From Lactobacillaceae bacterium (GTDB lineage Bacteria > Bacillota > Bacilli > Lactobacillales > Lactobacillaceae): a stretch of 64,000 nt of DNA. The notes under the pieces were generated by a model, which was given only the letters and a program-made list of their open reading frames with translations, did not search any database and had not been told where the DNA came from. Positions 1-64,000 of this stretch are shown here, piece by piece (position 1 is the first letter of the stretch; each line of letters opens with the position of its first letter). The stretch covers positions 17,455-81,454 of the forward strand of contig JAITDY010000057.1 of assembly GCA_031282325.1 (NCBI GenBank). The letters run 5' to 3'. A program made the position numbers and the translations under genes.

Positions 1-958
1 CATAGCGCCCTTGAAAATTACCAGTTGGAACTAATTTAGCAACTTGAGCCTTAGCAACATCGCCAATAGCATAAATATTTGGAATATTAGTTCTTAAATA
101 TTGATCTACCTTGATTTCATATAAATCGTTTTCAACACCAATGGCATTTAAATTTAATTCCGTATGGTTACCAACTCTACCAGCTGTATTGAATACTTGG
201 TCGACAACAATAACAGAATCATCACTTAAAGTAATTTGATATTTACCGGCTAATTTTTCAATTTTAATTACTTCACTATTGAAATGAAAATCGACATCCT
301 TTTTTTGCATTTCATTAACTACTTGCAAAACCATATCAGAATCAAAAGAACGCAAAGCAGAATCGCCATGTGTAATAACATGCGTTTTAGTTCCAGCCGT
401 TGAAGTAATCGTTGCAAATTCCATTCCAACATAACCAGCTCCAATAAAAGCCACTTCACCTTTTAGTTCGGGTAAATTTAAAAATTGTTCATAATTTAAA
501 GTAAACTCAGCGCCGGGGAAATCTAAAGTTTTTGGCTTTTGTCCGACTGCAATCACCCAATCGGTAGCTTCAATCGAAATTGGGCCAACATTAACTTGAT
601 TAGGAGTTACAAAAGACGCCACTCCGTGAAAATGTTGAATTCCAGCTTTATCCAATCCATGTAATTTGCGTGGTTGAACTGCATCGGTATACTCTTTTTT
701 ATTGGCCTGCAAAGCGGCCCAATTAATTTGAAGTTGTCCATGTAATCCATAGTTGGCTAATTTTTCTGCGCGTTTTATTCCTTCCACAGCAGTTAACATT
801 ATTTTTTTAGGATCACATCCATAATTTGGACAAGTTCCGCCCCATAAATATTTTTCAATAACAACAACCGTCTTACCTAAGGATTTGGCTTTAAAAGCAG
901 CTGCTAATCCAGCTGGACCTGCACCAATAATTCCAACATCAAATTTATAATCTACCAT
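1..958 (-). CDS. Glutathione reductase-like class I pyridine nucleotide-disulfide oxidoreductase (3' end outside window)
   Basis: Not in ORF track. Manual translation from ATG at 958: MVDYKFDVGIIGAGPAGLAAAF...WGGTCPNYGCDPKK (FAD-binding GxGxxG, redox CxxxxC), later FIGAGYVGMEF NAD(P)H motif; SD GAGGT upstream. Confidence 0.85.
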   Translation of the reverse strand, partial: MVDYKFDVGIIGAGPAGLAAAFKAKSLGKTVVVIEKYLWGGTCPNYGCDPKKIMLTAVEGIKRAEKLANYGLHGQLQINWAALQANKKEYTDAVQPRKLHGLDKAGIQHFHGVASFVTPNQVNVGPISIEATDWVIAVGQKPKTLDFPGAEFTLNYEQFLNLPELKGEVAFIGAGYVGMEFATITSTAGTKTHVITHGDSALRSFDSDMVLQVVNEMQKKDVDFHFNSEVIKIEKLAGKYQITLSDDSVIVVDQVFNTAGRVGNHTELNLNAIGVENDLYEIKVDQYLRTNIPNIYAIGDVAKAQVAKLVPTGNFQGRY

Positions 959-1000
959 TTAAAAACCTCTATTACTATTTTACTGACTTATAATGAAATT

Positions 1001-2107
1001 ATGACATTTAACAAAACTCGTTTAGAAAAACTGCAGAAAAAACTATCTGAAAATAAAATTGATCTTGCTTATATTTCTAATTTTAAAACTATTCAATATT
1101 TAATCGGTTTTGGATCTGATCCCTTTGAAAGAACGTTAGCTTTAGTCTTATTCGCGGATTCAGAACCATTTTTGTTTACTCCGGCACTTGAAGTAGAAGT
1201 AGCAAAGTCGACTGGATGGCCATATAAATTAATTGGGTATCAAGATAACCAAGATAGTATGAAAATGATTATTGATGAAATAAAATCAAGAAATGTTTCA
1301 ACTAATAAATTTGCTATCGAACAAAGTCATTTAACTTACGATAAAGCTACTCATCTAAAGGAAAATTTTGAAGGGTCAGATTTTTCTTTTAATTTAACGC
1401 CAATAATTGAGTATCAAAAATTAATCAAAGAAGATGACGAAATTGATAAATTAATTCAGGCAGGAAAAGATGCTGATTTAGCTTTTGAAGCTGGTACCCA
1501 CGCTTTAATGTTAGGAAAAAGCGAATTACAAATTGCTGCTGAATTAGAATATGCAACCAAAATGCGTAACGTTACGGAAATGAGTTTTGCAACATTAATA
1601 CAGACTGGCAGTCATGCCGCAGACCCACACGGTGAGACTTCAGATCGTTTATTAGAAAATAATTCATTAGTTTTATTTGATTTAGGAACAGTTTATGAAG
1701 GTTATATTTCTGATATGAGTAGAACTGTTGCATTAGGTAAACCCACTCAACATATGAAAGATATTCATGCAATTGTTTTAGAAGCACAATTGGCTGCTCA
1801 GGAAGCCGCAAGGCCGGGGATTACAGCTGCTCAATTAGATAATGTTGCACGTAGTGTGATTGAAAAAGCTGGATACGGTGAATATTTCATTCATCGATTA
1901 GGACATGGAGTAGGTATGAGCGAACATGAATTTCCATCCATTATGGAAGGTAATGATTTGGTATTACAGCCCAACATGGCATTTTCAATTGAACCGGGGA
2001 TCTATATTCCAAATGATTTAGGTGTAAGAATTGAAGATAGTGTTTATATCACTGAAAACGGAGCTATTCCATTCACTAATTCATCTAAGGAATTATTAAT
2101 TTTTTAA
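1001..2107 (+). CDS. pepQ: Xaa-Pro dipeptidase (prolidase, M24B)
   Basis: Creatinase_N + M24 domain; DLG..YISDMSRT, HRLGHGVG, HEFP, EPGIY, GVRIED motifs. Confidence 0.9.
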   Translation: MTFNKTRLEKLQKKLSENKIDLAYISNFKTIQYLIGFGSDPFERTLALVLFADSEPFLFTPALEVEVAKSTGWPYKLIGYQDNQDSMKMIIDEIKSRNVSTNKFAIEQSHLTYDKATHLKENFEGSDFSFNLTPIIEYQKLIKEDDEIDKLIQAGKDADLAFEAGTHALMLGKSELQIAAELEYATKMRNVTEMSFATLIQTGSHAADPHGETSDRLLENNSLVLFDLGTVYEGYISDMSRTVALGKPTQHMKDIHAIVLEAQLAAQEAARPGITAAQLDNVARSVIEKAGYGEYFIHRLGHGVGMSEHEFPSIMEGNDLVLQPNMAFSIEPGIYIPNDLGVRIEDSVYITENGAIPFTNSSKELLIF

Positions 2108-2111
2108 AAGA

Positions 2112-2150
2112 AATTAAAAGGACTATTTTTAATAAATAGTCCTTTTAATT
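2112..2150. terminator. Bidirectional intrinsic terminator between convergent pepQ and LysM-NlpC/P60
   Basis: AATTAAAAGGACTATTT / AAATAGTCCTTTTAATT inverted repeat. Confidence 0.85.
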
Positions 2151-2750
2151 TGCGTAACTATAGGCTGTTGGATTCCCCCACACGCTTGTAATTAAAACTG
2201 CACCTCCCGGTTTTGGAGCGACAATCATTTGATTATTTCCTAAATAAATGGCAACATGGTATTCACCACCAACCTCACCCCAAAACAATAAATCACCTTT
2301 TAATGCTCTTGATATTTCTTTTGGCATAATCCCAAGTGCTCGAAGACTAGCCGCCTGTTGGTAGGTAGTTCGGCCTAAATGACTTAATCCTAATTCCTGC
2401 CTTACATATTCAACCAATCCAGAACAATCAAAACCATTAGGTGTATTACCACCCCACAGGTAAGGAACTCCAATATATTCTTTAGTCTTTTCAATCATTA
2501 AATCTGCAGAATTTTCAACTATGTTATTTTCTACATAAGCAGGTATTTCTAATAATTGATTTTCATAAATTAAATTGGGATTTTCAATATTATTCTTTTG
2601 AACAATATCATCAATGCTAATATGATGTGTTTCTGCAATTTGAGATAAGGTATCTCCTTTTTGAACGGTAATTAAATTTGCATCTGCTATTACAGAATTT
2701 GCATATAATCCACTCGCCACAAAAGCAGCTGTTAACAAAATTTTCTTCAT
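2145..2750 (-). CDS. Secreted LysM + NlpC/P60 peptidoglycan endopeptidase
   Basis: Signal peptide ending ADA; LysM VQKGDTLSQIA..NPNLIY; NlpC/P60 GVPYLWGG, FDCSGL, HVAIYLG. Confidence 0.9.
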   Translation of the reverse strand: MKKILLTAAFVASGLYANSVIADANLITVQKGDTLSQIAETHHISIDDIVQKNNIENPNLIYENQLLEIPAYVENNIVENSADLMIEKTKEYIGVPYLWGGNTPNGFDCSGLVEYVRQELGLSHLGRTTYQQAASLRALGIMPKEISRALKGDLLFWGEVGGEYHVAIYLGNNQMIVAPKPGGAVLITSVWGNPTAYSYAN

Positions 2751-2794
2751 ACAGCATGGTACGTTTTTTTAAAAAAAATTTAACTTTTAAATAA

Positions 2795-3448
2795 TTAAGC
2801 CATCTTGCGTTCGATAATTTTCGATAAGCGACTCAAACCAAAATTAACTAGGAAATAAATAATTGCTAGAATCACAAAAACTGGCACCATATAATTAGAA
2901 TTTTGTCCGTAAATTATTTGACCACGGTACATTAATTCAGGCAAAACAATTCCAGTTGCAAGGCTAGTATCCTTTACCAAAGAAATAAATTGGCTCACTA
3001 GGGGAGGGATCATTTTTTTATATGCTTGAGGTAAAACAACGAAGATCATTGTTTGAATATTATTCATTCCATTAGCTCGAGCGCCTTCAAACTGTCCAAT
3101 ATCGACTGCATTAATACCACTTCTTACTATTTCAGAAATCATTGTCGCTTCAAAAAAAGTAAAGGCAACAACTGACGACCAAAAAATAGAAAAATGAATT
3201 CCGATTTTTGGCAACGCGAAATATACAAAGAAAATAATTAATAATAGGGGTAGATTACGAATAATATCAACAGAAATGCTAACAAATTTTGAAAAATAAG
3301 GAATTTTTTCATATACAATGATTCCAAAAATAGATCCAATTATAAAACTAAAAATTGTTGAAATCATTGACACCGACAAGGTATACATTAAACCAATAAA
3401 AAGGTATCTAAAATTATCAAAGGTAAATAATCCGGCAATTGTAATCAT
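2795..3448 (-). CDS. glnP: Polar amino acid (glutamine-type) ABC permease
   Basis: RNLPLL, EAA loop GQFEGARANG, LVKDTSL. Confidence 0.8.
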   Translation of the reverse strand: MITIAGLFTFDNFRYLFIGLMYTLSVSMISTIFSFIIGSIFGIIVYEKIPYFSKFVSISVDIIRNLPLLLIIFFVYFALPKIGIHFSIFWSSVVAFTFFEATMISEIVRSGINAVDIGQFEGARANGMNNIQTMIFVVLPQAYKKMIPPLVSQFISLVKDTSLATGIVLPELMYRGQIIYGQNSNYMVPVFVILAIIYFLVNFGLSRLSKIIERKMA

Positions 3449-4110
3449 TAGTGAGCACCTCCTTTAAAGCGTTGTTCCAAATGTTTCATATAATAGCTAA
3501 TTGGCATTGTAATAATTAAATAAAAGATTGCAACAATAAAATAAGTATTTAATGAATCAAAAGTATTTTGAGCAATTGAATTAGCATTGTACATTAAATC
3601 TAACCCCGCCACGAAAGCTAGCACTGAACTATTTTTCACTAAATTAACAAATTGGTTTCCCAGATTTGGAATTGAAATTTTAAATGCTTGGGGTAAAACT
3701 ATATAACGCATCGCTTGCCACCAAGACAGACCGTTAGAAACTGCTCCTTCCATTTGACTACTACTTATTGAATTAATGCCGGAACGAATAACTTCAGCAA
3801 TAAAGGCCGAAGTATACAAAGTAAGACCAATAGTTCCAGCAGTAAAACCATCAATTGGCAAGCCAATTTTTTTAGCCACCGGCGCTACAAAAGCAAAAAA
3901 GAATAGGGTAATCACAAGAAGCGGAATGTTTCTAAAAATTTCAACATAAGTTTCACTAATTATGCGAGTAATTTTATTTCTAGAAACTTGCATAACGGCA
4001 AAAATAGTTCCTAAAATTAGCGATCCAAATAACGCGATTATTGAAGATTCAATAGTAACCCAAAAACCATTTAAAAGTTGAGGGAAATATTTCAATAAAA
4101 TATCAATCAT
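3448..4110 (-). CDS. glnM: Polar amino acid (glutamine-type) ABC permease
   Basis: RNIPLL, QMEGAVSNG, LVKNSSVL; start moved to ATG 4110 (GGAGGAG SD, ATGA overlap with upstream stop). Confidence 0.8.
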   Translation of the reverse strand: MIDILLKYFPQLLNGFWVTIESSIIALFGSLILGTIFAVMQVSRNKITRIISETYVEIFRNIPLLVITLFFFAFVAPVAKKIGLPIDGFTAGTIGLTLYTSAFIAEVIRSGINSISSSQMEGAVSNGLSWWQAMRYIVLPQAFKISIPNLGNQFVNLVKNSSVLAFVAGLDLMYNANSIAQNTFDSLNTYFIVAIFYLIITMPISYYMKHLEQRFKGGAH

Positions 4111-4970
4111 CGTTCTAAACTCCTCCAATTCATTCCAGGGACCTTACTAAACCATTTTTTAATTAATTTATTATAGCTTCCGTTTTTTATAATCTCATCT
4201 AAAGCCTTATTAGTGGCTTTAGTAATTGGAACTTGATCTTTATCAAAAGCAATTGAATAGGGTTCGTTTGTAAAGGGTTCACCTGCAACCACATAACCTT
4301 TATTTTCCATTGACATTCCATATAAAATTCCATTATCTGAAGTTATCGCATCCCCTTGTCCAGCTTTTAAGGCAGTCATCGCTTGAGCGTAATCGTTTAA
4401 TGCTAAAATTTTAGCTTTTGGAGCAAATTTTTTAATGTTGATAATTGAATTGGCACCGACAACTCCTAAAATGGTTTTATCTGCCTTGTTTAAATCTTTT
4501 ACTGATTTAATATTTTCTTTGGTGGGAACTAAAATAGATTGTCCAGCTGAGAAATATGGTTTTGAAAAATCGGCTACTTTTTTACGTTCAGGAGTTGCGG
4601 TAGCGGTAGCAGCAAAAGCGTCAATATTTCCATTTTTTAATAATTGGATACGGGTACTGGAAGTAACCTGCACAAAAATTGGTTCAATTGTAATATTTAA
4701 ATCACTAGCTATTTGTTTTGTTACTGCTTTAGCGATATCAACATCGAATCCTTTTATTTGTCCGTCATTAGTATCCATTAAACCAAATAATTTAGTATCA
4801 GCTTTCACTCCCCATGTCATTATATGAGCATTTTTAACACGTTCTAAAGTATCGGTCCCCTGATGTGTTGTATTGGCTTTAATCGCCATAATTGTAATTG
4901 CACCAAAGAATATTAGAATGGAAATTAAAGTTGCAACTATTCCAAATTGTCTTTTTTTCGCTTTTTCCAT
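4107..4970 (-). CDS. glnH: Glutamine/glutamate-type ABC substrate-binding protein (Peb1a-like), N-terminal membrane anchor
   Basis: WGVKADTKLFG, GFDVDIAK, TRIQLLKNGNID, SDNGILYG. Confidence 0.8.
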   Translation of the reverse strand: MEKAKKRQFGIVATLISILIFFGAITIMAIKANTTHQGTDTLERVKNAHIMTWGVKADTKLFGLMDTNDGQIKGFDVDIAKAVTKQIASDLNITIEPIFVQVTSSTRIQLLKNGNIDAFAATATATPERKKVADFSKPYFSAGQSILVPTKENIKSVKDLNKADKTILGVVGANSIINIKKFAPKAKILALNDYAQAMTALKAGQGDAITSDNGILYGMSMENKGYVVAGEPFTNEPYSIAFDKDQVPITKATNKALDEIIKNGSYNKLIKKWFSKVPGMNWRSLER

Positions 4971-4985
4971 TTATTCCTCCTATTT

Positions 4986-5732
4986 TTAATGATGTTCAAC
5001 TTGACTTAAGAACTGTTGGGCTCGCTTTGTTTTTGGATTTTTAAAGAATTCCTCAGTTTTAGAATCTTCCAAAACTTCTCCGTCAGCCATAAAAATAACC
5101 CTGTCAGAAACTTGCTTAGCAAAATTCATCTCATGCGTAACAACTAACATCGTCATATCTGAATCTTGGGCAATATCCTTCATTACATCTAAAACATCCC
5201 CGATCATTTCTGGATCAAGTGCAGAGGTTGGTTCATCAAATAAAAGGGCTTTGGGTTGCATTGCTAGTGAACGTGCTATTGCTACTCGTTGTTTTTGACC
5301 ACCAGAAAGTTCGTTCGGCATATTGGCTGCTTTATCTGCTAAACCTACTTTATCAAGCAACTCCATGGCTATTTTGTGGTTTTCATTTTCAGGTCTTTTT
5401 AAGACGATTCTTGGAGCAAGCATAATATTTTCTAGCGTAGATTTATTATCGTAAAGATTAAAATGTTGAAAAACCATTCCAACATTTTTACGAATTTTAT
5501 TTATATCTGTTTTGTCACTCGCTAAATCGTAACCGTCAACTAATAATTGACCGTCATTAATTTCTTCTAAACCATTAATGGTACGAATTAGAGTTGATTT
5601 TCCTGAACCTGATGGCCCGATTAAAACTACTTTTTCACCTTTTTTAATATCTAAATTAATTTTTTTAAGCGCATGAAAATCACCATAATATTTTTCGACA
5701 TTGTTAAATGTAATCATACTGATATCTGACAT
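4986..5732 (-). CDS. glnQ: Amino acid ABC transporter ATP-binding protein
   Basis: GPSGSGKST, LSGGQKQR, FDEPTSALDPE, VTHEM. Confidence 0.9.
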   Translation of the reverse strand: MSDISMITFNNVEKYYGDFHALKKINLDIKKGEKVVLIGPSGSGKSTLIRTINGLEEINDGQLLVDGYDLASDKTDINKIRKNVGMVFQHFNLYDNKSTLENIMLAPRIVLKRPENENHKIAMELLDKVGLADKAANMPNELSGGQKQRVAIARSLAMQPKALLFDEPTSALDPEMIGDVLDVMKDIAQDSDMTMLVVTHEMNFAKQVSDRVIFMADGEVLEDSKTEEFFKNPKTKRAQQFLSQVEHH

Positions 5733-5792
5733 ATTACCTCCAAAATAAATTGCTTTTTCTTAATGTTTTTATTTTAATACATTCATTTCAAA

Positions 5793-7583
5793 CTAAGAAT
5801 TAGATTGCATTTTATATAAATTATAATAATAACCTTTTTTCTTAATCAAACTTTGATGATTGCCCCGCTCCACTACGATTCCCTTATCTAAAACTAAAAT
5901 TAAATCGGCATCTTTAATAGTTGATAATCGGTGAGCGATGGCGATTGTAGTACGATTAGAACGCATCTTTTTTAAGGCCGTTTGAATTAGATTTTCAGTT
6001 TGCGTATCAATATTTGCCGTAGCCTCATCTAAAATCAAAATCTTGGGATTAGTTACAATTGTACGCGCGAAAGATATTAATTGTTTTTGTCCACCTGAGA
6101 GCGAAGTCCCACCTTCAGTAATTTTAGTATCGTATCCATTTGGTAATCTTTGAATAAAGTCATCGGCAGAAACAAATTTAGTTGCTTCGATAATTTTCTT
6201 ATTACTAATTGCCTTATTGTACATTCTGATATTATTTTTTACATCACCATAAAACATAAAGGCATCTTGCAAAACTAAGCCCATTTTTTTGCGTAATTCT
6301 TTTGGATCGATATCACGAATATCGTTATCGTCAATTAAAATCTGCCCTTCTTGAAACTCATAAAAACGCATTAAAGCATTAATAGTCGAAGATTTACCAG
6401 AACCAGTGTGGCCTACTAGAGCGATAGTTTGTCCAGGCTCGGCTATAAAACTTAAATTCTTTAGAACGATATTTTTATCGTCGTAAGCAAAACTAACATT
6501 TCGAAATTCAATTTTACCCTTAGTAATTTTTTTATTGGCATTAGGATTTTGAGCTGGTGCGTAAGTATCATCATCTAGGATTTTGCTTGCTCTATAACCA
6601 GAAACAATCCCGTCCTGAAAAGTACTCATCCCTGATTGCACTTGCTGTAATGGATTAAATATTTGTCCGACAAGTGAAACCAATGAATAAGTTACGCCGG
6701 CAGCAATTACTGAATGTGATATTGATTGTTTTCCAATATACAAATAAACCAAAGTTATCGTAATCCCAAGTAATAAATTATTCAGCGGACTTAACCAAAG
6801 AGAATCGGTTTTTACCATCGAAATACGGGAATTGAAATAATCATCTGACTCTTTAAAATATTCTTCTGCAATTCTTTTCTCTTGTGAAAAATTTTTAATC
6901 GTTGCGATGCCGTTAACAGATTCGGCTAATTTTGCATTTAAAACAGATAGACGCTCACGCATTTTTCGATAAACAGATGATGAAATTCGTTGATAGTACC
7001 AAATTGAAAGTAAAATTATCGGTAAAATTAAAAACATCCAATAGGTTAAACTTTCATCAAGCTGAAACATGAAATAATAGGTAGAAATTACAGAAGCCAC
7101 TGTTGTAATTATTGATAAAAATAAAAACCAAAAATCAAAAAAAGATTCGGTATCATTCATTACACGAGTAACTAAGGCTCCGCCGGGTGTTTGATCAAAA
7201 TAACGCATACCCAGGGTATGCAATTTCGCATATAATTTACGGCGAACTTCATTTAAAGCCAGTTGAGCTGCATCTTCATAAGTTGTCATTTGAATATAAT
7301 TGAAAATTGCATTTAATATTCGTACTGACGAAAATAATAACGCGAAAAAAAGGATCGTCTTTACAGTGGTCGATGTTTTAGTTAAATTATTATTAATAAA
7401 ATTACCAAGTAAAAATGGAATCAATCCCTGCAAAATAGATATTAAAAAAGTCAAGACCGCTGCAAAAAGAAATTTTTTTCTGGCATTCGGACCGGCTAAT
7501 TGAATTAATCTTTTTACAACACTAACTTGTTCTTTAAGTGGTATGCTTTGAGACCAGACAGAATTATTCTTTTTTTCAGCCAT
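5793..7583 (-). CDS. Heterodimeric ABC exporter subunit (consensus NBD; BmrD/YheH-like)
   Basis: TMD + NBD; GHTGSGKSS, LSGGQKQ, DEATANID, AHRLST. Confidence 0.85.
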   Translation of the reverse strand: MAEKKNNSVWSQSIPLKEQVSVVKRLIQLAGPNARKKFLFAAVLTFLISILQGLIPFLLGNFINNNLTKTSTTVKTILFFALLFSSVRILNAIFNYIQMTTYEDAAQLALNEVRRKLYAKLHTLGMRYFDQTPGGALVTRVMNDTESFFDFWFLFLSIITTVASVISTYYFMFQLDESLTYWMFLILPIILLSIWYYQRISSSVYRKMRERLSVLNAKLAESVNGIATIKNFSQEKRIAEEYFKESDDYFNSRISMVKTDSLWLSPLNNLLLGITITLVYLYIGKQSISHSVIAAGVTYSLVSLVGQIFNPLQQVQSGMSTFQDGIVSGYRASKILDDDTYAPAQNPNANKKITKGKIEFRNVSFAYDDKNIVLKNLSFIAEPGQTIALVGHTGSGKSSTINALMRFYEFQEGQILIDDNDIRDIDPKELRKKMGLVLQDAFMFYGDVKNNIRMYNKAISNKKIIEATKFVSADDFIQRLPNGYDTKITEGGTSLSGGQKQLISFARTIVTNPKILILDEATANIDTQTENLIQTALKKMRSNRTTIAIAHRLSTIKDADLILVLDKGIVVERGNHQSLIKKKGYYYNLYKMQSNS

Positions 7584-9349
7584 TATTTCTCTCCTTTCTC
7601 GATTTTATTTTCATATTGTGTTGCCAATTCTTGTTGATGAAAAGTTTTAGAATACCAACCAGTTTTCGTAATTAAGTCTTTATGTTTTCCGCGCTCAATA
7701 ATTTTTCCATTTTTAAACACGAGTATTTCATCAGCATTAACAACCGAAGAAATACGAGAAGCAGATATAATAGTGGTTTTATCTTGACGATTTTTCTTCA
7801 ATCCATTTAGAATTTCTTTTTCAGTTTTGGCGTCAACCGCTGAAAGGGCGTCATCTAAAATTAAAATATCAGGATCAGAAATTATAGCTCTAGCGATCGA
7901 AAGTCTTTGTCTTTGTCCGCCAGAAAGACTGATTCCATTTTCGCCAACAACAGTATCGTATTTATTTGGCATTTGTAAAACATCGTCATGTAAGGCAGCA
8001 GTTTTAGCTGCATTTTGAACTTTTTGCAAGGATAGTTTGGGGTTAATAAATGAAATATTTTCTTTAATCGTGGTTGAAAATAAAAAATTATCTTGTGAAA
8101 CATAGCCTAAAACACCTAAATATTTAGAAAGTTTATATTTTTTAATATCGATACCATTATAAGAAATCACGCCATTATAGTTGTCAAATTCACGCATAAT
8201 TAAACGTAACAAAGATGTTTTGCCGGATCCAACCTGACCCACCAAGCCCAAGGTTTGCCCTTTTTTGAGGCTGGCAACTATATGAGACAAAATAGCAGTA
8301 TTGGGATCATCTGAAAAAGAAAAACTTTTAATATTAATATCTAAATCACCGGCTTTAATGCTACTAATCCCATTGGGATCATCTTTAATGGAAGTTTCTT
8401 CTTGCAAAACTTCTGAAACACGATCATATGAAGAATTACCACGTTCCAATAAATTAAATAATTGTCCAAGTGCAAACATCGGCCAAATTAAATTACCTAC
8501 ATATCCAGTAAAAGTAACCAAAGATCCCACCGTAATTTCTTTTTGCAAGACTAAATTTCCACCAACAATAATTAGCATTAAGTAAGAAACAGTAATTACA
8601 ATTGTTGCAAGTGGATCAAATAATGCATCTAAATGAGCCGTTTTTTTATTATTTTTAATTTGCTGTTGAATTTCTTGTTCAAAAGAAGCAATATCTTCTT
8701 GCTCTTGACCTAATGTTTTTATTACTTTCATTCCTAAAAAAGATTCTTGGGCATGATCGCTCATTTTAGAAAATTGATCCTGATAATTAGTAAAAGCTTT
8801 TCTTAAACGAGGAGAAATATATGATACCCCAACAGCGATTAAGGGCAACGGAATAACGGCTGCCAGTACTAATCTCCAATCAGTAGATAAAAACATTGCA
8901 ATGAGTGTCATAATGATTACGGTCGTAGAATCAAAAACCATTAATACACCACCAGAAGCTACACGCTGAATAGAACTTATATCGTTAGAAGATAGGGCCA
9001 TCAAATCACCGGTACGGTATTTTTGATAAAAATTTGCATCCATTTTCATATAGTGCGAAAATAATTTTTTCCTCAAATTCAATTCCAACAAAGCGGCCCC
9101 TTTTACGATATGGGTTTGGAAAATAAAACGCGAAATATACATACCGATATAAATTAATAAAAGAACTGCTAAAAACAACAATAACCATGTCCAAGTTAAA
9201 TTTTTAGCTATAATTTTATCGGTAAAAATTCCCAACATTTTAGGTGGAATTAGTTGCAATAAATTAACTATAAATAAAAAAAGAATACCTATAAAATAGG
9301 TTTTCTTATATTTTTTAAAAAACCAGCTTAATTTGAAAAAAATACTCAT
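7583..9349 (-). CDS. Heterodimeric ABC exporter subunit (degenerate NBD; BmrC/YheI-like)
   Basis: MSIFFKLSWFFK start (ATG 9349 with AAGGAG SD); degenerate Walker B DDALSAVD and H-switch replaced (ASRISS). Confidence 0.85.
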   Translation of the reverse strand: MSIFFKLSWFFKKYKKTYFIGILFLFIVNLLQLIPPKMLGIFTDKIIAKNLTWTWLLLFLAVLLLIYIGMYISRFIFQTHIVKGAALLELNLRKKLFSHYMKMDANFYQKYRTGDLMALSSNDISSIQRVASGGVLMVFDSTTVIIMTLIAMFLSTDWRLVLAAVIPLPLIAVGVSYISPRLRKAFTNYQDQFSKMSDHAQESFLGMKVIKTLGQEQEDIASFEQEIQQQIKNNKKTAHLDALFDPLATIVITVSYLMLIIVGGNLVLQKEITVGSLVTFTGYVGNLIWPMFALGQLFNLLERGNSSYDRVSEVLQEETSIKDDPNGISSIKAGDLDINIKSFSFSDDPNTAILSHIVASLKKGQTLGLVGQVGSGKTSLLRLIMREFDNYNGVISYNGIDIKKYKLSKYLGVLGYVSQDNFLFSTTIKENISFINPKLSLQKVQNAAKTAALHDDVLQMPNKYDTVVGENGISLSGGQRQRLSIARAIISDPDILILDDALSAVDAKTEKEILNGLKKNRQDKTTIISASRISSVVNADEILVFKNGKIIERGKHKDLITKTGWYSKTFHQQELATQYENKIEKGEK

Positions 9350-9426
9350 TTTACTCCTTAAAAAAAATCGGCTATTTAGAAAAATAAACCGACTTATTAA
9401 TTTAACCTCTATTGTATCAATATTAA

Positions 9427-11274
9427 TCATTCATTTAGATGGAAATAATAACTAGAAATCGTAATGTCATCCCTATTCACGAATTTTTGACGCAGTCTAA
9501 AAGCTGTTTGGTTATGCAGAATTTTTTGCCAATGATGTTTAGGTACAAATTGCGGAATCATAACAGTTAATGAATAATTTTTATTAGCCGCTTTTTTTGC
9601 AATTGAATTAATAAACTCACTCGTAGGAATCAAGACATTTCGATATGATGAATGGATATCAACATAACGTATATCAGGAAAGAACTCTTCAAATTGTTTG
9701 GTTGTTTTATTTTCTTTTGCTTTATCGATATCAAAAGATACGTGCATACCAATTACTTCATCGGAAATTGACTTAGCATAATTAATCGCAGAAACCGTTA
9801 CTTTAGTTACGTTTCCTAACAGCACAATCGTAATTGCACCACTATAATCCTTACGCATTTTCTTTAATTCCCTTTTATCTAGTTTTAACTGGTGTGCAAT
9901 ACTTTGATAATGTTTATGGACAACCAAAAAGAAACGAATAATTAAAGGCATGAAAATAAAATATGGCCAAACTTGCTTAAAGTGTAAAACAAACATCGTT
10001 GCAACTAATATAAAAGAAATTAATGCTCCAATGAAATTTATAATTGATTTTATCTTCCAATACGATCCTTTTTCCCTAAACCAATGAATAATCATCCCTG
10101 ACTGGCTTAACGTAAAAGGAACGAAAACGCCGATTGCATAAAGCGGAATCAAACTTTCCACATCACCTTTAAAGATTAACAACAATATTATTGCACCAAT
10201 AGATAGACTGATAATTCCGTTCGAAAATCCTAAACGATCTCCTCTATCTTTATATAAATGGGGCATAAATTTATCATTAGCTAATGAATATGCTAGCATC
10301 GGAAACGCTGAAAAACCAGTGTTGGCTGCAACAGACAAAATCATTGCGGTTGCTAATTGGATAATATAAAAACCAATCGTTGTGTTCCCCCCCATTGTAA
10401 CTGCAGCAATTTGAGATAACACTGTTCCTGAACTAGTTAATGGATTAATTTTATATGCAAAACTTAAAAAGGTAATTCCAGCAAAGAAGACTGCCAGAAT
10501 TATTGACATTATTATTAAAGTTTTAGAAGCATTTTTAGTTTTTGGTTCATTAAAACTAGGAACCGCATTAGAAATAGCCTCAACACCAGTTAATGATGAA
10601 GAACCACTAGAAAACGCTCTTAGAAAAAGGATTATACTAATTGGTTTTACAATACTAGAAATATTAGTAGCAATTTGATTGGGTATATTTCCAGTAGCGA
10701 CACGAACAAAACCAATTATCAGCATTAAGAAAATGACAGCAATAAAAAAATAAACCGGAACCATTAGAAAATTGGCTGATTCGCGTAAACCTCGTAAATT
10801 CATCCCCATTAGTAATAAAACTAAAACGATTGAAATTATAAGCATAAATTTATGCAATTCTGGAAAAGCCGAAGTAATTGCCTGACTTGCAGCGGCTACT
10901 GAAACAGCCACTGTAAGCATATAGTCTACTAATAAAGAACCACCAGCAACCAAACCCGCTCCTTTGCCCCAATTTTTAGAGGAAACCACATAGGCTCCTC
11001 CTCCAGAGGGATAAGCATGAATAATCATGACATAAGAAAGAGTAATTGCAGCTAGCAAAATTAAAACGAGTGCTGCAATTGGCAACTGCAACCATAAAGC
11101 AGTGGCTGAAGCTCCCGCTAACACAGTAGTAATCATTTCCGTACCATAAGCAACTGAAGATAATGCATCTGATGATAATAGAGCAAGTGCTTTAACTTTA
11201 CCTAATTTTTGCGATTCTTCATCTAGAGTTTTTAATGGTTTTCCAATTAATATTCTTTTTAAGAAATTCCACAT
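9427..11274 (-). CDS. kimA: KimA/YdaO-like APC-fold potassium transporter
   Basis: LSSDALSSVAYG, YPSGGGAY, LLVDYMLTVAVS, LTGVEAISN, C-terminal cytosolic domain ending LHNQTA. Confidence 0.8.
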   Translation of the reverse strand: MWNFLKRILIGKPLKTLDEESQKLGKVKALALLSSDALSSVAYGTEMITTVLAGASATALWLQLPIAALVLILLAAITLSYVMIIHAYPSGGGAYVVSSKNWGKGAGLVAGGSLLVDYMLTVAVSVAAASQAITSAFPELHKFMLIISIVLVLLLMGMNLRGLRESANFLMVPVYFFIAVIFLMLIIGFVRVATGNIPNQIATNISSIVKPISIILFLRAFSSGSSSLTGVEAISNAVPSFNEPKTKNASKTLIIMSIILAVFFAGITFLSFAYKINPLTSSGTVLSQIAAVTMGGNTTIGFYIIQLATAMILSVAANTGFSAFPMLAYSLANDKFMPHLYKDRGDRLGFSNGIISLSIGAIILLLIFKGDVESLIPLYAIGVFVPFTLSQSGMIIHWFREKGSYWKIKSIINFIGALISFILVATMFVLHFKQVWPYFIFMPLIIRFFLVVHKHYQSIAHQLKLDKRELKKMRKDYSGAITIVLLGNVTKVTVSAINYAKSISDEVIGMHVSFDIDKAKENKTTKQFEEFFPDIRYVDIHSSYRNVLIPTSEFINSIAKKAANKNYSLTVMIPQFVPKHHWQKILHNQTAFRLRQKFVNRDDITISSYYFHLNE

Positions 11275-11281
11275 TTAAAAG

Positions 11282-12250
11282 TTACTCCACAGTAATTGAT
11301 TCAATTTTTACTGGGGATTCTGGTTTTGATTCTTCACCAGATTCACTAGTAGTAACTTTTCCGTTTTGAATTTTATCTAAAACGTCCAAACCTTCAATTA
11401 CTTGTCCAAAAACTGTATAACCACCATCTAAATATGGCGCACCACCCTTTTTATATTCTTCTAATATTTTATCTGGATAAGATTTTTTATCTGTAATTTG
11501 AGAAGTAGCATCTTTAGTATTTGTAACGATGAAAAACTGACTTCCATTTGAATTTTCTTGCCCAGTATTAGCCATCGAAAGAGCTCCTAATAAGTTATAT
11601 AGCTTAGGAGTAATTTCATTCTTAAAACCAGTTCCGGCATCAATTTTAGTATTTTTCTTATTCCAAATTGAAGTTCCACCGGTTCCTTTATTATCTGGAT
11701 CGCCACTTTGAACCATAAAGTCTTTCATTACACGGAAAAACTCAACCCCGTTATAGTATCCTTCTTTAGCGTGGGTAACAAAGTTTTCAGCCGCAAGTGG
11801 GGCTAGCTTATCAAAAATTTTGAAGGTAATATCACCTTCGGTCGTTTTCATAACGACCTTAGTTTCACCTTTTTCGATATTTTTATTTAATTGGGGTAGT
11901 TCCATTTTATTTAATTCCTTTTTTGAATACTTAGCATTTAGTTTTGAAGCAGCTTCTGATGAAGCAGCAGCTTCGCTACTTTGTTTAGCTTGCAATGCTT
12001 GTTCTTGTTTTACATTGACAACAGAAAAAATTTCATATCCAACACCTGCAAGCGTCAAAACCGCAATTACCGGTATAAAGTATTTTAGAAAAATAGATTT
12101 CTTTTCGTTTTCATTTTTAGAATCTATTTCTGTTTTCTTTTGAATATTATTTTGTTGATTGTTATTTTCAATCTTAGAATTTAGTGGTTTTTTTGCTGCG
12201 TTATTTTTAGCAGTATTATTCGTCTTCGAATCTTTTTTTATTTTAGCCAT
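11282..12250 (-). CDS. Membrane-anchored cyclophilin-type peptidyl-prolyl isomerase
   Basis: Basic N-tail, single TM, FFRVMKDFMVQSGDP, GALSMAN, NGSQFFIV, YTVFGQV; start placed at ATG 12250. Confidence 0.85.
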   Translation of the reverse strand: MAKIKKDSKTNNTAKNNAAKKPLNSKIENNNQQNNIQKKTEIDSKNENEKKSIFLKYFIPVIAVLTLAGVGYEIFSVVNVKQEQALQAKQSSEAAASSEAASKLNAKYSKKELNKMELPQLNKNIEKGETKVVMKTTEGDITFKIFDKLAPLAAENFVTHAKEGYYNGVEFFRVMKDFMVQSGDPDNKGTGGTSIWNKKNTKIDAGTGFKNEITPKLYNLLGALSMANTGQENSNGSQFFIVTNTKDATSQITDKKSYPDKILEEYKKGGAPYLDGGYTVFGQVIEGLDVLDKIQNGKVTTSESGEESKPESPVKIESITVE

Positions 12251-12274
12251 AGATAACATTTTAACGCAAAAATA

Positions 12275-12298
12275 AAAGGACTTGTAGATAAGTCCTTT
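12275..12298 (-). terminator. Intrinsic terminator of TM2-domain gene
   Basis: AAAGGACTT / AAGTCCTTT stem followed by T-rich tract on minus strand. Confidence 0.65.
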
Positions 12299-12314
12299 AA
12301 ACAAAAATTAGAAA

Positions 12315-12971
12315 TTAAATTTGAATATTTCCGTTAGCGTCAGCTTTCTTATTGAATGACATAATTCCATCAATTATTCCAGCTAACCACACAATTGCAA
12401 AGACAAACCAGAAAAATTTCAATCCAGCAACACCAGCCAATAATAATGAAATAACTGATACAGCTGCGTATAAGGCACCGATTAAATTGTCCTTAGCATA
12501 AAACTTATGAATGCCGAATTGCCCAAACACAACAGCTAAGATAATATAAATATTTTTTACAACTGTTGTTTTATCTTGCAAATCTGCTTGCGCAATTTTA
12601 GTTGCAGATTCTAATTCTTTTTTTGCTTGTTCAGTAACATTAGTAGCAGTTTGTTTAGCCTTAGTAGCTACGTTTTCAACAGCTTCTTTTGCATTATTTG
12701 CAACACTTGAAACTTTTGTTTCAGTTGCACTAACCTTTTTAGTTGTAGCTTTTTTAACACCTGCTGTTTTAATAGTTGCTTTTTTAGCGGTCGTAGCAAC
12801 CTTTGCAGTTGCTTTTTTAGCAGTTGTAGCTGTTTTAGTAGCAACTTTTTTAGCAGTTGTTGTTCCTTTTTTAGCGGTTGTTTTTGCCTTAGTAGTTACA
12901 CTTTTGGTGGCTGCTGCAGCTTTTTTTGCAACAGGTTTTTTTGTAGTTGTTTTCTTAGTTGAATCGGCCAT
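12315..12971 (-). CDS. TM2-domain membrane protein with long Lys/Ala/Thr-rich N-terminus
   Basis: YIILAVVFGQFGIHKFY TM2 signature; N-terminal TTAKK/KKAT repeats. Confidence 0.75.
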   Translation of the reverse strand: MADSTKKTTTKKPVAKKAAAATKSVTTKAKTTAKKGTTTAKKVATKTATTAKKATAKVATTAKKATIKTAGVKKATTKKVSATETKVSSVANNAKEAVENVATKAKQTATNVTEQAKKELESATKIAQADLQDKTTVVKNIYIILAVVFGQFGIHKFYAKDNLIGALYAAVSVISLLLAGVAGLKFFWFVFAIVWLAGIIDGIMSFNKKADANGNIQI

Positions 12972-13072
12972 TATTTTTTCCCCTTATTTTTAGACAAATA
13001 TTAATTTATCAAAATTTAAACTTTTTCACAAATTTATTTATAATATTAACTTTAACATTTTTTATTAATTAA

Positions 13073-14410
13073 CTAATTTTGTATTTTTTGGGTGAAAAAA
13101 TAGACCACTAAACCTAATACTGCTCCTATTAAAGCTGGAATCAACCAGCCAAAACCTTCCAAAGAAAATGGTACTAGTTGATGATATACATCAATAATAT
13201 TTTTTACTAATTTATTGGTTGCTAATGGTGAACTAGCTAACGCGTCAATAAAAGCAGGTAATGTGACAAAGGCAACTGTAAATTGATAAACAAGAGTATT
13301 TCGATTAAATAATTTGTTGAATAATGATAATAAAATTAGAACCATTGCAAAGGGATAAAGCAACATTAACACTGGAATGGACCAAGCAATTATTTTTGTC
13401 AATCCAGCGTTGGCAGTTATAAATGATCCGACTGCAATTACTTTTAGCCAGCTATTATAAGAAACTTTAGGAAATGCTCGATGCAAGTCTTGAGCAAAGG
13501 ATACAAATAATCCCATCGCCGTTGTAAAAACAGCTAAAGTTACAATAATTCCAGTAGTTAAGGTTCCCAAATTACCAGTATAATGGCCGATAATTGAAGC
13601 AAATGCGTCTCCACCATTAGCTGCTGCTTTAAAGGTACCTAAACTAGAAACACCTAATAATACAAGGGCAGCATAAATAACTGCCTCGGCAACAACTGCC
13701 AATAATCCAGACTTGGCCATTACCTTAGAAACTTGATTATCATGAAAACCAAAGCCCTTAATTGCATAAACAACAGAAACTGAAAGAGCTAATAAAGCTA
13801 CTCCGTCCATAGTATTATATCCGTCTAATATTCCCGTAAGGCCGGCGTTGACTTGATAAGCTTTTGAAACGGTTTGGTCTACGCCACCCATTGGCAAGAT
13901 AAAGGCTAAAACCAAAACGATAACTAACAGTGACATTAATATTGGATTCAAATATTTTCCAACCCACTTCATCAATCCAGATTCCTTAATAGCTAAAACA
14001 TAAGCAGTTGCAAAAAATATTGCAGAAAAAATCAGCATTGCAAGCCATTGATATTTGGTAGGGACAAAAGGCGATATGCCCATCGAAAATGCAGTTGCAG
14101 CTGTTCTTGGCGTTCCAAAAAGTGGCCCAATTGTTAAATGAATAGCTACTAAAAAAGCGGTTCCAAACCATGGTGCTACCGGTTTGGCTACATCATACAC
14201 GCTCTGACTTCGAGTAACGCTGACGGCCAACATTGCCAAAAATGGTAGTAGAGTTCCGGTAACCAAAAAGCCTAAAGTTGCCGGTAACCAATTACCTCCA
14301 GCTAATTGACCTAGTTGGACTGGGAAAATTAAATTACCGGCCCCAAACATCATCCCGAAAATTAGCGATGATAATAAAAAAAGTTGTTTAAATGTTAATT
14401 TTTCTTCCAT
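13073..14410 (-). CDS. brnQ: Branched-chain amino acid:cation symporter (LIVCS)
   Basis: FGAGNLIFP, GPLFGTPRTA, GKYLNP, GYNTMD, LYP motifs. Confidence 0.93.
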   Translation of the reverse strand: MEEKLTFKQLFLLSSLIFGMMFGAGNLIFPVQLGQLAGGNWLPATLGFLVTGTLLPFLAMLAVSVTRSQSVYDVAKPVAPWFGTAFLVAIHLTIGPLFGTPRTAATAFSMGISPFVPTKYQWLAMLIFSAIFFATAYVLAIKESGLMKWVGKYLNPILMSLLVIVLVLAFILPMGGVDQTVSKAYQVNAGLTGILDGYNTMDGVALLALSVSVVYAIKGFGFHDNQVSKVMAKSGLLAVVAEAVIYAALVLLGVSSLGTFKAAANGGDAFASIIGHYTGNLGTLTTGIIVTLAVFTTAMGLFVSFAQDLHRAFPKVSYNSWLKVIAVGSFITANAGLTKIIAWSIPVLMLLYPFAMVLILLSLFNKLFNRNTLVYQFTVAFVTLPAFIDALASSPLATNKLVKNIIDVYHQLVPFSLEGFGWLIPALIGAVLGLVVYFFTQKIQN

Positions 14411-14427
14411 ATTTTCTCCTTAAAAAT

Positions 14428-14457
14428 AAAAAAGACAAACTGTTTAACAGCTTGTCC
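14428..14457 (-). terminator. Attenuator terminator in brnQ leader
   Basis: Minus strand GGACAAGCTGT-TAA-ACAGTTTGTC followed by TTTTTT, just upstream of brnQ SD. Confidence 0.85.
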
Positions 14458-14530
14458 TAGAGTGTAATTTCGGTTGGCTGCCTATCTTAACTTGAAGATA
14501 ATGATAGGCACACAAATTATCAGCACCTTA

Positions 14531-14590
14531 TCATTTAATGATAATAATGCTGATAATAATTTGTGTAGTTGTTCCTGAAAAGTTTCTCAT
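14531..14590 (-). CDS. Putative Ile-sensing leader peptide MRNFSGTTTQIIISIIIIK (19 aa)
   Basis: ATG 14590 to TGA 14531; 7 Ile and 3 Thr codons; lies between a consensus promoter and the terminator preceding brnQ. Confidence 0.8.
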   Translation of the reverse strand: MRNFSGTTTQIIISIIIIK

Positions 14591-14609
14591 AATTTTTATT
14601 TGTAGGGTT

Positions 14610-14638
14610 ATTATATCCAGTTATTTTTTAGTTGTCAA
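14610..14638 (-). promoter_or_regulatory. Consensus sigma-A promoter of leader-brnQ transcript
   Basis: TTGACA-17 nt-TATAAT on minus strand. Confidence 0.9.
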
Positions 14639-14662
14639 TAAAAAATTATCATTTTTGCAGTG

Positions 14663-14691
14663 TTGCAAAAAATTAAATAAAAAATTACCAT
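14663..14691 (+). promoter_or_regulatory. Sigma-A promoter of ABC exporter (leaderless geometry)
   Basis: TTGCAA-17 nt-TACCAT, 6 nt before ATG 14698, no SD. Confidence 0.6.
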
Positions 14692-14697
14692 TAAGTA

Positions 14698-16470
14698 ATG
14701 AGAAACCACGTAGATTACAAGGGGATTAAACCCCAACACACATTATTTCAAATGCTAAAATATGTTTTTGCTTCTGTTTTAAAAAGACGCTGGATGGTAG
14801 TTATCAATATTTTACTTTTAACTATTATTGCAGGATTGGAATTTATCGTCCCTCAATTTACATCAAAAATTATTAATCATGTTGTTAGTAATGGCAAAAG
14901 TAGTTATTTATTGCAACAAATATTTTTAATGCTAATTTCGATTTTATTAATGGGATTTTTGAATTTTTTAAGTTCATACTGGATGCAAAAATTAAGTCAG
15001 GAATCAATTACAGAACTTAGGATGCGTTTATATAATTTCGTTTTGAAGCAAGATTTTTCCTTTTTTCAAAATACAAAAACTGGTGATTTGATGACACGAA
15101 TGACTGGTGACATTTCTAATTTACAAAGCTTAATTAGTAGCGATACTTTTGGTATCGTGGGTAATATTTTTACCTTTATTGGAGTATTAGGATTTTTATA
15201 TTGGCAAAATTGGAAATTAGCTTTTTTAATTACTCTAACATTCCCATTTTTATTTATTGCTATTCGCTTTTTTCGAGGCAAGATGCAAAGTGCTTATAAC
15301 ATGGTGAGAAGTAATCAATCTGAAATAAATAATCACTTACAAAATTCTCTTACACAAATTGAATTAATTAAAAACTACACTACTGAGACAAAAGAAACTA
15401 ATGAATTTAATCAAATTATTCGTAAAGGAAATAAATACCAATTAACCGCTACTATTTGGCAGGCGATTTTTACACCGGTTGTTTCTTTTATTAACCAATT
15501 TGGACTAGCAATTGTTTTATTTTTCGGTGGAATTTACGTAATGAAAGGTGACATGAATATCGGTGATTTAATTGCATATACCCAGTATTTAGCTTTGTTA
15601 CAAGCGCCTATTCGTTCTTTTTCACAAATTATAAATCGTATTCAAAATGCCCAAATTTCCTTTGATAGAATTAGTGAATTACTAGATGTAATTCCTGAAG
15701 TTACTAACTCTCAAAACGCAGTCGTATTTCCAAATATCTTAAAAAATGGGATTACTTTTAAAAAAGTGGATTTCACTTATAAGGGTACAAAAAAAGAATC
15801 ATTAAAAAATATTAATTTAGAGATTCCTGCTGGAAAAACGACGGCACTGGTTGGTAGAAGTGGGGCTGGAAAATCTACTATAATCAAATTAATTACTCGT
15901 ATGTACGATGTTAATAAAGGCGAAATCGATTTCGATGATATTAACATTAAAGATATTGACCTCGAATCGTTAAGAAAAAATATTTCAGTAGTTAGCCAAG
16001 ATGTTGCTATTATCGATGGAAGTGTTGCAGAAAATATTGCTTATGGGAGCGACAAAGCAAGTAAAAAAGAAATTTTAGAAGCTGCTAAATTAGCCGATAT
16101 CGATGATTTCATTAATAAATTACCTCAAGGACTAAATACACAAGTGGGAGAGAGAGGGATTAAATTATCTGGTGGACAAAAGCAAAGATTATCGATTGCT
16201 CGCGCTTTATTAAAAAATGCTCCAATTGTTATTTTAGATGAAGCGACTGCGGCCTTAGATAATGAATCAGAAAAAACTATTCAACATGCCTTAAATAATC
16301 TAATGGTGAAGAAAACTAGCATCGTAATTGCTCACCGTTTAAGCACTGTGCATAATGCTGATCAAATAATTGTTTTGAATGATGGCAAAATAGTCGAACG
16401 TGGAACGCATGACCAACTAATTCAAAAAAATGGTCGTTATACAAAGCTCTATAATGCACAATTTGAATAA
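14698..16470 (+). CDS. Stand-alone ABC exporter (Sav1866/MsbA-type TMD+NBD)
   Basis: GRSGAGKST, LSGGQKQR, DEATAALD, AHRLST. Confidence 0.88.
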   Translation: MRNHVDYKGIKPQHTLFQMLKYVFASVLKRRWMVVINILLLTIIAGLEFIVPQFTSKIINHVVSNGKSSYLLQQIFLMLISILLMGFLNFLSSYWMQKLSQESITELRMRLYNFVLKQDFSFFQNTKTGDLMTRMTGDISNLQSLISSDTFGIVGNIFTFIGVLGFLYWQNWKLAFLITLTFPFLFIAIRFFRGKMQSAYNMVRSNQSEINNHLQNSLTQIELIKNYTTETKETNEFNQIIRKGNKYQLTATIWQAIFTPVVSFINQFGLAIVLFFGGIYVMKGDMNIGDLIAYTQYLALLQAPIRSFSQIINRIQNAQISFDRISELLDVIPEVTNSQNAVVFPNILKNGITFKKVDFTYKGTKKESLKNINLEIPAGKTTALVGRSGAGKSTIIKLITRMYDVNKGEIDFDDINIKDIDLESLRKNISVVSQDVAIIDGSVAENIAYGSDKASKKEILEAAKLADIDDFINKLPQGLNTQVGERGIKLSGGQKQRLSIARALLKNAPIVILDEATAALDNESEKTIQHALNNLMVKKTSIVIAHRLSTVHNADQIIVLNDGKIVERGTHDQLIQKNGRYTKLYNAQFE

Positions 16471-16471
16471 G

Positions 16472-16504
16472 AAAAAATCTCGTAAGTATATTACGAGATT
16501 TTTT
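16472..16504. terminator. Bidirectional intrinsic terminator
   Basis: AAAAAATCTCGTAA / TTACGAGATTTTTT between convergent genes. Confidence 0.9.
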
Positions 16505-16511
16505 ATACTAT

Positions 16512-17462
16512 TTATCTGGCGTCGACTACAGTCCAACCATTAGCAAAGCCAATTCCGACTTCAGTAATATTGGGATTAATTAAAAATTCAGTATGTCCGC
16601 CATTGACCATTCCAATTTCATAATACCAAGCATCGATAACTGATTGCCCGGGTGCAAAACCGTTTGCGACAACTTCTAACATTGATGAGGCCTCGTGGGT
16701 TGCAAACCAATTAGAAGATGAGCCGATCGCTAGTGCTCTTTGAGTAGCGATTGCATTAATACTAGTATTAACTTTTACTGGATTCAAGCCTAATTTTGCT
16801 CGCAATTGATTCCAATAATTTAATGTATCAACAACAGCTTGTCCGCCTTGTGCAGCGATTTGCTCATCGTTAGCACGCTTAGCAGCTAAATCAGTAGTAG
16901 TGATAGCATTTTTATTTACCCAATAATTTTGGTTATCTAAATTAATTTGAGCATAAGTAGTAATTGTTCCATCTGGATTTTTAACTTCAGATTCTGCTTT
17001 TACTTGAATTGGTTTTTCATTTAAATCTTTTGTATTTAGAGATTCTTTTAAAGAGTCTTTAGAAGTATTCTGTGGGGCATTTTCAAATAATCCATAAAAC
17101 TTATCATCATTTGCAGTAATGAAAGCCTTGTAATCTTTTGAATCCGTTTTTTGAACTTTAGCAAAATCGTTTACTTGGTCTTTATCGACCCAAGTAGGAT
17201 TTTGTTTGTTTTGTTGGATCATAACTCTTTCAACAGTTTTACCCTCTTTTTCTACTTTTGCAGTAGCTAACAATTGTACGGGTTGATTATTGTAGATCTT
17301 ATGTTTAACTTTTGTAGTTCCGTTGTTTAGTAAAGAATCGGGATTAACATTAAGAACTTTGTTTGATTCTGAATCAACTATTTGATTTGAATTATGAACA
17401 TTGCCTAAAGCAAGTGATGTAATTGTGGTTGGTAGTAATAATATTGTATTTAAAATTTTCAT
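16512..17462 (-). CDS. Secreted protein with two GW/SH3-like repeats and C-terminal CAP (SCP) domain
   Basis: Signal peptide; TWVDKDQV and YWVNKNAI repeat ends; CAP motifs NQLRAKLGLNP, VIDAWY, GHTEFLINPNITEVGIG. Confidence 0.7.
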   Translation of the reverse strand: MKILNTILLLPTTITSLALGNVHNSNQIVDSESNKVLNVNPDSLLNNGTTKVKHKIYNNQPVQLLATAKVEKEGKTVERVMIQQNKQNPTWVDKDQVNDFAKVQKTDSKDYKAFITANDDKFYGLFENAPQNTSKDSLKESLNTKDLNEKPIQVKAESEVKNPDGTITTYAQINLDNQNYWVNKNAITTTDLAAKRANDEQIAAQGGQAVVDTLNYWNQLRAKLGLNPVKVNTSINAIATQRALAIGSSSNWFATHEASSMLEVVANGFAPGQSVIDAWYYEIGMVNGGHTEFLINPNITEVGIGFANGWTVVDAR

Positions 17463-17586
17463 AGGTATTTCCTCAACTTTTATAGAATACCGATTTTAAA
17501 TGACAGATAAATAGCGATAATTTTACAATTTTTGACAAAGAAGGTCACATTCGTAATATTTGTAATAAGTAAAGTTTTTCTAAAGA

Positions 17587-17618
17587 AAAACACTTAGTAA
17601 TATTTTACTAAGTGTTTT
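17587..17618 (-). terminator. Intrinsic terminator after rlmD
   Basis: AAAACACTTAGTAA / TTACTAAGTGTTTT. Confidence 0.85.
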
Positions 17619-18996
17619 ATTTATTAAGCATTTTTTCAAAAACCGTAATCGATTCGATATGCATTGTTTGCGGAAATTGATCAATCGGTAAGATTGGTCT
17701 TGAAATTTTATAACCTTTTTCAATAATTTCAACAGCATCACGAGCTAATGTCGCTGGATTACAACTAACGTATATAAATTTATTTGGAGCCATTTCTCCA
17801 AGTGCTGAAATTAATTCTGGAGTTAGACCTTTTCTCGGCGGATCAACAAAAACAACGTCGGGCTTTAAACCTTCTTTAGACCATTTTATAAATTGTTCTG
17901 GCGCGTCATTTGCAATGAAATCAGCATTTTTTATTTCATTGGTTTCTTTATTAATTTGAGCATTTTTTACTGCTGCTTCTACAACTTCAACCCCGATAAC
18001 TTGTTTTACCTTATTAGCAATTGACAGCCCAATTGTTCCAATTCCGGAATAAGCATCAATAGCTATTTCATCTCCATTTAATTCTGCTAATTCAGCGGCT
18101 TTTTGATATAAAATTTCTGTCGTTTGCGGATTGACTTGATAAAAAGAATTAGGACTAATTACAAAATCAATACCTAATAGCTTATCGTGAATAACATCGT
18201 TCCCCGCTAAAGTTCTATTTTCTAGTCCTAATTGGACATTAGTTTGCTTTGGATTGTGATTTAAAATTAAACTAGTTAAATCAGGAATTGCTTTTTTTAA
18301 ATCTGAAATAATATTTTCTTCGTTTGGTAATTTATTTTCAGTTGCCACAATAACTAACATTAATTCGCCAGTAAAATAACCACGACGAACCATTACATAA
18401 CGCAAAATGCCCTTACGCGAAATTTCATCATATGCACTGACATTATGTTTATTTAAAATATCACGCGTAATTCCAACCACTTGATCGATTTTAGAATCAT
18501 TTAAATAATAATCATCAATTGGAACAATTTTATGCGAGCCACGACGATAAAATCCAGTCGTTAATTTTCCGTCTTGATATTTAATTGGTACAACGGTTTT
18601 ATTGCGATATCGGGTTGGATTCTCCATTCCGATTGTTGGCAAAATATCTACATCGTCAATCCCAACTTTATGAAAAAGTTGTTTGATAGAGTTTTGTTTG
18701 AACTTTAATTGCGATTCGTATTTCCAATTAACCAACGGAGCGATTCCACTAGTAATCATTTCGGCATGCTCATTTTCTATGCGTTCAGGAGAGGTTTTAA
18801 TTCTTTTAATCAATCGGCCAAAAGCATAGTTGTTTAAAACCTTTGTTATACCTAATTGAACGATTTCACCGGGCAGGGTGTCTGCTACAAAAATAGGGAA
18901 ATTATCGATTTTAATAACACCCAAACCTTCATATGTTACATCAACTACTTCACCGGTAATTTCTTGGTTTTTTTCTACTATATTGTTTGTTTTCAT
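17617..18996 (-). CDS. rlmD: 23S rRNA m5U1939 methyltransferase
   Basis: TRAM domain, SFYQVN, DAYSGIGTIG, VDPPRKG, YVSCNPATLARD, DQFPQT. Confidence 0.9.
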   Translation of the reverse strand: MKTNNIVEKNQEITGEVVDVTYEGLGVIKIDNFPIFVADTLPGEIVQLGITKVLNNYAFGRLIKRIKTSPERIENEHAEMITSGIAPLVNWKYESQLKFKQNSIKQLFHKVGIDDVDILPTIGMENPTRYRNKTVVPIKYQDGKLTTGFYRRGSHKIVPIDDYYLNDSKIDQVVGITRDILNKHNVSAYDEISRKGILRYVMVRRGYFTGELMLVIVATENKLPNEENIISDLKKAIPDLTSLILNHNPKQTNVQLGLENRTLAGNDVIHDKLLGIDFVISPNSFYQVNPQTTEILYQKAAELAELNGDEIAIDAYSGIGTIGLSIANKVKQVIGVEVVEAAVKNAQINKETNEIKNADFIANDAPEQFIKWSKEGLKPDVVFVDPPRKGLTPELISALGEMAPNKFIYVSCNPATLARDAVEIIEKGYKISRPILPIDQFPQTMHIESITVFEKMLNK

Positions 18997-18999
18997 ATA

Positions 19000-20025
19000 T
19001 TAATCTTCATTTTCAATATTCTTAATTTCTTTTTTAATTTCTTTTCCAGCCTTTTCAGCAATCATTTCTTCTACTGATAAGTTCTTTTTAAAACGTGCTA
19101 AAATTTTGGTTTTCGGTGAAACAAATTCAATATGTTGTTTTAAATTAGTAAAGCTTATCGGAGCGTCTCCACCGTATTCACCATCTAAATTTACTTTCAT
19201 TTCATCATTTTTATCTTGAGGAATAATGGATACTTTAGAAGTTTTTACATATTCAACTAACGGATCATTAACATGCTTTCCATTAGCAATTGCTTTGGTG
19301 ATTAAAACTAATAGTTGGGCTAGATTTGTTTTTTTGATGATTAAAAGTGAAAACTTACCATCATCTAGACGTGCATTTGGAACAATTTTTTCAAAACCAC
19401 CAACTGAGTTAGTTAGGGCCAATAATATCAATGAAACCTCGCCATTAAATTCACCTTGATCATGTTTGATTAAGACGCGTGTAGATTTAATTCTTGTAAT
19501 TAATTCGGCCCCTTTTGTAACATAGGCCAAATAGCCATAAAGAGACTTTAAAGTTGACGGAACTGAATAAGTAACTTCAGATAAAGTACCAAGAGCTGCA
19601 ATATTCATAAAATATTCTAAATCCCCATTTTGATTATCAACTTTTCCAATGTCGATTTTAGCAGTTTCGCCAAGTTCAATTGTTTTGGCGGCATCAAGTA
19701 AATCATTACGCGGAATATTTAAAGCACGTGCAAAATCATTAGTAGTTCCTGCAGGAATTACAGCTATTTTTGGTCTTTTCTCTAAAGAAGAGACTCCATT
19801 AATTACTTCATTTACCGTACCGTCGCCACCAGCAGCAACAATTAAATCAAAACCATCTAATCCAGCACGATTAGCTTCATCACGAGCGGAAAAATGTTTG
19901 GGAGTTGTAGCAAAAATACTTGTTTCGTATCCAGCTTTTTCATAAACTTGAATAATTTGTATTAATTCTTCTTTTATTCCTTCTCTGCCTGATGTTGGAT
20001 TATAAATAATTCGCGCACGTTTCAT
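19000..20025 (-). CDS. dagK: Diacylglycerol kinase
   Basis: IIYNPTSG, GGDGTVNEV, PAGTTNDFARAL, NLDGE; adjacent to rlmD near gatB. Confidence 0.88.
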   Translation of the reverse strand: MKRARIIYNPTSGREGIKEELIQIIQVYEKAGYETSIFATTPKHFSARDEANRAGLDGFDLIVAAGGDGTVNEVINGVSSLEKRPKIAVIPAGTTNDFARALNIPRNDLLDAAKTIELGETAKIDIGKVDNQNGDLEYFMNIAALGTLSEVTYSVPSTLKSLYGYLAYVTKGAELITRIKSTRVLIKHDQGEFNGEVSLILLALTNSVGGFEKIVPNARLDDGKFSLLIIKKTNLAQLLVLITKAIANGKHVNDPLVEYVKTSKVSIIPQDKNDEMKVNLDGEYGGDAPISFTNLKQHIEFVSPKTKILARFKKNLSVEEMIAEKAGKEIKKEIKNIENED

Positions 20026-20125
20026 ATATTTTATTTTAACAAGGTTTAATAAGTTCTTACTTTTTTGTTATCATTTTAAAAAGTAAGAATCGATCTTTTT
20101 GCATTTTCAAAGGAGCTTAATATTT

Positions 20126-21454
20126 ATGGAACAAAATCATTTAAAAAAAGAAATCGGTATTTTTGGTGCTCTTTCATCAATTATTGGAACGGTAATTGGA
20201 GCTGGGGTGTTTTTTAAAATCGCCTCAATGGCTGAACGAACCGGTTCAGCTAATTTGGTTATTATAGCTTGGATTTTAGCCGCTATTTTTACAATTGCAG
20301 GTGGTCTTACAATTGCTGAATTGGGAACGATGTTTCCGCAAACAGGTGGAGGAGTTAAATACCTAGAACATGGTTATGGAAAAATCTGGGGATTTTTATT
20401 TGGTTGGATTCAAATTATCGTTTATTATCCCGCTAATATTGCAGCCCTAGCTATTATTTGGGCTACTCAATTTACTAATTTATTTCAAATAAAGCAGGGT
20501 CAAAATTTAATTTGGATAGCAATTCTTGTATTTATTACAATATTAGGAATTAATTCTTTGAGCGCTAAGTTTGCCAGCAATACACATACTTTATTTACTG
20601 TTTTGAAATTAATTCCAATTTTTTTAATCGTAATTGTTGGCCTTTTTACTAAATCAGAAGTACATTTCCAACTATTTCCCCTAGTAGCAGGAAAAGATAT
20701 TAATCCGTTCATCGGAGTTGGTGGCGCTATGGTATCAGCAATGTTTGCATTTGACGGATGGATTGGAATTGGAAATTTAGCTGGTGAGCTAAAAAAACCG
20801 AAAAGGGATTTGCCACTCGCTTTAATTGTTGGTTTAGTTACCATTAGTATTATTTATTTATTAGTTTCAATTGTGATGCTACGTTTTATGCCAATTGAAC
20901 AAATTGCGGGAAATAAAAATACTGCTAGTCAAGTTGCTTCAATCTTATTTGGCCAATTCGGTGGAAAACTAGTAACAATTGGAATTTTAATTTCAGTTTA
21001 CGGAGCAATTAATGGTTATGTTTTATCTGCAATTCGCGTTCCATATGCTTTAGCTATTGAAAATAGTTTACCTTTTTCTAAAACCTTTAGTAAATTAAAT
21101 CGTTTTGCTAGTCCTCAAAACGCTGGCTTGTGGATCGCTTTTTTTACAATTATATTAATGCTTTCAAATCGTTTTGACGCCTTATCTGATTTAGCTGTTT
21201 TTGCAAGTTGGCTTTTTTATATTTTATTATTTATAGAAGTTATTAAGTTAAGAAAACAAAAACCAGAGCTAACACGTAGCTATAAAACTTGGGGCTATCC
21301 AATTACACCAATCATAGCTTCAATCGGTGGAATTTTTATTGTAATATCTTATATTACTAATCTTGATAATATTCCTTTTTTAATTTTTGGAGCTATCGTT
21401 TTATTGATTGGCATACCGATTTTTAAAAGCTTACAAAAAACTAGAAATAAATAA
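20126..21454 (+). CDS. APC family amino acid permease (SteT/LAT-like)
   Basis: GTVIGAGVF, AELGTMFPQTGG, FAFDGW, GELKKPKRDLP; start ATG 20126 after AAGGAG. Confidence 0.85.
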   Translation: MEQNHLKKEIGIFGALSSIIGTVIGAGVFFKIASMAERTGSANLVIIAWILAAIFTIAGGLTIAELGTMFPQTGGGVKYLEHGYGKIWGFLFGWIQIIVYYPANIAALAIIWATQFTNLFQIKQGQNLIWIAILVFITILGINSLSAKFASNTHTLFTVLKLIPIFLIVIVGLFTKSEVHFQLFPLVAGKDINPFIGVGGAMVSAMFAFDGWIGIGNLAGELKKPKRDLPLALIVGLVTISIIYLLVSIVMLRFMPIEQIAGNKNTASQVASILFGQFGGKLVTIGILISVYGAINGYVLSAIRVPYALAIENSLPFSKTFSKLNRFASPQNAGLWIAFFTIILMLSNRFDALSDLAVFASWLFYILLFIEVIKLRKQKPELTRSYKTWGYPITPIIASIGGIFIVISYITNLDNIPFLIFGAIVLLIGIPIFKSLQKTRNK

Positions 21455-21484
21455 TAAAAAGCCTCTCGATTGAGAGGCTTTTTA
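21455..21484. terminator. Bidirectional intrinsic terminator
   Basis: TAAAAAGCCTCTC-GATT-GAGAGGCTTTTTA. Confidence 0.9.
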
Positions 21485-21499
21485 GTCTAAAAAATTTTT

Positions 21500-22939
21500 T
21501 TAACGCTCATTTAATTCATCAATTAAAATTTGATTAACAACGTTTGGATTGGCATTTCCATGTGTTTGTTTCATAATTTGTCCGATTAAAAAGCCAACTG
21601 CCCTGTCTTTTCCTGCTTTAAAATCAATAACAGATTGTTCATTATTATCAACAATTTCAGCAATAATTGGTTGTAAAATTTCAACACGTGACTCCTGAAC
21701 CAAACCATTTTTTTCAACGTAATCTTTGGGTTCTTGACCTTGAGTAAGGGCTGTGAAAACTTGCTTAGCTTGTTTGGTTGAAATTGTTCCATCATCAATT
21801 AATTTAATTAAAGTTGACAGGTGCTCAGGTGTGATTTTAGTATCTTGTAGTTCAAGTCCATTTTCATTCAAAAAGGCATTTACGTCGCCAATTAAATAAT
21901 TGGCACTACGCTTAGGATCCGCTCCAAAACCAACAGTTTTATCATAAAAATCACTCATAATTAATGTTTGTGTTAACACACCAGCATCTGTAGGGCTTAA
22001 ATCAAAATCATTAATATAGCGATTTAATCGATCAGAAACACTTTCAGGCAATTTGTTTTTAACTTCATTAATCCATTCTTCGCTGATATGAACCACCGGT
22101 AAATCAGGTTCTGGGAAATAACGATAATCATCTGCCCCTTCTTTTACACGCATCAAAATAGTTGATTTAGTAGCTTCATCATATCGACGTGTTTCTTGCT
22201 GGATAGTATTACCAGCTATTAGCTCGCGTGCTTGTCGATCTTCTTCAAAAGCCAATGCTGTTCTTAAATAAGAAAATGAATTAATATTTTTTAACTCAAC
22301 TTTTGTACCAAATTGATCACTTCCAGCCGGACGAATTGATATATTTGCATCTGCTCTTAAAGAACCCTCCTGCATTTTAACATCAGAAATACCGGTAAAT
22401 TGAATCAATTGGCGAAGCTTTTCTAAATATGCATATGCTTCATCAGGAGAAGTAATATCTGGCTCAGAAACAATTTCAATTAAAGGGGTTCCTTGTCGAT
22501 TTAAATCAACATATGAATAGCCATCGCCTCCATGGGTATTTTTCCCCGCATCTTCTTCGACATGAATTTCTTTAATTCGAATCGTCTTGGTAGTTCCATC
22601 TTCCAATGTGATTTCAACTTTTCCATTTTGGCCAATCGGTGTTGCTTGCTGAGTAGTTTGATAGGATTTAGGATTATCCGGATAAATATAGTTTTTACGA
22701 TCCCAACGTATGTCTCTAGTAATTTCCATATTCAAAGCTAGGGCTGCCATCATGCCGTATTCCAAGGCCCCTTTATTAGCTTGTGGCAAAACACCGGGGT
22801 AACCCCAATCGATTACATTGGTATTATTATTGGCAGCATCACCAAAATTAACAGGAGATGGTGAAAGTAATTTTGAATTAGTTTTCATTTCTACATGGAC
22901 TTCTAAACCAATAGTAGTTATAAAGTTTGCATATGCCAT
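21500..22939 (-). CDS. gatB: Asp/Glu-tRNA amidotransferase subunit B
   Basis: IGLEVHVE, HVEEDAGK, PLIEIVSEP, DYRYFPEPDLP. Confidence 0.97.
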   Translation of the reverse strand: MAYANFITTIGLEVHVEMKTNSKLLSPSPVNFGDAANNNTNVIDWGYPGVLPQANKGALEYGMMAALALNMEITRDIRWDRKNYIYPDNPKSYQTTQQATPIGQNGKVEITLEDGTTKTIRIKEIHVEEDAGKNTHGGDGYSYVDLNRQGTPLIEIVSEPDITSPDEAYAYLEKLRQLIQFTGISDVKMQEGSLRADANISIRPAGSDQFGTKVELKNINSFSYLRTALAFEEDRQARELIAGNTIQQETRRYDEATKSTILMRVKEGADDYRYFPEPDLPVVHISEEWINEVKNKLPESVSDRLNRYINDFDLSPTDAGVLTQTLIMSDFYDKTVGFGADPKRSANYLIGDVNAFLNENGLELQDTKITPEHLSTLIKLIDDGTISTKQAKQVFTALTQGQEPKDYVEKNGLVQESRVEILQPIIAEIVDNNEQSVIDFKAGKDRAVGFLIGQIMKQTHGNANPNVVNQILIDELNER

Positions 22940-24402
22940 TATTTTTGACCTCCCGGAATTTGTTTGAATAATTGAGTTGCTCGTTCAAAAGCAAAGGCCG
23001 CTTTATAAACAGTTGCTTCATCAAAAGCTTTTCCAATTATTTGTAAGCCAATTGGCAAATGTTCAGAACTAAAACCTGCATTAATAGAAAGTCCCGGAAG
23101 ACCAGCTAAATTCACCGGTATCGTTAAGACATCATTCATATACATTGTTTTAGGATCGGCATTTTCACTTCCTAAAGCAAAGGCTGGAGTTGGTGCTGTC
23201 GGACCAATTATAATATCAAAATTCTCAAAGATTTTATTAAAGTCGTTAATCAAAATAGTTCGTACTTGAGCTGCCTTTTTAAAATAGGCATCATAAAAGC
23301 CAGCGGATAGGGCAAAAGTTCCTAGCATGATGCGTCGTTTTACTTCTTCGCCAAAACCTTCAGTTCTTGTGTTTTGATACATTTCTTCTAATGTTTTACC
23401 CGTTCGATCACTGAATCCATAACGAACCCCATCGAAACGTTGTAAATTGCTGGAAGCTTCAGAACTGCCTAAAATATAATAAGCAGCGATTCCATATTTT
23501 GTATGCGGAATTGATACTTCTTCTACGATTGCTCCTAAGGACTTAAATTGTTCAATTGCCAAATTAATAGTATTTTTAACTTCAGGATCGATCCCTTCTG
23601 CTAAAAACTCTTTTGGAACTGCAATACGAAGATTGGCTACCCCATTTTCAATATTTTTAGTGTAGTCTGGAACTTCTAAATTAGCTGAAGTAGTATCTTT
23701 ATTGTCGACACCGGCAATTGCATTTAAAACAAGCGCATTATCTTTGACAGTTCTCGTTAGTGGCCCAATTTGATCTAATGATGAACCAAAAGCAATTAAG
23801 CCCCAACGCGATACTCGTCCATAAGTCGGTTTCAATCCAACAATTCCGTTATATGCAGCGGGTTGACGAATCGAACCACCGGTATCTGAACCAAGCGAAT
23901 ATAAAACTTCTCCACTCGCAACCGATGCTGCCGATCCACCCGAGGAACCTCCCGGAACCTTAGTGTTGTCCCAAGCATTTTTGGTAACACCATAATATGA
24001 AGTTTCAGTAGAACCGCCCATTGCAAATTCATCAAGATTGGTTTTACCTAGAATAACTACTCCTTGCGCTTTTAATTTCTCCACAACAGTGGCATCGTAA
24101 ATAGGTGTAAAATTACTTAAAATTTTGGAAGCAGATGTAGTTAATAATCCTTTAGTAACAATATTATCTTTCATTCCCATTGGAATTCCAGCTAGAATAT
24201 TATCATCATCAATTCCTTTATTATCAATTTCTTCTGCTTGCTTTATTGCACCATCTTTATCTAAAGTAATAAAGGCATTTAAATCTTGATCGCGTTTTTC
24301 AGTAAAGTCCAAAGCTCTTTGGGTTAATTCAGTAACTGAAAATTCTTTTTGTACTAATGCTTTATGAACTGATTCAATTGTTTCGTTTACAAAATCACTC
24401 AT
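22939..24402 (-). CDS. gatA: Asp/Glu-tRNA amidotransferase subunit A
   Basis: Amidase signature [21 protein letters not shown]; start ATG 24402 with GGAGG. Confidence 0.97.
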
Positions 24403-24706
24403 TAATGTCGCCTCCATCTAAAATTGCTGGCACCTTAATTAGTCCATCCTTTGATTCAGGGGCATTGTTGATTAATTGATCCTTTTGTTGCCAATTATCA
24501 GCCATATCTTCTCTTAAAACATTGACATTATTACTTACAGAATAAGTAGCTTCCACTCCATTAGTATCAACTTCATTTAAAGTATCCACTAAATCTAATA
24601 TATTAGAAAGTTGAGAAACCATTTTGTCTAACTGCTCTTCAGTGAAATTTAATTTAGCCAATGAAGCAACGTGTTTTGCTTCATCTTTTGAAAGTACTTC
24701 GCTCAT
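24395..24706 (-). CDS. gatC: Asp/Glu-tRNA amidotransferase subunit C
   Basis: [28 protein letters not shown]; start ATG 24706 after AAGGAGTG. Confidence 0.95.
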
Positions 24707-24768
24707 TTTAATCACTCCTTTTTTTAAACTAATTACTATTTTACTAAATAAAAAAACGATCAACATAA

Positions 24769-25350
24769 TCATTGATCGTTTTGGACTTTATCTTCATCTT
24801 TTTGAGATTCAAGAATTAACAAATAACGAGAATACCAAAGATCTATATACCCCTGTGAGAACGGTCCTTCCCCAGCTTCTATCATTTTTTTTAAAATCTT
24901 TACATGTGCTTCTAATATATCTTTAACTTCATCTGGATATTCCCAAAGTTGGCTATGGTCAACATATTCATCAGCATCTAAAAGTATTTTATTTCCCGAT
25001 GAAGTAACTTTTATATCTAAATCATAATCGATATATTTTAAAGCTTCTTTATCTAATACATATGGTGAGGCTAAATTGGAATAGTAGCTAATTCCATCTT
25101 TTCTAATCATTGCGATTACATTAAACCAATATTTTTTGTGAAAATATACAATTGCCGGTTCATGCGTAACCCATTTTCGATTATCATCTTCAGTCACTAA
25201 TGTATGATTATTGATACCAATTAAAGCATTTTCAGTGGTTTTTAGTACCATGGTATCTCGCCAAGTACGATGTAAGTGACCATCATGTTTATAACTCTTG
25301 ATTGTGATAAAGTCACCTTCTCTTGGGCTACGAGGTGTGTCTTTAACCAT
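24769..25350 (-). CDS. DUF402 nucleoside tri/diphosphate phosphatase (Ntdp/YgaC)
   Basis: [33 protein letters not shown]. Confidence 0.88.
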
Positions 25351-25394
25351 AATCCTTCCTTCAAGACAAAAGTCTTCCTCTTAATGATATCACG

Positions 25395-25943
25395 CTATAA
25401 AGATGTTAAGTATTGAAAACCGATAATCGCTGGAGCTGTTGTGATTTCTCCATTAGTAATTTTTTCTCCCAGTTCTTTTAGAGACAAAAAAGAACGATGA
25501 ACCATCTCATCTTGATCAAAATGCGTTTGTGTGGATCCGACAAAATCTTCTAATAACATTAAATAAGTGGTTTCATTTGTAAAACCTTCACTGGTACTAA
25601 TTTTATAAATTAATTTAGCTTTTTGATACTGTAAACCTATTTCTTCACTGGCTTCTCGTAAAGCTGACTGCTCCGGAAGCTCTCCGGAATTGATTAGGCC
25701 AGCTGGAAAAGAAGAACGCATGGCATTAAGTCCAGCTCGATATTCATTTCCAATGGCATATTTAATTTCACCGTTGATTTCTAATGGCATTATCATAGCT
25801 ACAGCATCCCCATGCAAAACAACATCTCGATTAACAATTAATCCATCTGGTGTTTTAATGCTGCGTGTAACTACATTAAAAATCCGGCCATTAAAATGTT
25901 CTTCTTCGCTTAAAATTTCTCCATTTAAATTATTTTCCTTCAT
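25395..25943 (-). CDS. NUDIX hydrolase (ADP-ribose pyrophosphatase-like)
   Basis: Nudix box GLINSGELPEQSALREASEEIG; GFTNE, FDQDE. Confidence 0.85.
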   Translation of the reverse strand: MKENNLNGEILSEEEHFNGRIFNVVTRSIKTPDGLIVNRDVVLHGDAVAMIMPLEINGEIKYAIGNEYRAGLNAMRSSFPAGLINSGELPEQSALREASEEIGLQYQKAKLIYKISTSEGFTNETTYLMLLEDFVGSTQTHFDQDEMVHRSFLSLKELGEKITNGEITTAPAIIGFQYLTSL

Positions 25944-26736
25944 TTTCTTGCTCCCTTATTGCTATATCTATATTATCCGCCGAAAAACCCTTAGAATATA
26001 AAAATTGACTGGCACGATATTTACGTTGATTTCCATATTTTTGATATCGTGTCCAAATTTTTTGCAAAGCATTTTTCGCTAGCATTAATTGTTGATCATC
26101 GTTCTCATCTAAAATCACGTTATCAACATATTCCTTAATTAAATCAGTACTGTAACCTTTTGAATACAAGAAAGAATATAATTTATTTTTTAATGCGTTA
26201 GAACCTAATTTTTTTTGATTAATAGAAATAAATTTATCTGCTAATTTAGCAATATGTTCTGTTTGTGTTTGAGTATCGAAAACTACTATAGCTTTTTCAA
26301 CAACAAAAGACGGTACTCCTTTTTTAAATAATTTTTGTTTAATAACGCTTGGACCATCAATTGAAGCATTGATTTGCGTGGAAATAAAATTTTTTGCATA
26401 TTCTTGATCATTAATTAATCCAATATTTTTTAATTCATTAACAACCTCATCAATTATTTCTAGCGGAATATCATCATTGGTTTTTAATTTATCGACCACT
26501 TCTTTTTGCGAGCGTTGTTGATGATTTATAAAAATTAATGCTTTGTTTTTTAATATAGAAAATTGATCATATCGTTTTATTTCGGAAATTTCGCTATCGT
26601 CTAATTGGGTTCCTTTAAATAAAGAAAATTTTACAAAAGTATCATTACTAATTGAAAATGCATATTGATTATCTAAATCAACATTAAATCGACCTTGTCT
26701 TTTTTGCGTATAAATTCTTGTAATTGTTTTGGCCAT
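25930..26736 (-). CDS. recX: RecA regulator RecX
   Basis: RSQKEVVDKL, LINDQEYA, GP..IKQKLFKKG, LYSKGY/F repeats. Confidence 0.9.
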   Translation of the reverse strand: MAKTITRIYTQKRQGRFNVDLDNQYAFSISNDTFVKFSLFKGTQLDDSEISEIKRYDQFSILKNKALIFINHQQRSQKEVVDKLKTNDDIPLEIIDEVVNELKNIGLINDQEYAKNFISTQINASIDGPSVIKQKLFKKGVPSFVVEKAIVVFDTQTQTEHIAKLADKFISINQKKLGSNALKNKLYSFLYSKGYSTDLIKEYVDNVILDENDDQQLMLAKNALQKIWTRYQKYGNQRKYRASQFLYSKGFSADNIDIAIREQENEGK

Positions 26737-26787
26737 TAATTTGATTATACGAAAAAAGGCAATTTTATTTTTTAATATTAATTGGCT

Positions 26788-27585
26788 TTATTCTTGATCA
26801 AGTAGATATTTTGCATCACGTTTCAAACCTTGGCTGGTAAGAATTTTAGGACCATTTTCGGTAATCACAATCGTATGTTCAAATTGTGCAGACCAACCGC
26901 CATCAGCTGTCGTTACTGTCCAACCATCTCCGGCATAATCAGTTTTTACTTCCCATGTTCCGGTATTAATCATTGGCTCAATCGTTATAGTCATTCCAGA
27001 TTTTAAACGTAATCCGTGACCGCTAACGCCATAATGCAATACATTTGGTTCTTCATGCATAGTCGGACCAATTCCATGACCGATATAATCACGAACATCA
27101 CCAAAGCCATTTTGTCGCTCAGCATAATCTTGAATTGCAAAACCAATATCACCCAATCGGTTGCCGACAACCGCTGCATCGATACCTCGATAAAGTGATT
27201 CTAAAGCTACATCATATAATTTTTGATGTTCATCACTTAATGTTCCAACAGCATAGGTCCAAGCTGAATCAGCAATTCCACCATCTTTTTCAACAACTGT
27301 ATCAACTTTTACCAAATCACCATTTTGCAAAATTAAGCCTTTTCTTGGAAAACCATGTGCGACTTCATTATTGATACTAACGGTGGTAGCAAATTCAAAA
27401 CCTTCAAAACCGATTTGACTAGGAATTCCTCCATGATCTTCAATATATTTTCTTGATTGTTTTTCAATTTCCCAAGAATCCAAGCCGGGCTTAATTAAAT
27501 CGCGAAGCATAATATGCATACCAGCAATAATTTTTCCAGCTTCTGCCATTTTTTGTATTTCTCGTTCTGATTTTAACGTAATCAT
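26788..27585 (-). CDS. map: Methionine aminopeptidase type I
   Basis: MITLKSEREI, NNEVAHG, GHGIG, HEEP, TIEPM, AQFEHT. Confidence 0.95.
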   Translation of the reverse strand: MITLKSEREIQKMAEAGKIIAGMHIMLRDLIKPGLDSWEIEKQSRKYIEDHGGIPSQIGFEGFEFATTVSINNEVAHGFPRKGLILQNGDLVKVDTVVEKDGGIADSAWTYAVGTLSDEHQKLYDVALESLYRGIDAAVVGNRLGDIGFAIQDYAERQNGFGDVRDYIGHGIGPTMHEEPNVLHYGVSGHGLRLKSGMTITIEPMINTGTWEVKTDYAGDGWTVTTADGGWSAQFEHTIVITENGPKILTSQGLKRDAKYLLDQE

Positions 27586-28346
27586 TTGCTTTCTCCTTTA
27601 ATTTTTCTAACTACAAATTTGCCTGCTTTACTTATCCAATTTTGTTTTTCTTGAAAAACAAAGGGTACCTCAGCATATTTAATATTGTTGTAATTGATCC
27701 AGACATCTAATAACAATTCACTAATAAAACCGAGCGAACGGATTTCATAATCATCATAATTTGTATAATCAATTTGCTTATAAGTTTCTTCTAAAACATC
27801 AAAGAGCCATTTAGAATATTCATCGAAAAGTTTTTTTGGCAAAATAAACATATTAAAATAATGAGCTTTTGTTCTTTTAAAAACTTTTTCTAATTCAGGA
27901 TAATAATTTGGATATTTTTTTAAGATTACTTGCGTAGCAATTTCCAATGGTTCTTTTTTATGTGCGTGTACATAATGTGAATAATTAGTTTCAATATAAT
28001 AATTCCTTTGTGTTGGCAAAATTGCATTATTCGAGGCCAAAATTGTTTCAATTTCTTCCTTCGATAAAATATTATCTAATCCCTTTTTCCCATTTAATGA
28101 AAAATAACGGCGATAATGAACTAGGCCGACTGCATCGACATTTTTCAAATTTTTCCAAGCCCAATATTGTGCAGTTAATTCATTATAATAAGGATTCAAA
28201 CTAGAAATATTTTTGCCTTGGTTATCTGGCTGGTAGGGTAAATCAATCGATGAATTTTGGGCACCTACGAAAATTGGAAGGTATAAATCATCGTCCTTAG
28301 GCATCACGTATTTTTTGTGGGTTGCAACTAATATTTTAATATCCAT
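27582..28346 (-). CDS. DUF4422 family polysaccharide biosynthesis protein (putative glycosyltransferase)
   Basis: ILVATHK, NISSLNPYYNELTA, GLVHYRRYF, FNMFI, GFISELL. Confidence 0.85.
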   Translation of the reverse strand: MDIKILVATHKKYVMPKDDDLYLPIFVGAQNSSIDLPYQPDNQGKNISSLNPYYNELTAQYWAWKNLKNVDAVGLVHYRRYFSLNGKKGLDNILSKEEIETILASNNAILPTQRNYYIETNYSHYVHAHKKEPLEIATQVILKKYPNYYPELEKVFKRTKAHYFNMFILPKKLFDEYSKWLFDVLEETYKQIDYTNYDDYEIRSLGFISELLLDVWINYNNIKYAEVPFVFQEKQNWISKAGKFVVRKIKGESK

Positions 28347-28358
28347 AATTTTAATTAA

Positions 28359-29288
28359 TTACTTCATTTCTTTTATTACATACATTGGTCTATTTTTAGT
28401 TTCCAAATAAATTGTAGAAATATATCTCCCAATAACACCCAATGAAAACATTTGGAGGCCAGCAAAAAACATTAAAATGGAAATTAAAGAAGCCCATCCA
28501 AATTGAGAATAAACACCAATCATTCTCCTAGCAATAACTGCGATAATCCCAATAAATCCTACTACCGTAGAAATAAAACCTAATAAGGATACGATGGTTA
28601 ACGGTACTGTTGAAAAATTTACGATTCCATCAATTGCATATTTAAAAAGTTTCCAGAAATTCCACTTGGTTTGTCCTTTTTTTCGATTAATATTTTCGTA
28701 ATAAATGTAATCTGTTTTAAAGCCAATCCAATTAAAAATGCCTTTAGAAAATCGTTGTTTTTCTGGCATGCTTAAAATCGCGTCTGCCATTTGACGGCTG
28801 ATGATTCTAAAATCACGCGCTCCCGGTATCAACTTCACTTGACTCATTTTAGAAAAAAGTTGATAAAAAAGATTACTAAAAAAAGAAGTAATTGCTTTTT
28901 CACCTTTGCGGTTGGCTCGGGCAGTTGCCACAGAATCAAAACCACCCTTTTCCATTTTTAAAATCATTTCGGGAATTAAGGTTGGCGGATCTTGCAAATC
29001 AACATCCATAAAAATCAGATAATCATATTCGCGGGTATTGTCTAGACCGGCATAAATTGCTGCTTCTTTTCCAAAATTGCGCGAAAAAGAAACAAAATGA
29101 ACATCAGGATCTTTTATTTTTTTAATTTCAGTTAGAGTTTGGTCAGTAGAGCCATCATCAATAAACAAAATATCAAACTTATATTTTTGAGAAATTTCTT
29201 TAAGGGCTTCACGAGTAACTTTTAAAAAACCTGCAATATTTTCAGATTCATTATAAGAAGGAACTATAATTGATACTTTTTTAACCAT
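28359..29288 (-). CDS. GT2 polyprenol-phosphate glycosyltransferase (GtrB/CsbB/YkoT-like)
   Basis: IDDGSTD, FSRNFGKEAA, MDVDLQDPP, DFR, two C-terminal TMs, ETKNRP. Confidence 0.88.
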   Translation of the reverse strand: MVKKVSIIVPSYNESENIAGFLKVTREALKEISQKYKFDILFIDDGSTDQTLTEIKKIKDPDVHFVSFSRNFGKEAAIYAGLDNTREYDYLIFMDVDLQDPPTLIPEMILKMEKGGFDSVATARANRKGEKAITSFFSNLFYQLFSKMSQVKLIPGARDFRIISRQMADAILSMPEKQRFSKGIFNWIGFKTDYIYYENINRKKGQTKWNFWKLFKYAIDGIVNFSTVPLTIVSLLGFISTVVGFIGIIAVIARRMIGVYSQFGWASLISILMFFAGLQMFSLGVIGRYISTIYLETKNRPMYVIKEMK

Positions 29289-29390
29289 ATTCCCATTTTA
29301 CCGTTTATCTGTTTTTTTGTGGTCTTATTTTTTATTGTCTTATAATAAAGAATATTATTTTAATTTAAAGCAGAAAAGGAAAAGTATTCA

Positions 29391-30074
29391 ATGTTAAAAA
29401 TAAATAAAGAAAACGAAAAATATTTAGCTCAAGAAACATTACCAGCCATTATTCTTCTAACCCTAAATTCTGGTTTTATTGATGGAAATACTTTTTTATA
29501 TAATAATCAACGTTTTGGTGGCATGCAAACTGGTAATGTAATCCAAGCTGGATTGCATATTGCAAAACATCAATTTGGAACTGCAATGAGTTTCTTATTC
29601 CCATTTTTTGCTTTTATTTTAGGTATTTTCTTAAGCACTATTATCAGGCATCTCTATAAAAATCATAGTTTTTTGGTTTTCGAACAAATTAGCTTAACCA
29701 TCCAAATAATTGGTATTTTAATAATGGCATTTGTAGAAAAGAAAATCCCAGATACGCTTCAGGTTTCTGGCCTGTCATTTTTTATGGCTCTACAAGCAGA
29801 TTCTTTTTCTAAATTACATGGTGGAGGTATTGCAACTGTTTTTACAACCGGTAACACAAAAACCTTCGCTGCCAATATTATGAATGGATTTTTGCATAAA
29901 TCTTCAGCTAATTTTATTGCAGCCTTAAAGGTATTACTAGTAATTTTCGGATTTTTTATTGGCGCAATCGGAGCAGAACTAATCCATTCTTCCTTTGGAG
30001 ATATTTCCTTATTTGTTTCTCCGATTTTATTAATTGCTGTTTTAGGCCATATTACTTTTCATCGAAATAAATAA
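29391..30074 (+). CDS. YoaK / DUF1275 membrane protein
   Basis: SGFIDG..F, MQTGN, ATVFTTGN duplicated motifs. Confidence 0.85.
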   Translation: MLKINKENEKYLAQETLPAIILLTLNSGFIDGNTFLYNNQRFGGMQTGNVIQAGLHIAKHQFGTAMSFLFPFFAFILGIFLSTIIRHLYKNHSFLVFEQISLTIQIIGILIMAFVEKKIPDTLQVSGLSFFMALQADSFSKLHGGGIATVFTTGNTKTFAANIMNGFLHKSSANFIAALKVLLVIFGFFIGAIGAELIHSSFGDISLFVSPILLIAVLGHITFHRNK

Positions 30075-30099
30075 GCAACATAAAATTCATCAAGATTTT

Positions 30100-30816
30100 T
30101 TATTTAAATCCATTTTGTTCTAAATGGATATGGTAACGCGTGCCCACATAATAAGTACGGACAAATTCAAAGGGCCGTTGCGAGGGATTAGATGTGATTT
30201 GCGTTAAATATAGAATCGGATCGCCTACTTTAATACCTAAAATTTCAGCCACTTTTCGATCAGCTATAGTTGCATTAAAATCTTGGACAGCCTTAGCGTT
30301 GCTTACTGGGTATCCGTGATTTTCCAAAGCTTGATATAAAGACTTCCTAAATTCTTCGGTTTTAATTTTACCAACTATTCTTTCTGGCAAAAAAGCAATT
30401 TCATAAGCGATTGGCTCTCCGTCCCCCAAGCGTAATCTTTCTAAAATAATAATTTCTTCATTAGCCTCTAACTTTAAGGCTTTAATAATCGTTGGTGTCG
30501 GCTTTTCTCTTTTATAACTGATAAATTGAGTACTAGCCGTAATTCCTGATTGAATCATTAATTGCGAAAAACTAGTAACACCTCTTAAATTTTCAGTCAC
30601 CGGTTTTTCTTTGACATACGAACCAGAACCAGTTCGTTTTTCTAAAATACCATCCGTTACTAGAGTATTTAAGGCTTGCCTTAAAGTCATTCGAGAAACT
30701 TGGTATTCTTCAGATAATTCTCTTTCAGAAGGTAATCGGCTACCATTTTTAAATTCACCATCTTCAATTCGCTTTTTAAGATCATCACGAATTTGGATAA
30801 AAATTGGCGAACGCAT
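30100..30816 (-). CDS. nagR: GntR/HutC-family regulator, probable NagR
   Basis: LPSERELS, VSRMTLRQAL, UTRA domain; coupled to nagA. Confidence 0.75.
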   Translation of the reverse strand: MRSPIFIQIRDDLKKRIEDGEFKNGSRLPSERELSEEYQVSRMTLRQALNTLVTDGILEKRTGSGSYVKEKPVTENLRGVTSFSQLMIQSGITASTQFISYKREKPTPTIIKALKLEANEEIIILERLRLGDGEPIAYEIAFLPERIVGKIKTEEFRKSLYQALENHGYPVSNAKAVQDFNATIADRKVAEILGIKVGDPILYLTQITSNPSQRPFEFVRTYYVGTRYHIHLEQNGFK

Positions 30817-31940
30817 TAAATATTTTCTCCGTCTAAATAATTTTCAATTAATTCTCCATTATTAGACATCAGATTAAAATTAGCTCTCTTATTATTTTCA
30901 ATCGTGCCAACATCATTTAAATGAAACTCTGTTGCTTGGTTTACTGAAGACACAATTACTGCTTGTTCAATACTGTAACCAGCAAATTTTTGGATATTAT
31001 TAAATCCGTCAATAAAACGTAAAACACTACCAGCCAAGTGTCCATCATCTAAACGCGCTTGTCCATTTTTAACTGTTACTTTTTGTCCGCCCAATTCAGA
31101 AACTCCATCTCCTAATCCCTTGGAGCGCATCGCATCGGTAATGATTTCGATATGAGAAATATCTTTAGCCCGTGTTGTTAATTTAATAATTTCTGGTGCC
31201 ACGTGAATACCATCTAGAATAATCTCAACATTTGCATCGGTTAATAGGCCAAAACCACTAACCCCGGGTTCTCTACTAGTGACTTGAGTTTGACGATTAT
31301 ATAAATGCGTAATATGACTAACTTGAGTTTGCTCTAAGTGTTTGTAATTATCATTAGAATGCCCTGCGCTACCAACAATATTCAAATCATTTAGCGTTTT
31401 TTCAAAATTCTTGTCGGTCACCATTTCTGGAGCAAAAGTAATCAATCGAATATTATTCCCAGATAACTCTTGTAACTCTCTAATTAAATTTGAATCAGCA
31501 GGAATAACATATTCCTTAGGTTGAGCTCCATTCATTTCAGGATTAATAAAGGGACCTTCCAAATGCACTCCTACGGCAATTGGATTTTGCTCAATTACTT
31601 TTTTAGCAACTATTAATGCCTTTTTAATTTCTTCAATATTTTGCGTAATTGTAGTTAAAAAAACGCTGGTAACACCTTCACTCCGCATTTTATTTAGCAT
31701 TAAATTTATTTTATTAACATCACTGTCCATCGTATCAATTCCATATCCACCATGGACATGAACATCAATAAAACCCGGGACTAAAAAATCAGCATCTGTT
31801 TTTAAAATTTCATCATCAATTTCTTTTTTATATTCACTTTGATCTCCAACAGATAAAATTGTTTTATTGAAGCGAATATAGCCATTCTCAATTACTTTTT
31901 TGCCAGTATAGATTTTAATATTAGAGATTACCTTATTCAT
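30816..31940 (-). CDS. nagA: N-acetylglucosamine-6-phosphate deacetylase
   Basis: PGFIDVHVHG, HLEGPF, GHS, THLYN, DGIHV, ITDAM, LAGS. Confidence 0.95.
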   Translation of the reverse strand: MNKVISNIKIYTGKKVIENGYIRFNKTILSVGDQSEYKKEIDDEILKTDADFLVPGFIDVHVHGGYGIDTMDSDVNKINLMLNKMRSEGVTSVFLTTITQNIEEIKKALIVAKKVIEQNPIAVGVHLEGPFINPEMNGAQPKEYVIPADSNLIRELQELSGNNIRLITFAPEMVTDKNFEKTLNDLNIVGSAGHSNDNYKHLEQTQVSHITHLYNRQTQVTSREPGVSGFGLLTDANVEIILDGIHVAPEIIKLTTRAKDISHIEIITDAMRSKGLGDGVSELGGQKVTVKNGQARLDDGHLAGSVLRFIDGFNNIQKFAGYSIEQAVIVSSVNQATEFHLNDVGTIENNKRANFNLMSNNGELIENYLDGENI

Positions 31941-31956
31941 AACTTTATTATAGAAT

Positions 31957-31982
31957 AAAAAAGGCCAATTTAAGATTGGTCT
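31957..31982 (-). terminator. Probable intrinsic terminator after FAD oxidoreductase
   Basis: Minus strand AGACCAAT-CTTAA-ATTGGCCT-TTTTT. Confidence 0.6.
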
Positions 31983-31990
31983 AATAAGAT

Positions 31991-33391
31991 TTATAAAATT
32001 TTAACTCCCGGGTTTAATAAATTCATTGGGTCTAAAAGCGATTTAATTTGATGTTGCAAATAATCACCTTCAAATCCATTTTGAGCATAATTCCATTCGT
32101 TCTTTTGTGTTCCAACAGCATGTTCTCCAGAAATAACTCCGCCTAGTTCTAAAGTTTTATTAAAAATATCTTTAATAGCATCATTAATAGCGATCGGCGT
32201 TTGTTTTTCATTAATATCCCAGACAAAGCTAGGATGAACATTTCCATCACCAGCATGTCCAGCTACATAAATTTTTAAATTATATTTTTTTGCGATATCA
32301 CTAATATAGTCCATCATTTCGGCCATTTTTGATAAGGGTAAAGACATATCTTCCATCACATGATTATTACCTTTAAAAATAGCCGGTAGCATATCATTTC
32401 TTAATTTAAATAGTTCTGAAGCATGTTTAGGATCGGAACTAATATCTATATTAGTTGCTCCAAAATCTTGTAATATGGAATTTACTTTATTTTCAATTTC
32501 TGGACTTGTAAAATCTAAACGAAAAATTAGCATAGCTGCATTATCTTTTGAATAATTAGTTGATTCATATTCATCTAATTTTTGAACCGTAGCGGCATCA
32601 AGTGCTTCTAAAACCGTTGGATACACTCCTGAAGAACGTAATGTTCCAGTCGCTTTAGTCAATTCAGTCATATTTTTAAAATTGGCTATCCCAACTAAAG
32701 GAGTTCCTAATGGAATTGGTAAAATTTTTACTGTGATTTCAACAATAATTCCCAGTGTTCCTTCAGAACCAACAAACAAGTGCGTTAAATCATACGAAAA
32801 AGCTTGTTTGAGCGTCCGTCCGCCTAATTCAATTACGCGTCCATCCATTAAAACTACTTTCATCCCTAAAACCTGATCTTTTGTAACACCATATCTCACT
32901 GATTGCATTCCACCAGCGTTAGTAGATACATTTCCGCCAATAGAAGAAATATTTTTTGAGCCGGGATCTGGAGCATAGAAAAATCCGTATTTAGAAACTG
33001 CCTTATCTAAATCACCGTTGATAACGCCGGCCTGTACTCGAGCAATCCCATCTTCTGGATTAATTTCTAAAATCTGATTCATTTCAGCAAGTGATAAAAC
33101 AATTGAATCATTTTGGCCACGAGATCCACCGACCACAGAAGTATTGGTGTCTTTAGTAATGATAGGGGTATGAAATTGTCTGGCAACTTTTACTACAGCT
33201 AAAATATCTTCAATACTTTTGGCTAAAACAATTGCAATCGGCAATTGCACTTCCTCATTTGAACTTTTCGGATTATTACTATAATCAAATAAGCTTTGTT
33301 TGTCGAAAAGAACTTTTCCATCTTTAACGCTAGTTTGCAATGCATTTAAGATATCTTGATTGTCGTAAGCAGGAAATTTAGTTTTAATCAT
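31991..33391 (-). CDS. FAD-linked 2-hydroxyacid oxidoreductase (GlcD/D-lactate dehydrogenase-like)
   Basis: PDPGS, IGGNVSTNAGG, GSEGTLG, GHAGDGNVH, SGEHAVG, DPMNLLNPG. Confidence 0.85.
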   Translation of the reverse strand: MIKTKFPAYDNQDILNALQTSVKDGKVLFDKQSLFDYSNNPKSSNEEVQLPIAIVLAKSIEDILAVVKVARQFHTPIITKDTNTSVVGGSRGQNDSIVLSLAEMNQILEINPEDGIARVQAGVINGDLDKAVSKYGFFYAPDPGSKNISSIGGNVSTNAGGMQSVRYGVTKDQVLGMKVVLMDGRVIELGGRTLKQAFSYDLTHLFVGSEGTLGIIVEITVKILPIPLGTPLVGIANFKNMTELTKATGTLRSSGVYPTVLEALDAATVQKLDEYESTNYSKDNAAMLIFRLDFTSPEIENKVNSILQDFGATNIDISSDPKHASELFKLRNDMLPAIFKGNNHVMEDMSLPLSKMAEMMDYISDIAKKYNLKIYVAGHAGDGNVHPSFVWDINEKQTPIAINDAIKDIFNKTLELGGVISGEHAVGTQKNEWNYAQNGFEGDYLQHQIKSLLDPMNLLNPGVKIL

Positions 33392-33451
33392 TTTTACATT
33401 TACCTCACTTTTAATTTTAATACGCCAATGCTTTTTTATTTTTTTATTCTG

Positions 33452-33460
33452 TGTTATAGT
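33452..33460 (+). promoter_or_regulatory. Extended -10 promoter for leader-tcyAB transcript
   Basis: TG-T-TATAGT, 8 nt before leader ATG 33469. Confidence 0.6.
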
Positions 33461-33468
33461 TTATTTTG

Positions 33469-33519
33469 ATGTTTTTAATTAATCATAAAAATAGATATTG
33501 TGAAACCCGTGCTTTATAG
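33469..33519 (+). CDS. Putative Cys-sensing leader peptide MFLINHKNRYCETRAL (16 aa)
   Basis: ATG 33469 to TAG 33519; Cys codon at 33499 inside protector helix; last codons form the antiterminator 5' arm. Confidence 0.6.
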   Translation: MFLINHKNRYCETRAL

Positions 33520-33548
33520 CCGGATATTTTGCATATCTACTTTTCTAT

Positions 33549-33595
33549 AAAGCACCTTTTAAGAAGCGATTTAGTTTATTAAAAGGTGCTTTTTT
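33549..33595 (+). terminator. Attenuator terminator upstream of cystine-type SBP
   Basis: AAAGCACCTTTTAA / TTAAAAGGTGCTTT plus T tract, 24 nt before ATG 33620. Confidence 0.85.
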
Positions 33596-33619
33596 ATTTA
33601 AATTTTTTAGGAGAAAAAA

Positions 33620-34402
33620 ATGAAGAAACAATTATTTATAATCGGGAGCATTATTTTATTAGGAATCAGTATTTTATCGCCAGTTATTGCAAATGCTTCA
33701 ACTGATAATTATTTAGTGAAGAAAAATAAACTAGTGATTGGAATGGAAGGATCTTACGCTCCTTTTGGATACCGAAACAAAAAAGGAAAATTAACTGGTT
33801 TTGAAGTGGAAATTGCCAAGTTATTAGCAAAAAAATTAAATTTAAAACCAGAATTTAAATTAACTAAATTTGATTCTTTAACAATTGGTTTAAACTCACA
33901 TAATTTTGATATTGTTTTAAATAATATGGGATACAGCAAAGAACGTGGGCAGGAATTTTTATTTTCAAAAACTTATTTGTATTCTAGAACGGTGGCTATT
34001 CACACAAAAAAAGTCAAAATAAATTCGCTGAAAGATATTAAAAATAAAAAAATGGCCCAATCTACTGCTTCTAATTATGGACAAATGGCAATAAAAGCAG
34101 GTGGAAAAATTGTAAGCGTTACTGGTTTTGCTGAAGAATTAAATTTAATTGCTAGTGGCCGAGCAGACGGAAGTATTAACGATCTTGGTGCATTCTCGAT
34201 TTGGAAAAAAGAAAATAAAAATAATCTATTAGTAGCTACCGATCTAAAAGATGTGAAAGCTGAGGGCGTTTATGCACTGATTAATAAAAAAGAAATTAAA
34301 CTTCAACAAAAAATTGACGATACTCTAATGACCTTAAAAAAAGATGGAACTTTAAAAAAGCTCTCGATTAAATATTTTGGAATGGATTTAACTGAACAAT
34401 GA
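33620..34402 (+). CDS. tcyA: Cystine-type (TcyA/FliY-like) ABC substrate-binding protein
   Basis: GMEGSYAPFGY, GKLTGFEVEIAK, DGTLKKLSIKYFG. Confidence 0.65.
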   Translation: MKKQLFIIGSIILLGISILSPVIANASTDNYLVKKNKLVIGMEGSYAPFGYRNKKGKLTGFEVEIAKLLAKKLNLKPEFKLTKFDSLTIGLNSHNFDIVLNNMGYSKERGQEFLFSKTYLYSRTVAIHTKKVKINSLKDIKNKKMAQSTASNYGQMAIKAGGKIVSVTGFAEELNLIASGRADGSINDLGAFSIWKKENKNNLLVATDLKDVKAEGVYALINKKEIKLQQKIDDTLMTLKKDGTLKKLSIKYFGMDLTEQ

Positions 34403-35067
34403 TTTCTTTTTTAAGTGATTTAAAATTGTATTTACCGCAACTTTTTTTAAAAGCCCTTACCGTTGCATTACCGCTAACAGTTATTAGTTTTATTATTGGA
34501 TTAATTTTAGCGACGGTTTCAGCGATTATTTTTACACTTCCCAAAGCAAATAAAATTTTGAATTTCTTAAAAAGTTTTTTAAATTTTTATGTTTGGTTTT
34601 TTCGTTCAACACCGTTATTGGTTCAACTTTATATTGCTTTTTTTGGTTTAAAAGGAATTTTTGCAAATGCTTGGATCGCAGGAATTATTGTACTGTCTTT
34701 AAATATTGGTGCCTATGTCAGCCAAAATATCAAAGGTGCCATTTTATCAGTTTCGAAAAATCAATTTGAAAGCGCCATAGCAACTGGCTTAACAGTTTCA
34801 CAAAGCTATAAATATGTAATTTTACCCTTAGCTCTACCGGCAGCGATTCCTGCTTTAGGTAATTCATTTATTTCACTTTTCAAAGATACTTCATTAATTA
34901 GTGCAATCACGATCATCGATCCATTTTTATATGCCCAACAAATTTCTGGTCAAAATTTCCATACTTTAAATTTATATTTGTTAACAGCTATCATGTACGC
35001 GTTTTTTTCAACAATATTTGCTTATCTGCAGTCAGTGACTGAAAAACATTTTTCTATTATTCATTAA
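34399..35067 (+). CDS. tcyB: Amino acid ABC permease (TcyB-like)
   Basis: YVWFFRSTPLLVQL, LNIGAY, QFESAIATG, LFKDTSL. Confidence 0.65.
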   Translation: MISFLSDLKLYLPQLFLKALTVALPLTVISFIIGLILATVSAIIFTLPKANKILNFLKSFLNFYVWFFRSTPLLVQLYIAFFGLKGIFANAWIAGIIVLSLNIGAYVSQNIKGAILSVSKNQFESAIATGLTVSQSYKYVILPLALPAAIPALGNSFISLFKDTSLISAITIIDPFLYAQQISGQNFHTLNLYLLTAIMYAFFSTIFAYLQSVTEKHFSIIH

Positions 35068-35090
35068 TTGCAAGAAAATATGATGCAAAT

Positions 35091-35417
35091 TTAACGTTCT
35101 AGTACTGATTTTCGAAAACGAATTTGATCGGGTTTTAAATGGGTTGCCAATTGCTGAATTAATTTTTTCGTGTTAGAAGTAAGCAATTGTATTTCTTTAT
35201 CATCGTTTGTTTTTACAAAAATACCTCGCCAATAAAAGCCAAATACTTTTTGTACGGAAATATATTTGATTGAGGTAAAAGGAATATCAAGAAAATCAGT
35301 CGAAAAATCACGTTCGAAACTAATCCCTTGAGCAACTACGCTTAAATTACCTTTTAGCATTTTTACTGGATTGACAACTAGTGTTGATCTAACTTTTATT
35401 TCAATCTTTTTTTGCAT
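35091..35417 (-). CDS. DUF956 family protein (ManO-like)
   Basis: Size, PH-like beta pattern and position directly after manZ. Confidence 0.65.
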   Translation of the reverse strand: MQKKIEIKVRSTLVVNPVKMLKGNLSVVAQGISFERDFSTDFLDIPFTSIKYISVQKVFGFYWRGIFVKTNDDKEIQLLTSNTKKLIQQLATHLKPDQIRFRKSVLER

Positions 35418-35427
35418 AATTATGTAT

Positions 35428-35455
35428 AACTAGCCAATAGTTGGCTAGTTTTTTT
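35428..35455 (+). terminator. Hairpin between manZ and DUF956 gene with T tract on + strand
   Basis: AACTAGCCAA-TAG-TTGGCTAGTT followed by TTTTT. Confidence 0.6.
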
Positions 35456-35456
35456 A

Positions 35457-36431
35457 TTATCCTAATAGTCCGACAACGTATAGCAATACGCCAAGTACAA
35501 AATAACCTAAGATAATAGTAATTGGTTTTACATTTTTCTTAATCAACCATAGAGTTAGGAACAATAAAAGTAATGGTCCTAAGCCCGGCACAATTTTGTC
35601 CATTGTGTCTTGCATAGTTGAATTAGTGGCAAATCCGGGGAAACTTCCTAGTTTGTCTTTAATATCAACAAGGGCTTTGGCCTTATTAGTCCAATCGGCA
35701 TCACCAGTTAGGGTTTGTACCCCTTTTTTCATTGCACTAACAAAAGGCTTAGTTACATCACTACCGGTTTTTGTAGTTGAGAATATTGGTGCCCAATGCA
35801 TAGTAGTCCAACGAGGAACCAACACTCCCATGATAAACATTCCTAAAATAGAAGAACCATAAACGAACTTTTGTAAAATGGATAAATCTTTAGTTATGGC
35901 TGTTCCTTCACGATAACCAATTTCTTGAGTAAACCATAAGAAAGAATAACGAATAATATTCCAAGCTAAGAAGAAAATAATTGGTCCTAGAATAGAACCA
36001 GTTTGAGCAAACGAAGTTGCCGCAAAAGCTCCAATGATAGGACGTAGGGTTCCCCAGAAAATTGGATCCCCGACTCCAGCAAGTGGTCCCATCATACCAA
36101 CTTTGGCACCGTTAATGGCGGCGTCATCGATATCAGCACCCTTACTTTTGGCTTCTTCTAGCGCCATAGTCACACCAAATATTGGAGAAGCTACATATGG
36201 ATGAGTATTGAAAAATTCCATATGTCTTTTTAAAGCACTAGCTCGATCTTCTTTACTTGAATAAAGCTTAGCGATTGCAGGAGCCATAATGTAAGCAAAA
36301 CCAAGATTGTGCATACGTTCAAAGTTCCATGAACCCTGTTCAAAACTTTGACGAAGCATCATTTTAAAACGTAATGATTTAGGTAATGCGTAGTTTGCTT
36401 CTAATTCTTTTTGTGTTTTTTTATCAGCCAT
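35457..36431 (-). CDS. manZ: Mannose PTS EIID
   Basis: QGSWNFERM, RHMEFFNTHP, MMGPLAGVGDPIFW. Confidence 0.95.
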   Translation of the reverse strand: MADKKTQKELEANYALPKSLRFKMMLRQSFEQGSWNFERMHNLGFAYIMAPAIAKLYSSKEDRASALKRHMEFFNTHPYVASPIFGVTMALEEAKSKGADIDDAAINGAKVGMMGPLAGVGDPIFWGTLRPIIGAFAATSFAQTGSILGPIIFFLAWNIIRYSFLWFTQEIGYREGTAITKDLSILQKFVYGSSILGMFIMGVLVPRWTTMHWAPIFSTTKTGSDVTKPFVSAMKKGVQTLTGDADWTNKAKALVDIKDKLGSFPGFATNSTMQDTMDKIVPGLGPLLLLFLTLWLIKKNVKPITIILGYFVLGVLLYVVGLLG

Positions 36432-36442
36432 TGCATTTCTCC

Positions 36443-37273
36443 TTAATAATCATTTAGCACTGCATCGAGTTCACCACCAGACGAAGCGCCACCACCATTT
36501 GAATTTCCACTTCCACCATTAAATTTTGGTGAAAGTTGCAAGTAAATCAATGCCAAAACGACACCAACAATTCCCATTTGAATTAAGTTTAATTCGGTTA
36601 ATGAAGAAAGAGCGAAACCTAATGCAAAGAATGGCCATAGATCAGCTGTTGCCATCATATTAATAATCATTGCATATCCAACAACAACGACTAATCCGGC
36701 GGCAACAGTTAATCCATTTGTAAGCCAACTTGGCATCGCATTAATGATATTCATCATAAAAGAAGATGGGAAGGCTAATAGGGCAGCGGCTGGAACAGCT
36801 GTTTGCAGTCCAGTAAGTATCATGCCTACTCGATGCATGTTTTCGACACCTTTAATGTTTCCCTGCTCAGCGTATTTATCAGCAACGTGAACAATAGATA
36901 AGGTTCCAATTCGGACCATTGTTTTTAAGAAAAGCCCGAAAACGGCAATAGGAATAGCGGCCGCTACAGCTTGACCTTGCGTCATCTGCAAGACGCCATC
37001 AGCGTTTGCTGATTTCATCATTAAAATTCCTGATGCAACTGACATTAACGATACATCTGGAGACATCGCTGCTCCAATGTTCATCCACGCCAAACTAATT
37101 AATTGAAGAGCGGCACCTAGCATAATACCTTCTTTAGGATGACCGGCTACAATTCCAATTAAAGATGTTGCCACGATTGGTTGCTGAAATTGGAAGGAAT
37201 CCAAATTTCCGTCGACACCAGATAAAAAGGCGATAACTAAAATTAAAATTATTGTAATTATACTTAAACTCAT
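36443..37273 (-). CDS. manY: Mannose PTS EIIC
   Basis: FQFQQP, GAALQLI, NIGAA, VVVGYAMIINMM, C-terminal ELDAVLNDY. Confidence 0.95.
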   Translation of the reverse strand: MSLSIITIILILVIAFLSGVDGNLDSFQFQQPIVATSLIGIVAGHPKEGIMLGAALQLISLAWMNIGAAMSPDVSLMSVASGILMMKSANADGVLQMTQGQAVAAAIPIAVFGLFLKTMVRIGTLSIVHVADKYAEQGNIKGVENMHRVGMILTGLQTAVPAAALLAFPSSFMMNIINAMPSWLTNGLTVAAGLVVVVGYAMIINMMATADLWPFFALGFALSSLTELNLIQMGIVGVVLALIYLQLSPKFNGGSGNSNGGGASSGGELDAVLNDY

Positions 37274-38250
37274 GATTTAACTCCCGCTTGTTTTATTAAT
37301 GCAAATAAATCTGCATTTTTATCTGAAGGAACCTTTCGAACATTGAACTTGACTCCCTGTTGTTGCAAATATTCAAAAGCTTCTACGTCTCTTGAATCGA
37401 CTGCATTTGCTTTATCAATCATTTTCTTTCCTTCAGAATACGCCATCGATCCTACGTTTACTTCGGTAATTCCTACACCCTTTTCAACAACTGCTTGAAT
37501 GTCTTCTGGATTTTCAAAAAGTAATAAAGTAGGGATATTTTCAAATCGTTTATCATCCCAAATTTCAACTAATTTAGATATTGGAATAACACTAGCTTTT
37601 GTTCCACTCGGAGCAGCTTGAACAATCAAACTCTTACGTAATTCATCTTTAGCTACCGCATCGGAAACAACGATAATGCGTTTTGGTTGGGCTTCTTTAG
37701 TCCATGCAGTGGCAACTTGTCCGTGCAACAAACGCGAATCGATTCTAACCAAACGTAAATCTAATCCCTTACCGCCAGCTACCTTTTTACCGACCGATAT
37801 TTTTCCGGTAGACTTGTTTGAAGAAGCTGGCTTTTCTTTAGCTTCTGGCATCAAACTATTTGGATAAGTAGAAATTCCTTCTTGCCCGGGCGTAACAGCC
37901 ATAGTTGCTAATTCAGATGCTGTATTAACACTCATACGATTTGCTAAAGTTTCTACTAACATAGGTAGATTCAATCCAGAAACCATTGCCATTTTCTCTG
38001 AATTTTCAGCAATAATGAGCGCTGCTTGGTTGTATGGAGTTCCTCCCAGCAAATCAACTAAAAATAAAGTCTCATCATCATTTTTAAAATCAGAAACAGC
38101 TTTTTTAAGTTTTTTGGCTAACTTATCAGCATTATCTGTTCTAGTAAAAGTAACGGCTACCAGATTTTCTTGTTCACCAAAAATCATTTTTGACGAATCA
38201 AGCACACCTTTTGCGGTATCACCATGACTACTTAAAATGATATTAACCAT
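37270..38250 (-). CDS. manX: Mannose PTS EIIAB
   Basis: SHG, DLLGGTPYN, GLNLPML, RIDSRLLHGQVATAW. Confidence 0.95.
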   Translation of the reverse strand: MVNIILSSHGDTAKGVLDSSKMIFGEQENLVAVTFTRTDNADKLAKKLKKAVSDFKNDDETLFLVDLLGGTPYNQAALIIAENSEKMAMVSGLNLPMLVETLANRMSVNTASELATMAVTPGQEGISTYPNSLMPEAKEKPASSNKSTGKISVGKKVAGGKGLDLRLVRIDSRLLHGQVATAWTKEAQPKRIIVVSDAVAKDELRKSLIVQAAPSGTKASVIPISKLVEIWDDKRFENIPTLLLFENPEDIQAVVEKGVGITEVNVGSMAYSEGKKMIDKANAVDSRDVEAFEYLQQQGVKFNVRKVPSDKNADLFALIKQAGVKS

Positions 38251-38301
38251 ATTTTTCCCCTCTCTTTTTAGACTAATTGACGGATTTCATCAACTTAAAT
38301 A

Positions 38302-38330
38302 ATTATATCACAATAATGAAAGCGCTTACT
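38302..38330 (-). promoter_or_regulatory. man operon promoter: extended -10 with adjacent CcpA cre site
   Basis: TG-A-TATAAT at 38302-38310 (minus); TGAAAGCGCTTACT at 38317-38330 closely fits cre consensus TGWAANCGNTNWCA. Confidence 0.75.
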
Positions 38331-38376
38331 TTAAGATACTGAAATCTTAATTTTGTCACCAAGAAAGGTTATTTAA

Positions 38377-39483
38377 CTAATTTAAAATAACAATTCGATT
38401 TATTATGCTACTGATTTGTTCTTCTGAATAGACAGGAAGTTGAATTACATATTTTGGCGTTATAAACTGTTCTTTAACTCCCTCATTAAATCTTAAAACT
38501 GCTTTTTCATGTTCTTCTTCTGATGGACCAGATACCACACCAGAAATCGGAACTGAAAAGACATTGACAGCAAAGGTCGTTGGATTATTTAAGTTGTACC
38601 AAACTGTTCCCCCTGCAGGTAAATCATCACGATCATATGATATAGAAATCACATCTGAGGGATATAAGGTGGTAATCCAAGAATCTGTTTCTCCATTAAA
38701 AATTTTTTCACCAGCCTTATGCTTTTGCACATAAATAGGGCTATATCCATCATCGTCTTCCATAAATAAATGGGTGTTCTGAACACTTAGCCATACTCTG
38801 GCCGCTTCTAGCTGAAGTGGATCATACTGATTTGCTAGTCTTTCTGGTGTTTTATCAATAATTATCTTTTTTGTAATTTTTTTAAGTGTTTTTTCTTGAC
38901 CATTGTCAATTATTTGCTTATAAGCTTGTTTTAAGGAAAAGGTATTTGCAACTCCACCATCTTCAAAATCAGTCGTACTTATATCAGATAATGGCCTATT
39001 GCTATTGGAAAAATCATTAGACAATGCAGGTGGATTATACATAGTTACATTATCACCGTCTATTAAAAATGAATTGTAATTATATGCACCCATACCTGTA
39101 ATTAAATCGGAAGATAAAACAAGGTGACTTGCGTCTGCTCCTGTTTTTCCATAGGTTAAAGTAATTTTTGCATCTGGATTTTGATTAATTAATTGTTGGT
39201 AATCGAGTCCTCCGGCTAAAATAGGTTTTGCGTAAAGCAACATAATTGCTGACTGTTCGCGTTTTGTAAAATCCTTAGATATTTTATCTTTCTTAGTAGC
39301 AGAAGTGGATTTTTTTACACTTATATTTCGGGTAGCAGAATTAAGGTTCTCTTTTAATGCTTGTTTAAGATGAGAAGATAGGAAAATCGATAAAAATATT
39401 AAAATTCCAAAGCCTAAAACTAAAGTTCCTACAATAATGCTTATGAATTTGTTTTCAGATAATTGGGTTTTTCTGCGCGTCAT
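38377..39483 (-). CDS. Uncharacterised N-terminally anchored extracellular protein
   Basis: Basic N-tail + one TM; C-terminal domain LEAARVWL..HKAGE..YPSDVI..GTVWY. Confidence 0.7.
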   Translation of the reverse strand: MTRRKTQLSENKFISIIVGTLVLGFGILIFLSIFLSSHLKQALKENLNSATRNISVKKSTSATKKDKISKDFTKREQSAIMLLYAKPILAGGLDYQQLINQNPDAKITLTYGKTGADASHLVLSSDLITGMGAYNYNSFLIDGDNVTMYNPPALSNDFSNSNRPLSDISTTDFEDGGVANTFSLKQAYKQIIDNGQEKTLKKITKKIIIDKTPERLANQYDPLQLEAARVWLSVQNTHLFMEDDDGYSPIYVQKHKAGEKIFNGETDSWITTLYPSDVISISYDRDDLPAGGTVWYNLNNPTTFAVNVFSVPISGVVSGPSEEEHEKAVLRFNEGVKEQFITPKYVIQLPVYSEEQISSIINRIVILN

Positions 39484-39581
39484 ATAAAGAGTTTATCAAA
39501 TAATATTTTTTAAAATCGTTACCAGTATTTTTTATTTCTTCAGCATTATTTCAACTTTTAATTCGGGGTAAATTATATATT

Positions 39582-39608
39582 AAAAAAATCCCCACAATGT
39601 AGGGATTT
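39582..39608 (-). terminator. Terminator of tRNA-Tyr/tRNA-Gln transcript
   Basis: Minus strand AAATCCCTACATTGTGGGGATTTTTTT hairpin + T tract. Confidence 0.75.
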
Positions 39609-39635
39609 AACTAAATAAGGTATCAATATATCTAA

Positions 39636-39708
39636 TTGCCCCAGCTGGACTCGAACCAACGCATGGCGGTACCAAAAACCGCTGCCTTACCAACTTGGCC
39701 ATGGGGCA
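39636..39708 (-). tRNA. tRNA-Gln(TTG), CCA not encoded
   Basis: TGCCCCA/TGGGGCA acceptor (U1-A72), anticodon stem GCGGT/ACCGC with loop TT-TTG-GT, GGTTCGAGTCC T-arm. Confidence 0.93.
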
Positions 39709-39780
39709 TTAATATAATATTTTTTGAAATTATAAATAATTTCAAAAAATATTATAACAAAAAATATTTCTATTTTTTGA

Positions 39781-39863
39781 TGGGAGCGGTAGGATTCGAA
39801 CCTACGAACCCGAAGGAACGGATTTACAGTCCGTCGCGTTTAACCAAACTTCGCTACACTCCC
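39781..39863 (-). tRNA. tRNA-Tyr(GTA), CCA not encoded
   Basis: GGGAGTG/CGCTCCC acceptor, ACGGA-CTGTAAA-TCCGT anticodon arm, long variable arm, GGTTCGAATCC. Confidence 0.95.
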
Positions 39864-39882
39864 AGTAAATTACTACTAAAAT

Positions 39883-39911
39883 ATTATATACATTTTTTTA
39901 AAAAATATCAA
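39883..39911 (-). promoter_or_regulatory. Sigma-A promoter of tRNA pair
   Basis: TTGATA-17 nt-TATAAT on minus strand. Confidence 0.7.
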
Positions 39912-40695
39912 TTAATTTTAATTTGCTTTTCCAACTAGTTAGAAAATCCAAATTCCCTAATTCTTGTTTTTGTCCGACTGAAATATTTTCGAAAATAGTT
40001 TTTTGAATAGTAAAACTATCATTAATATGCATGTGGCCGTAAAAAACAAACTGAAAATCATTAGCAATCGCCAAATCGCCTAAGGAATTACTACCCATAA
40101 AAGCATTTACTAAATCCCACTTTTTTTTCTCCTTAAATCTTTTAATTTGATAACTATTCGGCAAAAAATGGGTAATTAGAATTTTTTTCTTATTAATATC
40201 GGCATTTGAAATGATGCTGTTTTGAAATTGTTCGGCATTACGTTTTAAACGTTGCTCATCGCTAATCCCGTTTTGCTTGATAATGCGATCAAACCATAGG
40301 GCTTTTTTGAATTGTTCAATTTCTTCTATTGAATAATCTGACAAAACAAAGGAATAGTCATACCAACCATTATTGCCAAATATTTGATAATTACCAATTT
40401 CAATCATCTTGTTATGAAAGTATAAGGGTGAGATATCTGTTTCCAGCTCATCGTAAGAAATACTGCGACCCATATCATGATTACCGGCTAAAAAAAAGAC
40501 TTTAGTTTTTGTTTGACTCTGCATTTTTTCAAAAAAATTAAGTGTTTTTAAAAAATCATTACTTAAATCTCCAGCAAAAAAATAATAATCAATTTGTTTT
40601 TCTAGAAAAAAATCATTTTGAACTTGAATAACTTTATCAAGGTCTTGGCTGTTAATATCTAAATGATTATCCGAGGAGATTGCTATCTTGATCAT
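39898..40695 (-). CDS. Calcineurin-like metallophosphoesterase
   Basis: SSDNH, AGDL, GNHD, THF, GHMH motifs. Confidence 0.88.
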   Translation of the reverse strand: MIKIAISSDNHLDINSQDLDKVIQVQNDFFLEKQIDYYFFAGDLSNDFLKTLNFFEKMQSQTKTKVFFLAGNHDMGRSISYDELETDISPLYFHNKMIEIGNYQIFGNNGWYDYSFVLSDYSIEEIEQFKKALWFDRIIKQNGISDEQRLKRNAEQFQNSIISNADINKKKILITHFLPNSYQIKRFKEKKKWDLVNAFMGSNSLGDLAIANDFQFVFYGHMHINDSFTIQKTIFENISVGQKQELGNLDFLTSWKSKLKLIDIF

Positions 40696-40790
40696 ATATT
40701 TATTTTACAAAATTCATATTTATAACATACTTAATTTTAATTTAATTCTTATTCGTTCAGTATCTTTAGAAGTGTAGCCAAGGAGGATTA

Positions 40791-41699
40791 ATGAAAATAC
40801 AAGTTGAAAACGGAAATGAATTAATTAAGCTAATTCAAAATTATAAAGAAAAATTTTTAAATTTGAATTTAGCTGAAAGCGATCCAATTCCTAATGAATT
40901 TACTATTTTAATTAATACCATGATCGGGGCAATTACCGATTTGGCAAGTGAAAAAGGTGTTAGCGAATATCCTGAGTTTTGTTCAGCAAAACAAAGAATA
41001 AGAGAAAAATTACCTGATAACGCTTGTTCCCTCTTGGTTGCAGAGCTTCTGGAAGACATTCTTTCATTAAGAATTATGGTTACTAGATTGTCTTTGCAGA
41101 AAAAAGAACGAACAATTTCATTTTTACGCTCCCTCAGTCAAAATATTCTTCGTTCGTATTCCGATGCATCTTCTGATTTTATAATCAAGGATGATTATGC
41201 AAAATTGCAACTGGTATCCCATAAACCAGAAGTTACTAAAAGTGAGCTAGAATCTTTAATTGATAAGTTTTCGATTAAATTAATTGCTTTTAGGAAAAGT
41301 AACGCAGAAATTATCAATGCTCAGCTAAACAAGTTAAAACTTTTTGCTGATTCTTATGAAGTTGGTGACGATTTAACTGTTATGCAAGCTATGAATAAAA
41401 CATCTCTAATAATTAATGCGGCCTCAAATCCACATGACTTTTTAGATATTGTTCATAACTTAAATGAGGTTGAACAAAAAATTTCTGATTCTATTTTAAA
41501 TAAAGGTAATGAAGAAAAAATTAACAATTATTGTTCAACCATTTTTGACAATATGAAATATCTTGTAGATAATAATTATTGCCAAGGAAAGCAAGCTTTT
41601 AAAGTAATTAACCGCTGTGAAAAGAGCATTACAGAGGCTTCTTGCCCATCGGATTACAAAAACATTATTAACATTTTAAGAACAATTAAGATGTCGTAA
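40791..41699 (+). CDS. Hypothetical all-helical cytoplasmic protein
   Basis: 302-aa ORF, strong SD AAGGAGG, own terminator; no recognisable motif. Confidence 0.7.
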   Translation: MKIQVENGNELIKLIQNYKEKFLNLNLAESDPIPNEFTILINTMIGAITDLASEKGVSEYPEFCSAKQRIREKLPDNACSLLVAELLEDILSLRIMVTRLSLQKKERTISFLRSLSQNILRSYSDASSDFIIKDDYAKLQLVSHKPEVTKSELESLIDKFSIKLIAFRKSNAEIINAQLNKLKLFADSYEVGDDLTVMQAMNKTSLIINAASNPHDFLDIVHNLNEVEQKISDSILNKGNEEKINNYCSTIFDNMKYLVDNNYCQGKQAFKVINRCEKSITEASCPSDYKNIINILRTIKMS

Positions 41700-41700
41700 T

Positions 41701-41730
41701 AAAAAAACATCAGTCTAACTGATGTTTTTT
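41701..41730. terminator. Bidirectional intrinsic terminator
   Basis: AAAAAACATCAG / CTGATGTTTTTT. Confidence 0.85.
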
Positions 41731-42608
41731 CGTATCCATTTTATTAAATTATCAAAAAAGAATTCAGGAAATTCTCGAATATGAACATGGGTTCCACCGG
41801 GGGTAATTGATAATTCTGAATTGGTAATATTATGATGAATTAAATCAATTTTTTCTTTTGGAAATAAATCTTGTTCACCAAAAGATAAATAAGTTGGAAC
41901 TTTAATTTTAGATACTTGTTTTTCAATATTCCAGCCAGCTAATGGACCAGTAGTTTTAAACGGATTTTGTCCCTGCATATAAAAAGCTAATTGATGGTTA
42001 CTTGTATCTACCAAATGTTTTACACGAGGGACATCGTATTGATAAAAATAACTAGTAAACATTTTGCTAATTAGTTCCTGATATTTTTCGTCATTAAAAG
42101 CTTCTTTATTTATTTGATCAATTACATATTTATTTTCTTCTGGTGTTAATATTTGCTCTCTTAATTTTATTAAAGAATCCGTATAATCTGAATCCTTAGA
42201 AGTCATACTAATTATAACTAATCCCTTTAACTTATCTTGAAATCTTAAAGCATATTCTTGGGCAATCATTGCTCCCCATGAATGTCCAACTAAAATAAAT
42301 TTTTCATAATTTAAATTAGAACGAACCTCTTCTAATTCATTAACAAAATAGTCAATGTTTAAAAACTTTTTTGCAATCGACGGTTCTGAAAAATCTGGCT
42401 GATCAGAATAATAGCTCCCTAATTGATCGTATCGAGTGACTTCAATATCATTCGGGACTAAATAATTATCAAAATTTTCAAAAACTTCATTTGTTTCACC
42501 CGGACCACCATGAACAGTAATTATTTTAATCGAATTGCCTTTACCTTGAGTATGACTCCATAAATGATAGCCATTTTTCAGTGTGATTATTTTAGAAAAA
42601 TTTTGCAT
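41715..42608 (-). CDS. Proline iminopeptidase-family alpha/beta hydrolase (S33)
   Basis: HGGPG, YDQLGSYYSDQP, GHSWG nucleophile, GEQD, GGTH. Confidence 0.85.
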   Translation of the reverse strand: MQNFSKIITLKNGYHLWSHTQGKGNSIKIITVHGGPGETNEVFENFDNYLVPNDIEVTRYDQLGSYYSDQPDFSEPSIAKKFLNIDYFVNELEEVRSNLNYEKFILVGHSWGAMIAQEYALRFQDKLKGLVIISMTSKDSDYTDSLIKLREQILTPEENKYVIDQINKEAFNDEKYQELISKMFTSYFYQYDVPRVKHLVDTSNHQLAFYMQGQNPFKTTGPLAGWNIEKQVSKIKVPTYLSFGEQDLFPKEKIDLIHHNITNSELSITPGGTHVHIREFPEFFFDNLIKWIRKNIS

Positions 42609-42623
42609 ATCTTTATATTACAA

Positions 42624-45600
42624 TTAAAATCTTCTACTTTTAAGTGCGACCATCCCCAATGCCATTGCTAATCCCGATAAATTCAAAATTAGATTATCCT
42701 TTTGGTTATTAATTCCAGTTTTTGGCAATAAAGTGGTTTGCTTTTCGGTAACTGGATCAGGTAATACTATTTGTTTAAAAATATGGTGAATATTGCCATC
42801 GTTATCTATTTGTGTTTCAGTAAATGTATAATTTGGAAATTGATCATGACTTTGTTCGCCGTCTATCCAATTTTTCAAAATATTACCATCTATGTCTTGC
42901 CAAATCGTTTTAATTTTTGTATGGCTAATTACCGTATTTGAATTAATTTCTTCACCATTTAAAATTTCAATAAAGGTATTGGAAACATCACCAGTTTTAA
43001 TTCGTTTTGCTATTTGTTTTACACTCCAAGCAAAATTTGATAGTTGATCAGGTGATAAATTTTTCAAATAGTTCTCTGTCAGGCTATAACTATATTCTTG
43101 TGTTTGCTGATCGATTTCTCTTTTGATAAATTGGGAAATATCTTCACCCTTATTATTGAGTGCTGTGAAATTTCCAATTTCATCATATGCTAAATCAAAT
43201 TTATCTTTGATAATCCAAGAATTAATCACACCACCATAATTAGTTGGCGTTTTTGTTGAAGCTAAAATATACTCAAATTGCTCATTTAATTTAATTTCTT
43301 GTTCATTAAAATCTTGTCCATTTAAATTAATTGTTTTAATTGGATTTTGAATGTTTATTACATTTTTTACTGTATTAGTTTCATATTGATTTCCAAAGTC
43401 TACTTGAAATGCTGTATTTTCAACCTCAGCACCATCAACTGTTAAATTATTGATATCCATATTTAAGACCGCTTTTAATACTTGCCCGCCATACATAGCT
43501 AAAAAATCATTTACTTTAAAAATATTCCAAGTAGCTATTCCATTAACGTTTTCAAAATTCCCAAAATTAACTAAATTAATTTCTTGATTATTTTGATCCA
43601 AAATTTTATAGTTTTTTAAAGTTAAATTTACATCATCATAATCATCTTTTAATTGCATTCCTTTTTGTAAAGAATTTTCATCTTGCGAAGTAGCAGTTTT
43701 TAACCAATCAGTATAGTCAGACAAATCCCAGAGAATTTCATATTGTATTTCATCACTGATTAAAAGATTTTTATTATCAATATCTTCTCCATTAACGTTC
43801 ACGATTTTCTTTTGTTTTTCCTTTGTATTTGGATTATCTCCATCTTCATTTGGATTATCTTGATATGGATTTTCAATCACAGGATTAATAACTTCATTAG
43901 AGCTAATAACGCTATCATTTAATATTGTTTGGAAGGTATTTACAAGTTTTCCGCCATTATCATCGTTTAAAGAAACAACAACTGGAATAATAAAATCTTC
44001 AAAATTAAAAGTCTGTGTTTTATCTCGATTAATTAAATCGAGCATTACTGTATTTGCTGTATAAGTTATTGTTTGATTATCGAAAGTTACATTCCAATAA
44101 TCCGTATTTGCTTTTGATTGAATTTTATCTAGCGTGGTAATAACGCCATTAGGTAAAATATCTTGAATAACCAAACTATTAGTATCAGCTAATCTGTTTG
44201 CCTCTAGGGGATTATTCTTCAACACATAATTTAACTCTTCACCATTTACAACTTTTTTATTATTGACTGATATTCCATTGTCAATCACAACATCTTTTAA
44301 ATTACTCGTTGCTTGAAATAGATTGTACTCAATTGGTAATAGTTCAACTGTTTTTAAAACGCCTTGTTTGGGAATTTTGGGCAGAATCGGTGGAATATTT
44401 GGTGGTTGAGGTAATTGTGCTTTTGGAACTGGGGGAGTTGGTTCAATTGGTTTATCAATTAAAGGTAAAATCGGAAAATCGATTAAATCAGCATATCGAC
44501 CAATATAAGAGAGGGCAAAAGAAATACCGGAATATTCAATTGCTTCATTTTGAATTTTTTGCAAAACTTCATTTAAATCCGGCATTGCTTGTCGGTTGCT
44601 ACCGGGGTTATTGAAATCATAAGAAAAAATACTGGCATTTTCAATAAAGGAATAAATTGACTGATTAGGATTTTCATTGTTATCTGCAACACCTTGTGAT
44701 ATGTCCCACTTTCCGTCGCCAATAAAAATATTCTCTGAATTATTGCTAATTAAACCACCAATATATTGTGCCTTTAAATTTCCATCGGTTAAAAAATTAG
44801 ATACTTTTTGGTTACCGTCTAGATCACCTAATTCGGATAAAGAATTAATTTTGGCTGGAGTTCCGTCATCATAATAAAATTCATAAACAATTTTATAGGT
44901 ATTATCTTGGGTGATACCTGATGTGTATACCCAAGCCTTGGAATCAACACCAATTATAGCGTCCTCTTTTCCAATGTTAGAAATATTTAATTTTAGATTA
45001 ATATTTTGATGAGTTTTAGGATCAATTGATATATTTGTAAAATTAACTGTGGAATTTTGGCCTTGCCTTAGAATTTTAAATTCACTATTCCAACTTTTCC
45101 CTTTCACCCAGCCATCACCTAAATAAGTAACCTTACTAGAAGCACTATCTTTGTCACCTAAAGAAATAATATTGATATTACTTAAACCATTAATTTCATT
45201 GGCCGTTCCTACTGTCCATCTGCCATTATTTAGATCTAATTTTTCAAGATCTTTTATTATAGTGTTTTTAGCTTCTAATTCAGCATTTAGATAAGCAGAA
45301 ATTGTAGATTCATAATTATCGGATGCTATTGCATATGAGGCTTGATTATTTAAATACTTTAATTGAGCAGAGCTATCTGCAATTAAATCATTAGCATATG
45401 AATTCTGTGCGTTTTCGTATAAGATTAAAGACTTCTGATAAGCCAATGAATCAATTTGATATTGAGATAAACTAGTTTGATATTCTTGGCTTGCAACAAC
45501 GTTAGAAGATGCAACGGAAGCGTTGTAACTAGCAACGCTATTAATATTATTTTGATTTTGTTCTTTAATATTTAAAATTTGAGTATCTTGTTTTTGTTTT

Positions 45601-45917
45601 TGAATATCTAATTCGCTTTTACTAGAAACAATAACTATTCCATTGTTGGTAACTGAAGCACCATTGGTATCATTATTAATATTTTTTTCAATTTCGTTAT
45701 TTGCATTTAAAATATCGTTATTTAAATCTGAATTTTTGGCTGTTTCTTGAAAAGTAGTTATAACTGGATCTTGTACTATTTCATCAGCATTAGCAACTGT
45801 TCCACTAATTAAAGCCGAGGTCATTATTCCAGCAACACTAAATACACCAAAAATTGACGCTTTGATCCATGGCTTATTTTTTCTATAATCCGGTAAAATT
45901 ATTTTTTTATTGGTCAT
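42624..45917 (-). CDS. Antigen I/II (SspB)-like isopeptide-domain adhesin, LPKTG anchored
   Basis: Signal peptide; Tyr/Ala heptad A-like region; variable domain; Pro-rich P region (PIEPTPPVPK..); three C-type domains (DDYD, NTAFQVDFGN, KRIKTGDVSNTF); LPKTG-TM-KSRRF. Confidence 0.8.
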   Translation of the reverse strand: MTNKKIILPDYRKNKPWIKASIFGVFSVAGIMTSALISGTVANADEIVQDPVITTFQETAKNSDLNNDILNANNEIEKNINNDTNGASVTNNGIVIVSSKSELDIQKQKQDTQILNIKEQNQNNINSVASYNASVASSNVVASQEYQTSLSQYQIDSLAYQKSLILYENAQNSYANDLIADSSAQLKYLNNQASYAIASDNYESTISAYLNAELEAKNTIIKDLEKLDLNNGRWTVGTANEINGLSNINIISLGDKDSASSKVTYLGDGWVKGKSWNSEFKILRQGQNSTVNFTNISIDPKTHQNINLKLNISNIGKEDAIIGVDSKAWVYTSGITQDNTYKIVYEFYYDDGTPAKINSLSELGDLDGNQKVSNFLTDGNLKAQYIGGLISNNSENIFIGDGKWDISQGVADNNENPNQSIYSFIENASIFSYDFNNPGSNRQAMPDLNEVLQKIQNEAIEYSGISFALSYIGRYADLIDFPILPLIDKPIEPTPPVPKAQLPQPPNIPPILPKIPKQGVLKTVELLPIEYNLFQATSNLKDVVIDNGISVNNKKVVNGEELNYVLKNNPLEANRLADTNSLVIQDILPNGVITTLDKIQSKANTDYWNVTFDNQTITYTANTVMLDLINRDKTQTFNFEDFIIPVVVSLNDDNGGKLVNTFQTILNDSVISSNEVINPVIENPYQDNPNEDGDNPNTKEKQKKIVNVNGEDIDNKNLLISDEIQYEILWDLSDYTDWLKTATSQDENSLQKGMQLKDDYDDVNLTLKNYKILDQNNQEINLVNFGNFENVNGIATWNIFKVNDFLAMYGGQVLKAVLNMDINNLTVDGAEVENTAFQVDFGNQYETNTVKNVINIQNPIKTINLNGQDFNEQEIKLNEQFEYILASTKTPTNYGGVINSWIIKDKFDLAYDEIGNFTALNNKGEDISQFIKREIDQQTQEYSYSLTENYLKNLSPDQLSNFAWSVKQIAKRIKTGDVSNTFIEILNGEEINSNTVISHTKIKTIWQDIDGNILKNWIDGEQSHDQFPNYTFTETQIDNDGNIHHIFKQIVLPDPVTEKQTTLLPKTGINNQKDNLILNLSGLAMALGMVALKSRRF

Positions 45918-45954
45918 TTTATTACTCCTAATTTTTAATACGTTTTGAAATAAT

Positions 45955-45981
45955 AAAAAACCAATAATTTAGTTATTGGTT
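45955..45981 (-). terminator. Terminator after murB
   Basis: AACCAATAA / TTATTGGTT plus T tract on minus strand, overlapping the stop codon. Confidence 0.65.
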
Positions 45982-46863
45982 GAGTCCACGGCCAATTAAT
46001 TTAACTTCTAATTCCATATCGATTCCGTGCAAATTTTTAATTGTCGTTTGAACTAAATTAATTAATTCTAGATAATCTGCAGCCTTAGCATTATCAATAT
46101 TTACAATAAAATTAGCATGCTTATTAGATATTTGAGCACCACCAATTCTTTTTCCTTGTAATCCAGCATCTTGGATTAATTTACCAGAATAAAATCCATT
46201 CGGTCTTTTAAAAACAGAACCATTACTGGGAAATTCTAGAGGCTGTTTTGCAATTCTTCGCTGATTAAAATCATCCATCTCTGCCTTAACTTCATTTTGA
46301 TCGCGTGGTGACAATTCAAAAGTAGCCTGTGTAACTAATAAATTGTTTCTTTGAATTTCAGACATTCGATAAGTAAAACCTAAATCTTTTTTTGTTAATT
46401 CAAACAAAGTACCAAATTCATCAAGGGCTCTGATTTTAACTAAATTATCGGAAGTATTACCGCCATAAGCACCAGCATTCATAAAAACAGCTCCGCCAAC
46501 AGACCCTGGGAGACCAGCCGCCCATTCCAAACCAGAAAGACTATTACGCATGGCATATTCGCTGGCCGTAATCATATCGAGTCCTGCACCAAAAGTCATT
46601 TGATTATTATTAATATTTATTTCTTTCATTTTTTCAGTGACAATAATAAGTCCAGATACGCCATCATCGCTTAGAATAACGTTGCTCATTTGGCCTAAAA
46701 CAGTTACTGAAATACTATTTTGCTTTGCTGTCTTTAAAAGAGTTATAAACTCTGTTTCATTTTTCGGTAAAGCTAAATAATCTGCAATTCCACCAATTTG
46801 TGAAAAAGAATAGGTATCTAGCGGGACATTTTGTAATACTTCGATATTTTTTAATTGTTGCAC
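45973..46863 (-). CDS. murB: UDP-N-acetylenolpyruvoylglucosamine reductase
   Basis: GLPGSVGGAVFMNAGAYG, YRMS, KQPLEFPSNGSVFKRP, KHANFIVN; GTG start. Confidence 0.95.
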   Translation of the reverse strand: MQQLKNIEVLQNVPLDTYSFSQIGGIADYLALPKNETEFITLLKTAKQNSISVTVLGQMSNVILSDDGVSGLIIVTEKMKEININNNQMTFGAGLDMITASEYAMRNSLSGLEWAAGLPGSVGGAVFMNAGAYGGNTSDNLVKIRALDEFGTLFELTKKDLGFTYRMSEIQRNNLLVTQATFELSPRDQNEVKAEMDDFNQRRIAKQPLEFPSNGSVFKRPNGFYSGKLIQDAGLQGKRIGGAQISNKHANFIVNIDNAKAADYLELINLVQTTIKNLHGIDMELEVKLIGRGLNQ

Positions 46864-46908
46864 AAAATTATTAATAATTATATTTTAACAATTGATAAAA
46901 TGAAAAGT

Positions 46909-47799
46909 ATGAAACTTATCTCATGGAATATCGATAGCTTAAATGCTGCACTTGAACACACTAGTAATCGTGGAATTCAAACTTTTCAAATCCTACAATC
47001 AATTGCCTTGCAAAAACCAGATTTTTTTTCTATTCAAGAAACCAAGCTAAAACAAGGAGATCCAATTAATCAAGATTTGTTTAGTAACAACGAAATAATT
47101 TTTGCCGGCTCCAAGTTTCCTCAAATTAGTAAAAAACAAATTAATCTCTTAAATGAATTATTCCCTGATTACTATAGTTATTGGAATTTCTCTAAAGACC
47201 CTGCCAAAAAGGGGTATGCCGGTACATTGATTTTAGCTAAAAAACAAGCAAATGATGCTCAAACTCCTCAAATAGAGACGCCAGATACAATGGATTTTGA
47301 AGGCCGGATTATCACATTAGAATATCCTAGTTTTTATGTAAGCACCGTATATACGCCAAATTCCGGTGATGGATTAAAAAGACTTAATGAACGAATTGTA
47401 TGGGATAGACAATATAAAAAATATCTAAATACTTTAAATCAAAATAAACCAGTGATTTTTAGCGGTGATTTTAATGTTGCACACCATGAAATCGATTTGA
47501 AAAACGATGCAACCAATCACCATTCCCCGGGTTTTACTGATGAGGAAAGAAGCGGTTTTACTAACTTATTAGATTCTGGTTTTACTGATATTTGGAGGTC
47601 TTTAAATCCAAAGAGTGAACAATATACTTGGTGGGCACAACGTAATTTGCAAAGTAAAATTAACAATACTGGTTGGAGAATTGATTATTATTTAATTAGC
47701 AATCAGTTAGTGGAAAATGTAGTTGATGCAGGCATTATTGATACCGGAACTCGGGCAGACCATGCTCCAATTTATTTAGATATTAATTTAAATTATTAA
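46909..47799 (+). CDS. xth: Exodeoxyribonuclease III / AP endonuclease
   Basis: MKLISWNIDS, IQETK, EGRIITLE, YTPNSG, GDFNVAH, GWRIDY, DHAP; start ATG 46909. Confidence 0.92.
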   Translation: MKLISWNIDSLNAALEHTSNRGIQTFQILQSIALQKPDFFSIQETKLKQGDPINQDLFSNNEIIFAGSKFPQISKKQINLLNELFPDYYSYWNFSKDPAKKGYAGTLILAKKQANDAQTPQIETPDTMDFEGRIITLEYPSFYVSTVYTPNSGDGLKRLNERIVWDRQYKKYLNTLNQNKPVIFSGDFNVAHHEIDLKNDATNHHSPGFTDEERSGFTNLLDSGFTDIWRSLNPKSEQYTWWAQRNLQSKINNTGWRIDYYLISNQLVENVVDAGIIDTGTRADHAPIYLDINLNY

Positions 47800-48241
47800 T
47801 CTCAATTTCCACATCTCTAAATTCTTCTAAATCCTGTTCGGTATTTTGTTCACTACGCTTGAAGGTTATAGAAATATATTTGTCTGGTAAAATATCTTTA
47901 ATAAATTCACCCCATTCAATAATCGAAATCCCATCTCCATAGATATAATCTTCGTAGCCTTGATCCATTCCGCCAATTCCTTCTAAACGATAGGCATCGA
48001 AATGATAAATCGGAAATTTTAATTCATCCCCCTTATAAATCTGCATGATTGTAAAAGTTGGAGACGAAACACGAATATTTTTACCACCCAAAAATGAAAC
48101 TAAAAAACGAGTAAAAGTAGTTTTGCCGGCACCTAAATCTCCGTTTAATAATAAAACATCACCGATTTTTAAAGAAGTCGCTATTTTCTGGGCAATTTTT
48201 TGAATATCATTAATATTTTGTTGCTTGTAAAATTCTTTCAT
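47783..48241 (-). CDS. tsaE: tRNA t6A biosynthesis ATPase
   Basis: GDLGAGKTTF, SSPTFTI, YHFDAYRL, IIEW. Confidence 0.95.
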   Translation of the reverse strand: MKEFYKQQNINDIQKIAQKIATSLKIGDVLLLNGDLGAGKTTFTRFLVSFLGGKNIRVSSPTFTIMQIYKGDELKFPIYHFDAYRLEGIGGMDQGYEDYIYGDGISIIEWGEFIKDILPDKYISITFKRSEQNTEQDLEEFRDVEIEINNLN

Positions 48242-48291
48242 TATGTATGAGAATATCTATTTTAGAAATTCTCTTTTATTTAAAAATATAC

Positions 48292-49278
48292 TTATGATAA
48301 TGCTTGAGCAGCGGTTAAAATAGCCACTTTATAAACATCTTCTTCGTTGGCTCCGCGACTCAAATCTGAAACAGGGGCAGCCAATCCTTGCAAAATTGGT
48401 CCAATTGCTTCAAAACCGCCTAATCTCTGAGCGATTTTATAACCGATATTGCCAGCTTCCAGACTAGGAAAGACAAAAACATTTGCATGTCCGGCCACTT
48501 TTGATTCAGGAGCTTTAGAAGCACCAACTGATTCCACGAAAGCTGCATCAAATTGCAATTCTCCATCGATAACATCAGCCAAATCTGGTGCTAACTCTTT
48601 TGCAATTTTAGTAGCTTCAACAACTTTATCAACTAATTCGTGTTTAGCGCTACCCTTAGTCGAAAAACTAAGCATTGCTACTCGAGGATCGATTCCAAAA
48701 ATTTTAGCTGTTTGCGCAGACTGTACTGCAATTTCAGCCATCACTTGGGCATCGATTTCAATGTTTATGGCTGCATCAGCAAAAACATATCTTTCGTCTC
48801 CTTTTTGCATAACAAATGCACCGGAAATATGTGATGATCCGGGAGCCGTTTTAATAATTTGAAGAGCTGGTCGAACAGTGTCTCCAGTTGGATGTGCTGC
48901 ACCGGAAACCATGGCATCTGCTTTTTTGGCGTAAACCAACATCGTTCCAAAGTAATTTACATCTTGCAACCATTTTCTAGCTGTTTGTTCATCAGTTTTT
49001 CCATTACGACGTTTAACCAATTTTGCAACTAATTCCTCTAACTTATTAGCATCGTAAGTAATTGGATCGATAATTTCTAATCCTTGAATATCAAAATTAT
49101 TTTCCTGAGCGGTCGCTTTAATTTCTTCTACGTTTCCTAAAAGAATCGGGGTTAATAACCCATCTTTTTGCAAACGGACAGCTGCACCTTGAACGCGAAC
49201 ATCTTCGCCCTCTGGAAAAACAACTGTTAAATTTTTTTCTTTAATTTTACTTGCTAATTCTTCAAAAATATCTGCCAT
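48292..49278 (-). CDS. pta: Phosphate acetyltransferase
   Basis: VFPEG, TVRPALQIIKT, LSFSTKGS, DGELQFDAA, GNIGYKI, DLSRG. Confidence 0.97.
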   Translation of the reverse strand: MADIFEELASKIKEKNLTVVFPEGEDVRVQGAAVRLQKDGLLTPILLGNVEEIKATAQENNFDIQGLEIIDPITYDANKLEELVAKLVKRRNGKTDEQTARKWLQDVNYFGTMLVYAKKADAMVSGAAHPTGDTVRPALQIIKTAPGSSHISGAFVMQKGDERYVFADAAINIEIDAQVMAEIAVQSAQTAKIFGIDPRVAMLSFSTKGSAKHELVDKVVEATKIAKELAPDLADVIDGELQFDAAFVESVGASKAPESKVAGHANVFVFPSLEAGNIGYKIAQRLGGFEAIGPILQGLAAPVSDLSRGANEEDVYKVAILTAAQALS

Positions 49279-49400
49279 TTTATTTACCTTTTCTTAAATT
49301 ATTTGATTTTAATTCACTTCTTGATTTTATTGCAACATAATTTATTTTTCATTTTGGTACCAGCTTTATTATAAAATATTTTCGCTTATAATTTAGTTGA

Positions 49401-49952
49401 ATGACAATATACCTATTATCTAAAAATAAAACACAAAGAAATATTGATTTTAAAGTTTTTGATGAAAATTTTAATCCAGTTTTCAGGGTGCTTGGCAATA
49501 CTGGAAGAAAAAACGACGTATTATTCGTTTATGATTTAAGTAATACAGAGCTTGCCCGTATTCGCCAAATCAGTGTTGGATTAATACCGCGTTTTCAGTT
49601 GCTTCATGATGATAATTATGTAGCTAGTTTTTCTTTTAATTTTGGCCCACTTTCTGATTTAATCTATATCAGTCATCTAAATTGGATCATTACTGGCAAT
49701 ATTATTAACGGAAATTATCGAATTAGATATGGAAGCAAAAAAATCTTGTCTGTTTCTGAAATACAGTTACCAGAGGGTGATTTTAATCGATTAGACGTTG
49801 TTTTAGATAATCAAGCCAGCGTTCATGTAGCAATTGTGGCTTTATTAAATAATTGGATTTATTTAAAAAGTAAATCATGGATGAAATATTTTAATCCGAA
49901 ATTTAAAGTAAAATACAAATTAGCTACCAAGACCCTAAATAATAACAAATAA
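49401..49952 (+). CDS. LURP-one-related / Tubby C-like protein
   Basis: Beta-rich pattern (VFDE, LARIRQ, PRF, LNWIITGN); usual position between smpB and pta in lactobacilli. Confidence 0.7.
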   Translation: MTIYLLSKNKTQRNIDFKVFDENFNPVFRVLGNTGRKNDVLFVYDLSNTELARIRQISVGLIPRFQLLHDDNYVASFSFNFGPLSDLIYISHLNWIITGNIINGNYRIRYGSKKILSVSEIQLPEGDFNRLDVVLDNQASVHVAIVALLNNWIYLKSKSWMKYFNPKFKVKYKLATKTLNNNK

Positions 49953-49985
49953 AAAACCTTATTGTTTTTAGCAATAAGGTTTTTT
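49951..49985. terminator. Bidirectional intrinsic terminator
   Basis: AAAAAACCTTATTG / CAATAAGGTTTTTT. Confidence 0.88.
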
Positions 49986-50607
49986 ATTTATCTTGCAAAT
50001 GTTTATGTGTTAGGTATTGCAAATTATCTGCAATGGTTGCTACGTTTCTCATTAAAGAAAAACTTAATGTCGTGGCAATCCAACCAAATGTAAATACAAG
50101 GGCGGCCGCGAATAATCCAATAAATAAGCCAAATATTCCCGAGAAAAAGCCAGAGCTAGCAAAGGAAACCCAAACAGCTACAAAAGTAGTTGCTGCAAAA
50201 ATGCCAACAAAAATTAAGCTAATATTTTTTAATAAGTTAATTGTTTTAAAATTAGAACTTCTTAGTGGTGGCAATTTAACATTTTTAGGTTCAGCTTCTT
50301 CAGTGCTATCTTTTATTTTATTAAAAGCTGTTTTAGCAGCCTTTCCAGTAGCTGAAGCAAATTCTTTTGATGTTTGACTAGCTTTTTCTAAAACTTCAGA
50401 TAAATCATCTTCAACATCGTTGTCGTTGGATTTTTTATCACTACTTTTTTTATTATTATCAGATTTTTTATTATCTTTTTTGCTAGTAGTTTTAGTATCG
50501 TTGGTTTTAATACGTCCACCTTTAATTGCAGCATTGATTACCGCTTTAGTAGGTTTTTTTCCATTAATTTGCTTGTAGTAATCTTCAAATTCTTCTTGTG
50601 ACATCAT
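49984..50607 (-). CDS. Uncharacterised two-TM membrane protein with charged cytoplasmic N-terminus
   Basis: SD AAGGAG; N-terminal helical motif, K/D/S low-complexity linker, two C-terminal TMs. Confidence 0.75.
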   Translation of the reverse strand: MMSQEEFEDYYKQINGKKPTKAVINAAIKGGRIKTNDTKTTSKKDNKKSDNNKKSSDKKSNDNDVEDDLSEVLEKASQTSKEFASATGKAAKTAFNKIKDSTEEAEPKNVKLPPLRSSNFKTINLLKNISLIFVGIFAATTFVAVWVSFASSGFFSGIFGLFIGLFAAALVFTFGWIATTLSFSLMRNVATIADNLQYLTHKHLQDK

Positions 50608-50623
50608 TTTCTCCTTGAAATAT

Positions 50624-51118
50624 TTATTTAATTTTATTTACTAATTTGGATCTAGAATTTTTTAAAATTCTATTTGTTTCTCTTTTGATATCACGTTCTT
50701 TAATTGTTTGCCGTTTATCAATTGTTCTTTTACCAATTCCGATACCTATAAGTATTTTAGCAAATCCTTTTTTCATATAAACACGTAATGGGACAATTGC
50801 TTTTCCACTCGTTTCATCTGCAACTTGTAATTTTTTGATTTCATTTTTATGCAGAAGTAATTTTCGTCTCCGAAGTGGATCCACATTAAATTGATTACCT
50901 TGCTTGTATTCAGAAATATTAACATTATTTAGCCATGCCTCATTATTTCTAATTGTTACATAGCCTTCAGAGATATTAATTTGACCTGCTCGGACAGATT
51001 TAATTTCTGTTCCGGTTAATTGCATCCCAGCTTCATAAGTATCGGTAATTGAATAGTTAAAGCTGGCCTTGCGATTTTGAGCTAAAACATTACTATCAAC
51101 TTGTTTTTTCTTAGCCAC
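50624..51118 (-). CDS. smpB: SsrA-binding protein
   Basis: AQNRKA, YEAGMQLTGTEIKSVR, RKLLLHKNEI, DKRQTIKERD. Confidence 0.97.
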   Translation of the reverse strand: MAKKKQVDSNVLAQNRKASFNYSITDTYEAGMQLTGTEIKSVRAGQINISEGYVTIRNNEAWLNNVNISEYKQGNQFNVDPLRRRKLLLHKNEIKKLQVADETSGKAIVPLRVYMKKGFAKILIGIGIGKRTIDKRQTIKERDIKRETNRILKNSRSKLVNKIK

Positions 51119-53286
51119 TACCTTCTTCCTTTGCGCAATTTATATTGTCCTGTTGACTCCATTTTCCCCTTACGATCGTTTTGACGATTATATTTCTTTT
51201 CGCGTTGACCATTTTGACGATAATCACGGCGTCTTTTTTCTTCCACTGGTACTGGAATATTAGTAATTGGGGCATTTTCTGGATTTACTAATTGAAAATC
51301 AATTTTTCGTTCTTCTTTACTTGCTTTAATAACTTTAACTTTAACTTTTTGGCCAATCGTATAAATATGATGTTTATTTCGGCCAATCAATGAGGCTCGT
51401 GACTCGTCGAACCAATAATCATCATCGCTCATATTCGAAATATGAACCAACCCTTCAACTGTATTTTCTAGGCTTACAAAAATCCCAAATTTTAAGGCGG
51501 AATTAATTAAACCGTCAAATTCTTCACCGATATGCGATTCCATATATTCGGCCATTTTCATATCGTTAGTTTGTCGCTCTGCATCGATGGCACGACGTTC
51601 TTTTTCAGAGGTGTCAATCCCAATTTGTTCTAGGTCGAATAATTCTTTAACTTTTGCAACCGCATCTTCACCAGTTCCATTTTCATCGTAAAACTTAATT
51701 AAACGATGAACTGTTGTATCCGGAAAACGTCTAATTGGTGAGGTGAAATGCGTGTAATACTGTGCTCCAATTCCAAAATGTCCGATCGGTTCAGGTGAAT
51801 ATTTTGCTTGTTTGGTTGCTCTTAGCATCATCGTTCGAACCATAATTTCTTCTGGAGCGCCAGCAACTTCTTTTAAAGCATTTTGAAAATCAATAGGTTT
51901 TAAATTTTTCGGATCAGCCATAATTGGATGTCCAATAGCAGTCATAAATTGAAAGAAATTAGTCACCTTATCCCCTTCAGGTACCTCATGAATACGATAA
52001 AGAAAGGGGACTTTTAATTTGTCGTAATGCATGGCTACTGTTTCATTGGCTACCAAGGCAGTAGACTCAATCATTCGTTCACCAATACCTCTATTTATAA
52101 CTTGAATATCAACTGCTTTTCCTTTTTCATCAACAATAATTTTCGCTTCCGGAGTATCAAATTCAATTGCTCCACGTTTAAGACGCATAGCGTATAAAAT
52201 CTGGTGAACTTCATAAAGTGCATTAAAATTATCTGCAAAATCAGTATAGCGTTTGCTAATTTCTGGATCATGAGCTAAAAATTTATTGTAGTCAGCATAA
52301 GTAACTCTTTGTTTCGATTTAATAATAGATTTATGAATACGGTGATTGACAACAACTCCATCAGCATTTATTTCCATTTCAATACTCATTGCTAAACGGT
52401 CTACATTAGGATTTAATGAAGCAATACCGTTAGAAATAGCTGGTGGCGTCATTGGAATTACTCGGTCCGTTAAATAAACAGAAGTTCCTCGATTATATGC
52501 TTCTTTATCAATTGCACTACCTGAAATAACATAAGACGAAACATCAGCAATATGAACTCCTAAATGATAATTACCATTACTCATTTTATAAGCAATCACA
52601 GCATCATCAATATCTTTAGTATCGGCACTGTCCATTGTAATAATTTGTTGGTCGCGTAAATCTTCATAACCATTTTTCAAGGCTTCGTCTACATCCACTG
52701 AATTAGGAATATTTGCAACTTCATCTTCAACTTCTGGTGGCTGAATATTTGGAATTTTTAATGCTGTGACAATTTCTAAAATATCAATTCCCGGGGCATC
52801 ACTACGCCCAATTATCGAAGTAGCCATTCCGGTTAAACGGTTTGGAAAATTCTTATTCGGAAATTTGGAAGTGGTTGCCACAATCGAATCACGATCATTT
52901 GGAATCACTCCTTGATCCGTTATTAAATATCGGAAAGAAGATAGTTTTTTATCTAAAAATTCTAATTCTCCAATAACTTTTTTTCCTTCCGGTGTTTGGC
53001 TATCAGCTGAACCAACATGAAAAACACCAACAATATTTTGAGCTGCACGGTTAGTTATTTCAAGTACCTTGCCTTCAGCTTCTTTACCTTCTTTTCCAAT
53101 TCGAATAACTTGAGCTAAAACGGTATCGCCAGTCATAGCTAACATCGTATTATTACCACCAATAAAAATATCGGGTAATCCTTCTTCAGTTTTGACAAAA
53201 CCAAAACCTTTTTCGTTTGCAACAAAACGACCTGAATATTTTTCGAATTCTTGCAATTTTATTTGTGCTTGATTTTCTTCAGACAT
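51118..53286 (-). CDS. rnr: Ribonuclease R (short N-terminus)
   Basis: GFGFV OB folds, DTKDIDDA, HIADVS, HFTSPIRR, S1 domain, basic tail; secG-rnr-smpB synteny. Confidence 0.93.
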   Translation of the reverse strand: MSEENQAQIKLQEFEKYSGRFVANEKGFGFVKTEEGLPDIFIGGNNTMLAMTGDTVLAQVIRIGKEGKEAEGKVLEITNRAAQNIVGVFHVGSADSQTPEGKKVIGELEFLDKKLSSFRYLITDQGVIPNDRDSIVATTSKFPNKNFPNRLTGMATSIIGRSDAPGIDILEIVTALKIPNIQPPEVEDEVANIPNSVDVDEALKNGYEDLRDQQIITMDSADTKDIDDAVIAYKMSNGNYHLGVHIADVSSYVISGSAIDKEAYNRGTSVYLTDRVIPMTPPAISNGIASLNPNVDRLAMSIEMEINADGVVVNHRIHKSIIKSKQRVTYADYNKFLAHDPEISKRYTDFADNFNALYEVHQILYAMRLKRGAIEFDTPEAKIIVDEKGKAVDIQVINRGIGERMIESTALVANETVAMHYDKLKVPFLYRIHEVPEGDKVTNFFQFMTAIGHPIMADPKNLKPIDFQNALKEVAGAPEEIMVRTMMLRATKQAKYSPEPIGHFGIGAQYYTHFTSPIRRFPDTTVHRLIKFYDENGTGEDAVAKVKELFDLEQIGIDTSEKERRAIDAERQTNDMKMAEYMESHIGEEFDGLINSALKFGIFVSLENTVEGLVHISNMSDDDYWFDESRASLIGRNKHHIYTIGQKVKVKVIKASKEERKIDFQLVNPENAPITNIPVPVEEKRRRDYRQNGQREKKYNRQNDRKGKMESTGQYKLRKGRR

Positions 53287-53321
53287 ATATAAATAAAGGC
53301 GCTTGCGCGCCTACTCCTTAA

Positions 53322-53558
53322 TTAATGATTATCAACGTACATTAGGATTAATGCTAGTATCATCCAAACAATTCCTAATACTGCTGTCATATGTTTTAAA
53401 ATAGCTTCAAAACCACGAGCTTTTTGATTAGAAAATAAATCACCGGCTCCTCCAGTTAATCCATTTAAAACATCTTGTTGTTTACTTGGTTGCATCATAA
53501 TTAAGATAATTAAAAAAATTCCGAGAACAATCAAAGTTGTTAAAAGTACATTTTCCAT
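53322..53558 (-). CDS. secG: Preprotein translocase subunit SecG
   Basis: 78 aa, two TMs, QPSK, GGAGDLF..QKARGFE. Confidence 0.95.
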   Translation of the reverse strand: MENVLLTTLIVLGIFLIILIMMQPSKQQDVLNGLTGGAGDLFSNQKARGFEAILKHMTAVLGIVWMILALILMYVDNH

Positions 53559-53648
53559 ATTTATTAATTATATCAAGAAAAAAGATTCAATTTATATTCG
53601 ACTATCAAAGTAAACTTTAATAGAAAAACTAAAACTGAATCTCAAAAA

Positions 53649-56600
53649 TTATTTATTTTTCTTTGTCTTTTTTTCTTTAGTTGACTCAATAAAAATAGTA
53701 AAGGCAAGAGCTATAAAAGCAATATTAAAGCTTAATTGCTGAGTTCTTCCAGTTTTTGGAAGTTCAACGGCTTTTTTATTTGTAGTAGTGCCCAATTCGA
53801 GATTTTCATTAGTCTTTGAAGCGTTTGTCGTAGATTCTTTATTTTCTTCATTAGGAATAGAATTTTGGTTTGTAATCTCATCATTGTTTTTCTTTTCAAC
53901 AACTTTCGTTTGTTCCCAATTAGAATCAGTCGTTAATGTTTTTCCATTCGCATCAACCCAATTTCCATAAACAATATTACCGTCTTGATCAATTGTTTTA
54001 GAACGCGTATAAACAACTTTTTCAACCAAATCTTCACCCGCTTTTTGACCGTTTTGATCCACAAAATGGGTAGTATGAGTAAATGTTTGCGTTTCTAAAT
54101 CTGTTACGTTTATTGAACGGTTTTCATAAACAGGTACCACTGGTTTATCGTCTGTTGGCGTTTCAGTTGGTTTAGAAGCTGGAAATGGATTTTCCCACGT
54201 AATTGTTTTATCTTTACTTCTAGTTTGAGTATAATTCCAAGTTGTAAAAGTAAGGCTTTCTTTATTATCATCAGCTGATACTGTATAGGTAAAGTTTCCA
54301 TTTTCGTCTACAGTTACTGGATTTTCATTTTGATCAAAAATCAAATTCGTGGCTAAATTAGTATTTCCAATAATAGTTACTGTATTATCATCATTAACAA
54401 CTACTGAAATAACTTGTGTGTCTTCAGCTTCACGAACTGGCTTATTTTCCGCGTCGGCATTTGCAAAAATTGCATAATAGGTTTCATCTTGGTTTGGTTT
54501 TGAAATATTTGGATCGATTGTAATTCCATGAGAATTTTCAAAGTGATCGAATACAAATCCAGCCTTAGCTACCGGTTTGGGAATGCTATTTGCCGGACTG
54601 CCCAATTGAACTGTTTGCTGATCTGCATCAATACTTCCAGCATTAGTATCTACCACGTCAAATGATAAATTAAACGTACGGTTAGAATCATTATTTAGGT
54701 CGACGATAACAGGCATAAATTGGCTTGAACCAGCACTAAACAAATATTGTATTTGACTAGGCGTTCCTGTTCCAACCCACTTTGCAATTCCGGTTACAGT
54801 ATTGTACTCCCAATCATTATTATCAATAATTTGATAATTTCCAGCATAGCCTGCTCCCGGAACGTCTACAAACTTAATATTATCTTTGCCGACAACGTCA
54901 GTAAGATTAACATAATACTGTCCATCAACTTCATACATTTTAGAGTCGGTAGTTTGATAAGTGGAATTACCAAATTGATGATTAATAGCAATATTAGTAG
55001 TTAAATCTAGCGTGGTTAAGTTATTTCCGCTTAAATCATATCCAGATAAATAAATATTGTCAGCTAAATCAATATTTACTAATTTATTATTCGAAGCAGT
55101 CAAAACACTTAAATTAGTATCACCATTGACTAACAAATCGGTTAATTGATTATTGTCTGCTTGCACAAATGATAATGATTGATAGTTACTAAAATCTAAT
55201 TGGCTTAATTGATTACCAGACAAAATGGCAACTGATAAATTGGGCATCAATGGTATTTTATTACCATTTTCATCAGTAACTTGTAAGTTTAATTCAGTAA
55301 GGCTGTCGTTAGACAATGCTATACTTTGTAGATTTTTATTATTAGATAAATCAACACTAGTTAATTCCGGAATATCTGAAGCCGTGAAGTTTAATAAATT
55401 ACTTCCTGCTTGTTTTAATGTATTCGATACATCACTAATTGCTGTTCCTGAAATAGCTAAACTTTGAAGATTATATAAATCATTAGGCAATTCATTTAAC
55501 CCACTATTATTATTTAGATTTAGTGTTCTTAAATTATAGCCAATATTGCCAATTTCAAAGCCTTCACTAGTTAGCGCGTCACCAAACAACGATAGCGTTT
55601 CTAATTGATATAAATTAGAAACATCGAGTTTACTTAAGTTTTCATCATTGTAGGCATACAAACTGACTAAATTATCATTCTGACTCAAATCTAAATTAGT
55701 TAATTCCGGTAATTTAGAAGCACTTAAATAAGTTAATTCTGTGCTTAAAGAAGTATTGACTGTATCTAAATTAGGCAAATTATACAAAATTAATTGGTCC
55801 AAATTAGCATTGGTTTTTACTGATTTCACAGCTGTTGAACCACTTAAAATATCGTTCCCATCCGAATGATTACCCGATATTTGAAGCGAAGTTAAAGCTG
55901 GAAAATCAGATACATCAATGTCAGTAACATCATTACCTAAAATGTCTGCTGTGATACTTTGCAATTTTGGTAATTTAGATAATGGTGACCAATCTTGTAC
56001 GTCACTGCCCGAAATATCTAAATTAGTTAAATTAAAGAAATACTGTAATCCTTCATAATTTTCAATATTCAAAGATTTTTTCAATGTTAAACTAGTGAAT
56101 TGTCCAGCAAAATCATAGGTTAATTTATTGGTTGGTACACCGTCATTGCCAAGTTGCATTTGATAAAGAATTTCATTTCTTAGGTTTTCATCTGGGATAG
56201 TATTTTTATCAATTGTAATTGGGTATTGATTTTCAAATAAGGCCTTATTAATTTGATCAATTGCATCATTGTAGGCGGTGTCAACATCAACCTTGGCTTG
56301 ATCAAAATCATCATATACATTCAAAGTGACCGCATTAATTGCTGAAGTAGCTTGGTTTAATAATTCCGTTTTTTGTTGGTCACTCAAATTAGAGCTATCT
56401 AGAATTTTAGATAGTTGTTTAATTTTATTTTCTTTATATTCTGCTAAGCTAGCTACATTTTTGTCGTGTTGCAATGCTTGCAAAACATCTGAAGCCTTAG
56501 TGCGTGCATCGTTAAGTGCTTTAGCAATATCGCTTTGGCTATCTAGGGTTGAAAGGGTACTGGTTAAATCAGCAACCCATTGATCTTTTGTTGCACGATC

Positions 56601-59600
56601 AATTGAATCAAATGAAGGTGAATTAATATAATCATTAAATGATGCCAAAGCCTTGTTTCTTAAATTAACTGGATCATTTTGGGATGCCACTGTTTTTTTC
56701 ACAAGCAGGTCGACTGGTCCGCCATTTGAGAAGAACTCCGTTTGCAAACTATAAACTCCATCGGCGCTAGTTTCTTGGGACAATTCTTGACGGAACTGTT
56801 CAATTAAAGTATCGATTTGTTCAGGAGTTAATAATTGCGAATACGATTGTGGATGATTGTCAACAACAGTCATACCATAATTTAAAGTTCCAATTATTTG
56901 TGTTAAGACACTTTGGGCAGCTGTTTTAACCTCATCACTTTGATTGCCAACTTCTACGATTGTAGAACTGTAATCTAGTGACAACAAGTTTGCCTTATTG
57001 TCAGTTAAATCTTTAATTCCACCAACAAATCCAACTGCTTTTGCATCAACTAGATTTGGACCAAATGATTTTTTAGCTAATTGCTTATTCAAGGATACAG
57101 TTGGACTTTCTAATTTGCCAATATTTTCAGCTAAATTAGATAAGGCAGGCGAGTATAAATTAAAAGCAATAAAACTCAAAGTTAGGGAACTAAATTGCTT
57201 TAATTTATTTTTCTTATATCCAGCTAAAATAAATAACACCAATAAGAAGAAGGCTAAATCACCTGCTAATTCAAGTTCATTAATTAACTCTGTATTTTCA
57301 CCCGTTTTTGGTAATTCCTTATTAGATTGATTGGAATTAGTCGTTGCAAGAACTGCTGGTGTATTGGCTTGAGTTTTATCTTTAGTAGTAACTGATATTA
57401 ACGATTGACCATTAGCGGAAGTAGTAGAACTATTTTTGTTACTCAACCAAGAATCTAAATTGCCAGTCGCACTAGAAGAACCATTAGTGTTTAATATTGT
57501 TTTCGGTAAAACAAAACTACTTGTAAAATCATTAACATCACTTAAAACAGTAATAGTTAATGTATCAAAAACACCAGCTAATTTATCTGTTATTGTAATT
57601 GTGGCTTTACCTGGATTTTTAGCGGTAACTTTACCATTTAAATCAACATCTACTACATTATTATCTGATGATGAAAAAGATAATTGATCGTTAGAAGCAT
57701 ATGTCGGAGTGATATTAGTGGTTATTTTAGCCGTTTTGCCAACTTCTAATTTATAAGAATCAAGGCTAGCGGTAATTTTAACTGGTGTAATTGTGTGTTT
57801 TTCAATCACATAATTTTGTACCTCGCCCGCATTTCCCGCTGTATCTTTAGATCTATATTGCAAATTAACAGGTGCATCTAATTCCAAAGCACCGGTATAC
57901 TGTTTCCATGTTTTGCCATTATCCAAAGAATACTCAATTGAAGTAATTGACTTTTCTAAATCAGAAATATCATCATTTAAACCTAGTTGAAGTTGATGTT
58001 TATTTGAATCAGCTACTTGTTTATCACTTACAACCTTAGCCTGACTAGCAACTGCTTTATAAATATTAGTAACATCATGTTTAACAATTTCCGAGTCATT
58101 ACCAAACTTATCAGTTTCTTTAAAATAAACTGTTCCATTTGAAGGTAAAGAAACATCACTTAGATACGGTACAAAGGTGGTTCCATCCAAGCTATAAGAT
58201 AAAATATCGTCTGGGTTGGCAACTTTGGCTGAAACATTTACTGATTTATTAGTTGGAGTTGTAATATCTTGAGCAACAATCGGACTAGCTGCTTTGGCTA
58301 CGGAATAATGTACTCGAATCGTTTTGGTAACTTTGTTTCCCATTTTATCAACAACAGTTACATTAAAAGTATTATCTGTTTTATCTTTAGAAGTATCTAA
58401 AGCAAATTGATGATCAAAATCTGCAGAGGCCATATTTTCAACTAAAAACGAATTATCCCATGCGGCCCCAGCGGTTCTTAAAACAACATCTGAATTGATT
58501 CTTAGTGAGTATCCGTCTAAATTATCATTAGCCGTTCCTTGCAAGTTAAATGTGGGCTGATTGGTATAAACATCATAAGAAGTTCCGTCATCCGAAGTAC
58601 TCCATTGATCGCCAATATTGAAATTAACACTTGGATCTTGGCTATCAACATATAAAGCAAACATGCTTGTATTGGTTGCAAAAGTTCCGTCAGTTAATTT
58701 TTGGCTAAAATCATATTTAATTTTTAAATTATTATTGGAAACAGAAGTATCGTTAAAACTAGTTCCGTCTGCATTAGTAGCAAGTCCTAATGGCACATCA
58801 TAAGTAAAACTTCCGTCAGCATTAACAACTGGTTTATTTCTTGGATCGTTGGGATCTTGACTATAACCATAAATGACTAAATCTTTAGCATCATTTGGAT
58901 CTAATTTTCCGCGAACCGTATAGGTATTAGCTTCTTTATTAAAATCATCATCCCCAGATGAAGTCACATAACTAGTGCCCTCATCTGCAATGTTGTCCCA
59001 GCGAAGATAGGTATCATCATATTTATAAACAACTGCCAATTCCGGTTGTGATGGTATTAGCGTTTGCCCATTAATACCACCTTTTTTAATTGCAAAAATA
59101 TTGTATTGATTAGTGCCAGTTTCCGGAGTAATCGTAGCACTCCAAGTGTGGGCAGCCGGATCTTTCACAACTTTACTCGTTTGGTCTACCCAATCACTGT
59201 CATTATTTTCGTTATAAGACTGTAATGAGACATCAAAAGAATCATCACTATAAGTTCCTTTAAAAGTTACCGTTCCGTCTTCGTTTTCGTCGTAATCAAC
59301 TACACGAGTATTATCATCATCTAGCCCTGAAGCCTCTTTGTCTAGCGTAATGGTTGGAACTAAATTAAAGGCAAAATTAAATTCTTGGATTGGGCGTTGC
59401 AAGTTTGGATCAAGCGTAAAATACAATTTTTTAGTTTCATCTGAAACTGGGACGTTAGCAATAAAACTACCAATTTCATCAACATTAACTTTAGTAAAAT
59501 TTTTACCATCACTACTAATATAAAAATCACGTGGAAAATATCCTTGGATAGAATAAGTCTTATTTTTTGGATCATAGTAAGGCGAAGTAACATCAGTTTC

Positions 59601-62600
59601 TTCTTCATAGTTTGAAACGTTATAAACAATCAAACCATTATTCATATCATCAGCTTGTCCCAATGAAACTTTTTCTTGACTTGCAGAAAAATTATGAGCA
59701 TTATCAAAAATAGAAGCTTGAACATCATTGGCCCCGTTTTTTACGGCAGCTGCTTGCTTGGCGTTTAATTTAATTTTAAAATTCGAAGGATCAATTTTAG
59801 TTGTTGCTTGCGTTTTATCGCCCAAGCCAATACGATCTTCTGGTGTTAAATCTGTTAAATCATAAGCACTCAACACACCATTAATTGAAAAAGACATATA
59901 AGTAAGATCACTGAAGCCAGAAGTTGCATCGGTTGCAGAACCAGTTACATAAACATCACCATTACTATCTTTTTGCAATCCCAGATTTTTAATTACTGGT
60001 TTAGTAGTATCCACTATTACTGATAAATCTAAAGTTTGTGGCTTAGCATCAGGATAATCCGGAGTTGCTGTTACACGATAAGTATATGTTCCATCTGGGG
60101 CAACCTTTGTTTGTCCGGTTGCCGGATCGGAAATTTTACCATCCCAAGTAGACGAAACGGTAATATAGTTTACTTGCGATCCGTCTTCTGTTGACCATGT
60201 TTTAGTATAGCCATTATCTTTATTTAACTCTCTTACAACATTTCCCTTGCTGTCTAAAATATCAATATTTAAGCTGGATACATTTCTCAACAAATAAATA
60301 TTTGGAATAACCGCGTCCCAATCATCGTCGCCATTAGGAGAAAAAGCAACGTGACTTGGATCGATATATTTAGCTAAATCAGCAATATTACCAGAAAAAG
60401 TTCCAGAACTATAAAGGCTGTTTAATTCGTTTAATCCTAAATCTAGACCTGAAGGGATGCTGGAATCATAATCGTAAAAGAATTGTCCACCAAAAATAGA
60501 ATCATAATCACCGTTTTGGTCTTTGTGCCAAGCTGGCTGATCGAAAACTGGTAAATTAGCATAATCACCGTAAAAACCAGCATAAGGGACATTTAAATCA
60601 ACCAATCCAGATTCTGAATTAACAGGAGTAAAGCCTAGAAAACCTTCTACGAATTGATTTGCCTTACTTCCAGTAACGTCTAAAGTGAAGGTAACATCTA
60701 AAGAACTATTAGCTGGGACAGTAAATTGATTTTGATTTGTCGTTATTGAAGCATTCTTTAAATATTCATCGTATTTTAAGCCACTATCGTCTTGTGCTTC
60801 ATGCAAAACCCCGCCGTAATCATTAAATTGATAACTAGCGTCTTGCTTGCCATTATTTGTAAAGGTTAAAGTAAATTCAGTTTTGTCGCCAACTTCTTTT
60901 AAAGCTACCGTTCCAAGACCATTTTTATCTTTCACAGTCACTAAATTAGCAATTGCATTATCTACTTGAATTAATCCAGATCCTTGTTGGCGAGGAGAAA
61001 AATAACTATTGTGTGCTGAATCAAAAACTGGTTTGGCTGTATTAATTACCGCCAATTTAGCTGTATTAACCAAATCTAAACCTTTTAAATCCACGCCTAA
61101 ATTACGATAATTTTCTACCAATAAAGCCATTGACCCTGCTACGAAAGGTGCAGCCATGGAGGTACCACTCATGTTTTGATATCCACCATCATCTGTACCA
61201 GTGGCATTAGTAGTAGACCAAACATTGCCCCCAACACCTGATATTTCTGGTTTGAAATCTAGCGAGGGTGTCAATCCATACGATGAAAATGATGAAATTT
61301 TTCCTGCATCTGGATTAGCAATAGTTTTATCAGCGAAATTTTTAAAATTCAAAGTTATGTTTGAACCATATTTTTCTAATTGTTGGGAAATTATTTTCCA
61401 TGTTTCAGGACTTACTTCCATAGTAGGAATATCAACTGAAGTGAAACTAAGAGAATCTAATCCGGGCTTATTGTTAACAATAATAACAGCCTTTGCGCCA
61501 GCACTTAAAGCAGCGGATTGCTTTTCAGAGAAATTATTAATTCCTCGACTGATCACCACAATTTTTCCAGAAACATTTAAATCATTGCCTTTTGCGTCCT
61601 TAAAATCTCCAGCAAATCCACGGCCGGGCATTCCTGTTGCAACTGGATTATTATAGGCATCAGCATTATTTTTATCATTAGTAGCATTATCTGGTAGTAC
61701 TACTAATTGACCACTATTGATTGTTTTATCAAATCCATTAGCACCAAAATAAACAAGTCCTTTTAAATCATCAACATCAACATCGTTTTGATTAGCATAT
61801 TCTTCTTTTCCGGTTTTGGCCAAATTCAAAGAAATGTCGTAGGCTTTAGTCACCATTGTTTGATTTTCAGCGCTGGCTACTGCAAGAGCACTTGGCGTTA
61901 CTGAAGGAGAACCAATGATTGCTTCATCGATATTCGAGTATGTGGAAGTTGTAGAAAATCCGTTTTGAGAAGAAACTACTCCAGAGTTTCCTGCTGAAAT
62001 AACTGGAATAACCCCTGCTTTTGCCGCTTGTTCAACAGCAGCCATTTCTGCATTTCCAAATGATGCATCAGTCGAACCAGCTTCACGTCCCAATGACATA
62101 TTGATTACATCTGCACCTAAGGTAACAGCATCTTGGATTGCCATGATAACTGCATCGGTATCAACATTGGAATAAATATTTGGAAAAACTTTTAAATCTA
62201 AAATCTGCGCTTCTGGAGCAACTCCTTTAATTGAATCAACATTATTAGCATTATCACCATTGGCGCCGATAATTCCAGCAACGTGTTGCCCGTGCATCAC
62301 ACCAGAAGAATCTTTTACGGCTCCGTCTTGAGAATCACCATCAGAATAGTTGTAGGCAAAAGGAACTTTATCGCTTTTCCATTCACCACGGCCTAAAGCC
62401 TTAATTTTATTTTCAGCATCAGTTTTAGAAATTTTAACTTTAGTAGGATCTGTTAACTTAAAATCCTTGTGTTCATAATCGACTCCAGAATCAATAACAG
62501 CAACAACTGTTCCCTCACCTTTTAATTCTCTATTTTGCCAAACACTATCAATTTGAGAAAGTTGGTTAGCTGCTGTATCTAATAAATGATAAGTTGAAGC

Positions 62601-63155
62601 TGGATCAACACTAGCAACACCATCTAATTGATAAATTGCCTCTAAATCACTTACCTTTGCATCAATTGAAAAACCGTTCACTAAATAACCGTAATCATTA
62701 ATTACTTTATTGCCGGTTAATTCTTCTACTTGTGAAACGATACCTGCATGCGAATCTAAAACTTTTTCTTCAGCTTTTTGAATTCCTTTAATACTTTGAG
62801 AAGTACCGTCAGCTTCTGGAGTATTAGTTTTGTTTACAGCAGATTGTTCCTTTAAATTCACGAAAACTTTAACTGTTTTCTTTTGTAAATCTTGATCAGA
62901 TAAATTTTGTGCATCGTAACCTTGTGCAATTAAATAATTTTTAGCAGCCGAATTCCATTGTGCTTGTTGTTGACTAGCACTTTGATTTTTAATTTTATCT
63001 AAACTACTTGCTATTTCTTTTTTTACATTTTTAGATACTTTACTGGTATCTGCAAATGTCGTGACATCATTAATTGTATTTGCAATGGCAGACACGCTTA
63101 ATGAAGTTAGTAAAAAGATTGATTCAAATTTTTTATTTTTTCTCATTGTCTTCAC
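53649..63155 (-). CDS. Giant cell-envelope S8 proteinase (lactocepin/PrtP-like) fused in frame to an LRR adhesin; two LPKTG sorting signals
   Basis: Signal + I9 propeptide; triad VIDSG, HGQHVAG, GTSMAAP; PA, Fn3/A and B domains, Big_2; internal LPKTG (res 1948)-TM-KKNKLK; helical region, LRRs, InlB B-repeat-like, Muc_B2-like; terminal LPKTG (res 3132)-TM-basic tail. Confidence 0.88.
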   Translation of the reverse strand: MKTMRKNKKFESIFLLTSLSVSAIANTINDVTTFADTSKVSKNVKKEIASSLDKIKNQSASQQQAQWNSAAKNYLIAQGYDAQNLSDQDLQKKTVKVFVNLKEQSAVNKTNTPEADGTSQSIKGIQKAEEKVLDSHAGIVSQVEELTGNKVINDYGYLVNGFSIDAKVSDLEAIYQLDGVASVDPASTYHLLDTAANQLSQIDSVWQNRELKGEGTVVAVIDSGVDYEHKDFKLTDPTKVKISKTDAENKIKALGRGEWKSDKVPFAYNYSDGDSQDGAVKDSSGVMHGQHVAGIIGANGDNANNVDSIKGVAPEAQILDLKVFPNIYSNVDTDAVIMAIQDAVTLGADVINMSLGREAGSTDASFGNAEMAAVEQAAKAGVIPVISAGNSGVVSSQNGFSTTSTYSNIDEAIIGSPSVTPSALAVASAENQTMVTKAYDISLNLAKTGKEEYANQNDVDVDDLKGLVYFGANGFDKTINSGQLVVLPDNATNDKNNADAYNNPVATGMPGRGFAGDFKDAKGNDLNVSGKIVVISRGINNFSEKQSAALSAGAKAVIIVNNKPGLDSLSFTSVDIPTMEVSPETWKIISQQLEKYGSNITLNFKNFADKTIANPDAGKISSFSSYGLTPSLDFKPEISGVGGNVWSTTNATGTDDGGYQNMSGTSMAAPFVAGSMALLVENYRNLGVDLKGLDLVNTAKLAVINTAKPVFDSAHNSYFSPRQQGSGLIQVDNAIANLVTVKDKNGLGTVALKEVGDKTEFTLTFTNNGKQDASYQFNDYGGVLHEAQDDSGLKYDEYLKNASITTNQNQFTVPANSSLDVTFTLDVTGSKANQFVEGFLGFTPVNSESGLVDLNVPYAGFYGDYANLPVFDQPAWHKDQNGDYDSIFGGQFFYDYDSSIPSGLDLGLNELNSLYSSGTFSGNIADLAKYIDPSHVAFSPNGDDDWDAVIPNIYLLRNVSSLNIDILDSKGNVVRELNKDNGYTKTWSTEDGSQVNYITVSSTWDGKISDPATGQTKVAPDGTYTYRVTATPDYPDAKPQTLDLSVIVDTTKPVIKNLGLQKDSNGDVYVTGSATDATSGFSDLTYMSFSINGVLSAYDLTDLTPEDRIGLGDKTQATTKIDPSNFKIKLNAKQAAAVKNGANDVQASIFDNAHNFSASQEKVSLGQADDMNNGLIVYNVSNYEEETDVTSPYYDPKNKTYSIQGYFPRDFYISSDGKNFTKVNVDEIGSFIANVPVSDETKKLYFTLDPNLQRPIQEFNFAFNLVPTITLDKEASGLDDDNTRVVDYDENEDGTVTFKGTYSDDSFDVSLQSYNENNDSDWVDQTSKVVKDPAAHTWSATITPETGTNQYNIFAIKKGGINGQTLIPSQPELAVVYKYDDTYLRWDNIADEGTSYVTSSGDDDFNKEANTYTVRGKLDPNDAKDLVIYGYSQDPNDPRNKPVVNADGSFTYDVPLGLATNADGTSFNDTSVSNNNLKIKYDFSQKLTDGTFATNTSMFALYVDSQDPSVNFNIGDQWSTSDDGTSYDVYTNQPTFNLQGTANDNLDGYSLRINSDVVLRTAGAAWDNSFLVENMASADFDHQFALDTSKDKTDNTFNVTVVDKMGNKVTKTIRVHYSVAKAASPIVAQDITTPTNKSVNVSAKVANPDDILSYSLDGTTFVPYLSDVSLPSNGTVYFKETDKFGNDSEIVKHDVTNIYKAVASQAKVVSDKQVADSNKHQLQLGLNDDISDLEKSITSIEYSLDNGKTWKQYTGALELDAPVNLQYRSKDTAGNAGEVQNYVIEKHTITPVKITASLDSYKLEVGKTAKITTNITPTYASNDQLSFSSSDNNVVDVDLNGKVTAKNPGKATITITDKLAGVFDTLTITVLSDVNDFTSSFVLPKTILNTNGSSSATGNLDSWLSNKNSSTTSANGQSLISVTTKDKTQANTPAVLATTNSNQSNKELPKTGENTELINELELAGDLAFFLLVLFILAGYKKNKLKQFSSLTLSFIAFNLYSPALSNLAENIGKLESPTVSLNKQLAKKSFGPNLVDAKAVGFVGGIKDLTDNKANLLSLDYSSTIVEVGNQSDEVKTAAQSVLTQIIGTLNYGMTVVDNHPQSYSQLLTPEQIDTLIEQFRQELSQETSADGVYSLQTEFFSNGGPVDLLVKKTVASQNDPVNLRNKALASFNDYINSPSFDSIDRATKDQWVADLTSTLSTLDSQSDIAKALNDARTKASDVLQALQHDKNVASLAEYKENKIKQLSKILDSSNLSDQQKTELLNQATSAINAVTLNVYDDFDQAKVDVDTAYNDAIDQINKALFENQYPITIDKNTIPDENLRNEILYQMQLGNDGVPTNKLTYDFAGQFTSLTLKKSLNIENYEGLQYFFNLTNLDISGSDVQDWSPLSKLPKLQSITADILGNDVTDIDVSDFPALTSLQISGNHSDGNDILSGSTAVKSVKTNANLDQLILYNLPNLDTVNTSLSTELTYLSASKLPELTNLDLSQNDNLVSLYAYNDENLSKLDVSNLYQLETLSLFGDALTSEGFEIGNIGYNLRTLNLNNNSGLNELPNDLYNLQSLAISGTAISDVSNTLKQAGSNLLNFTASDIPELTSVDLSNNKNLQSIALSNDSLTELNLQVTDENGNKIPLMPNLSVAILSGNQLSQLDFSNYQSLSFVQADNNQLTDLLVNGDTNLSVLTASNNKLVNIDLADNIYLSGYDLSGNNLTTLDLTTNIAINHQFGNSTYQTTDSKMYEVDGQYYVNLTDVVGKDNIKFVDVPGAGYAGNYQIIDNNDWEYNTVTGIAKWVGTGTPSQIQYLFSAGSSQFMPVIVDLNNDSNRTFNLSFDVVDTNAGSIDADQQTVQLGSPANSIPKPVAKAGFVFDHFENSHGITIDPNISKPNQDETYYAIFANADAENKPVREAEDTQVISVVVNDDNTVTIIGNTNLATNLIFDQNENPVTVDENGNFTYTVSADDNKESLTFTTWNYTQTRSKDKTITWENPFPASKPTETPTDDKPVVPVYENRSINVTDLETQTFTHTTHFVDQNGQKAGEDLVEKVVYTRSKTIDQDGNIVYGNWVDANGKTLTTDSNWEQTKVVEKKNNDEITNQNSIPNEENKESTTNASKTNENLELGTTTNKKAVELPKTGRTQQLSFNIAFIALAFTIFIESTKEKKTKKNK

Positions 63156-63267
63156 TTAAATTCCTTTTTTAAATATTAAGAATAATTTTAAACAGGTATA
63201 ATTAAGTTACAAAAAATTTGCGATAAAGCAATAAAAATAATTAATCGGGAAATATTGGGATATATGC

Positions 63268-64000
63268 ATGAATTTATATGGGAATTATTTTAAAAAAATT
63301 AGAAAAAGACGTGGTTTTACTTTAAAGCAGGTTTCAAATGGAATCGTTCCACCTTCATCAATTTCACGTTTTGAAAATGGTGAATCAGATATGTATTTTG
63401 GTAACGTGGTCTCAGCATTAGGACACATGGGAAGTTCTTTAGAGGAGTTATTGACTGAATTAGATGAATTAAATGATGCTTATTATATCGATTCAATTAA
63501 ATTAATCATTTCAGAACAAAACGTTAAAAAATTAATTACTATTAAAAATCACCATATTAGTATGTTTGAAGTCGCTAATAATCCTTTAGATGCAGCACTT
63601 TATAAATTAGCAAGAATTCATATTAATCATTTACAAAATATTAAAATTAATCAAAGTGATTTAGATGATTTAAACGATTTTTTATTTGCAAGTGAGGATT
63701 GGGGCGAATTTGAATATTATATTTTTGGTATTATTGCTGAATTTTTAAATACCAAAACATTAATTAATTACTCGGAAAATATTTTTTATGGTGAGAAAAA
63801 ATTTAGATTAAGCTCAATTTCTGATGTCGCTCTATCGTCTGTTTTACATACTATTTTTTTATTAATTATTCGTAACGAAATTACCAATGCAAAATATTTT
63901 TTAGATAATATTGAACAAATTACGATTAATGCAGATATCTTATCTGATCGTATTATTTATTCTTTTTATCGTGAAATTACTGAATATAAAATAAGGGATC
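63268..64000 (+). CDS. Rgg/GadR/MutR-family transcriptional regulator (3' end outside window)
   Basis: Not in ORF track. Manual translation MNLYGNYFKKIRKRRGFTLKQVSNGIVPPSSISRFENGESD (XRE HTH), later LNDFLFASEDWGEFEYYIFG (Rgg C-domain pattern); TATAAT at 63197-63202. Confidence 0.88.
   Translation, partial: MNLYGNYFKKIRKRRGFTLKQVSNGIVPPSSISRFENGESDMYFGNVVSALGHMGSSLEELLTELDELNDAYYIDSIKLIISEQNVKKLITIKNHHISMFEVANNPLDAALYKLARIHINHLQNIKINQSDLDDLNDFLFASEDWGEFEYYIFGIIAEFLNTKTLINYSENIFYGEKKFRLSSISDVALSSVLHTIFLLIIRNEITNAKYFLDNIEQITINADILSDRIIYSFYREITEYKIRD

Follow-up and report, generated by a model that had tools for sequence, protein, structure and literature searches.

In a 64,000-nt stretch of DNA from a Lactobacillaceae bacterium (the window), we identified a candidate ribosome-mediated attenuator that would read the charging of tRNA-Cys and control an operon encoding a solute-binding protein (SBP) and a permease of the cystine type. 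We give this reading a probability of roughly 0.8. An initial annotation of the same DNA had proposed a cysteine-sensing leader-peptide attenuator ahead of this transporter, and the comparison with orthologous loci presented below supports that proposal.

Every element of the proposal lies in the 228-nt intergenic gap upstream of the SBP gene. The features of the locus, in window coordinates, are as follows.

31991-33391, minus strand: gene for an FAD-linked oxidase, divergent from the SBP gene.
33450-33460, plus strand: putative promoter, a -16 TRTG/extended -10 element (TGTGtTATAGT) recognized by reading the sequence.
33469-33519, plus strand: leader short ORF (sORF) of 16 codons plus TAG, read from the sequence; it aligns with the sORFs of orthologous leaders that are preceded by a Shine-Dalgarno sequence (SD).
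33499-33501, plus strand: proposed sensor codon TGT (Cys), codon 11 of the sORF, conserved in an alignment of nine leaders (A2).
33517-33519, plus strand: stop codon TAG of the sORF, read from the sequence.
33492-33539, plus strand: protector (anti-antiterminator), 33492-33505 paired with 33527-33539 plus inner CCG/CGG and GCU/AGC pairs, in the minimum free energy (MFE) fold (-15.4 kcal/mol as an isolated helix).
33507-33523, plus strand: small inner hairpin in the protector, containing the stop codon (MFE).
33509-33519, plus strand: 5′ arm of the antiterminator, beginning at +10 from the Cys codon and ending with the stop codon; complement of 33545-33555.
33545-33555, plus strand: 3′ arm of the antiterminator, overlapping the 5′ arm of the terminator at 33549-33555.
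33549-33599, plus strand: intrinsic terminator, 33549-33562 paired with 33579-33592, with an inner stem-loop on top and a U-tract at 33590-33599 (MFE).
33609-33613, plus strand: SD (AGGAG) of the SBP gene, read from the sequence.
33620-34402, plus strand: gene 1, family-3 solute-binding protein of the cystine type (Pfam SBP_bac_3).
34399-35067, plus strand: gene 2, ABC permease of the cystine type (the NCBIfam cystine ABC model is best, below its equivalog cut-off).

The top NCBIfam model for the SBP is that of a cystine ABC transporter SBP, with a score below the equivalog cut-off, and its top PDB match is 2YLN/3ZSF (E = 4e-44, residues 32 to 259 aligned; next match, 1e-29). Because 2YLN is the L-cystine-binding protein of Neisseria gonorrhoeae (PMC7170509), the SBP most resembles a solved L-cystine binder, in line with the cystine-type transporter predicted in the initial annotation. 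The orthologous operon of Leuconostoc comprises SBP, permease, and ATPase genes. In the window (34399-35417), no ATPase gene follows the permease; a convergent DUF956 gene comes next. The polar-amino-acid ATPases of the same assembly that best match the Leuconostoc partner (42 to 44% identity) are encoded at other loci, on contig C59 and at about 5001-5714 of the window (minus strand). This assembly, a 0.93-Mb Lactobacillaceae metagenome-assembled genome (MAG), is 65% complete; within it, we found no match to cysK (TIGR01139), which is consistent with cysteine auxotrophy and is no proof of it.

The start codon of the leader sORF (ATG 33469) lies 8 nt after the -10 hexamer, a spacing that makes a leaderless start, or one with a 1-nt leader, plausible. 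No SD is seen in the sequence before this ATG, and no recognizable -35 element was found upstream of the element at 33450-33460. In a relative from the same genus (L004), the sORF ATG follows a -10-like hexamer by 7 nt and likewise lacks an SD. When we scanned the leader, 33469-33519 was the sole ATG-initiated sORF ending no more than 75 nt upstream of the terminator; its Cys codon has an Arg codon on either side (AGA and CGT). A consensus scanner called neither a promoter nor a terminator in this leader. Its rules require a -35 hexamer and a terminator loop of 3 to 8 nt; because the leader lacks the former and its terminator stem carries an inner stem-loop, we regard the silence of the scanner as a limit of the scanner and not as counterevidence.

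The leader folds much better than shuffled sequence does. The MFE of 33462-33600 was -38.4 kcal/mol (ViennaRNA), against -18.8 ± 3.0 kcal/mol for 200 dinucleotide shuffles (z = -6.4), none of which folded as well. The extended -10, ATG, Cys-containing ORF, protector, perfect 11-bp antiterminator, and terminator described in the initial annotation were all recovered, from the sequence and the MFE fold, where it had placed them. The two arms of the antiterminator (33509-33519 and 33545-33555) are exact reverse complements and, as an isolated duplex, have an energy of -14.4 kcal/mol. Antiterminator and terminator share seven bases (33549-33555), and the 5′ arm of the antiterminator lies within the protector hairpin. 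The terminator itself has an energy of about -17 to -20.4 kcal/mol and ends 30 nt upstream of the SBP ATG. Before the 3′ arm of the terminator is synthesized, the energies of the protector and antiterminator states differ very little (-19.0 versus -18.8 kcal/mol), so that the order of synthesis and the position of the ribosome would decide which of them forms. The complementarity of the window's Cys-to-stop segment to the terminator arm exceeded that of 99% of segment shuffles (P = 0.01).

Short ORFs and A-U helices arise easily in AT-rich sequence, and the terminator was not called by the consensus scanner. One might therefore suppose that there is no regulation here, only an unrelated terminator or a small independent transcript with helices that pair by chance. 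The z-score of -6.4 for the fold argues against this supposition, as does the orientation of the upstream gene, which is divergent and therefore needs no terminator at this site; in addition, leaders of this layout precede the orthologous operons of at least eight genera (see below). We consider this explanation very improbable.

Our preferred reading, attenuation by a ribosome that senses Cys-tRNA, would work as follows. Transcription would start at or beside ATG 33469, and a ribosome would translate the 16-codon sORF while RNA polymerase proceeds. Without a ribosome, the protector (33492-33539) would form first and sequester the antiterminator arm, resulting in termination. When Cys-tRNA is ample, the ribosome would reach TAG 33517-33519 and cover 33509-33519; the terminator would then form, and transcription would stop before the SBP gene. 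When Cys-tRNA is scarce, the ribosome would stall with TGT 33499 in its A site, with the 5′ arm of the protector melted. Such a stall would leave 33509/33511-33519 free to pair with 33545-33555, the 5′ arm of the terminator would be taken, and polymerase would continue into the transporter genes. In this scheme, we infer where transcription begins, that the sORF is translated, that the ribosome stalls at Cys, and what follows for regulation; the stop codon does lie inside the antiterminator arm, where a ribosome at the stop would cover that arm.

Three aspects of the window leader strain this model. The first is its geometry. The helicase and footprint literature puts the leading boundary of a ribosome at +9 to +12 or so, counted from the first base in the A site, and with the antiterminator arm starting at +10, the geometry is at the edge. 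If a stalled ribosome shields no further than +11 from the Cys codon, an antiterminator of 9 to 11 bp remains (-11.6 to -15.5 kcal/mol), whereas shielding beyond about +12 leaves only about seven weak, A-U-rich pairs. Relatives have a like spacing (see below), which suggests that a tight Cys-to-arm distance is selected. The second aspect is the number of regulatory codons: classical attenuators use two to seven, and the window sORF has a single Cys codon, a counterpoint to the model. The third is the lack of an SD before the sORF.

To place the leader among known RNA families, we searched Rfam 15. At gathering scores, the whole window contained nothing but two tRNAs, and at E values of up to 10, the leader gave only chance-level matches, aligned over the terminator. 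The T-box model (RF00230) had no match in 33350-33700 even at E values of up to 10. The same model finds six matches elsewhere in this genome, outside the window, two of them above the cut-off; T-boxes are thus detectable in the organism, and their absence from the SBP leader is real. A resemblance to the PyrG leader was rejected, since it reached 19.5 bits against a gathering score of 65 and covered the terminator only. The initial annotation had noted the lack of a T-box and had suggested an Rfam scan that could reveal a known riboswitch; neither a riboswitch nor a T-box was found, and the leader family is absent from Rfam.

We next turned to orthologous loci. About 100 SBP loci were gathered from representative genomes and named assemblies; a single SBP query gave no related loci, and the alignment query A1 did. 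We scanned 101 loci for a terminator and an sORF without selecting for Cys. A terminator was present no more than 110 nt upstream of the SBP start in 24 of them. Exceptions among these were L009, which has no sORF; L012, which has a T-box; and L097, which has an SD-less candidate only, containing Cys. All remaining terminator loci have an ATG-initiated sORF that contains Cys, preceded by a canonical SD in every case save the window and L004. The carriers belong to Leuconostoc, Fructobacillus, Convivina, "Lactobacillus" selangorensis, Limosilactobacillus gastricus, and several MAGs, and include cultured, tractable species such as Leuconostoc falkenbergense, Fructobacillus fructosus, and Convivina praedatoris. 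The layout of promoter, short ORF, and terminator thus precedes orthologous SBP operons in at least eight genera. Most carriers have a canonical TTGACA-N17-TAnACT promoter some 25 to 30 nt before the sORF, and in most of the orthologous loci 19 to 43 nt separate the terminator from the SBP start. In the window's own assembly, the SBP leader was the only leader with a Cys-containing sORF and a terminator that a genome scan found; a further candidate (C2) was discarded because it lies inside the 3′ end of a gene.

Clustering at 75% identity left 15 nonredundant leaders, and all 15 leader peptides contain Cys while being otherwise unrelated. Cys is codon 11 in 10 of the 15, including leaders without any other motif common to the window. 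Both TGT and TGC are used, and several genera have runs of two or three Cys; consecutive Cys codons occur in L006/L049, L010/L071, L022, L046/L047, and L129, all with an SD, whereas the window sORF has a single Cys codon. Cys accounts for 25 of 288 codons (8.7%); the corresponding values are 3.9% in sORFs from shuffled leaders and, for TGY codons in the two alternative frames, 4.6%. For the 15 leaders, P is about 2e-5 for the presence of Cys and about 2e-4 for the number of Cys codons, values that overstate independence because the leaders are related by descent. Alignment A2, made up of the nine closest leaders, shows no variation in the ATG or in the TG of the Cys codon, and the third base of that codon differs only synonymously, being either T or C; this pattern is a signature of coding constraint. 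The window and L004 share the bases just after the ATG and then differ by a 1-nt indel, so that they are read in different frames, with Cys in frame in both. The sORF and its Cys codon, whose conservation the initial annotation had named as a check, are therefore conserved in orthologous leaders.

These data also bear on which amino acid is sensed. The initial annotation had named Arg as an alternative, and the leader could be coupled to translation without being specific for Cys, responding to the rate of translation or to another amino acid such as Arg, with the Cys codon as just one among several interchangeable slow codons. The window sORF would allow this, with one Cys codon only and two Arg codons flanking it, and the RNA would respond structurally in the same way to a ribosome pausing anywhere from about 33490 to 33505. 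Across the leaders, the two amino acids part ways: Arg is found in only 9 of the 15 peptides, its position varying among them, and Cys in all 15, predominantly at codon 11 and in several genera as a run. Thr is likewise present in all 15, but at no fixed position. The genes downstream, moreover, are of the cystine type. Arg as the sensed amino acid thus finds no support, and we judge a sensor that is not specific for Cys to be unlikely.

A different possibility is that the RNA binds a ligand or a protein, its sensor being a CCGG hairpin with a U-rich, UUUUGAC-like motif, and that the sORF is incidental. The CCGG hairpin and the UAUUUUGAC motif are kept in nine leaders from seven genera, and this subgroup yields a specific covariance model, R1. 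Its matches occur in 9 of 151 sampled Lactobacillaceae genomes (7 of 42 genera), with one true copy in each, always upstream of the orthologous operon; a second, weak match in one genome (G149, locus L125) is a false positive at the 5′ end of a dehydrogenase gene. Translation from the window's SD-less ATG is, in addition, something that we infer. Still, eight leaders (L004, L038, L046, L049, L071, L022, L109, and L129) lack the motif and keep the Cys-containing sORF, and all of these but L129 keep the terminator. Drift of the peptide has spared the ATG, the SD, the open frame, and the in-frame Cys, and in the same-genus pair described above, the frame has shifted with Cys still in frame. There is no match to an Rfam family, and neither the length nor the degree of structure of the leader reaches that of the known classes of amino acid riboswitches. 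A ligand- or protein-binding sensor therefore seems to us distinctly unlikely.

Returning to a ribosome that reads the Cys codon, we asked how far the switch logic is conserved by folding the nascent RNA of each leader in two states, one with a ribosome on the first Cys codon and one with a ribosome on the stop codon. With the ribosome stalled at Cys, the segment around the stop codon pairs with the 5′ arm of the terminator in most leaders; with the ribosome at the stop codon, the terminator forms in most leaders. In a separate duplex test, the segment that is free during a Cys stall but covered when the ribosome is at the stop was compared with the terminator 5′ arm and with 500 shuffles. Complementarity was significant in 10 of 14 leaders (P = 0.002 to 0.04; Stouffer combined Z = -7.4); the other four (L007, L022, L049, and L071) have no simple antiterminator as this test defines it. 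In the 10 fitting leaders, the antiterminator arm starts at +9 to +14 nt from the first Cys base; in L038, it starts at +18. About half of the 10, the window among them, have an arm that contains or adjoins the stop codon; the sORFs of L002, L033, and L036 read past the arm. Arm sequences differ by genus (A/U-rich in the window and G-rich in Fructobacillus), each fitting its own terminator.

The initial annotation had also looked to covariation of the helices. For the protector and inner hairpin, the nine-sequence alignment holds zero double changes, and the support for these helices is conserved sequence rather than covariation; they are 77% paired in this alignment, versus about 38% in slid controls. 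RNAalifold recovers only the small CCGG hairpin from the whole-leader alignment, where its yield is limited because terminators and spacers do not align.

The conserved codon position allows a more elaborate version of the model, in which the placement of Cys at codon 11 reflects function, not inheritance, and belongs to a two-ribosome sensor based on collision geometry that has been re-engineered as a leaderless form in the window's genus. The protector of most relatives forms between codons 1 to 3 of the sORF and the conserved U-rich motif that follows the sORF. A stall at codon 11 would leave exactly one ribosome length of mRNA free behind the stalled ribosome, and a second ribosome, initiating or queued, would be needed to hold the protector open. 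In the window's genus, the protector would instead pair with the Cys region itself. We regard this version as doubtful. If true, and taken with the Ile leader described next, it would imply a lineage in which leader-peptide sensors of an SD-less or leaderless kind stand where relatives have T-boxes.

The window contains a second putative leader-peptide attenuator, at 14422-14638 on the minus strand, upstream of brnQ (13073-14410). It has a canonical promoter (TTGACA at 14638-14633 and TATAAT at 14615-14610), an SD-less sORF of 19 codons (14590-14531) with seven Ile among eight consecutive positions, and a terminator (stem at 14456-14434, followed by a U-tract) before the gene for this branched-chain amino acid carrier. 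Its fold z-score is -6.3. Because the Ile codons match the transporter encoded downstream, ribosome-mediated attenuation appears to be in use in this organism, making translated leaders of this kind plausible.

Several other leaders of the SBP family differ in form. In six Weissella orthologues (L037, L040, L044, L048, L050, and L051, from W. hellenica, W. viridescens, W. minor, W. uvarum, W. bombi, and W. muntiaci), sORFs preceded by an SD lie about 60 to 110 nt upstream of the SBP gene; five have 7 to 8 codons, and that of W. uvarum (L048) has 12. Four end in Arg-Cys-stop, and CGATGTT is kept in five. No intrinsic terminator or strong structure was found downstream of the sORF at these loci, which may represent a different, possibly translational, Cys-sensing variant. 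The leader of L129 (genome G031), from another Lactobacillaceae genus, has an SD-preceded sORF of 28 codons about 80 to 165 nt upstream of a permease-ATPase-SBP operon. Within this sORF, four Cys codons fall in a stretch of five positions, and Met is encoded several times; the leader looks like a different kind of candidate Cys (or Cys/Met) leader.

Variation was also seen within genera. The leader of Leuconostoc pseudomesenteroides KCTC 3652 (L035) is almost identical to that of L. falkenbergense (L036) and lacks 10 nt, which make up the G+C-rich portion of the terminator 5′ arm and of the antiterminator 3′ arm; its terminator is probably disabled. Two Fructobacillus leaders (L038 and L098) carry their single Cys codon in the loop of a short hairpin, followed by six or seven U before the stop codon, and in two others with three Cys codons (L046 and L047), a U run likewise comes directly ahead of the stop codon. 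In L038 and L098, the hairpin and U run could be a pause site or an extra, weak terminator ahead of the main one. In the window's genus, L012 of genome G008 has a T-box (positions 1102-1363, 98 bits) before a related SBP gene (44% identity). A Cys specifier was considered for this T-box and rejected; the specifier reads AUG (Met), and the T-box therefore gives no independent confirmation of Cys specificity. Control of this transporter family by sulfur amino acids apparently switches its type of sensor, and apparently the amino acid sensed, within a single genus.

Control of cysteine and cystine uptake in Bacillota is commonly attributed to CymR, LysR-type regulators, or T-boxes, and many lactic acid bacteria are cysteine auxotrophs. 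A Cys codon read by the ribosome would give these bacteria one more means of adjusting cystine import to the charging of tRNA-Cys. Because the family occurs in cultured, tractable species, the proposal is directly testable. The leaders also form a natural series in two respects: their Cys codons range from one to runs of three, and their starts range from SD-led to apparently leaderless. Such a series could help to establish the number of regulatory codons that a leader-peptide sensor requires.

The leader of the window shares its plan with the enterobacterial leaders trpL, hisL, leuL, pheL, and thrL: a short ORF with cognate codons; mutually exclusive protector, antiterminator, and terminator helices; and, in the proposed model, control by the position of the leading ribosome. 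In trpL, the Trp codons are at positions 10 and 11 of 14, comparable to Cys at codon 11 of 16 in the window. The differences are that the window leader would sense Cys, in a member of the Bacillota (Lactobacillaceae), with an ABC importer as its target where the enterobacterial leaders control biosynthetic operons; that it has a single regulatory codon and no SD; and that its antiterminator 5′ arm lies inside the protector loop, whereas in the enterobacterial leaders this arm is the 3′ arm of the protector. It has no sequence similarity or Rfam match to these leaders (Trp_leader, His_leader, and others).

The usual sensor of tRNA charging for amino acid genes in Bacillota is the T-box (RF00230), which has the input and output that we propose for the window leader, tRNA charging and a choice between terminator and antiterminator. 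Stem I, the specifier loop, and the T-box sequence are all missing from the window leader, whose length of about 130 nt is half that of a T-box; sensing would go via the ribosome, whereas a T-box binds tRNA directly.

Cys codons in a short upstream ORF have been described as sensors in other phyla. Polycysteine leaderless sORFs have experimental support in mycobacteria (bioRxiv 10.1101/834739), and Cys leaders of cys genes have been predicted in Actinobacteria (PMC1262725). Cys codons in a short upstream ORF serve as the sensor in these leaders, as proposed for the window, and the mycobacterial ones share the leaderless start that we propose here. The actinobacterial leaders differ in having runs of consecutive Cys, high-GC hosts, and positions before genes for cysteine and sulfur assimilation; the window leader has one Cys codon, a clear terminator/antiterminator pair, and an unrelated sequence. 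The uORFC-8-2 motif upstream of cysS in Rhodobacterales is a predicted Cys-codon attenuator (PMC8632094). It resembles the window leader in its predicted ribosome-mediated mechanism, conserved Cys codons in the first stem, and a terminator after it, and it differs in occurring in Alphaproteobacteria, in having two tandem Cys at codons 14 and 15, and in controlling a cysteinyl-tRNA synthetase.

In the literature outside subscription journals, we found no published Cys leader in Lactobacillales or Firmicutes, or one controlling a cystine ABC importer. Leader-peptide attenuation is a textbook mechanism, for whose Cys version in lactic acid bacteria we found no published description. Within the Firmicutes, a precedent for a leader-peptide attenuator in place of a T-box comes from bacilli, in which a His leader peptide lies upstream of hisS/hisZ paralogues (PMC2965389); the candidate in the window differs from this Bacillus leader in its host, in its target genes, and in its apparent specificity for Cys rather than His.

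Follow-up and report, generated by a model that had tools for sequence, protein, structure and literature searches.

The window analysed here is a stretch of 64,000 nucleotides from the 65%-complete MAG (72 contigs, ~7x depth) of a termite-gut Lactobacillaceae bacterium. Over much of its last part, the minus strand carries a single open reading frame of 3168 aa (P0001), in which a cell-envelope proteinase runs on into a leucine-rich repeat (LRR) adhesin. The ORF list and the translation agree that the frame is open throughout, the residues across the junction reading ...NSNQSNKELPKTGENTELINELELAGDLAFFLLVLFILAGYKKNKLKQFSSLTLSFIAFNLYSPALSNLAENIGK..., and they bear out what had been read from the sequence alone: no stop interrupts the junction, an internal LPKTG stands at residue 1948, and a second LPKTG with hydrophobic segment and basic tail closes the protein. 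The features of the locus, by coordinate in the window, are as follows.

53649..63155, minus strand: whole ORF P0001, cell-envelope proteinase fused to LRR/Muc_B2 adhesin (ORF list, translation)
63051..63155, minus strand: N-terminal signal peptide, aa 1-35, MRKNKK-FESIFLLTSLSVSAIA...TTFA|DT (translation, (-3,-1) rule)
62583..62774, minus strand: Inhibitor_I9 propeptide, aa 128-191 (Pfam E 3.4e-4, 21.7 bits against a cut-off of 21.2)
61026..62519, minus strand: Peptidase_S8 catalytic domain, aa 213-710 (Pfam PF00082, E 4.4e-48)
60582..60908, minus strand: Fn3-like A domain (fn3_5), aa 750-858 (Pfam E 6.1e-19)
57579..57788, minus strand: Big_2 Ig-like domain, aa 1790-1859 (Pfam E 8.5e-11)
57315..57578, minus strand: Ser/Thr/Asn-rich wall spacer (W-like), aa 1860-1947, 88 aa (translation)
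57300..57314, minus strand: internal LPKTG, aa 1948-1952 (translation, comparison with sorting signals of the same genome)
57216..57275, minus strand: hydrophobic segment 1 (TM1 of the sorting signal), aa 1961-1980, LELAGDLAFFLLVLFILAGY (Kyte-Doolittle)
57198..57215, minus strand: basic cluster KKNKLK, aa 1981-1986, presumed cytoplasmic loop (translation)
57129..57197, minus strand: hydrophobic segment 2, signal-peptide-like, aa 1987-2009, QFSSLTLSFIAFNLYSPALSNLA (Kyte-Doolittle, (-3,-1) rule)
56166..57128, minus strand: helical region of no known family, aa 2010-2330 (no Pfam match; AlphaFold2 helices)
54975..56129, minus strand: leucine-rich repeat array, ~aa 2343-2727 (LRR_4, E 9.3e-10)
53937..54095, minus strand: Muc_B2-like domain, aa 3021-3073 (Pfam 17-19 bits, under the 23.5-bit cut-off)
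53748..53762, minus strand: C-terminal LPKTG, aa 3132-3136 (translation, sorting signals of the same genome)
53652..53747, minus strand: C-terminal hydrophobic segment and basic tail, RTQQLSFNIAFIALAFTIFIESTKEKKTKKNK (translation, Kyte-Doolittle)
63268..63999, plus strand: Rgg-type HTH regulator, divergently transcribed, cut by the window end, syntenic with the sister species G005 (Rgg_C, 1.5e-15)

Translation of P0001 starts at a GTG codon with the ribosome-binding site AGGA 7 nt upstream, and GC content is even along the whole ORF. The Asp, His and Ser motifs of the S8 domain were all found (VAVIDSG, HGQHVAG and GTSMAAP), and a PA insert (aa 515-583; Pfam, E 5e-11) lies within the domain. 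B-type domains follow fn3_5 and extend to ~aa 1790, as judged by full-length similarity to lactocepins and PrtB. At the junction no terminator was found, and the promoter-like matches there amount to chance expectation. A look for RNA data sets containing the junction turned up none. Separate translation of the adhesin half was considered and dropped, since AGGTGA stands 16 and 19 nt away from the only in-frame TTG and GTG codons in the neighbourhood of the junction, a distance too great for a good ribosome-binding site.

By its domain content, which includes both spacer and anchor, the stretch aa 1-1986 is a complete lactocepin-type cell-envelope proteinase (CEP). Residues 1-1985 match lactocepin/PrtB-type proteins at 31-43% identity over 82-90% of the length, and the stand-alone CEPs so aligned are 1750-2000 aa long, many of them ending in LPXTG-TM-basic. 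All 119 fetched homologues of the protease are stand-alone proteins of ~1480-2020 aa. In P0001, 1182 residues extend past the AN-type element (aa 1948-1986), an arrangement that among the fetched proteins only the G005 orthologue matches. Known CEPs end at an AN or SlpA attachment domain, or have no anchor, and the W domains that precede an LPXTG measure 69-94 aa, a range that takes in the spacer of P0001 (PMC10535647).

The remaining residues, aa 1987-3168, form an exported-type LRR/Muc_B2 adhesin with a signal-peptide-like start and a terminal LPKTG sorting signal of its own. Among the parts that the sequence-only reading had assigned to it, the LRRs (LRR_4) and the helical region stand, the Muc_B2 match stays below the cut-off and Pfam did not recover the B-repeat. 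For P0004, the G005 orthologue, Muc_B2 reaches 40.5 bits, and Pfam also reports an LRR_EndoS match. The helical region (~320 aa) has no Pfam match and no usable look-alike in the ESM Atlas, and the helices that AlphaFold2 places in it are confident in the last third only. A phmmer search with aa 1900-2330 against 1.84 billion representatives returned P0001 itself and two relatives only. The outside matches of the adhesin half are LRR proteins only, with a Listeria seeligeri MucBP-domain protein among the weak ones; beyond the LRRs, no orthologue of this half was detected except that of G005 and one metagenome fragment.

Both LPKTG elements possess all three parts of a sorting signal, namely the LPXTG motif, a hydrophobic segment and a basic tail. 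Counted from L1948, the KKNK cluster ends after 37 residues. The terminal signal lies 37 aa from the end of the protein and the internal one 1221 aa from it; in the same genome the canonical C-terminal sorting signals (LPKTGE, LPQTGE, LPSTGE and others) are in every case 31-41 aa away from the protein end. In motif (LPKTGE), spacing and length the internal element resembles these signals, and on that likeness it is more than a chance occurrence; the Pfam Gram_pos_anchor model (PF00746) gives it 17.2 bits, under the 20-bit cut-off. A sortase gene (PF04203, 92.6 bits) on contig C53 and a signal peptidase I gene (PF10502) are encoded in the same 65%-complete genome. Among 242 fetched homologues of either half, an internal LPXTG-TM-basic element occurs in P0001 only, and an internal TM segment of any kind in P0001 and its G005 orthologue only.

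Beyond the internal LPKTG, the Lys cluster is flanked by two hydrophobic segments, the placement needed for an out-in-out hairpin and already noted from the sequence. Scored in Kyte-Doolittle windows, TM1 reaches 2.17 over 19 residues and 3.31 over 12, with a core of 14 residues free of charged and amide residues. Segment 2 is weakly hydrophobic (1.13 over 19 residues, 1.39 over 12) and scores below the N-terminal signal peptide of P0001 (1.41 over 19, 2.17 over 12). Its n-region is KKNKLK. The cleavage site proposed earlier, NLA|E, is weakened by its Asn at -3 under the (-3,-1) rule by which signal peptidase sites were judged; close to the segment, only ALS|N, after S2006, conforms to that rule, and it is the candidate for signal peptidase I. 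An AlphaFold2 model of aa 1925-2340, made without an alignment, has a mean pLDDT of 56.6, falling to <50 across the hairpin; it shows both segments predicted helical and plays no part in the topology reading.

Given a gene of this kind in an incomplete MAG, it is natural to ask whether the join is real. On assembled reads, a Logan contig of 6006 nt, separately assembled, covers 56000-58030 and bridges the junction with 0 differences and 0 gaps; as its reads are probably from the very sample behind the window, it does not amount to independent read support. From that study, runs X2 and X3 provide no cover except two short unrelated pieces. The database gene call (P0002, 2430 aa) likewise reads through the junction, and both halves are intact over 3168 codons. 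The join recurs in a different species, the same-genus MAG G005 (JAISIV010000126.1), where protease, TM1, RKKK, TM2 and helical domain follow one another within one contig, in one frame open to the contig end, and the rest of the adhesin stands on a second contig, ending in LPQTG-TM-RRKN. The G005 gene is thus split over two contig ends, with ~24 residues unassembled, and its MAG too is incomplete; P0001 and G005 are the only two junction sequences known. Identity between the two proteins is 57% for the protease, ~41% over the junction and 49% for the adhesin, and the join has therefore survived a long divergence. The neighbouring gene in G005 also matches Rgg_C (1e-18). The completeness, contig number and depth of the MAG, together with the Lys-rich AAGAAAAATAAA stretch, which could favour slippage or a mis-join, are what might be said for a chimeric assembly, for a stop lost through a sequencing error, or for two genes fused by a recent deletion, with the second half no longer expressed. 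Set against the same join in G005, the bridging contig, the gene call and the even GC of two intact halves, such an origin is very improbable, and from these comparisons the gene fusion is genuine and common to the sister species.

What has been conserved across the junction is instructive. The core of the hairpin is kept in both species as DLxFxL...Y[KR]KxKLxQxxSL...FNLYxP, including Y-[KR]-K-x-K-L-x-Q at the basic cluster and FNLYxP of segment 2, and a site obeying the (-3,-1) rule lies in each 20-25 residues past the basic cluster and 4-6 past the conserved Pro. G005 is without the internal LPXTG, the ~16 residues holding the motif being missing, and both its hydrophobic segments exceed those of P0001 in length and hydrophobicity (Kyte-Doolittle 3.01 for TM1 and 1.72 for TM2). 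A third relative is without the terminal LPXTG. Since the motif is missing internally in one relative and terminally in another, the conserved element is the two-segment hairpin. The proposal of two sortase substrates in one chain therefore stands for P0001, which has both signals, and does not extend to its relatives: as far as these genes tell, the dual design belongs to the P0001 species only, and sortase use varies at both ends.

Known members of the family come from two or three uncultured bacteria of termite guts. A word-indexed junction search, phmmer, two metagenome pattern scans, a scan of GTDB species genomes and a search of 401 Lactobacillaceae species genomes, of which 2 have the family, yielded as members only P0001, the two G005 pieces and a JGI metagenome fragment truncated at its 5' end (P0005), whose ORF runs off the contig start and is consequently uninformative on the junction. 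As to whether homologues are fused or split, a comparison that the earlier reading had suggested, G005 is fused in one frame and no two-gene form was found. A homology search with the adhesin half found no stand-alone orthologue, and the same-genus genomes G007 and G004 have stand-alone CEPs with no LRR gene downstream. As no relative with two separate genes was found, an origin by fusion of neighbouring genes is a guess.

Overall, we favour, at a probability of roughly 0.6, a retained fusion whose single precursor would give rise to a wall-anchored protease and a wall-anchored adhesin; the topology and every cleavage are what we infer. In such a scheme, the N-terminal signal peptide would begin Sec export of the protease, TM1 would halt the transfer, and the KKNKLK cluster would remain cytoplasmic. 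Segment 2 would insert together with TM1 as a helical hairpin and restart export, now of the adhesin, so that both large modules would come to lie outside the cell; that so weakly hydrophobic a segment can restart export is an assumption. In the P0001 species, sortase would then cut both LPKTG motifs, linking each module to peptidoglycan, and signal peptidase I may also cut past segment 2, likeliest at ALS|N, freeing the adhesin from the hairpin. Both wall-anchored products would then come from a single transcript translated once. In the sister species, with the internal LPXTG lost and the hairpin more hydrophobic, it is probably the membrane hairpin that holds the protease.

The same parts could be read in other ways. 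The hairpin might be a permanent two-helix anchor in the middle of a single uncut chain, with segment 2 uncleaved, the internal LPKTG an unused relic and the only link to the wall at the C-terminus. The longer and more hydrophobic segments of G005 do look like a stable hairpin, it is the hairpin and not the motif that has been conserved, and the internal element of P0001 falls under the PF00746 cut-off; moreover, as the internal LPXTG is missing in the only other known junction, sortase cutting there is dispensable in the lineage and the motif could be vestigial in P0001. Yet that element is indistinguishable from the working-type sorting signals of its own genome, and sorting signals typically have a TM1 core like its own, 14 residues long and free of charged and amide residues. 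Sortase substrates are normally retained in the membrane with the LPXTG just outside the bilayer. The Pro and the small-residue site past segment 2 are also kept in P0001 and G005, as they are in the streptococcal Zmp proteins discussed below. An uncut chain seems unlikely to us.

That conserved site also bears on an intermediate arrangement in which sortase alone would split the chain. The protease would be linked to the wall, and segment 2 would persist as an uncleaved signal-anchor, holding the adhesin in the membrane by its N-terminus and in the wall by its C-terminus, looped across the wall. In its favour are the complete internal sorting signal, the weak h-region of segment 2, the Asn at -3 of NLA|E and the presence of just one rule-obeying site nearby (ALS|N). 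The Pro followed 4-6 residues later by a small -1 residue, kept in both species, nevertheless resembles the S2 site of Zmp, and an adhesin tied at both ends would display poorly; we regard this arrangement as decidedly unlikely.

It is possible, though we would place it short of even odds, that the retained fusion is a natural polyprotein of a Lactobacillaceae species. The sorting signal and the signal peptide would then form a self-contained linker, and a chain exported twice via Sec would be cut by sortase, with or without signal peptidase I, into two wall-anchored proteins at a fixed 1:1 ratio and in the same place, an arrangement that would have arisen independently of the Zmp module. If true, this would point to a general and so far unrecognised Gram-positive way of fusing surface-protein genes.

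If the processing is real, the junction would constitute a cut-and-anchor linker between two large surface proteins, and one gene would put protease and adhesin on the wall together in equal numbers. It would also be a new architecture for the well-studied lactocepin family and would suggest how a single construct might be designed to display two proteins on lactic acid bacteria. Further, relatives that have lost one or the other LPXTG and kept the hairpin provide a natural series on the swap between wall and membrane anchoring. The practical weight of all this is limited, as the few uncultured bacteria that have the family are known from sequence alone.

With the CEPs (PrtP, PrtB, PrtH, PrtS and PrtR), P0001 shares the I9 propeptide, the S8 domain with its PA insert, the Fn3-like A and B-type domains, the Ser/Thr-rich W spacer and the LPXTG-hydrophobic-basic AN domain (PMC10535647); the named lactocepins and S8 peptidases that show the 31-43% identity, here over ~88-90% of the length, are from Lactobacillus delbrueckii, Lacticaseibacillus, Enterococcus, Carnobacterium and Periweissella. 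Unlike theirs, the AN domain of P0001 is internal and runs on into another protein, and the divergent upstream gene encodes the Rgg regulator and not a PrtM maturase. The adhesin half recalls the internalin-like LRR and MucBP-type LPXTG adhesins of Firmicutes in its LRR array, Muc_B2-like domain and C-terminal LPXTG, and differs from them in that its export signal is internal instead of at the protein N-terminus and in bearing the helical region of no known family.

Searching the literature for paired LPXTG signals in one protein, or for sorting signals away from the protein end, yielded the Zmp papers and otherwise irrelevant ones, and within the literature searched we found no published account of a hairpin between two large modules, the second with its own wall anchor. 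The earlier statement that no such architecture had been described holds to that extent, with the qualification that the junction shares its order of parts with the published Zmp module. The streptococcal M26 Zmp proteins (IgA1 protease/ZmpA, ZmpB, ZmpC and ZmpD) are a close parallel, and the comparison with their hairpin drawn in the sequence-only reading proved accurate. For this module, a second signal-peptidase site and a role of LPXTG in localisation have been published (PMC3518915, citing Bender and Weiser 2006), and three Zmp ORFs taken from genomes run LPxTG, TM, KK(H/K)xKK, TM, Pro and then AA|LQ or AFA|MD. P0001 has the same succession of LPxTG, short spacer, TM, Lys/Arg cluster, second hydrophobic segment, Pro and small-residue cleavage-type site, and the proposed logic is alike, with sortase acting on the upstream part and the second segment serving as second signal peptide for the downstream part. 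Peptidase_M26 (PF07580) has no match in the genome of P0001, whose protease domain by Pfam is S8 only; the likeness, for which no homology is claimed, lies in the order of parts and is probably convergent. In Zmp the module, preceded by just a small peptide, stands ~85-110 residues from the N-terminus, its LPXTG at residue 85-108, whereas the LPXTG of P0001 comes after a protease of 1947 residues; and the three Zmp proteins examined are without a C-terminal LPXTG, whereas the downstream module of P0001 has one. If the proposed processing is true, P0001 would widen the Zmp/IgA1-protease model, with its small N-terminal tether, to take in a true two-product precursor.

The protease-adhesin gene is a single open reading frame whose translation meets no stop across NKELPKTGENTELINELELAGDLAFFLLVLFILAGYKKNKLKQFSSLTLSFIAFNLYSPALSNLAENIGK; the frame is uninterrupted through the junction, as the sequence-only reading had claimed, and the positions it gave for the features of the frame all proved correct on the translation. 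These features are listed below.

53649-63155, minus strand: protease-adhesin open reading frame, 3168 codons
57300-57314, minus strand: internal LPKTG, residues 1948-1952
Residues 1981-1986, minus strand: KKNKLK basic cluster
57129-57197, minus strand: second hydrophobic segment (segment 2), residues 1987-2009
53748-53762, minus strand: second LPKTG, residues 3132-3136, then a hydrophobic segment and a tail rich in Lys

A gene call on the same contig in a public collection (P0002) gives a 2430-residue product: beginning only at frame residue 739, it reads through the junction but has neither signal peptide nor S8 catalytic domain, so that the gene is probably mis-annotated in public records. 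A partial motif, LPKTI, lies within FVLPKTILNTNG in the wall spacer, 60 residues ahead of the internal LPKTG (residues 1888-1892, 57480-57494); with its Gly absent and no hydrophobic segment behind it, it is probably due to chance.

The junction stretch is present in a termite-gut metagenome run, where a Logan contig (6006 nt, depth 7.2) spans 56000-58030 with 0 differences and 0 gaps; this second assembly was probably built from the same reads and is not independent. Comparison with another species of the genus provides what we regard as the stronger evidence that the join is real. In its metagenome-assembled genome (MAG) G005 (JAISIV010000126.1, Lactobacillaceae bacterium Hm464_bin9), a frame of 2202 residues, open to the contig end, carries a protease 57% identical to ours, then KAEKAKSSIFLLIADLIFILSFAILLVLYRKKKLVQTASLFMIGLVSFNLYQPIAVLASLK and a stretch of about 100 residues with homology to the beginning of our second half. 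The remainder of the adhesin (49% identical) is on a second contig, which starts about 24 residues later; the adhesin finishes there with LPQTG, a hydrophobic segment and RRKN. The fused order is thus kept, and neither chimeric assembly nor loss of a stop codon can account for the same join in two species so far diverged. At both loci an Rgg-type HTH regulator lies upstream in divergent orientation (63268-63999, plus strand, in the window; L010 6664-7548, plus strand, in G005), a position occupied at the lactococcal prtP locus by the maturase PrtM, and the giant gene may be under Rgg/SHP-type peptide-pheromone control.

Ahead of the junction, Pfam recognises Inhibitor_I9, Peptidase_S8 with a PA insert, fn3_5 and Big_2. 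Residues 1-1985 align over 82-90% of their length with stand-alone cell-envelope proteinases (CEPs), sharing 31-43% identity with them; among these are lactocepin, PrtB-type S8 peptidases (Lactobacillus delbrueckii) and proteins of Lacticaseibacillus, Enterococcus, Carnobacterium and Periweissella. Their lengths are all about 1480-2020 residues. Many finish with LPXTG, a hydrophobic segment and a basic tail; SlpA or ChW-type domains form the C-terminus of others. Published CEPs have a final W spacer of 69-94 residues and then an AN anchor domain, in which LPXTG is combined with a hydrophobic region and charged residues (PMC10535647). Since the Ser/Thr/Asn-rich spacer of the frame measures 88 residues and an AN-type element follows directly, its first 1986 residues are, judged by their sequence, a complete CEP with its anchor, and the frame passes every CEP domain test except that the anchor is not the end of the protein.

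The internal signal had been described as complete-looking, and a scan of all ORFs of the window's genome (65% complete) for LPxT[GASN] with a hydrophobic stretch behind it bears this out. The canonical signals recovered (LPKTGE, LPQTGE, LPSTGE, LPKTGI, LPATGK and LPKTGK) each sit 31-41 residues from the protein end, and Leu1948 through the KKNK cluster makes 37 residues, so the internal element matches a working sorting signal of this genome in length and motif. It is the one complete element, basic cluster included, found away from any end; the remaining non-terminal matches were without a basic cluster or in spurious ORFs. In a comparison of 242 retrieved homologues of one half or the other, an internal sorting signal occurs in this protein only, and any internal transmembrane-type segment only here and in the G005 orthologue. 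The window encodes a second LPXTG surface protein (42624-45917, minus strand; 1097 residues), with the C-terminal end LLPKTGINNQKDNLILNLSGLAMALGMVALKSRRF.

Past the junction, Pfam finds LRR_4 and a weak Muc_B2. The second half has two close relatives, the G005 orthologue and P0005 (L012 37-3099, JGI metagenome 3300042599), a 5'-truncated fragment whose upstream part is lost at the contig end; other outside matches are confined to the LRR array, and the helical region (residues 2010-2330) has no match in 1.84 billion representative proteins beyond these relatives. P0005 has a hydrophobic segment and a basic tail at its end but no LPXTG, and the adhesin of that lineage may be membrane-anchored instead of wall-anchored. 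Of 401 Lactobacillaceae species genomes searched, 2 were positive for a junction-plus-helical query, both of them incomplete termite-gut-type MAGs and both among the 9 genomes of the genus; the six near-complete genomes in that genus gave no match.

The window/G005 alignment preserves the hairpin core, DLxFxL...Y-[KR]-K-x-K-L-x-Q-x-x-S-L...F-N-L-Y-x-P. Ahead of the first hydrophobic segment (TM1), G005 lacks any LPXTG-like motif and is without about 16 residues corresponding to LPKTG and its spacer. Both of its segments are stronger: TM1 exceeds ours in length and hydrophobicity (Kyte-Doolittle 3.01 against 2.17 over 19 residues), and segment 2 in hydrophobicity (1.72 against 1.13). Because the internal LPXTG is absent in G005 and the terminal one in P0005, the conserved features in these sequences are the membrane hairpin and the fused order, each LPXTG being gone in one lineage. 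The polyprotein with two sortase substrates proposed from the sequence is partly supported: the fused frame is real and has two full signals in the window species, but its internal signal does not extend to G005. Most simply, as far as two sequences can tell, the internal LPKTG would be ancestral, retained here and lost in G005, since stand-alone CEPs commonly have LPXTG anchor ends and a full signal is unlikely to arise anew. A stand-alone CEP of 1873 residues in a complete genome of the genus (G007, L035 1560-7181) ends in FPATA, a hydrophobic segment and KKIKR, a variant anchor rather than a canonical LPXTG, and is one more sign that the anchor motifs of the genus change easily.

We favour, with a probability of roughly 0.6, cleavage of the precursor into two wall-linked products, a protease and an adhesin, which either the sortase or the signal peptidase cut by itself would separate. 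By the positive-inside rule KKNKLK would be cytoplasmic; with the N-terminal signal peptide, TM1 would act as a stop-transfer segment, and segment 2 would have to restart export of the LRR/Muc_B2 module, because the terminal sorting signal of the adhesin works only outside the cell and there is no other export signal. A membrane-retained LPKTG just outside the bilayer is normal sortase substrate geometry, and sortase and signal peptidase I are both encoded in the genome. Near segment 2 the (-3,-1) rule is satisfied only at ALS↓N (after S2006), to which VLA↓S (after A2100) corresponds in G005; both lie 20-25 residues past the basic cluster and 4-6 past the conserved Pro. The NLA↓E site suggested earlier places Asn at -3 and is less likely.

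The main weakness of the split is the poor hydrophobicity of segment 2 in the window species. Helical-hairpin insertion is well established, and insertion alongside the strongly hydrophobic TM1 could offset it. An uncut hairpin holding one giant chain seems rather unlikely, and a split by sortase alone, after which the adhesin would stay tethered at either end, is somewhat less likely still. That the join is an artefact or a dead fusion is scarcely credible, given the same join in the far-diverged G005.

The junction of the frame appears to work like that of the streptococcal M26 zinc metalloproteases (Zmp), whose LPXTG is reported to be needed for proper localisation (PMC3518915; PMC7939560). 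Three Zmp ORFs, taken from genomes within this bacterial order, read LPQTG-SQEVG-LFGLSLATASFAVLLLS-KKHRKK-VMGVLLIGAMGQSLLLPVEVAA↓LQ and LPHTG...VVSKKKKNK-ILGAILFTTAGMATFIPSTAFA↓MD, with the parts ordered as in the frame, including a Pro a few residues ahead of the small-residue site. However, the LPXTG lies at residue 85-108 in Zmp and at 1948 here, the upstream part differs in size and function, the catalytic family is another, and the C-terminal LPXTG present in the frame is absent from those Zmp proteins; on its sequence, the frame is not a member of the Zmp family. A literature search found no published protein with two complete sorting signals, nor a CEP fused in this way. What is particular to this system, as read from the sequences, is a CEP of a lactic acid bacterium with two full LPXTG signals and the variable loss of either motif.
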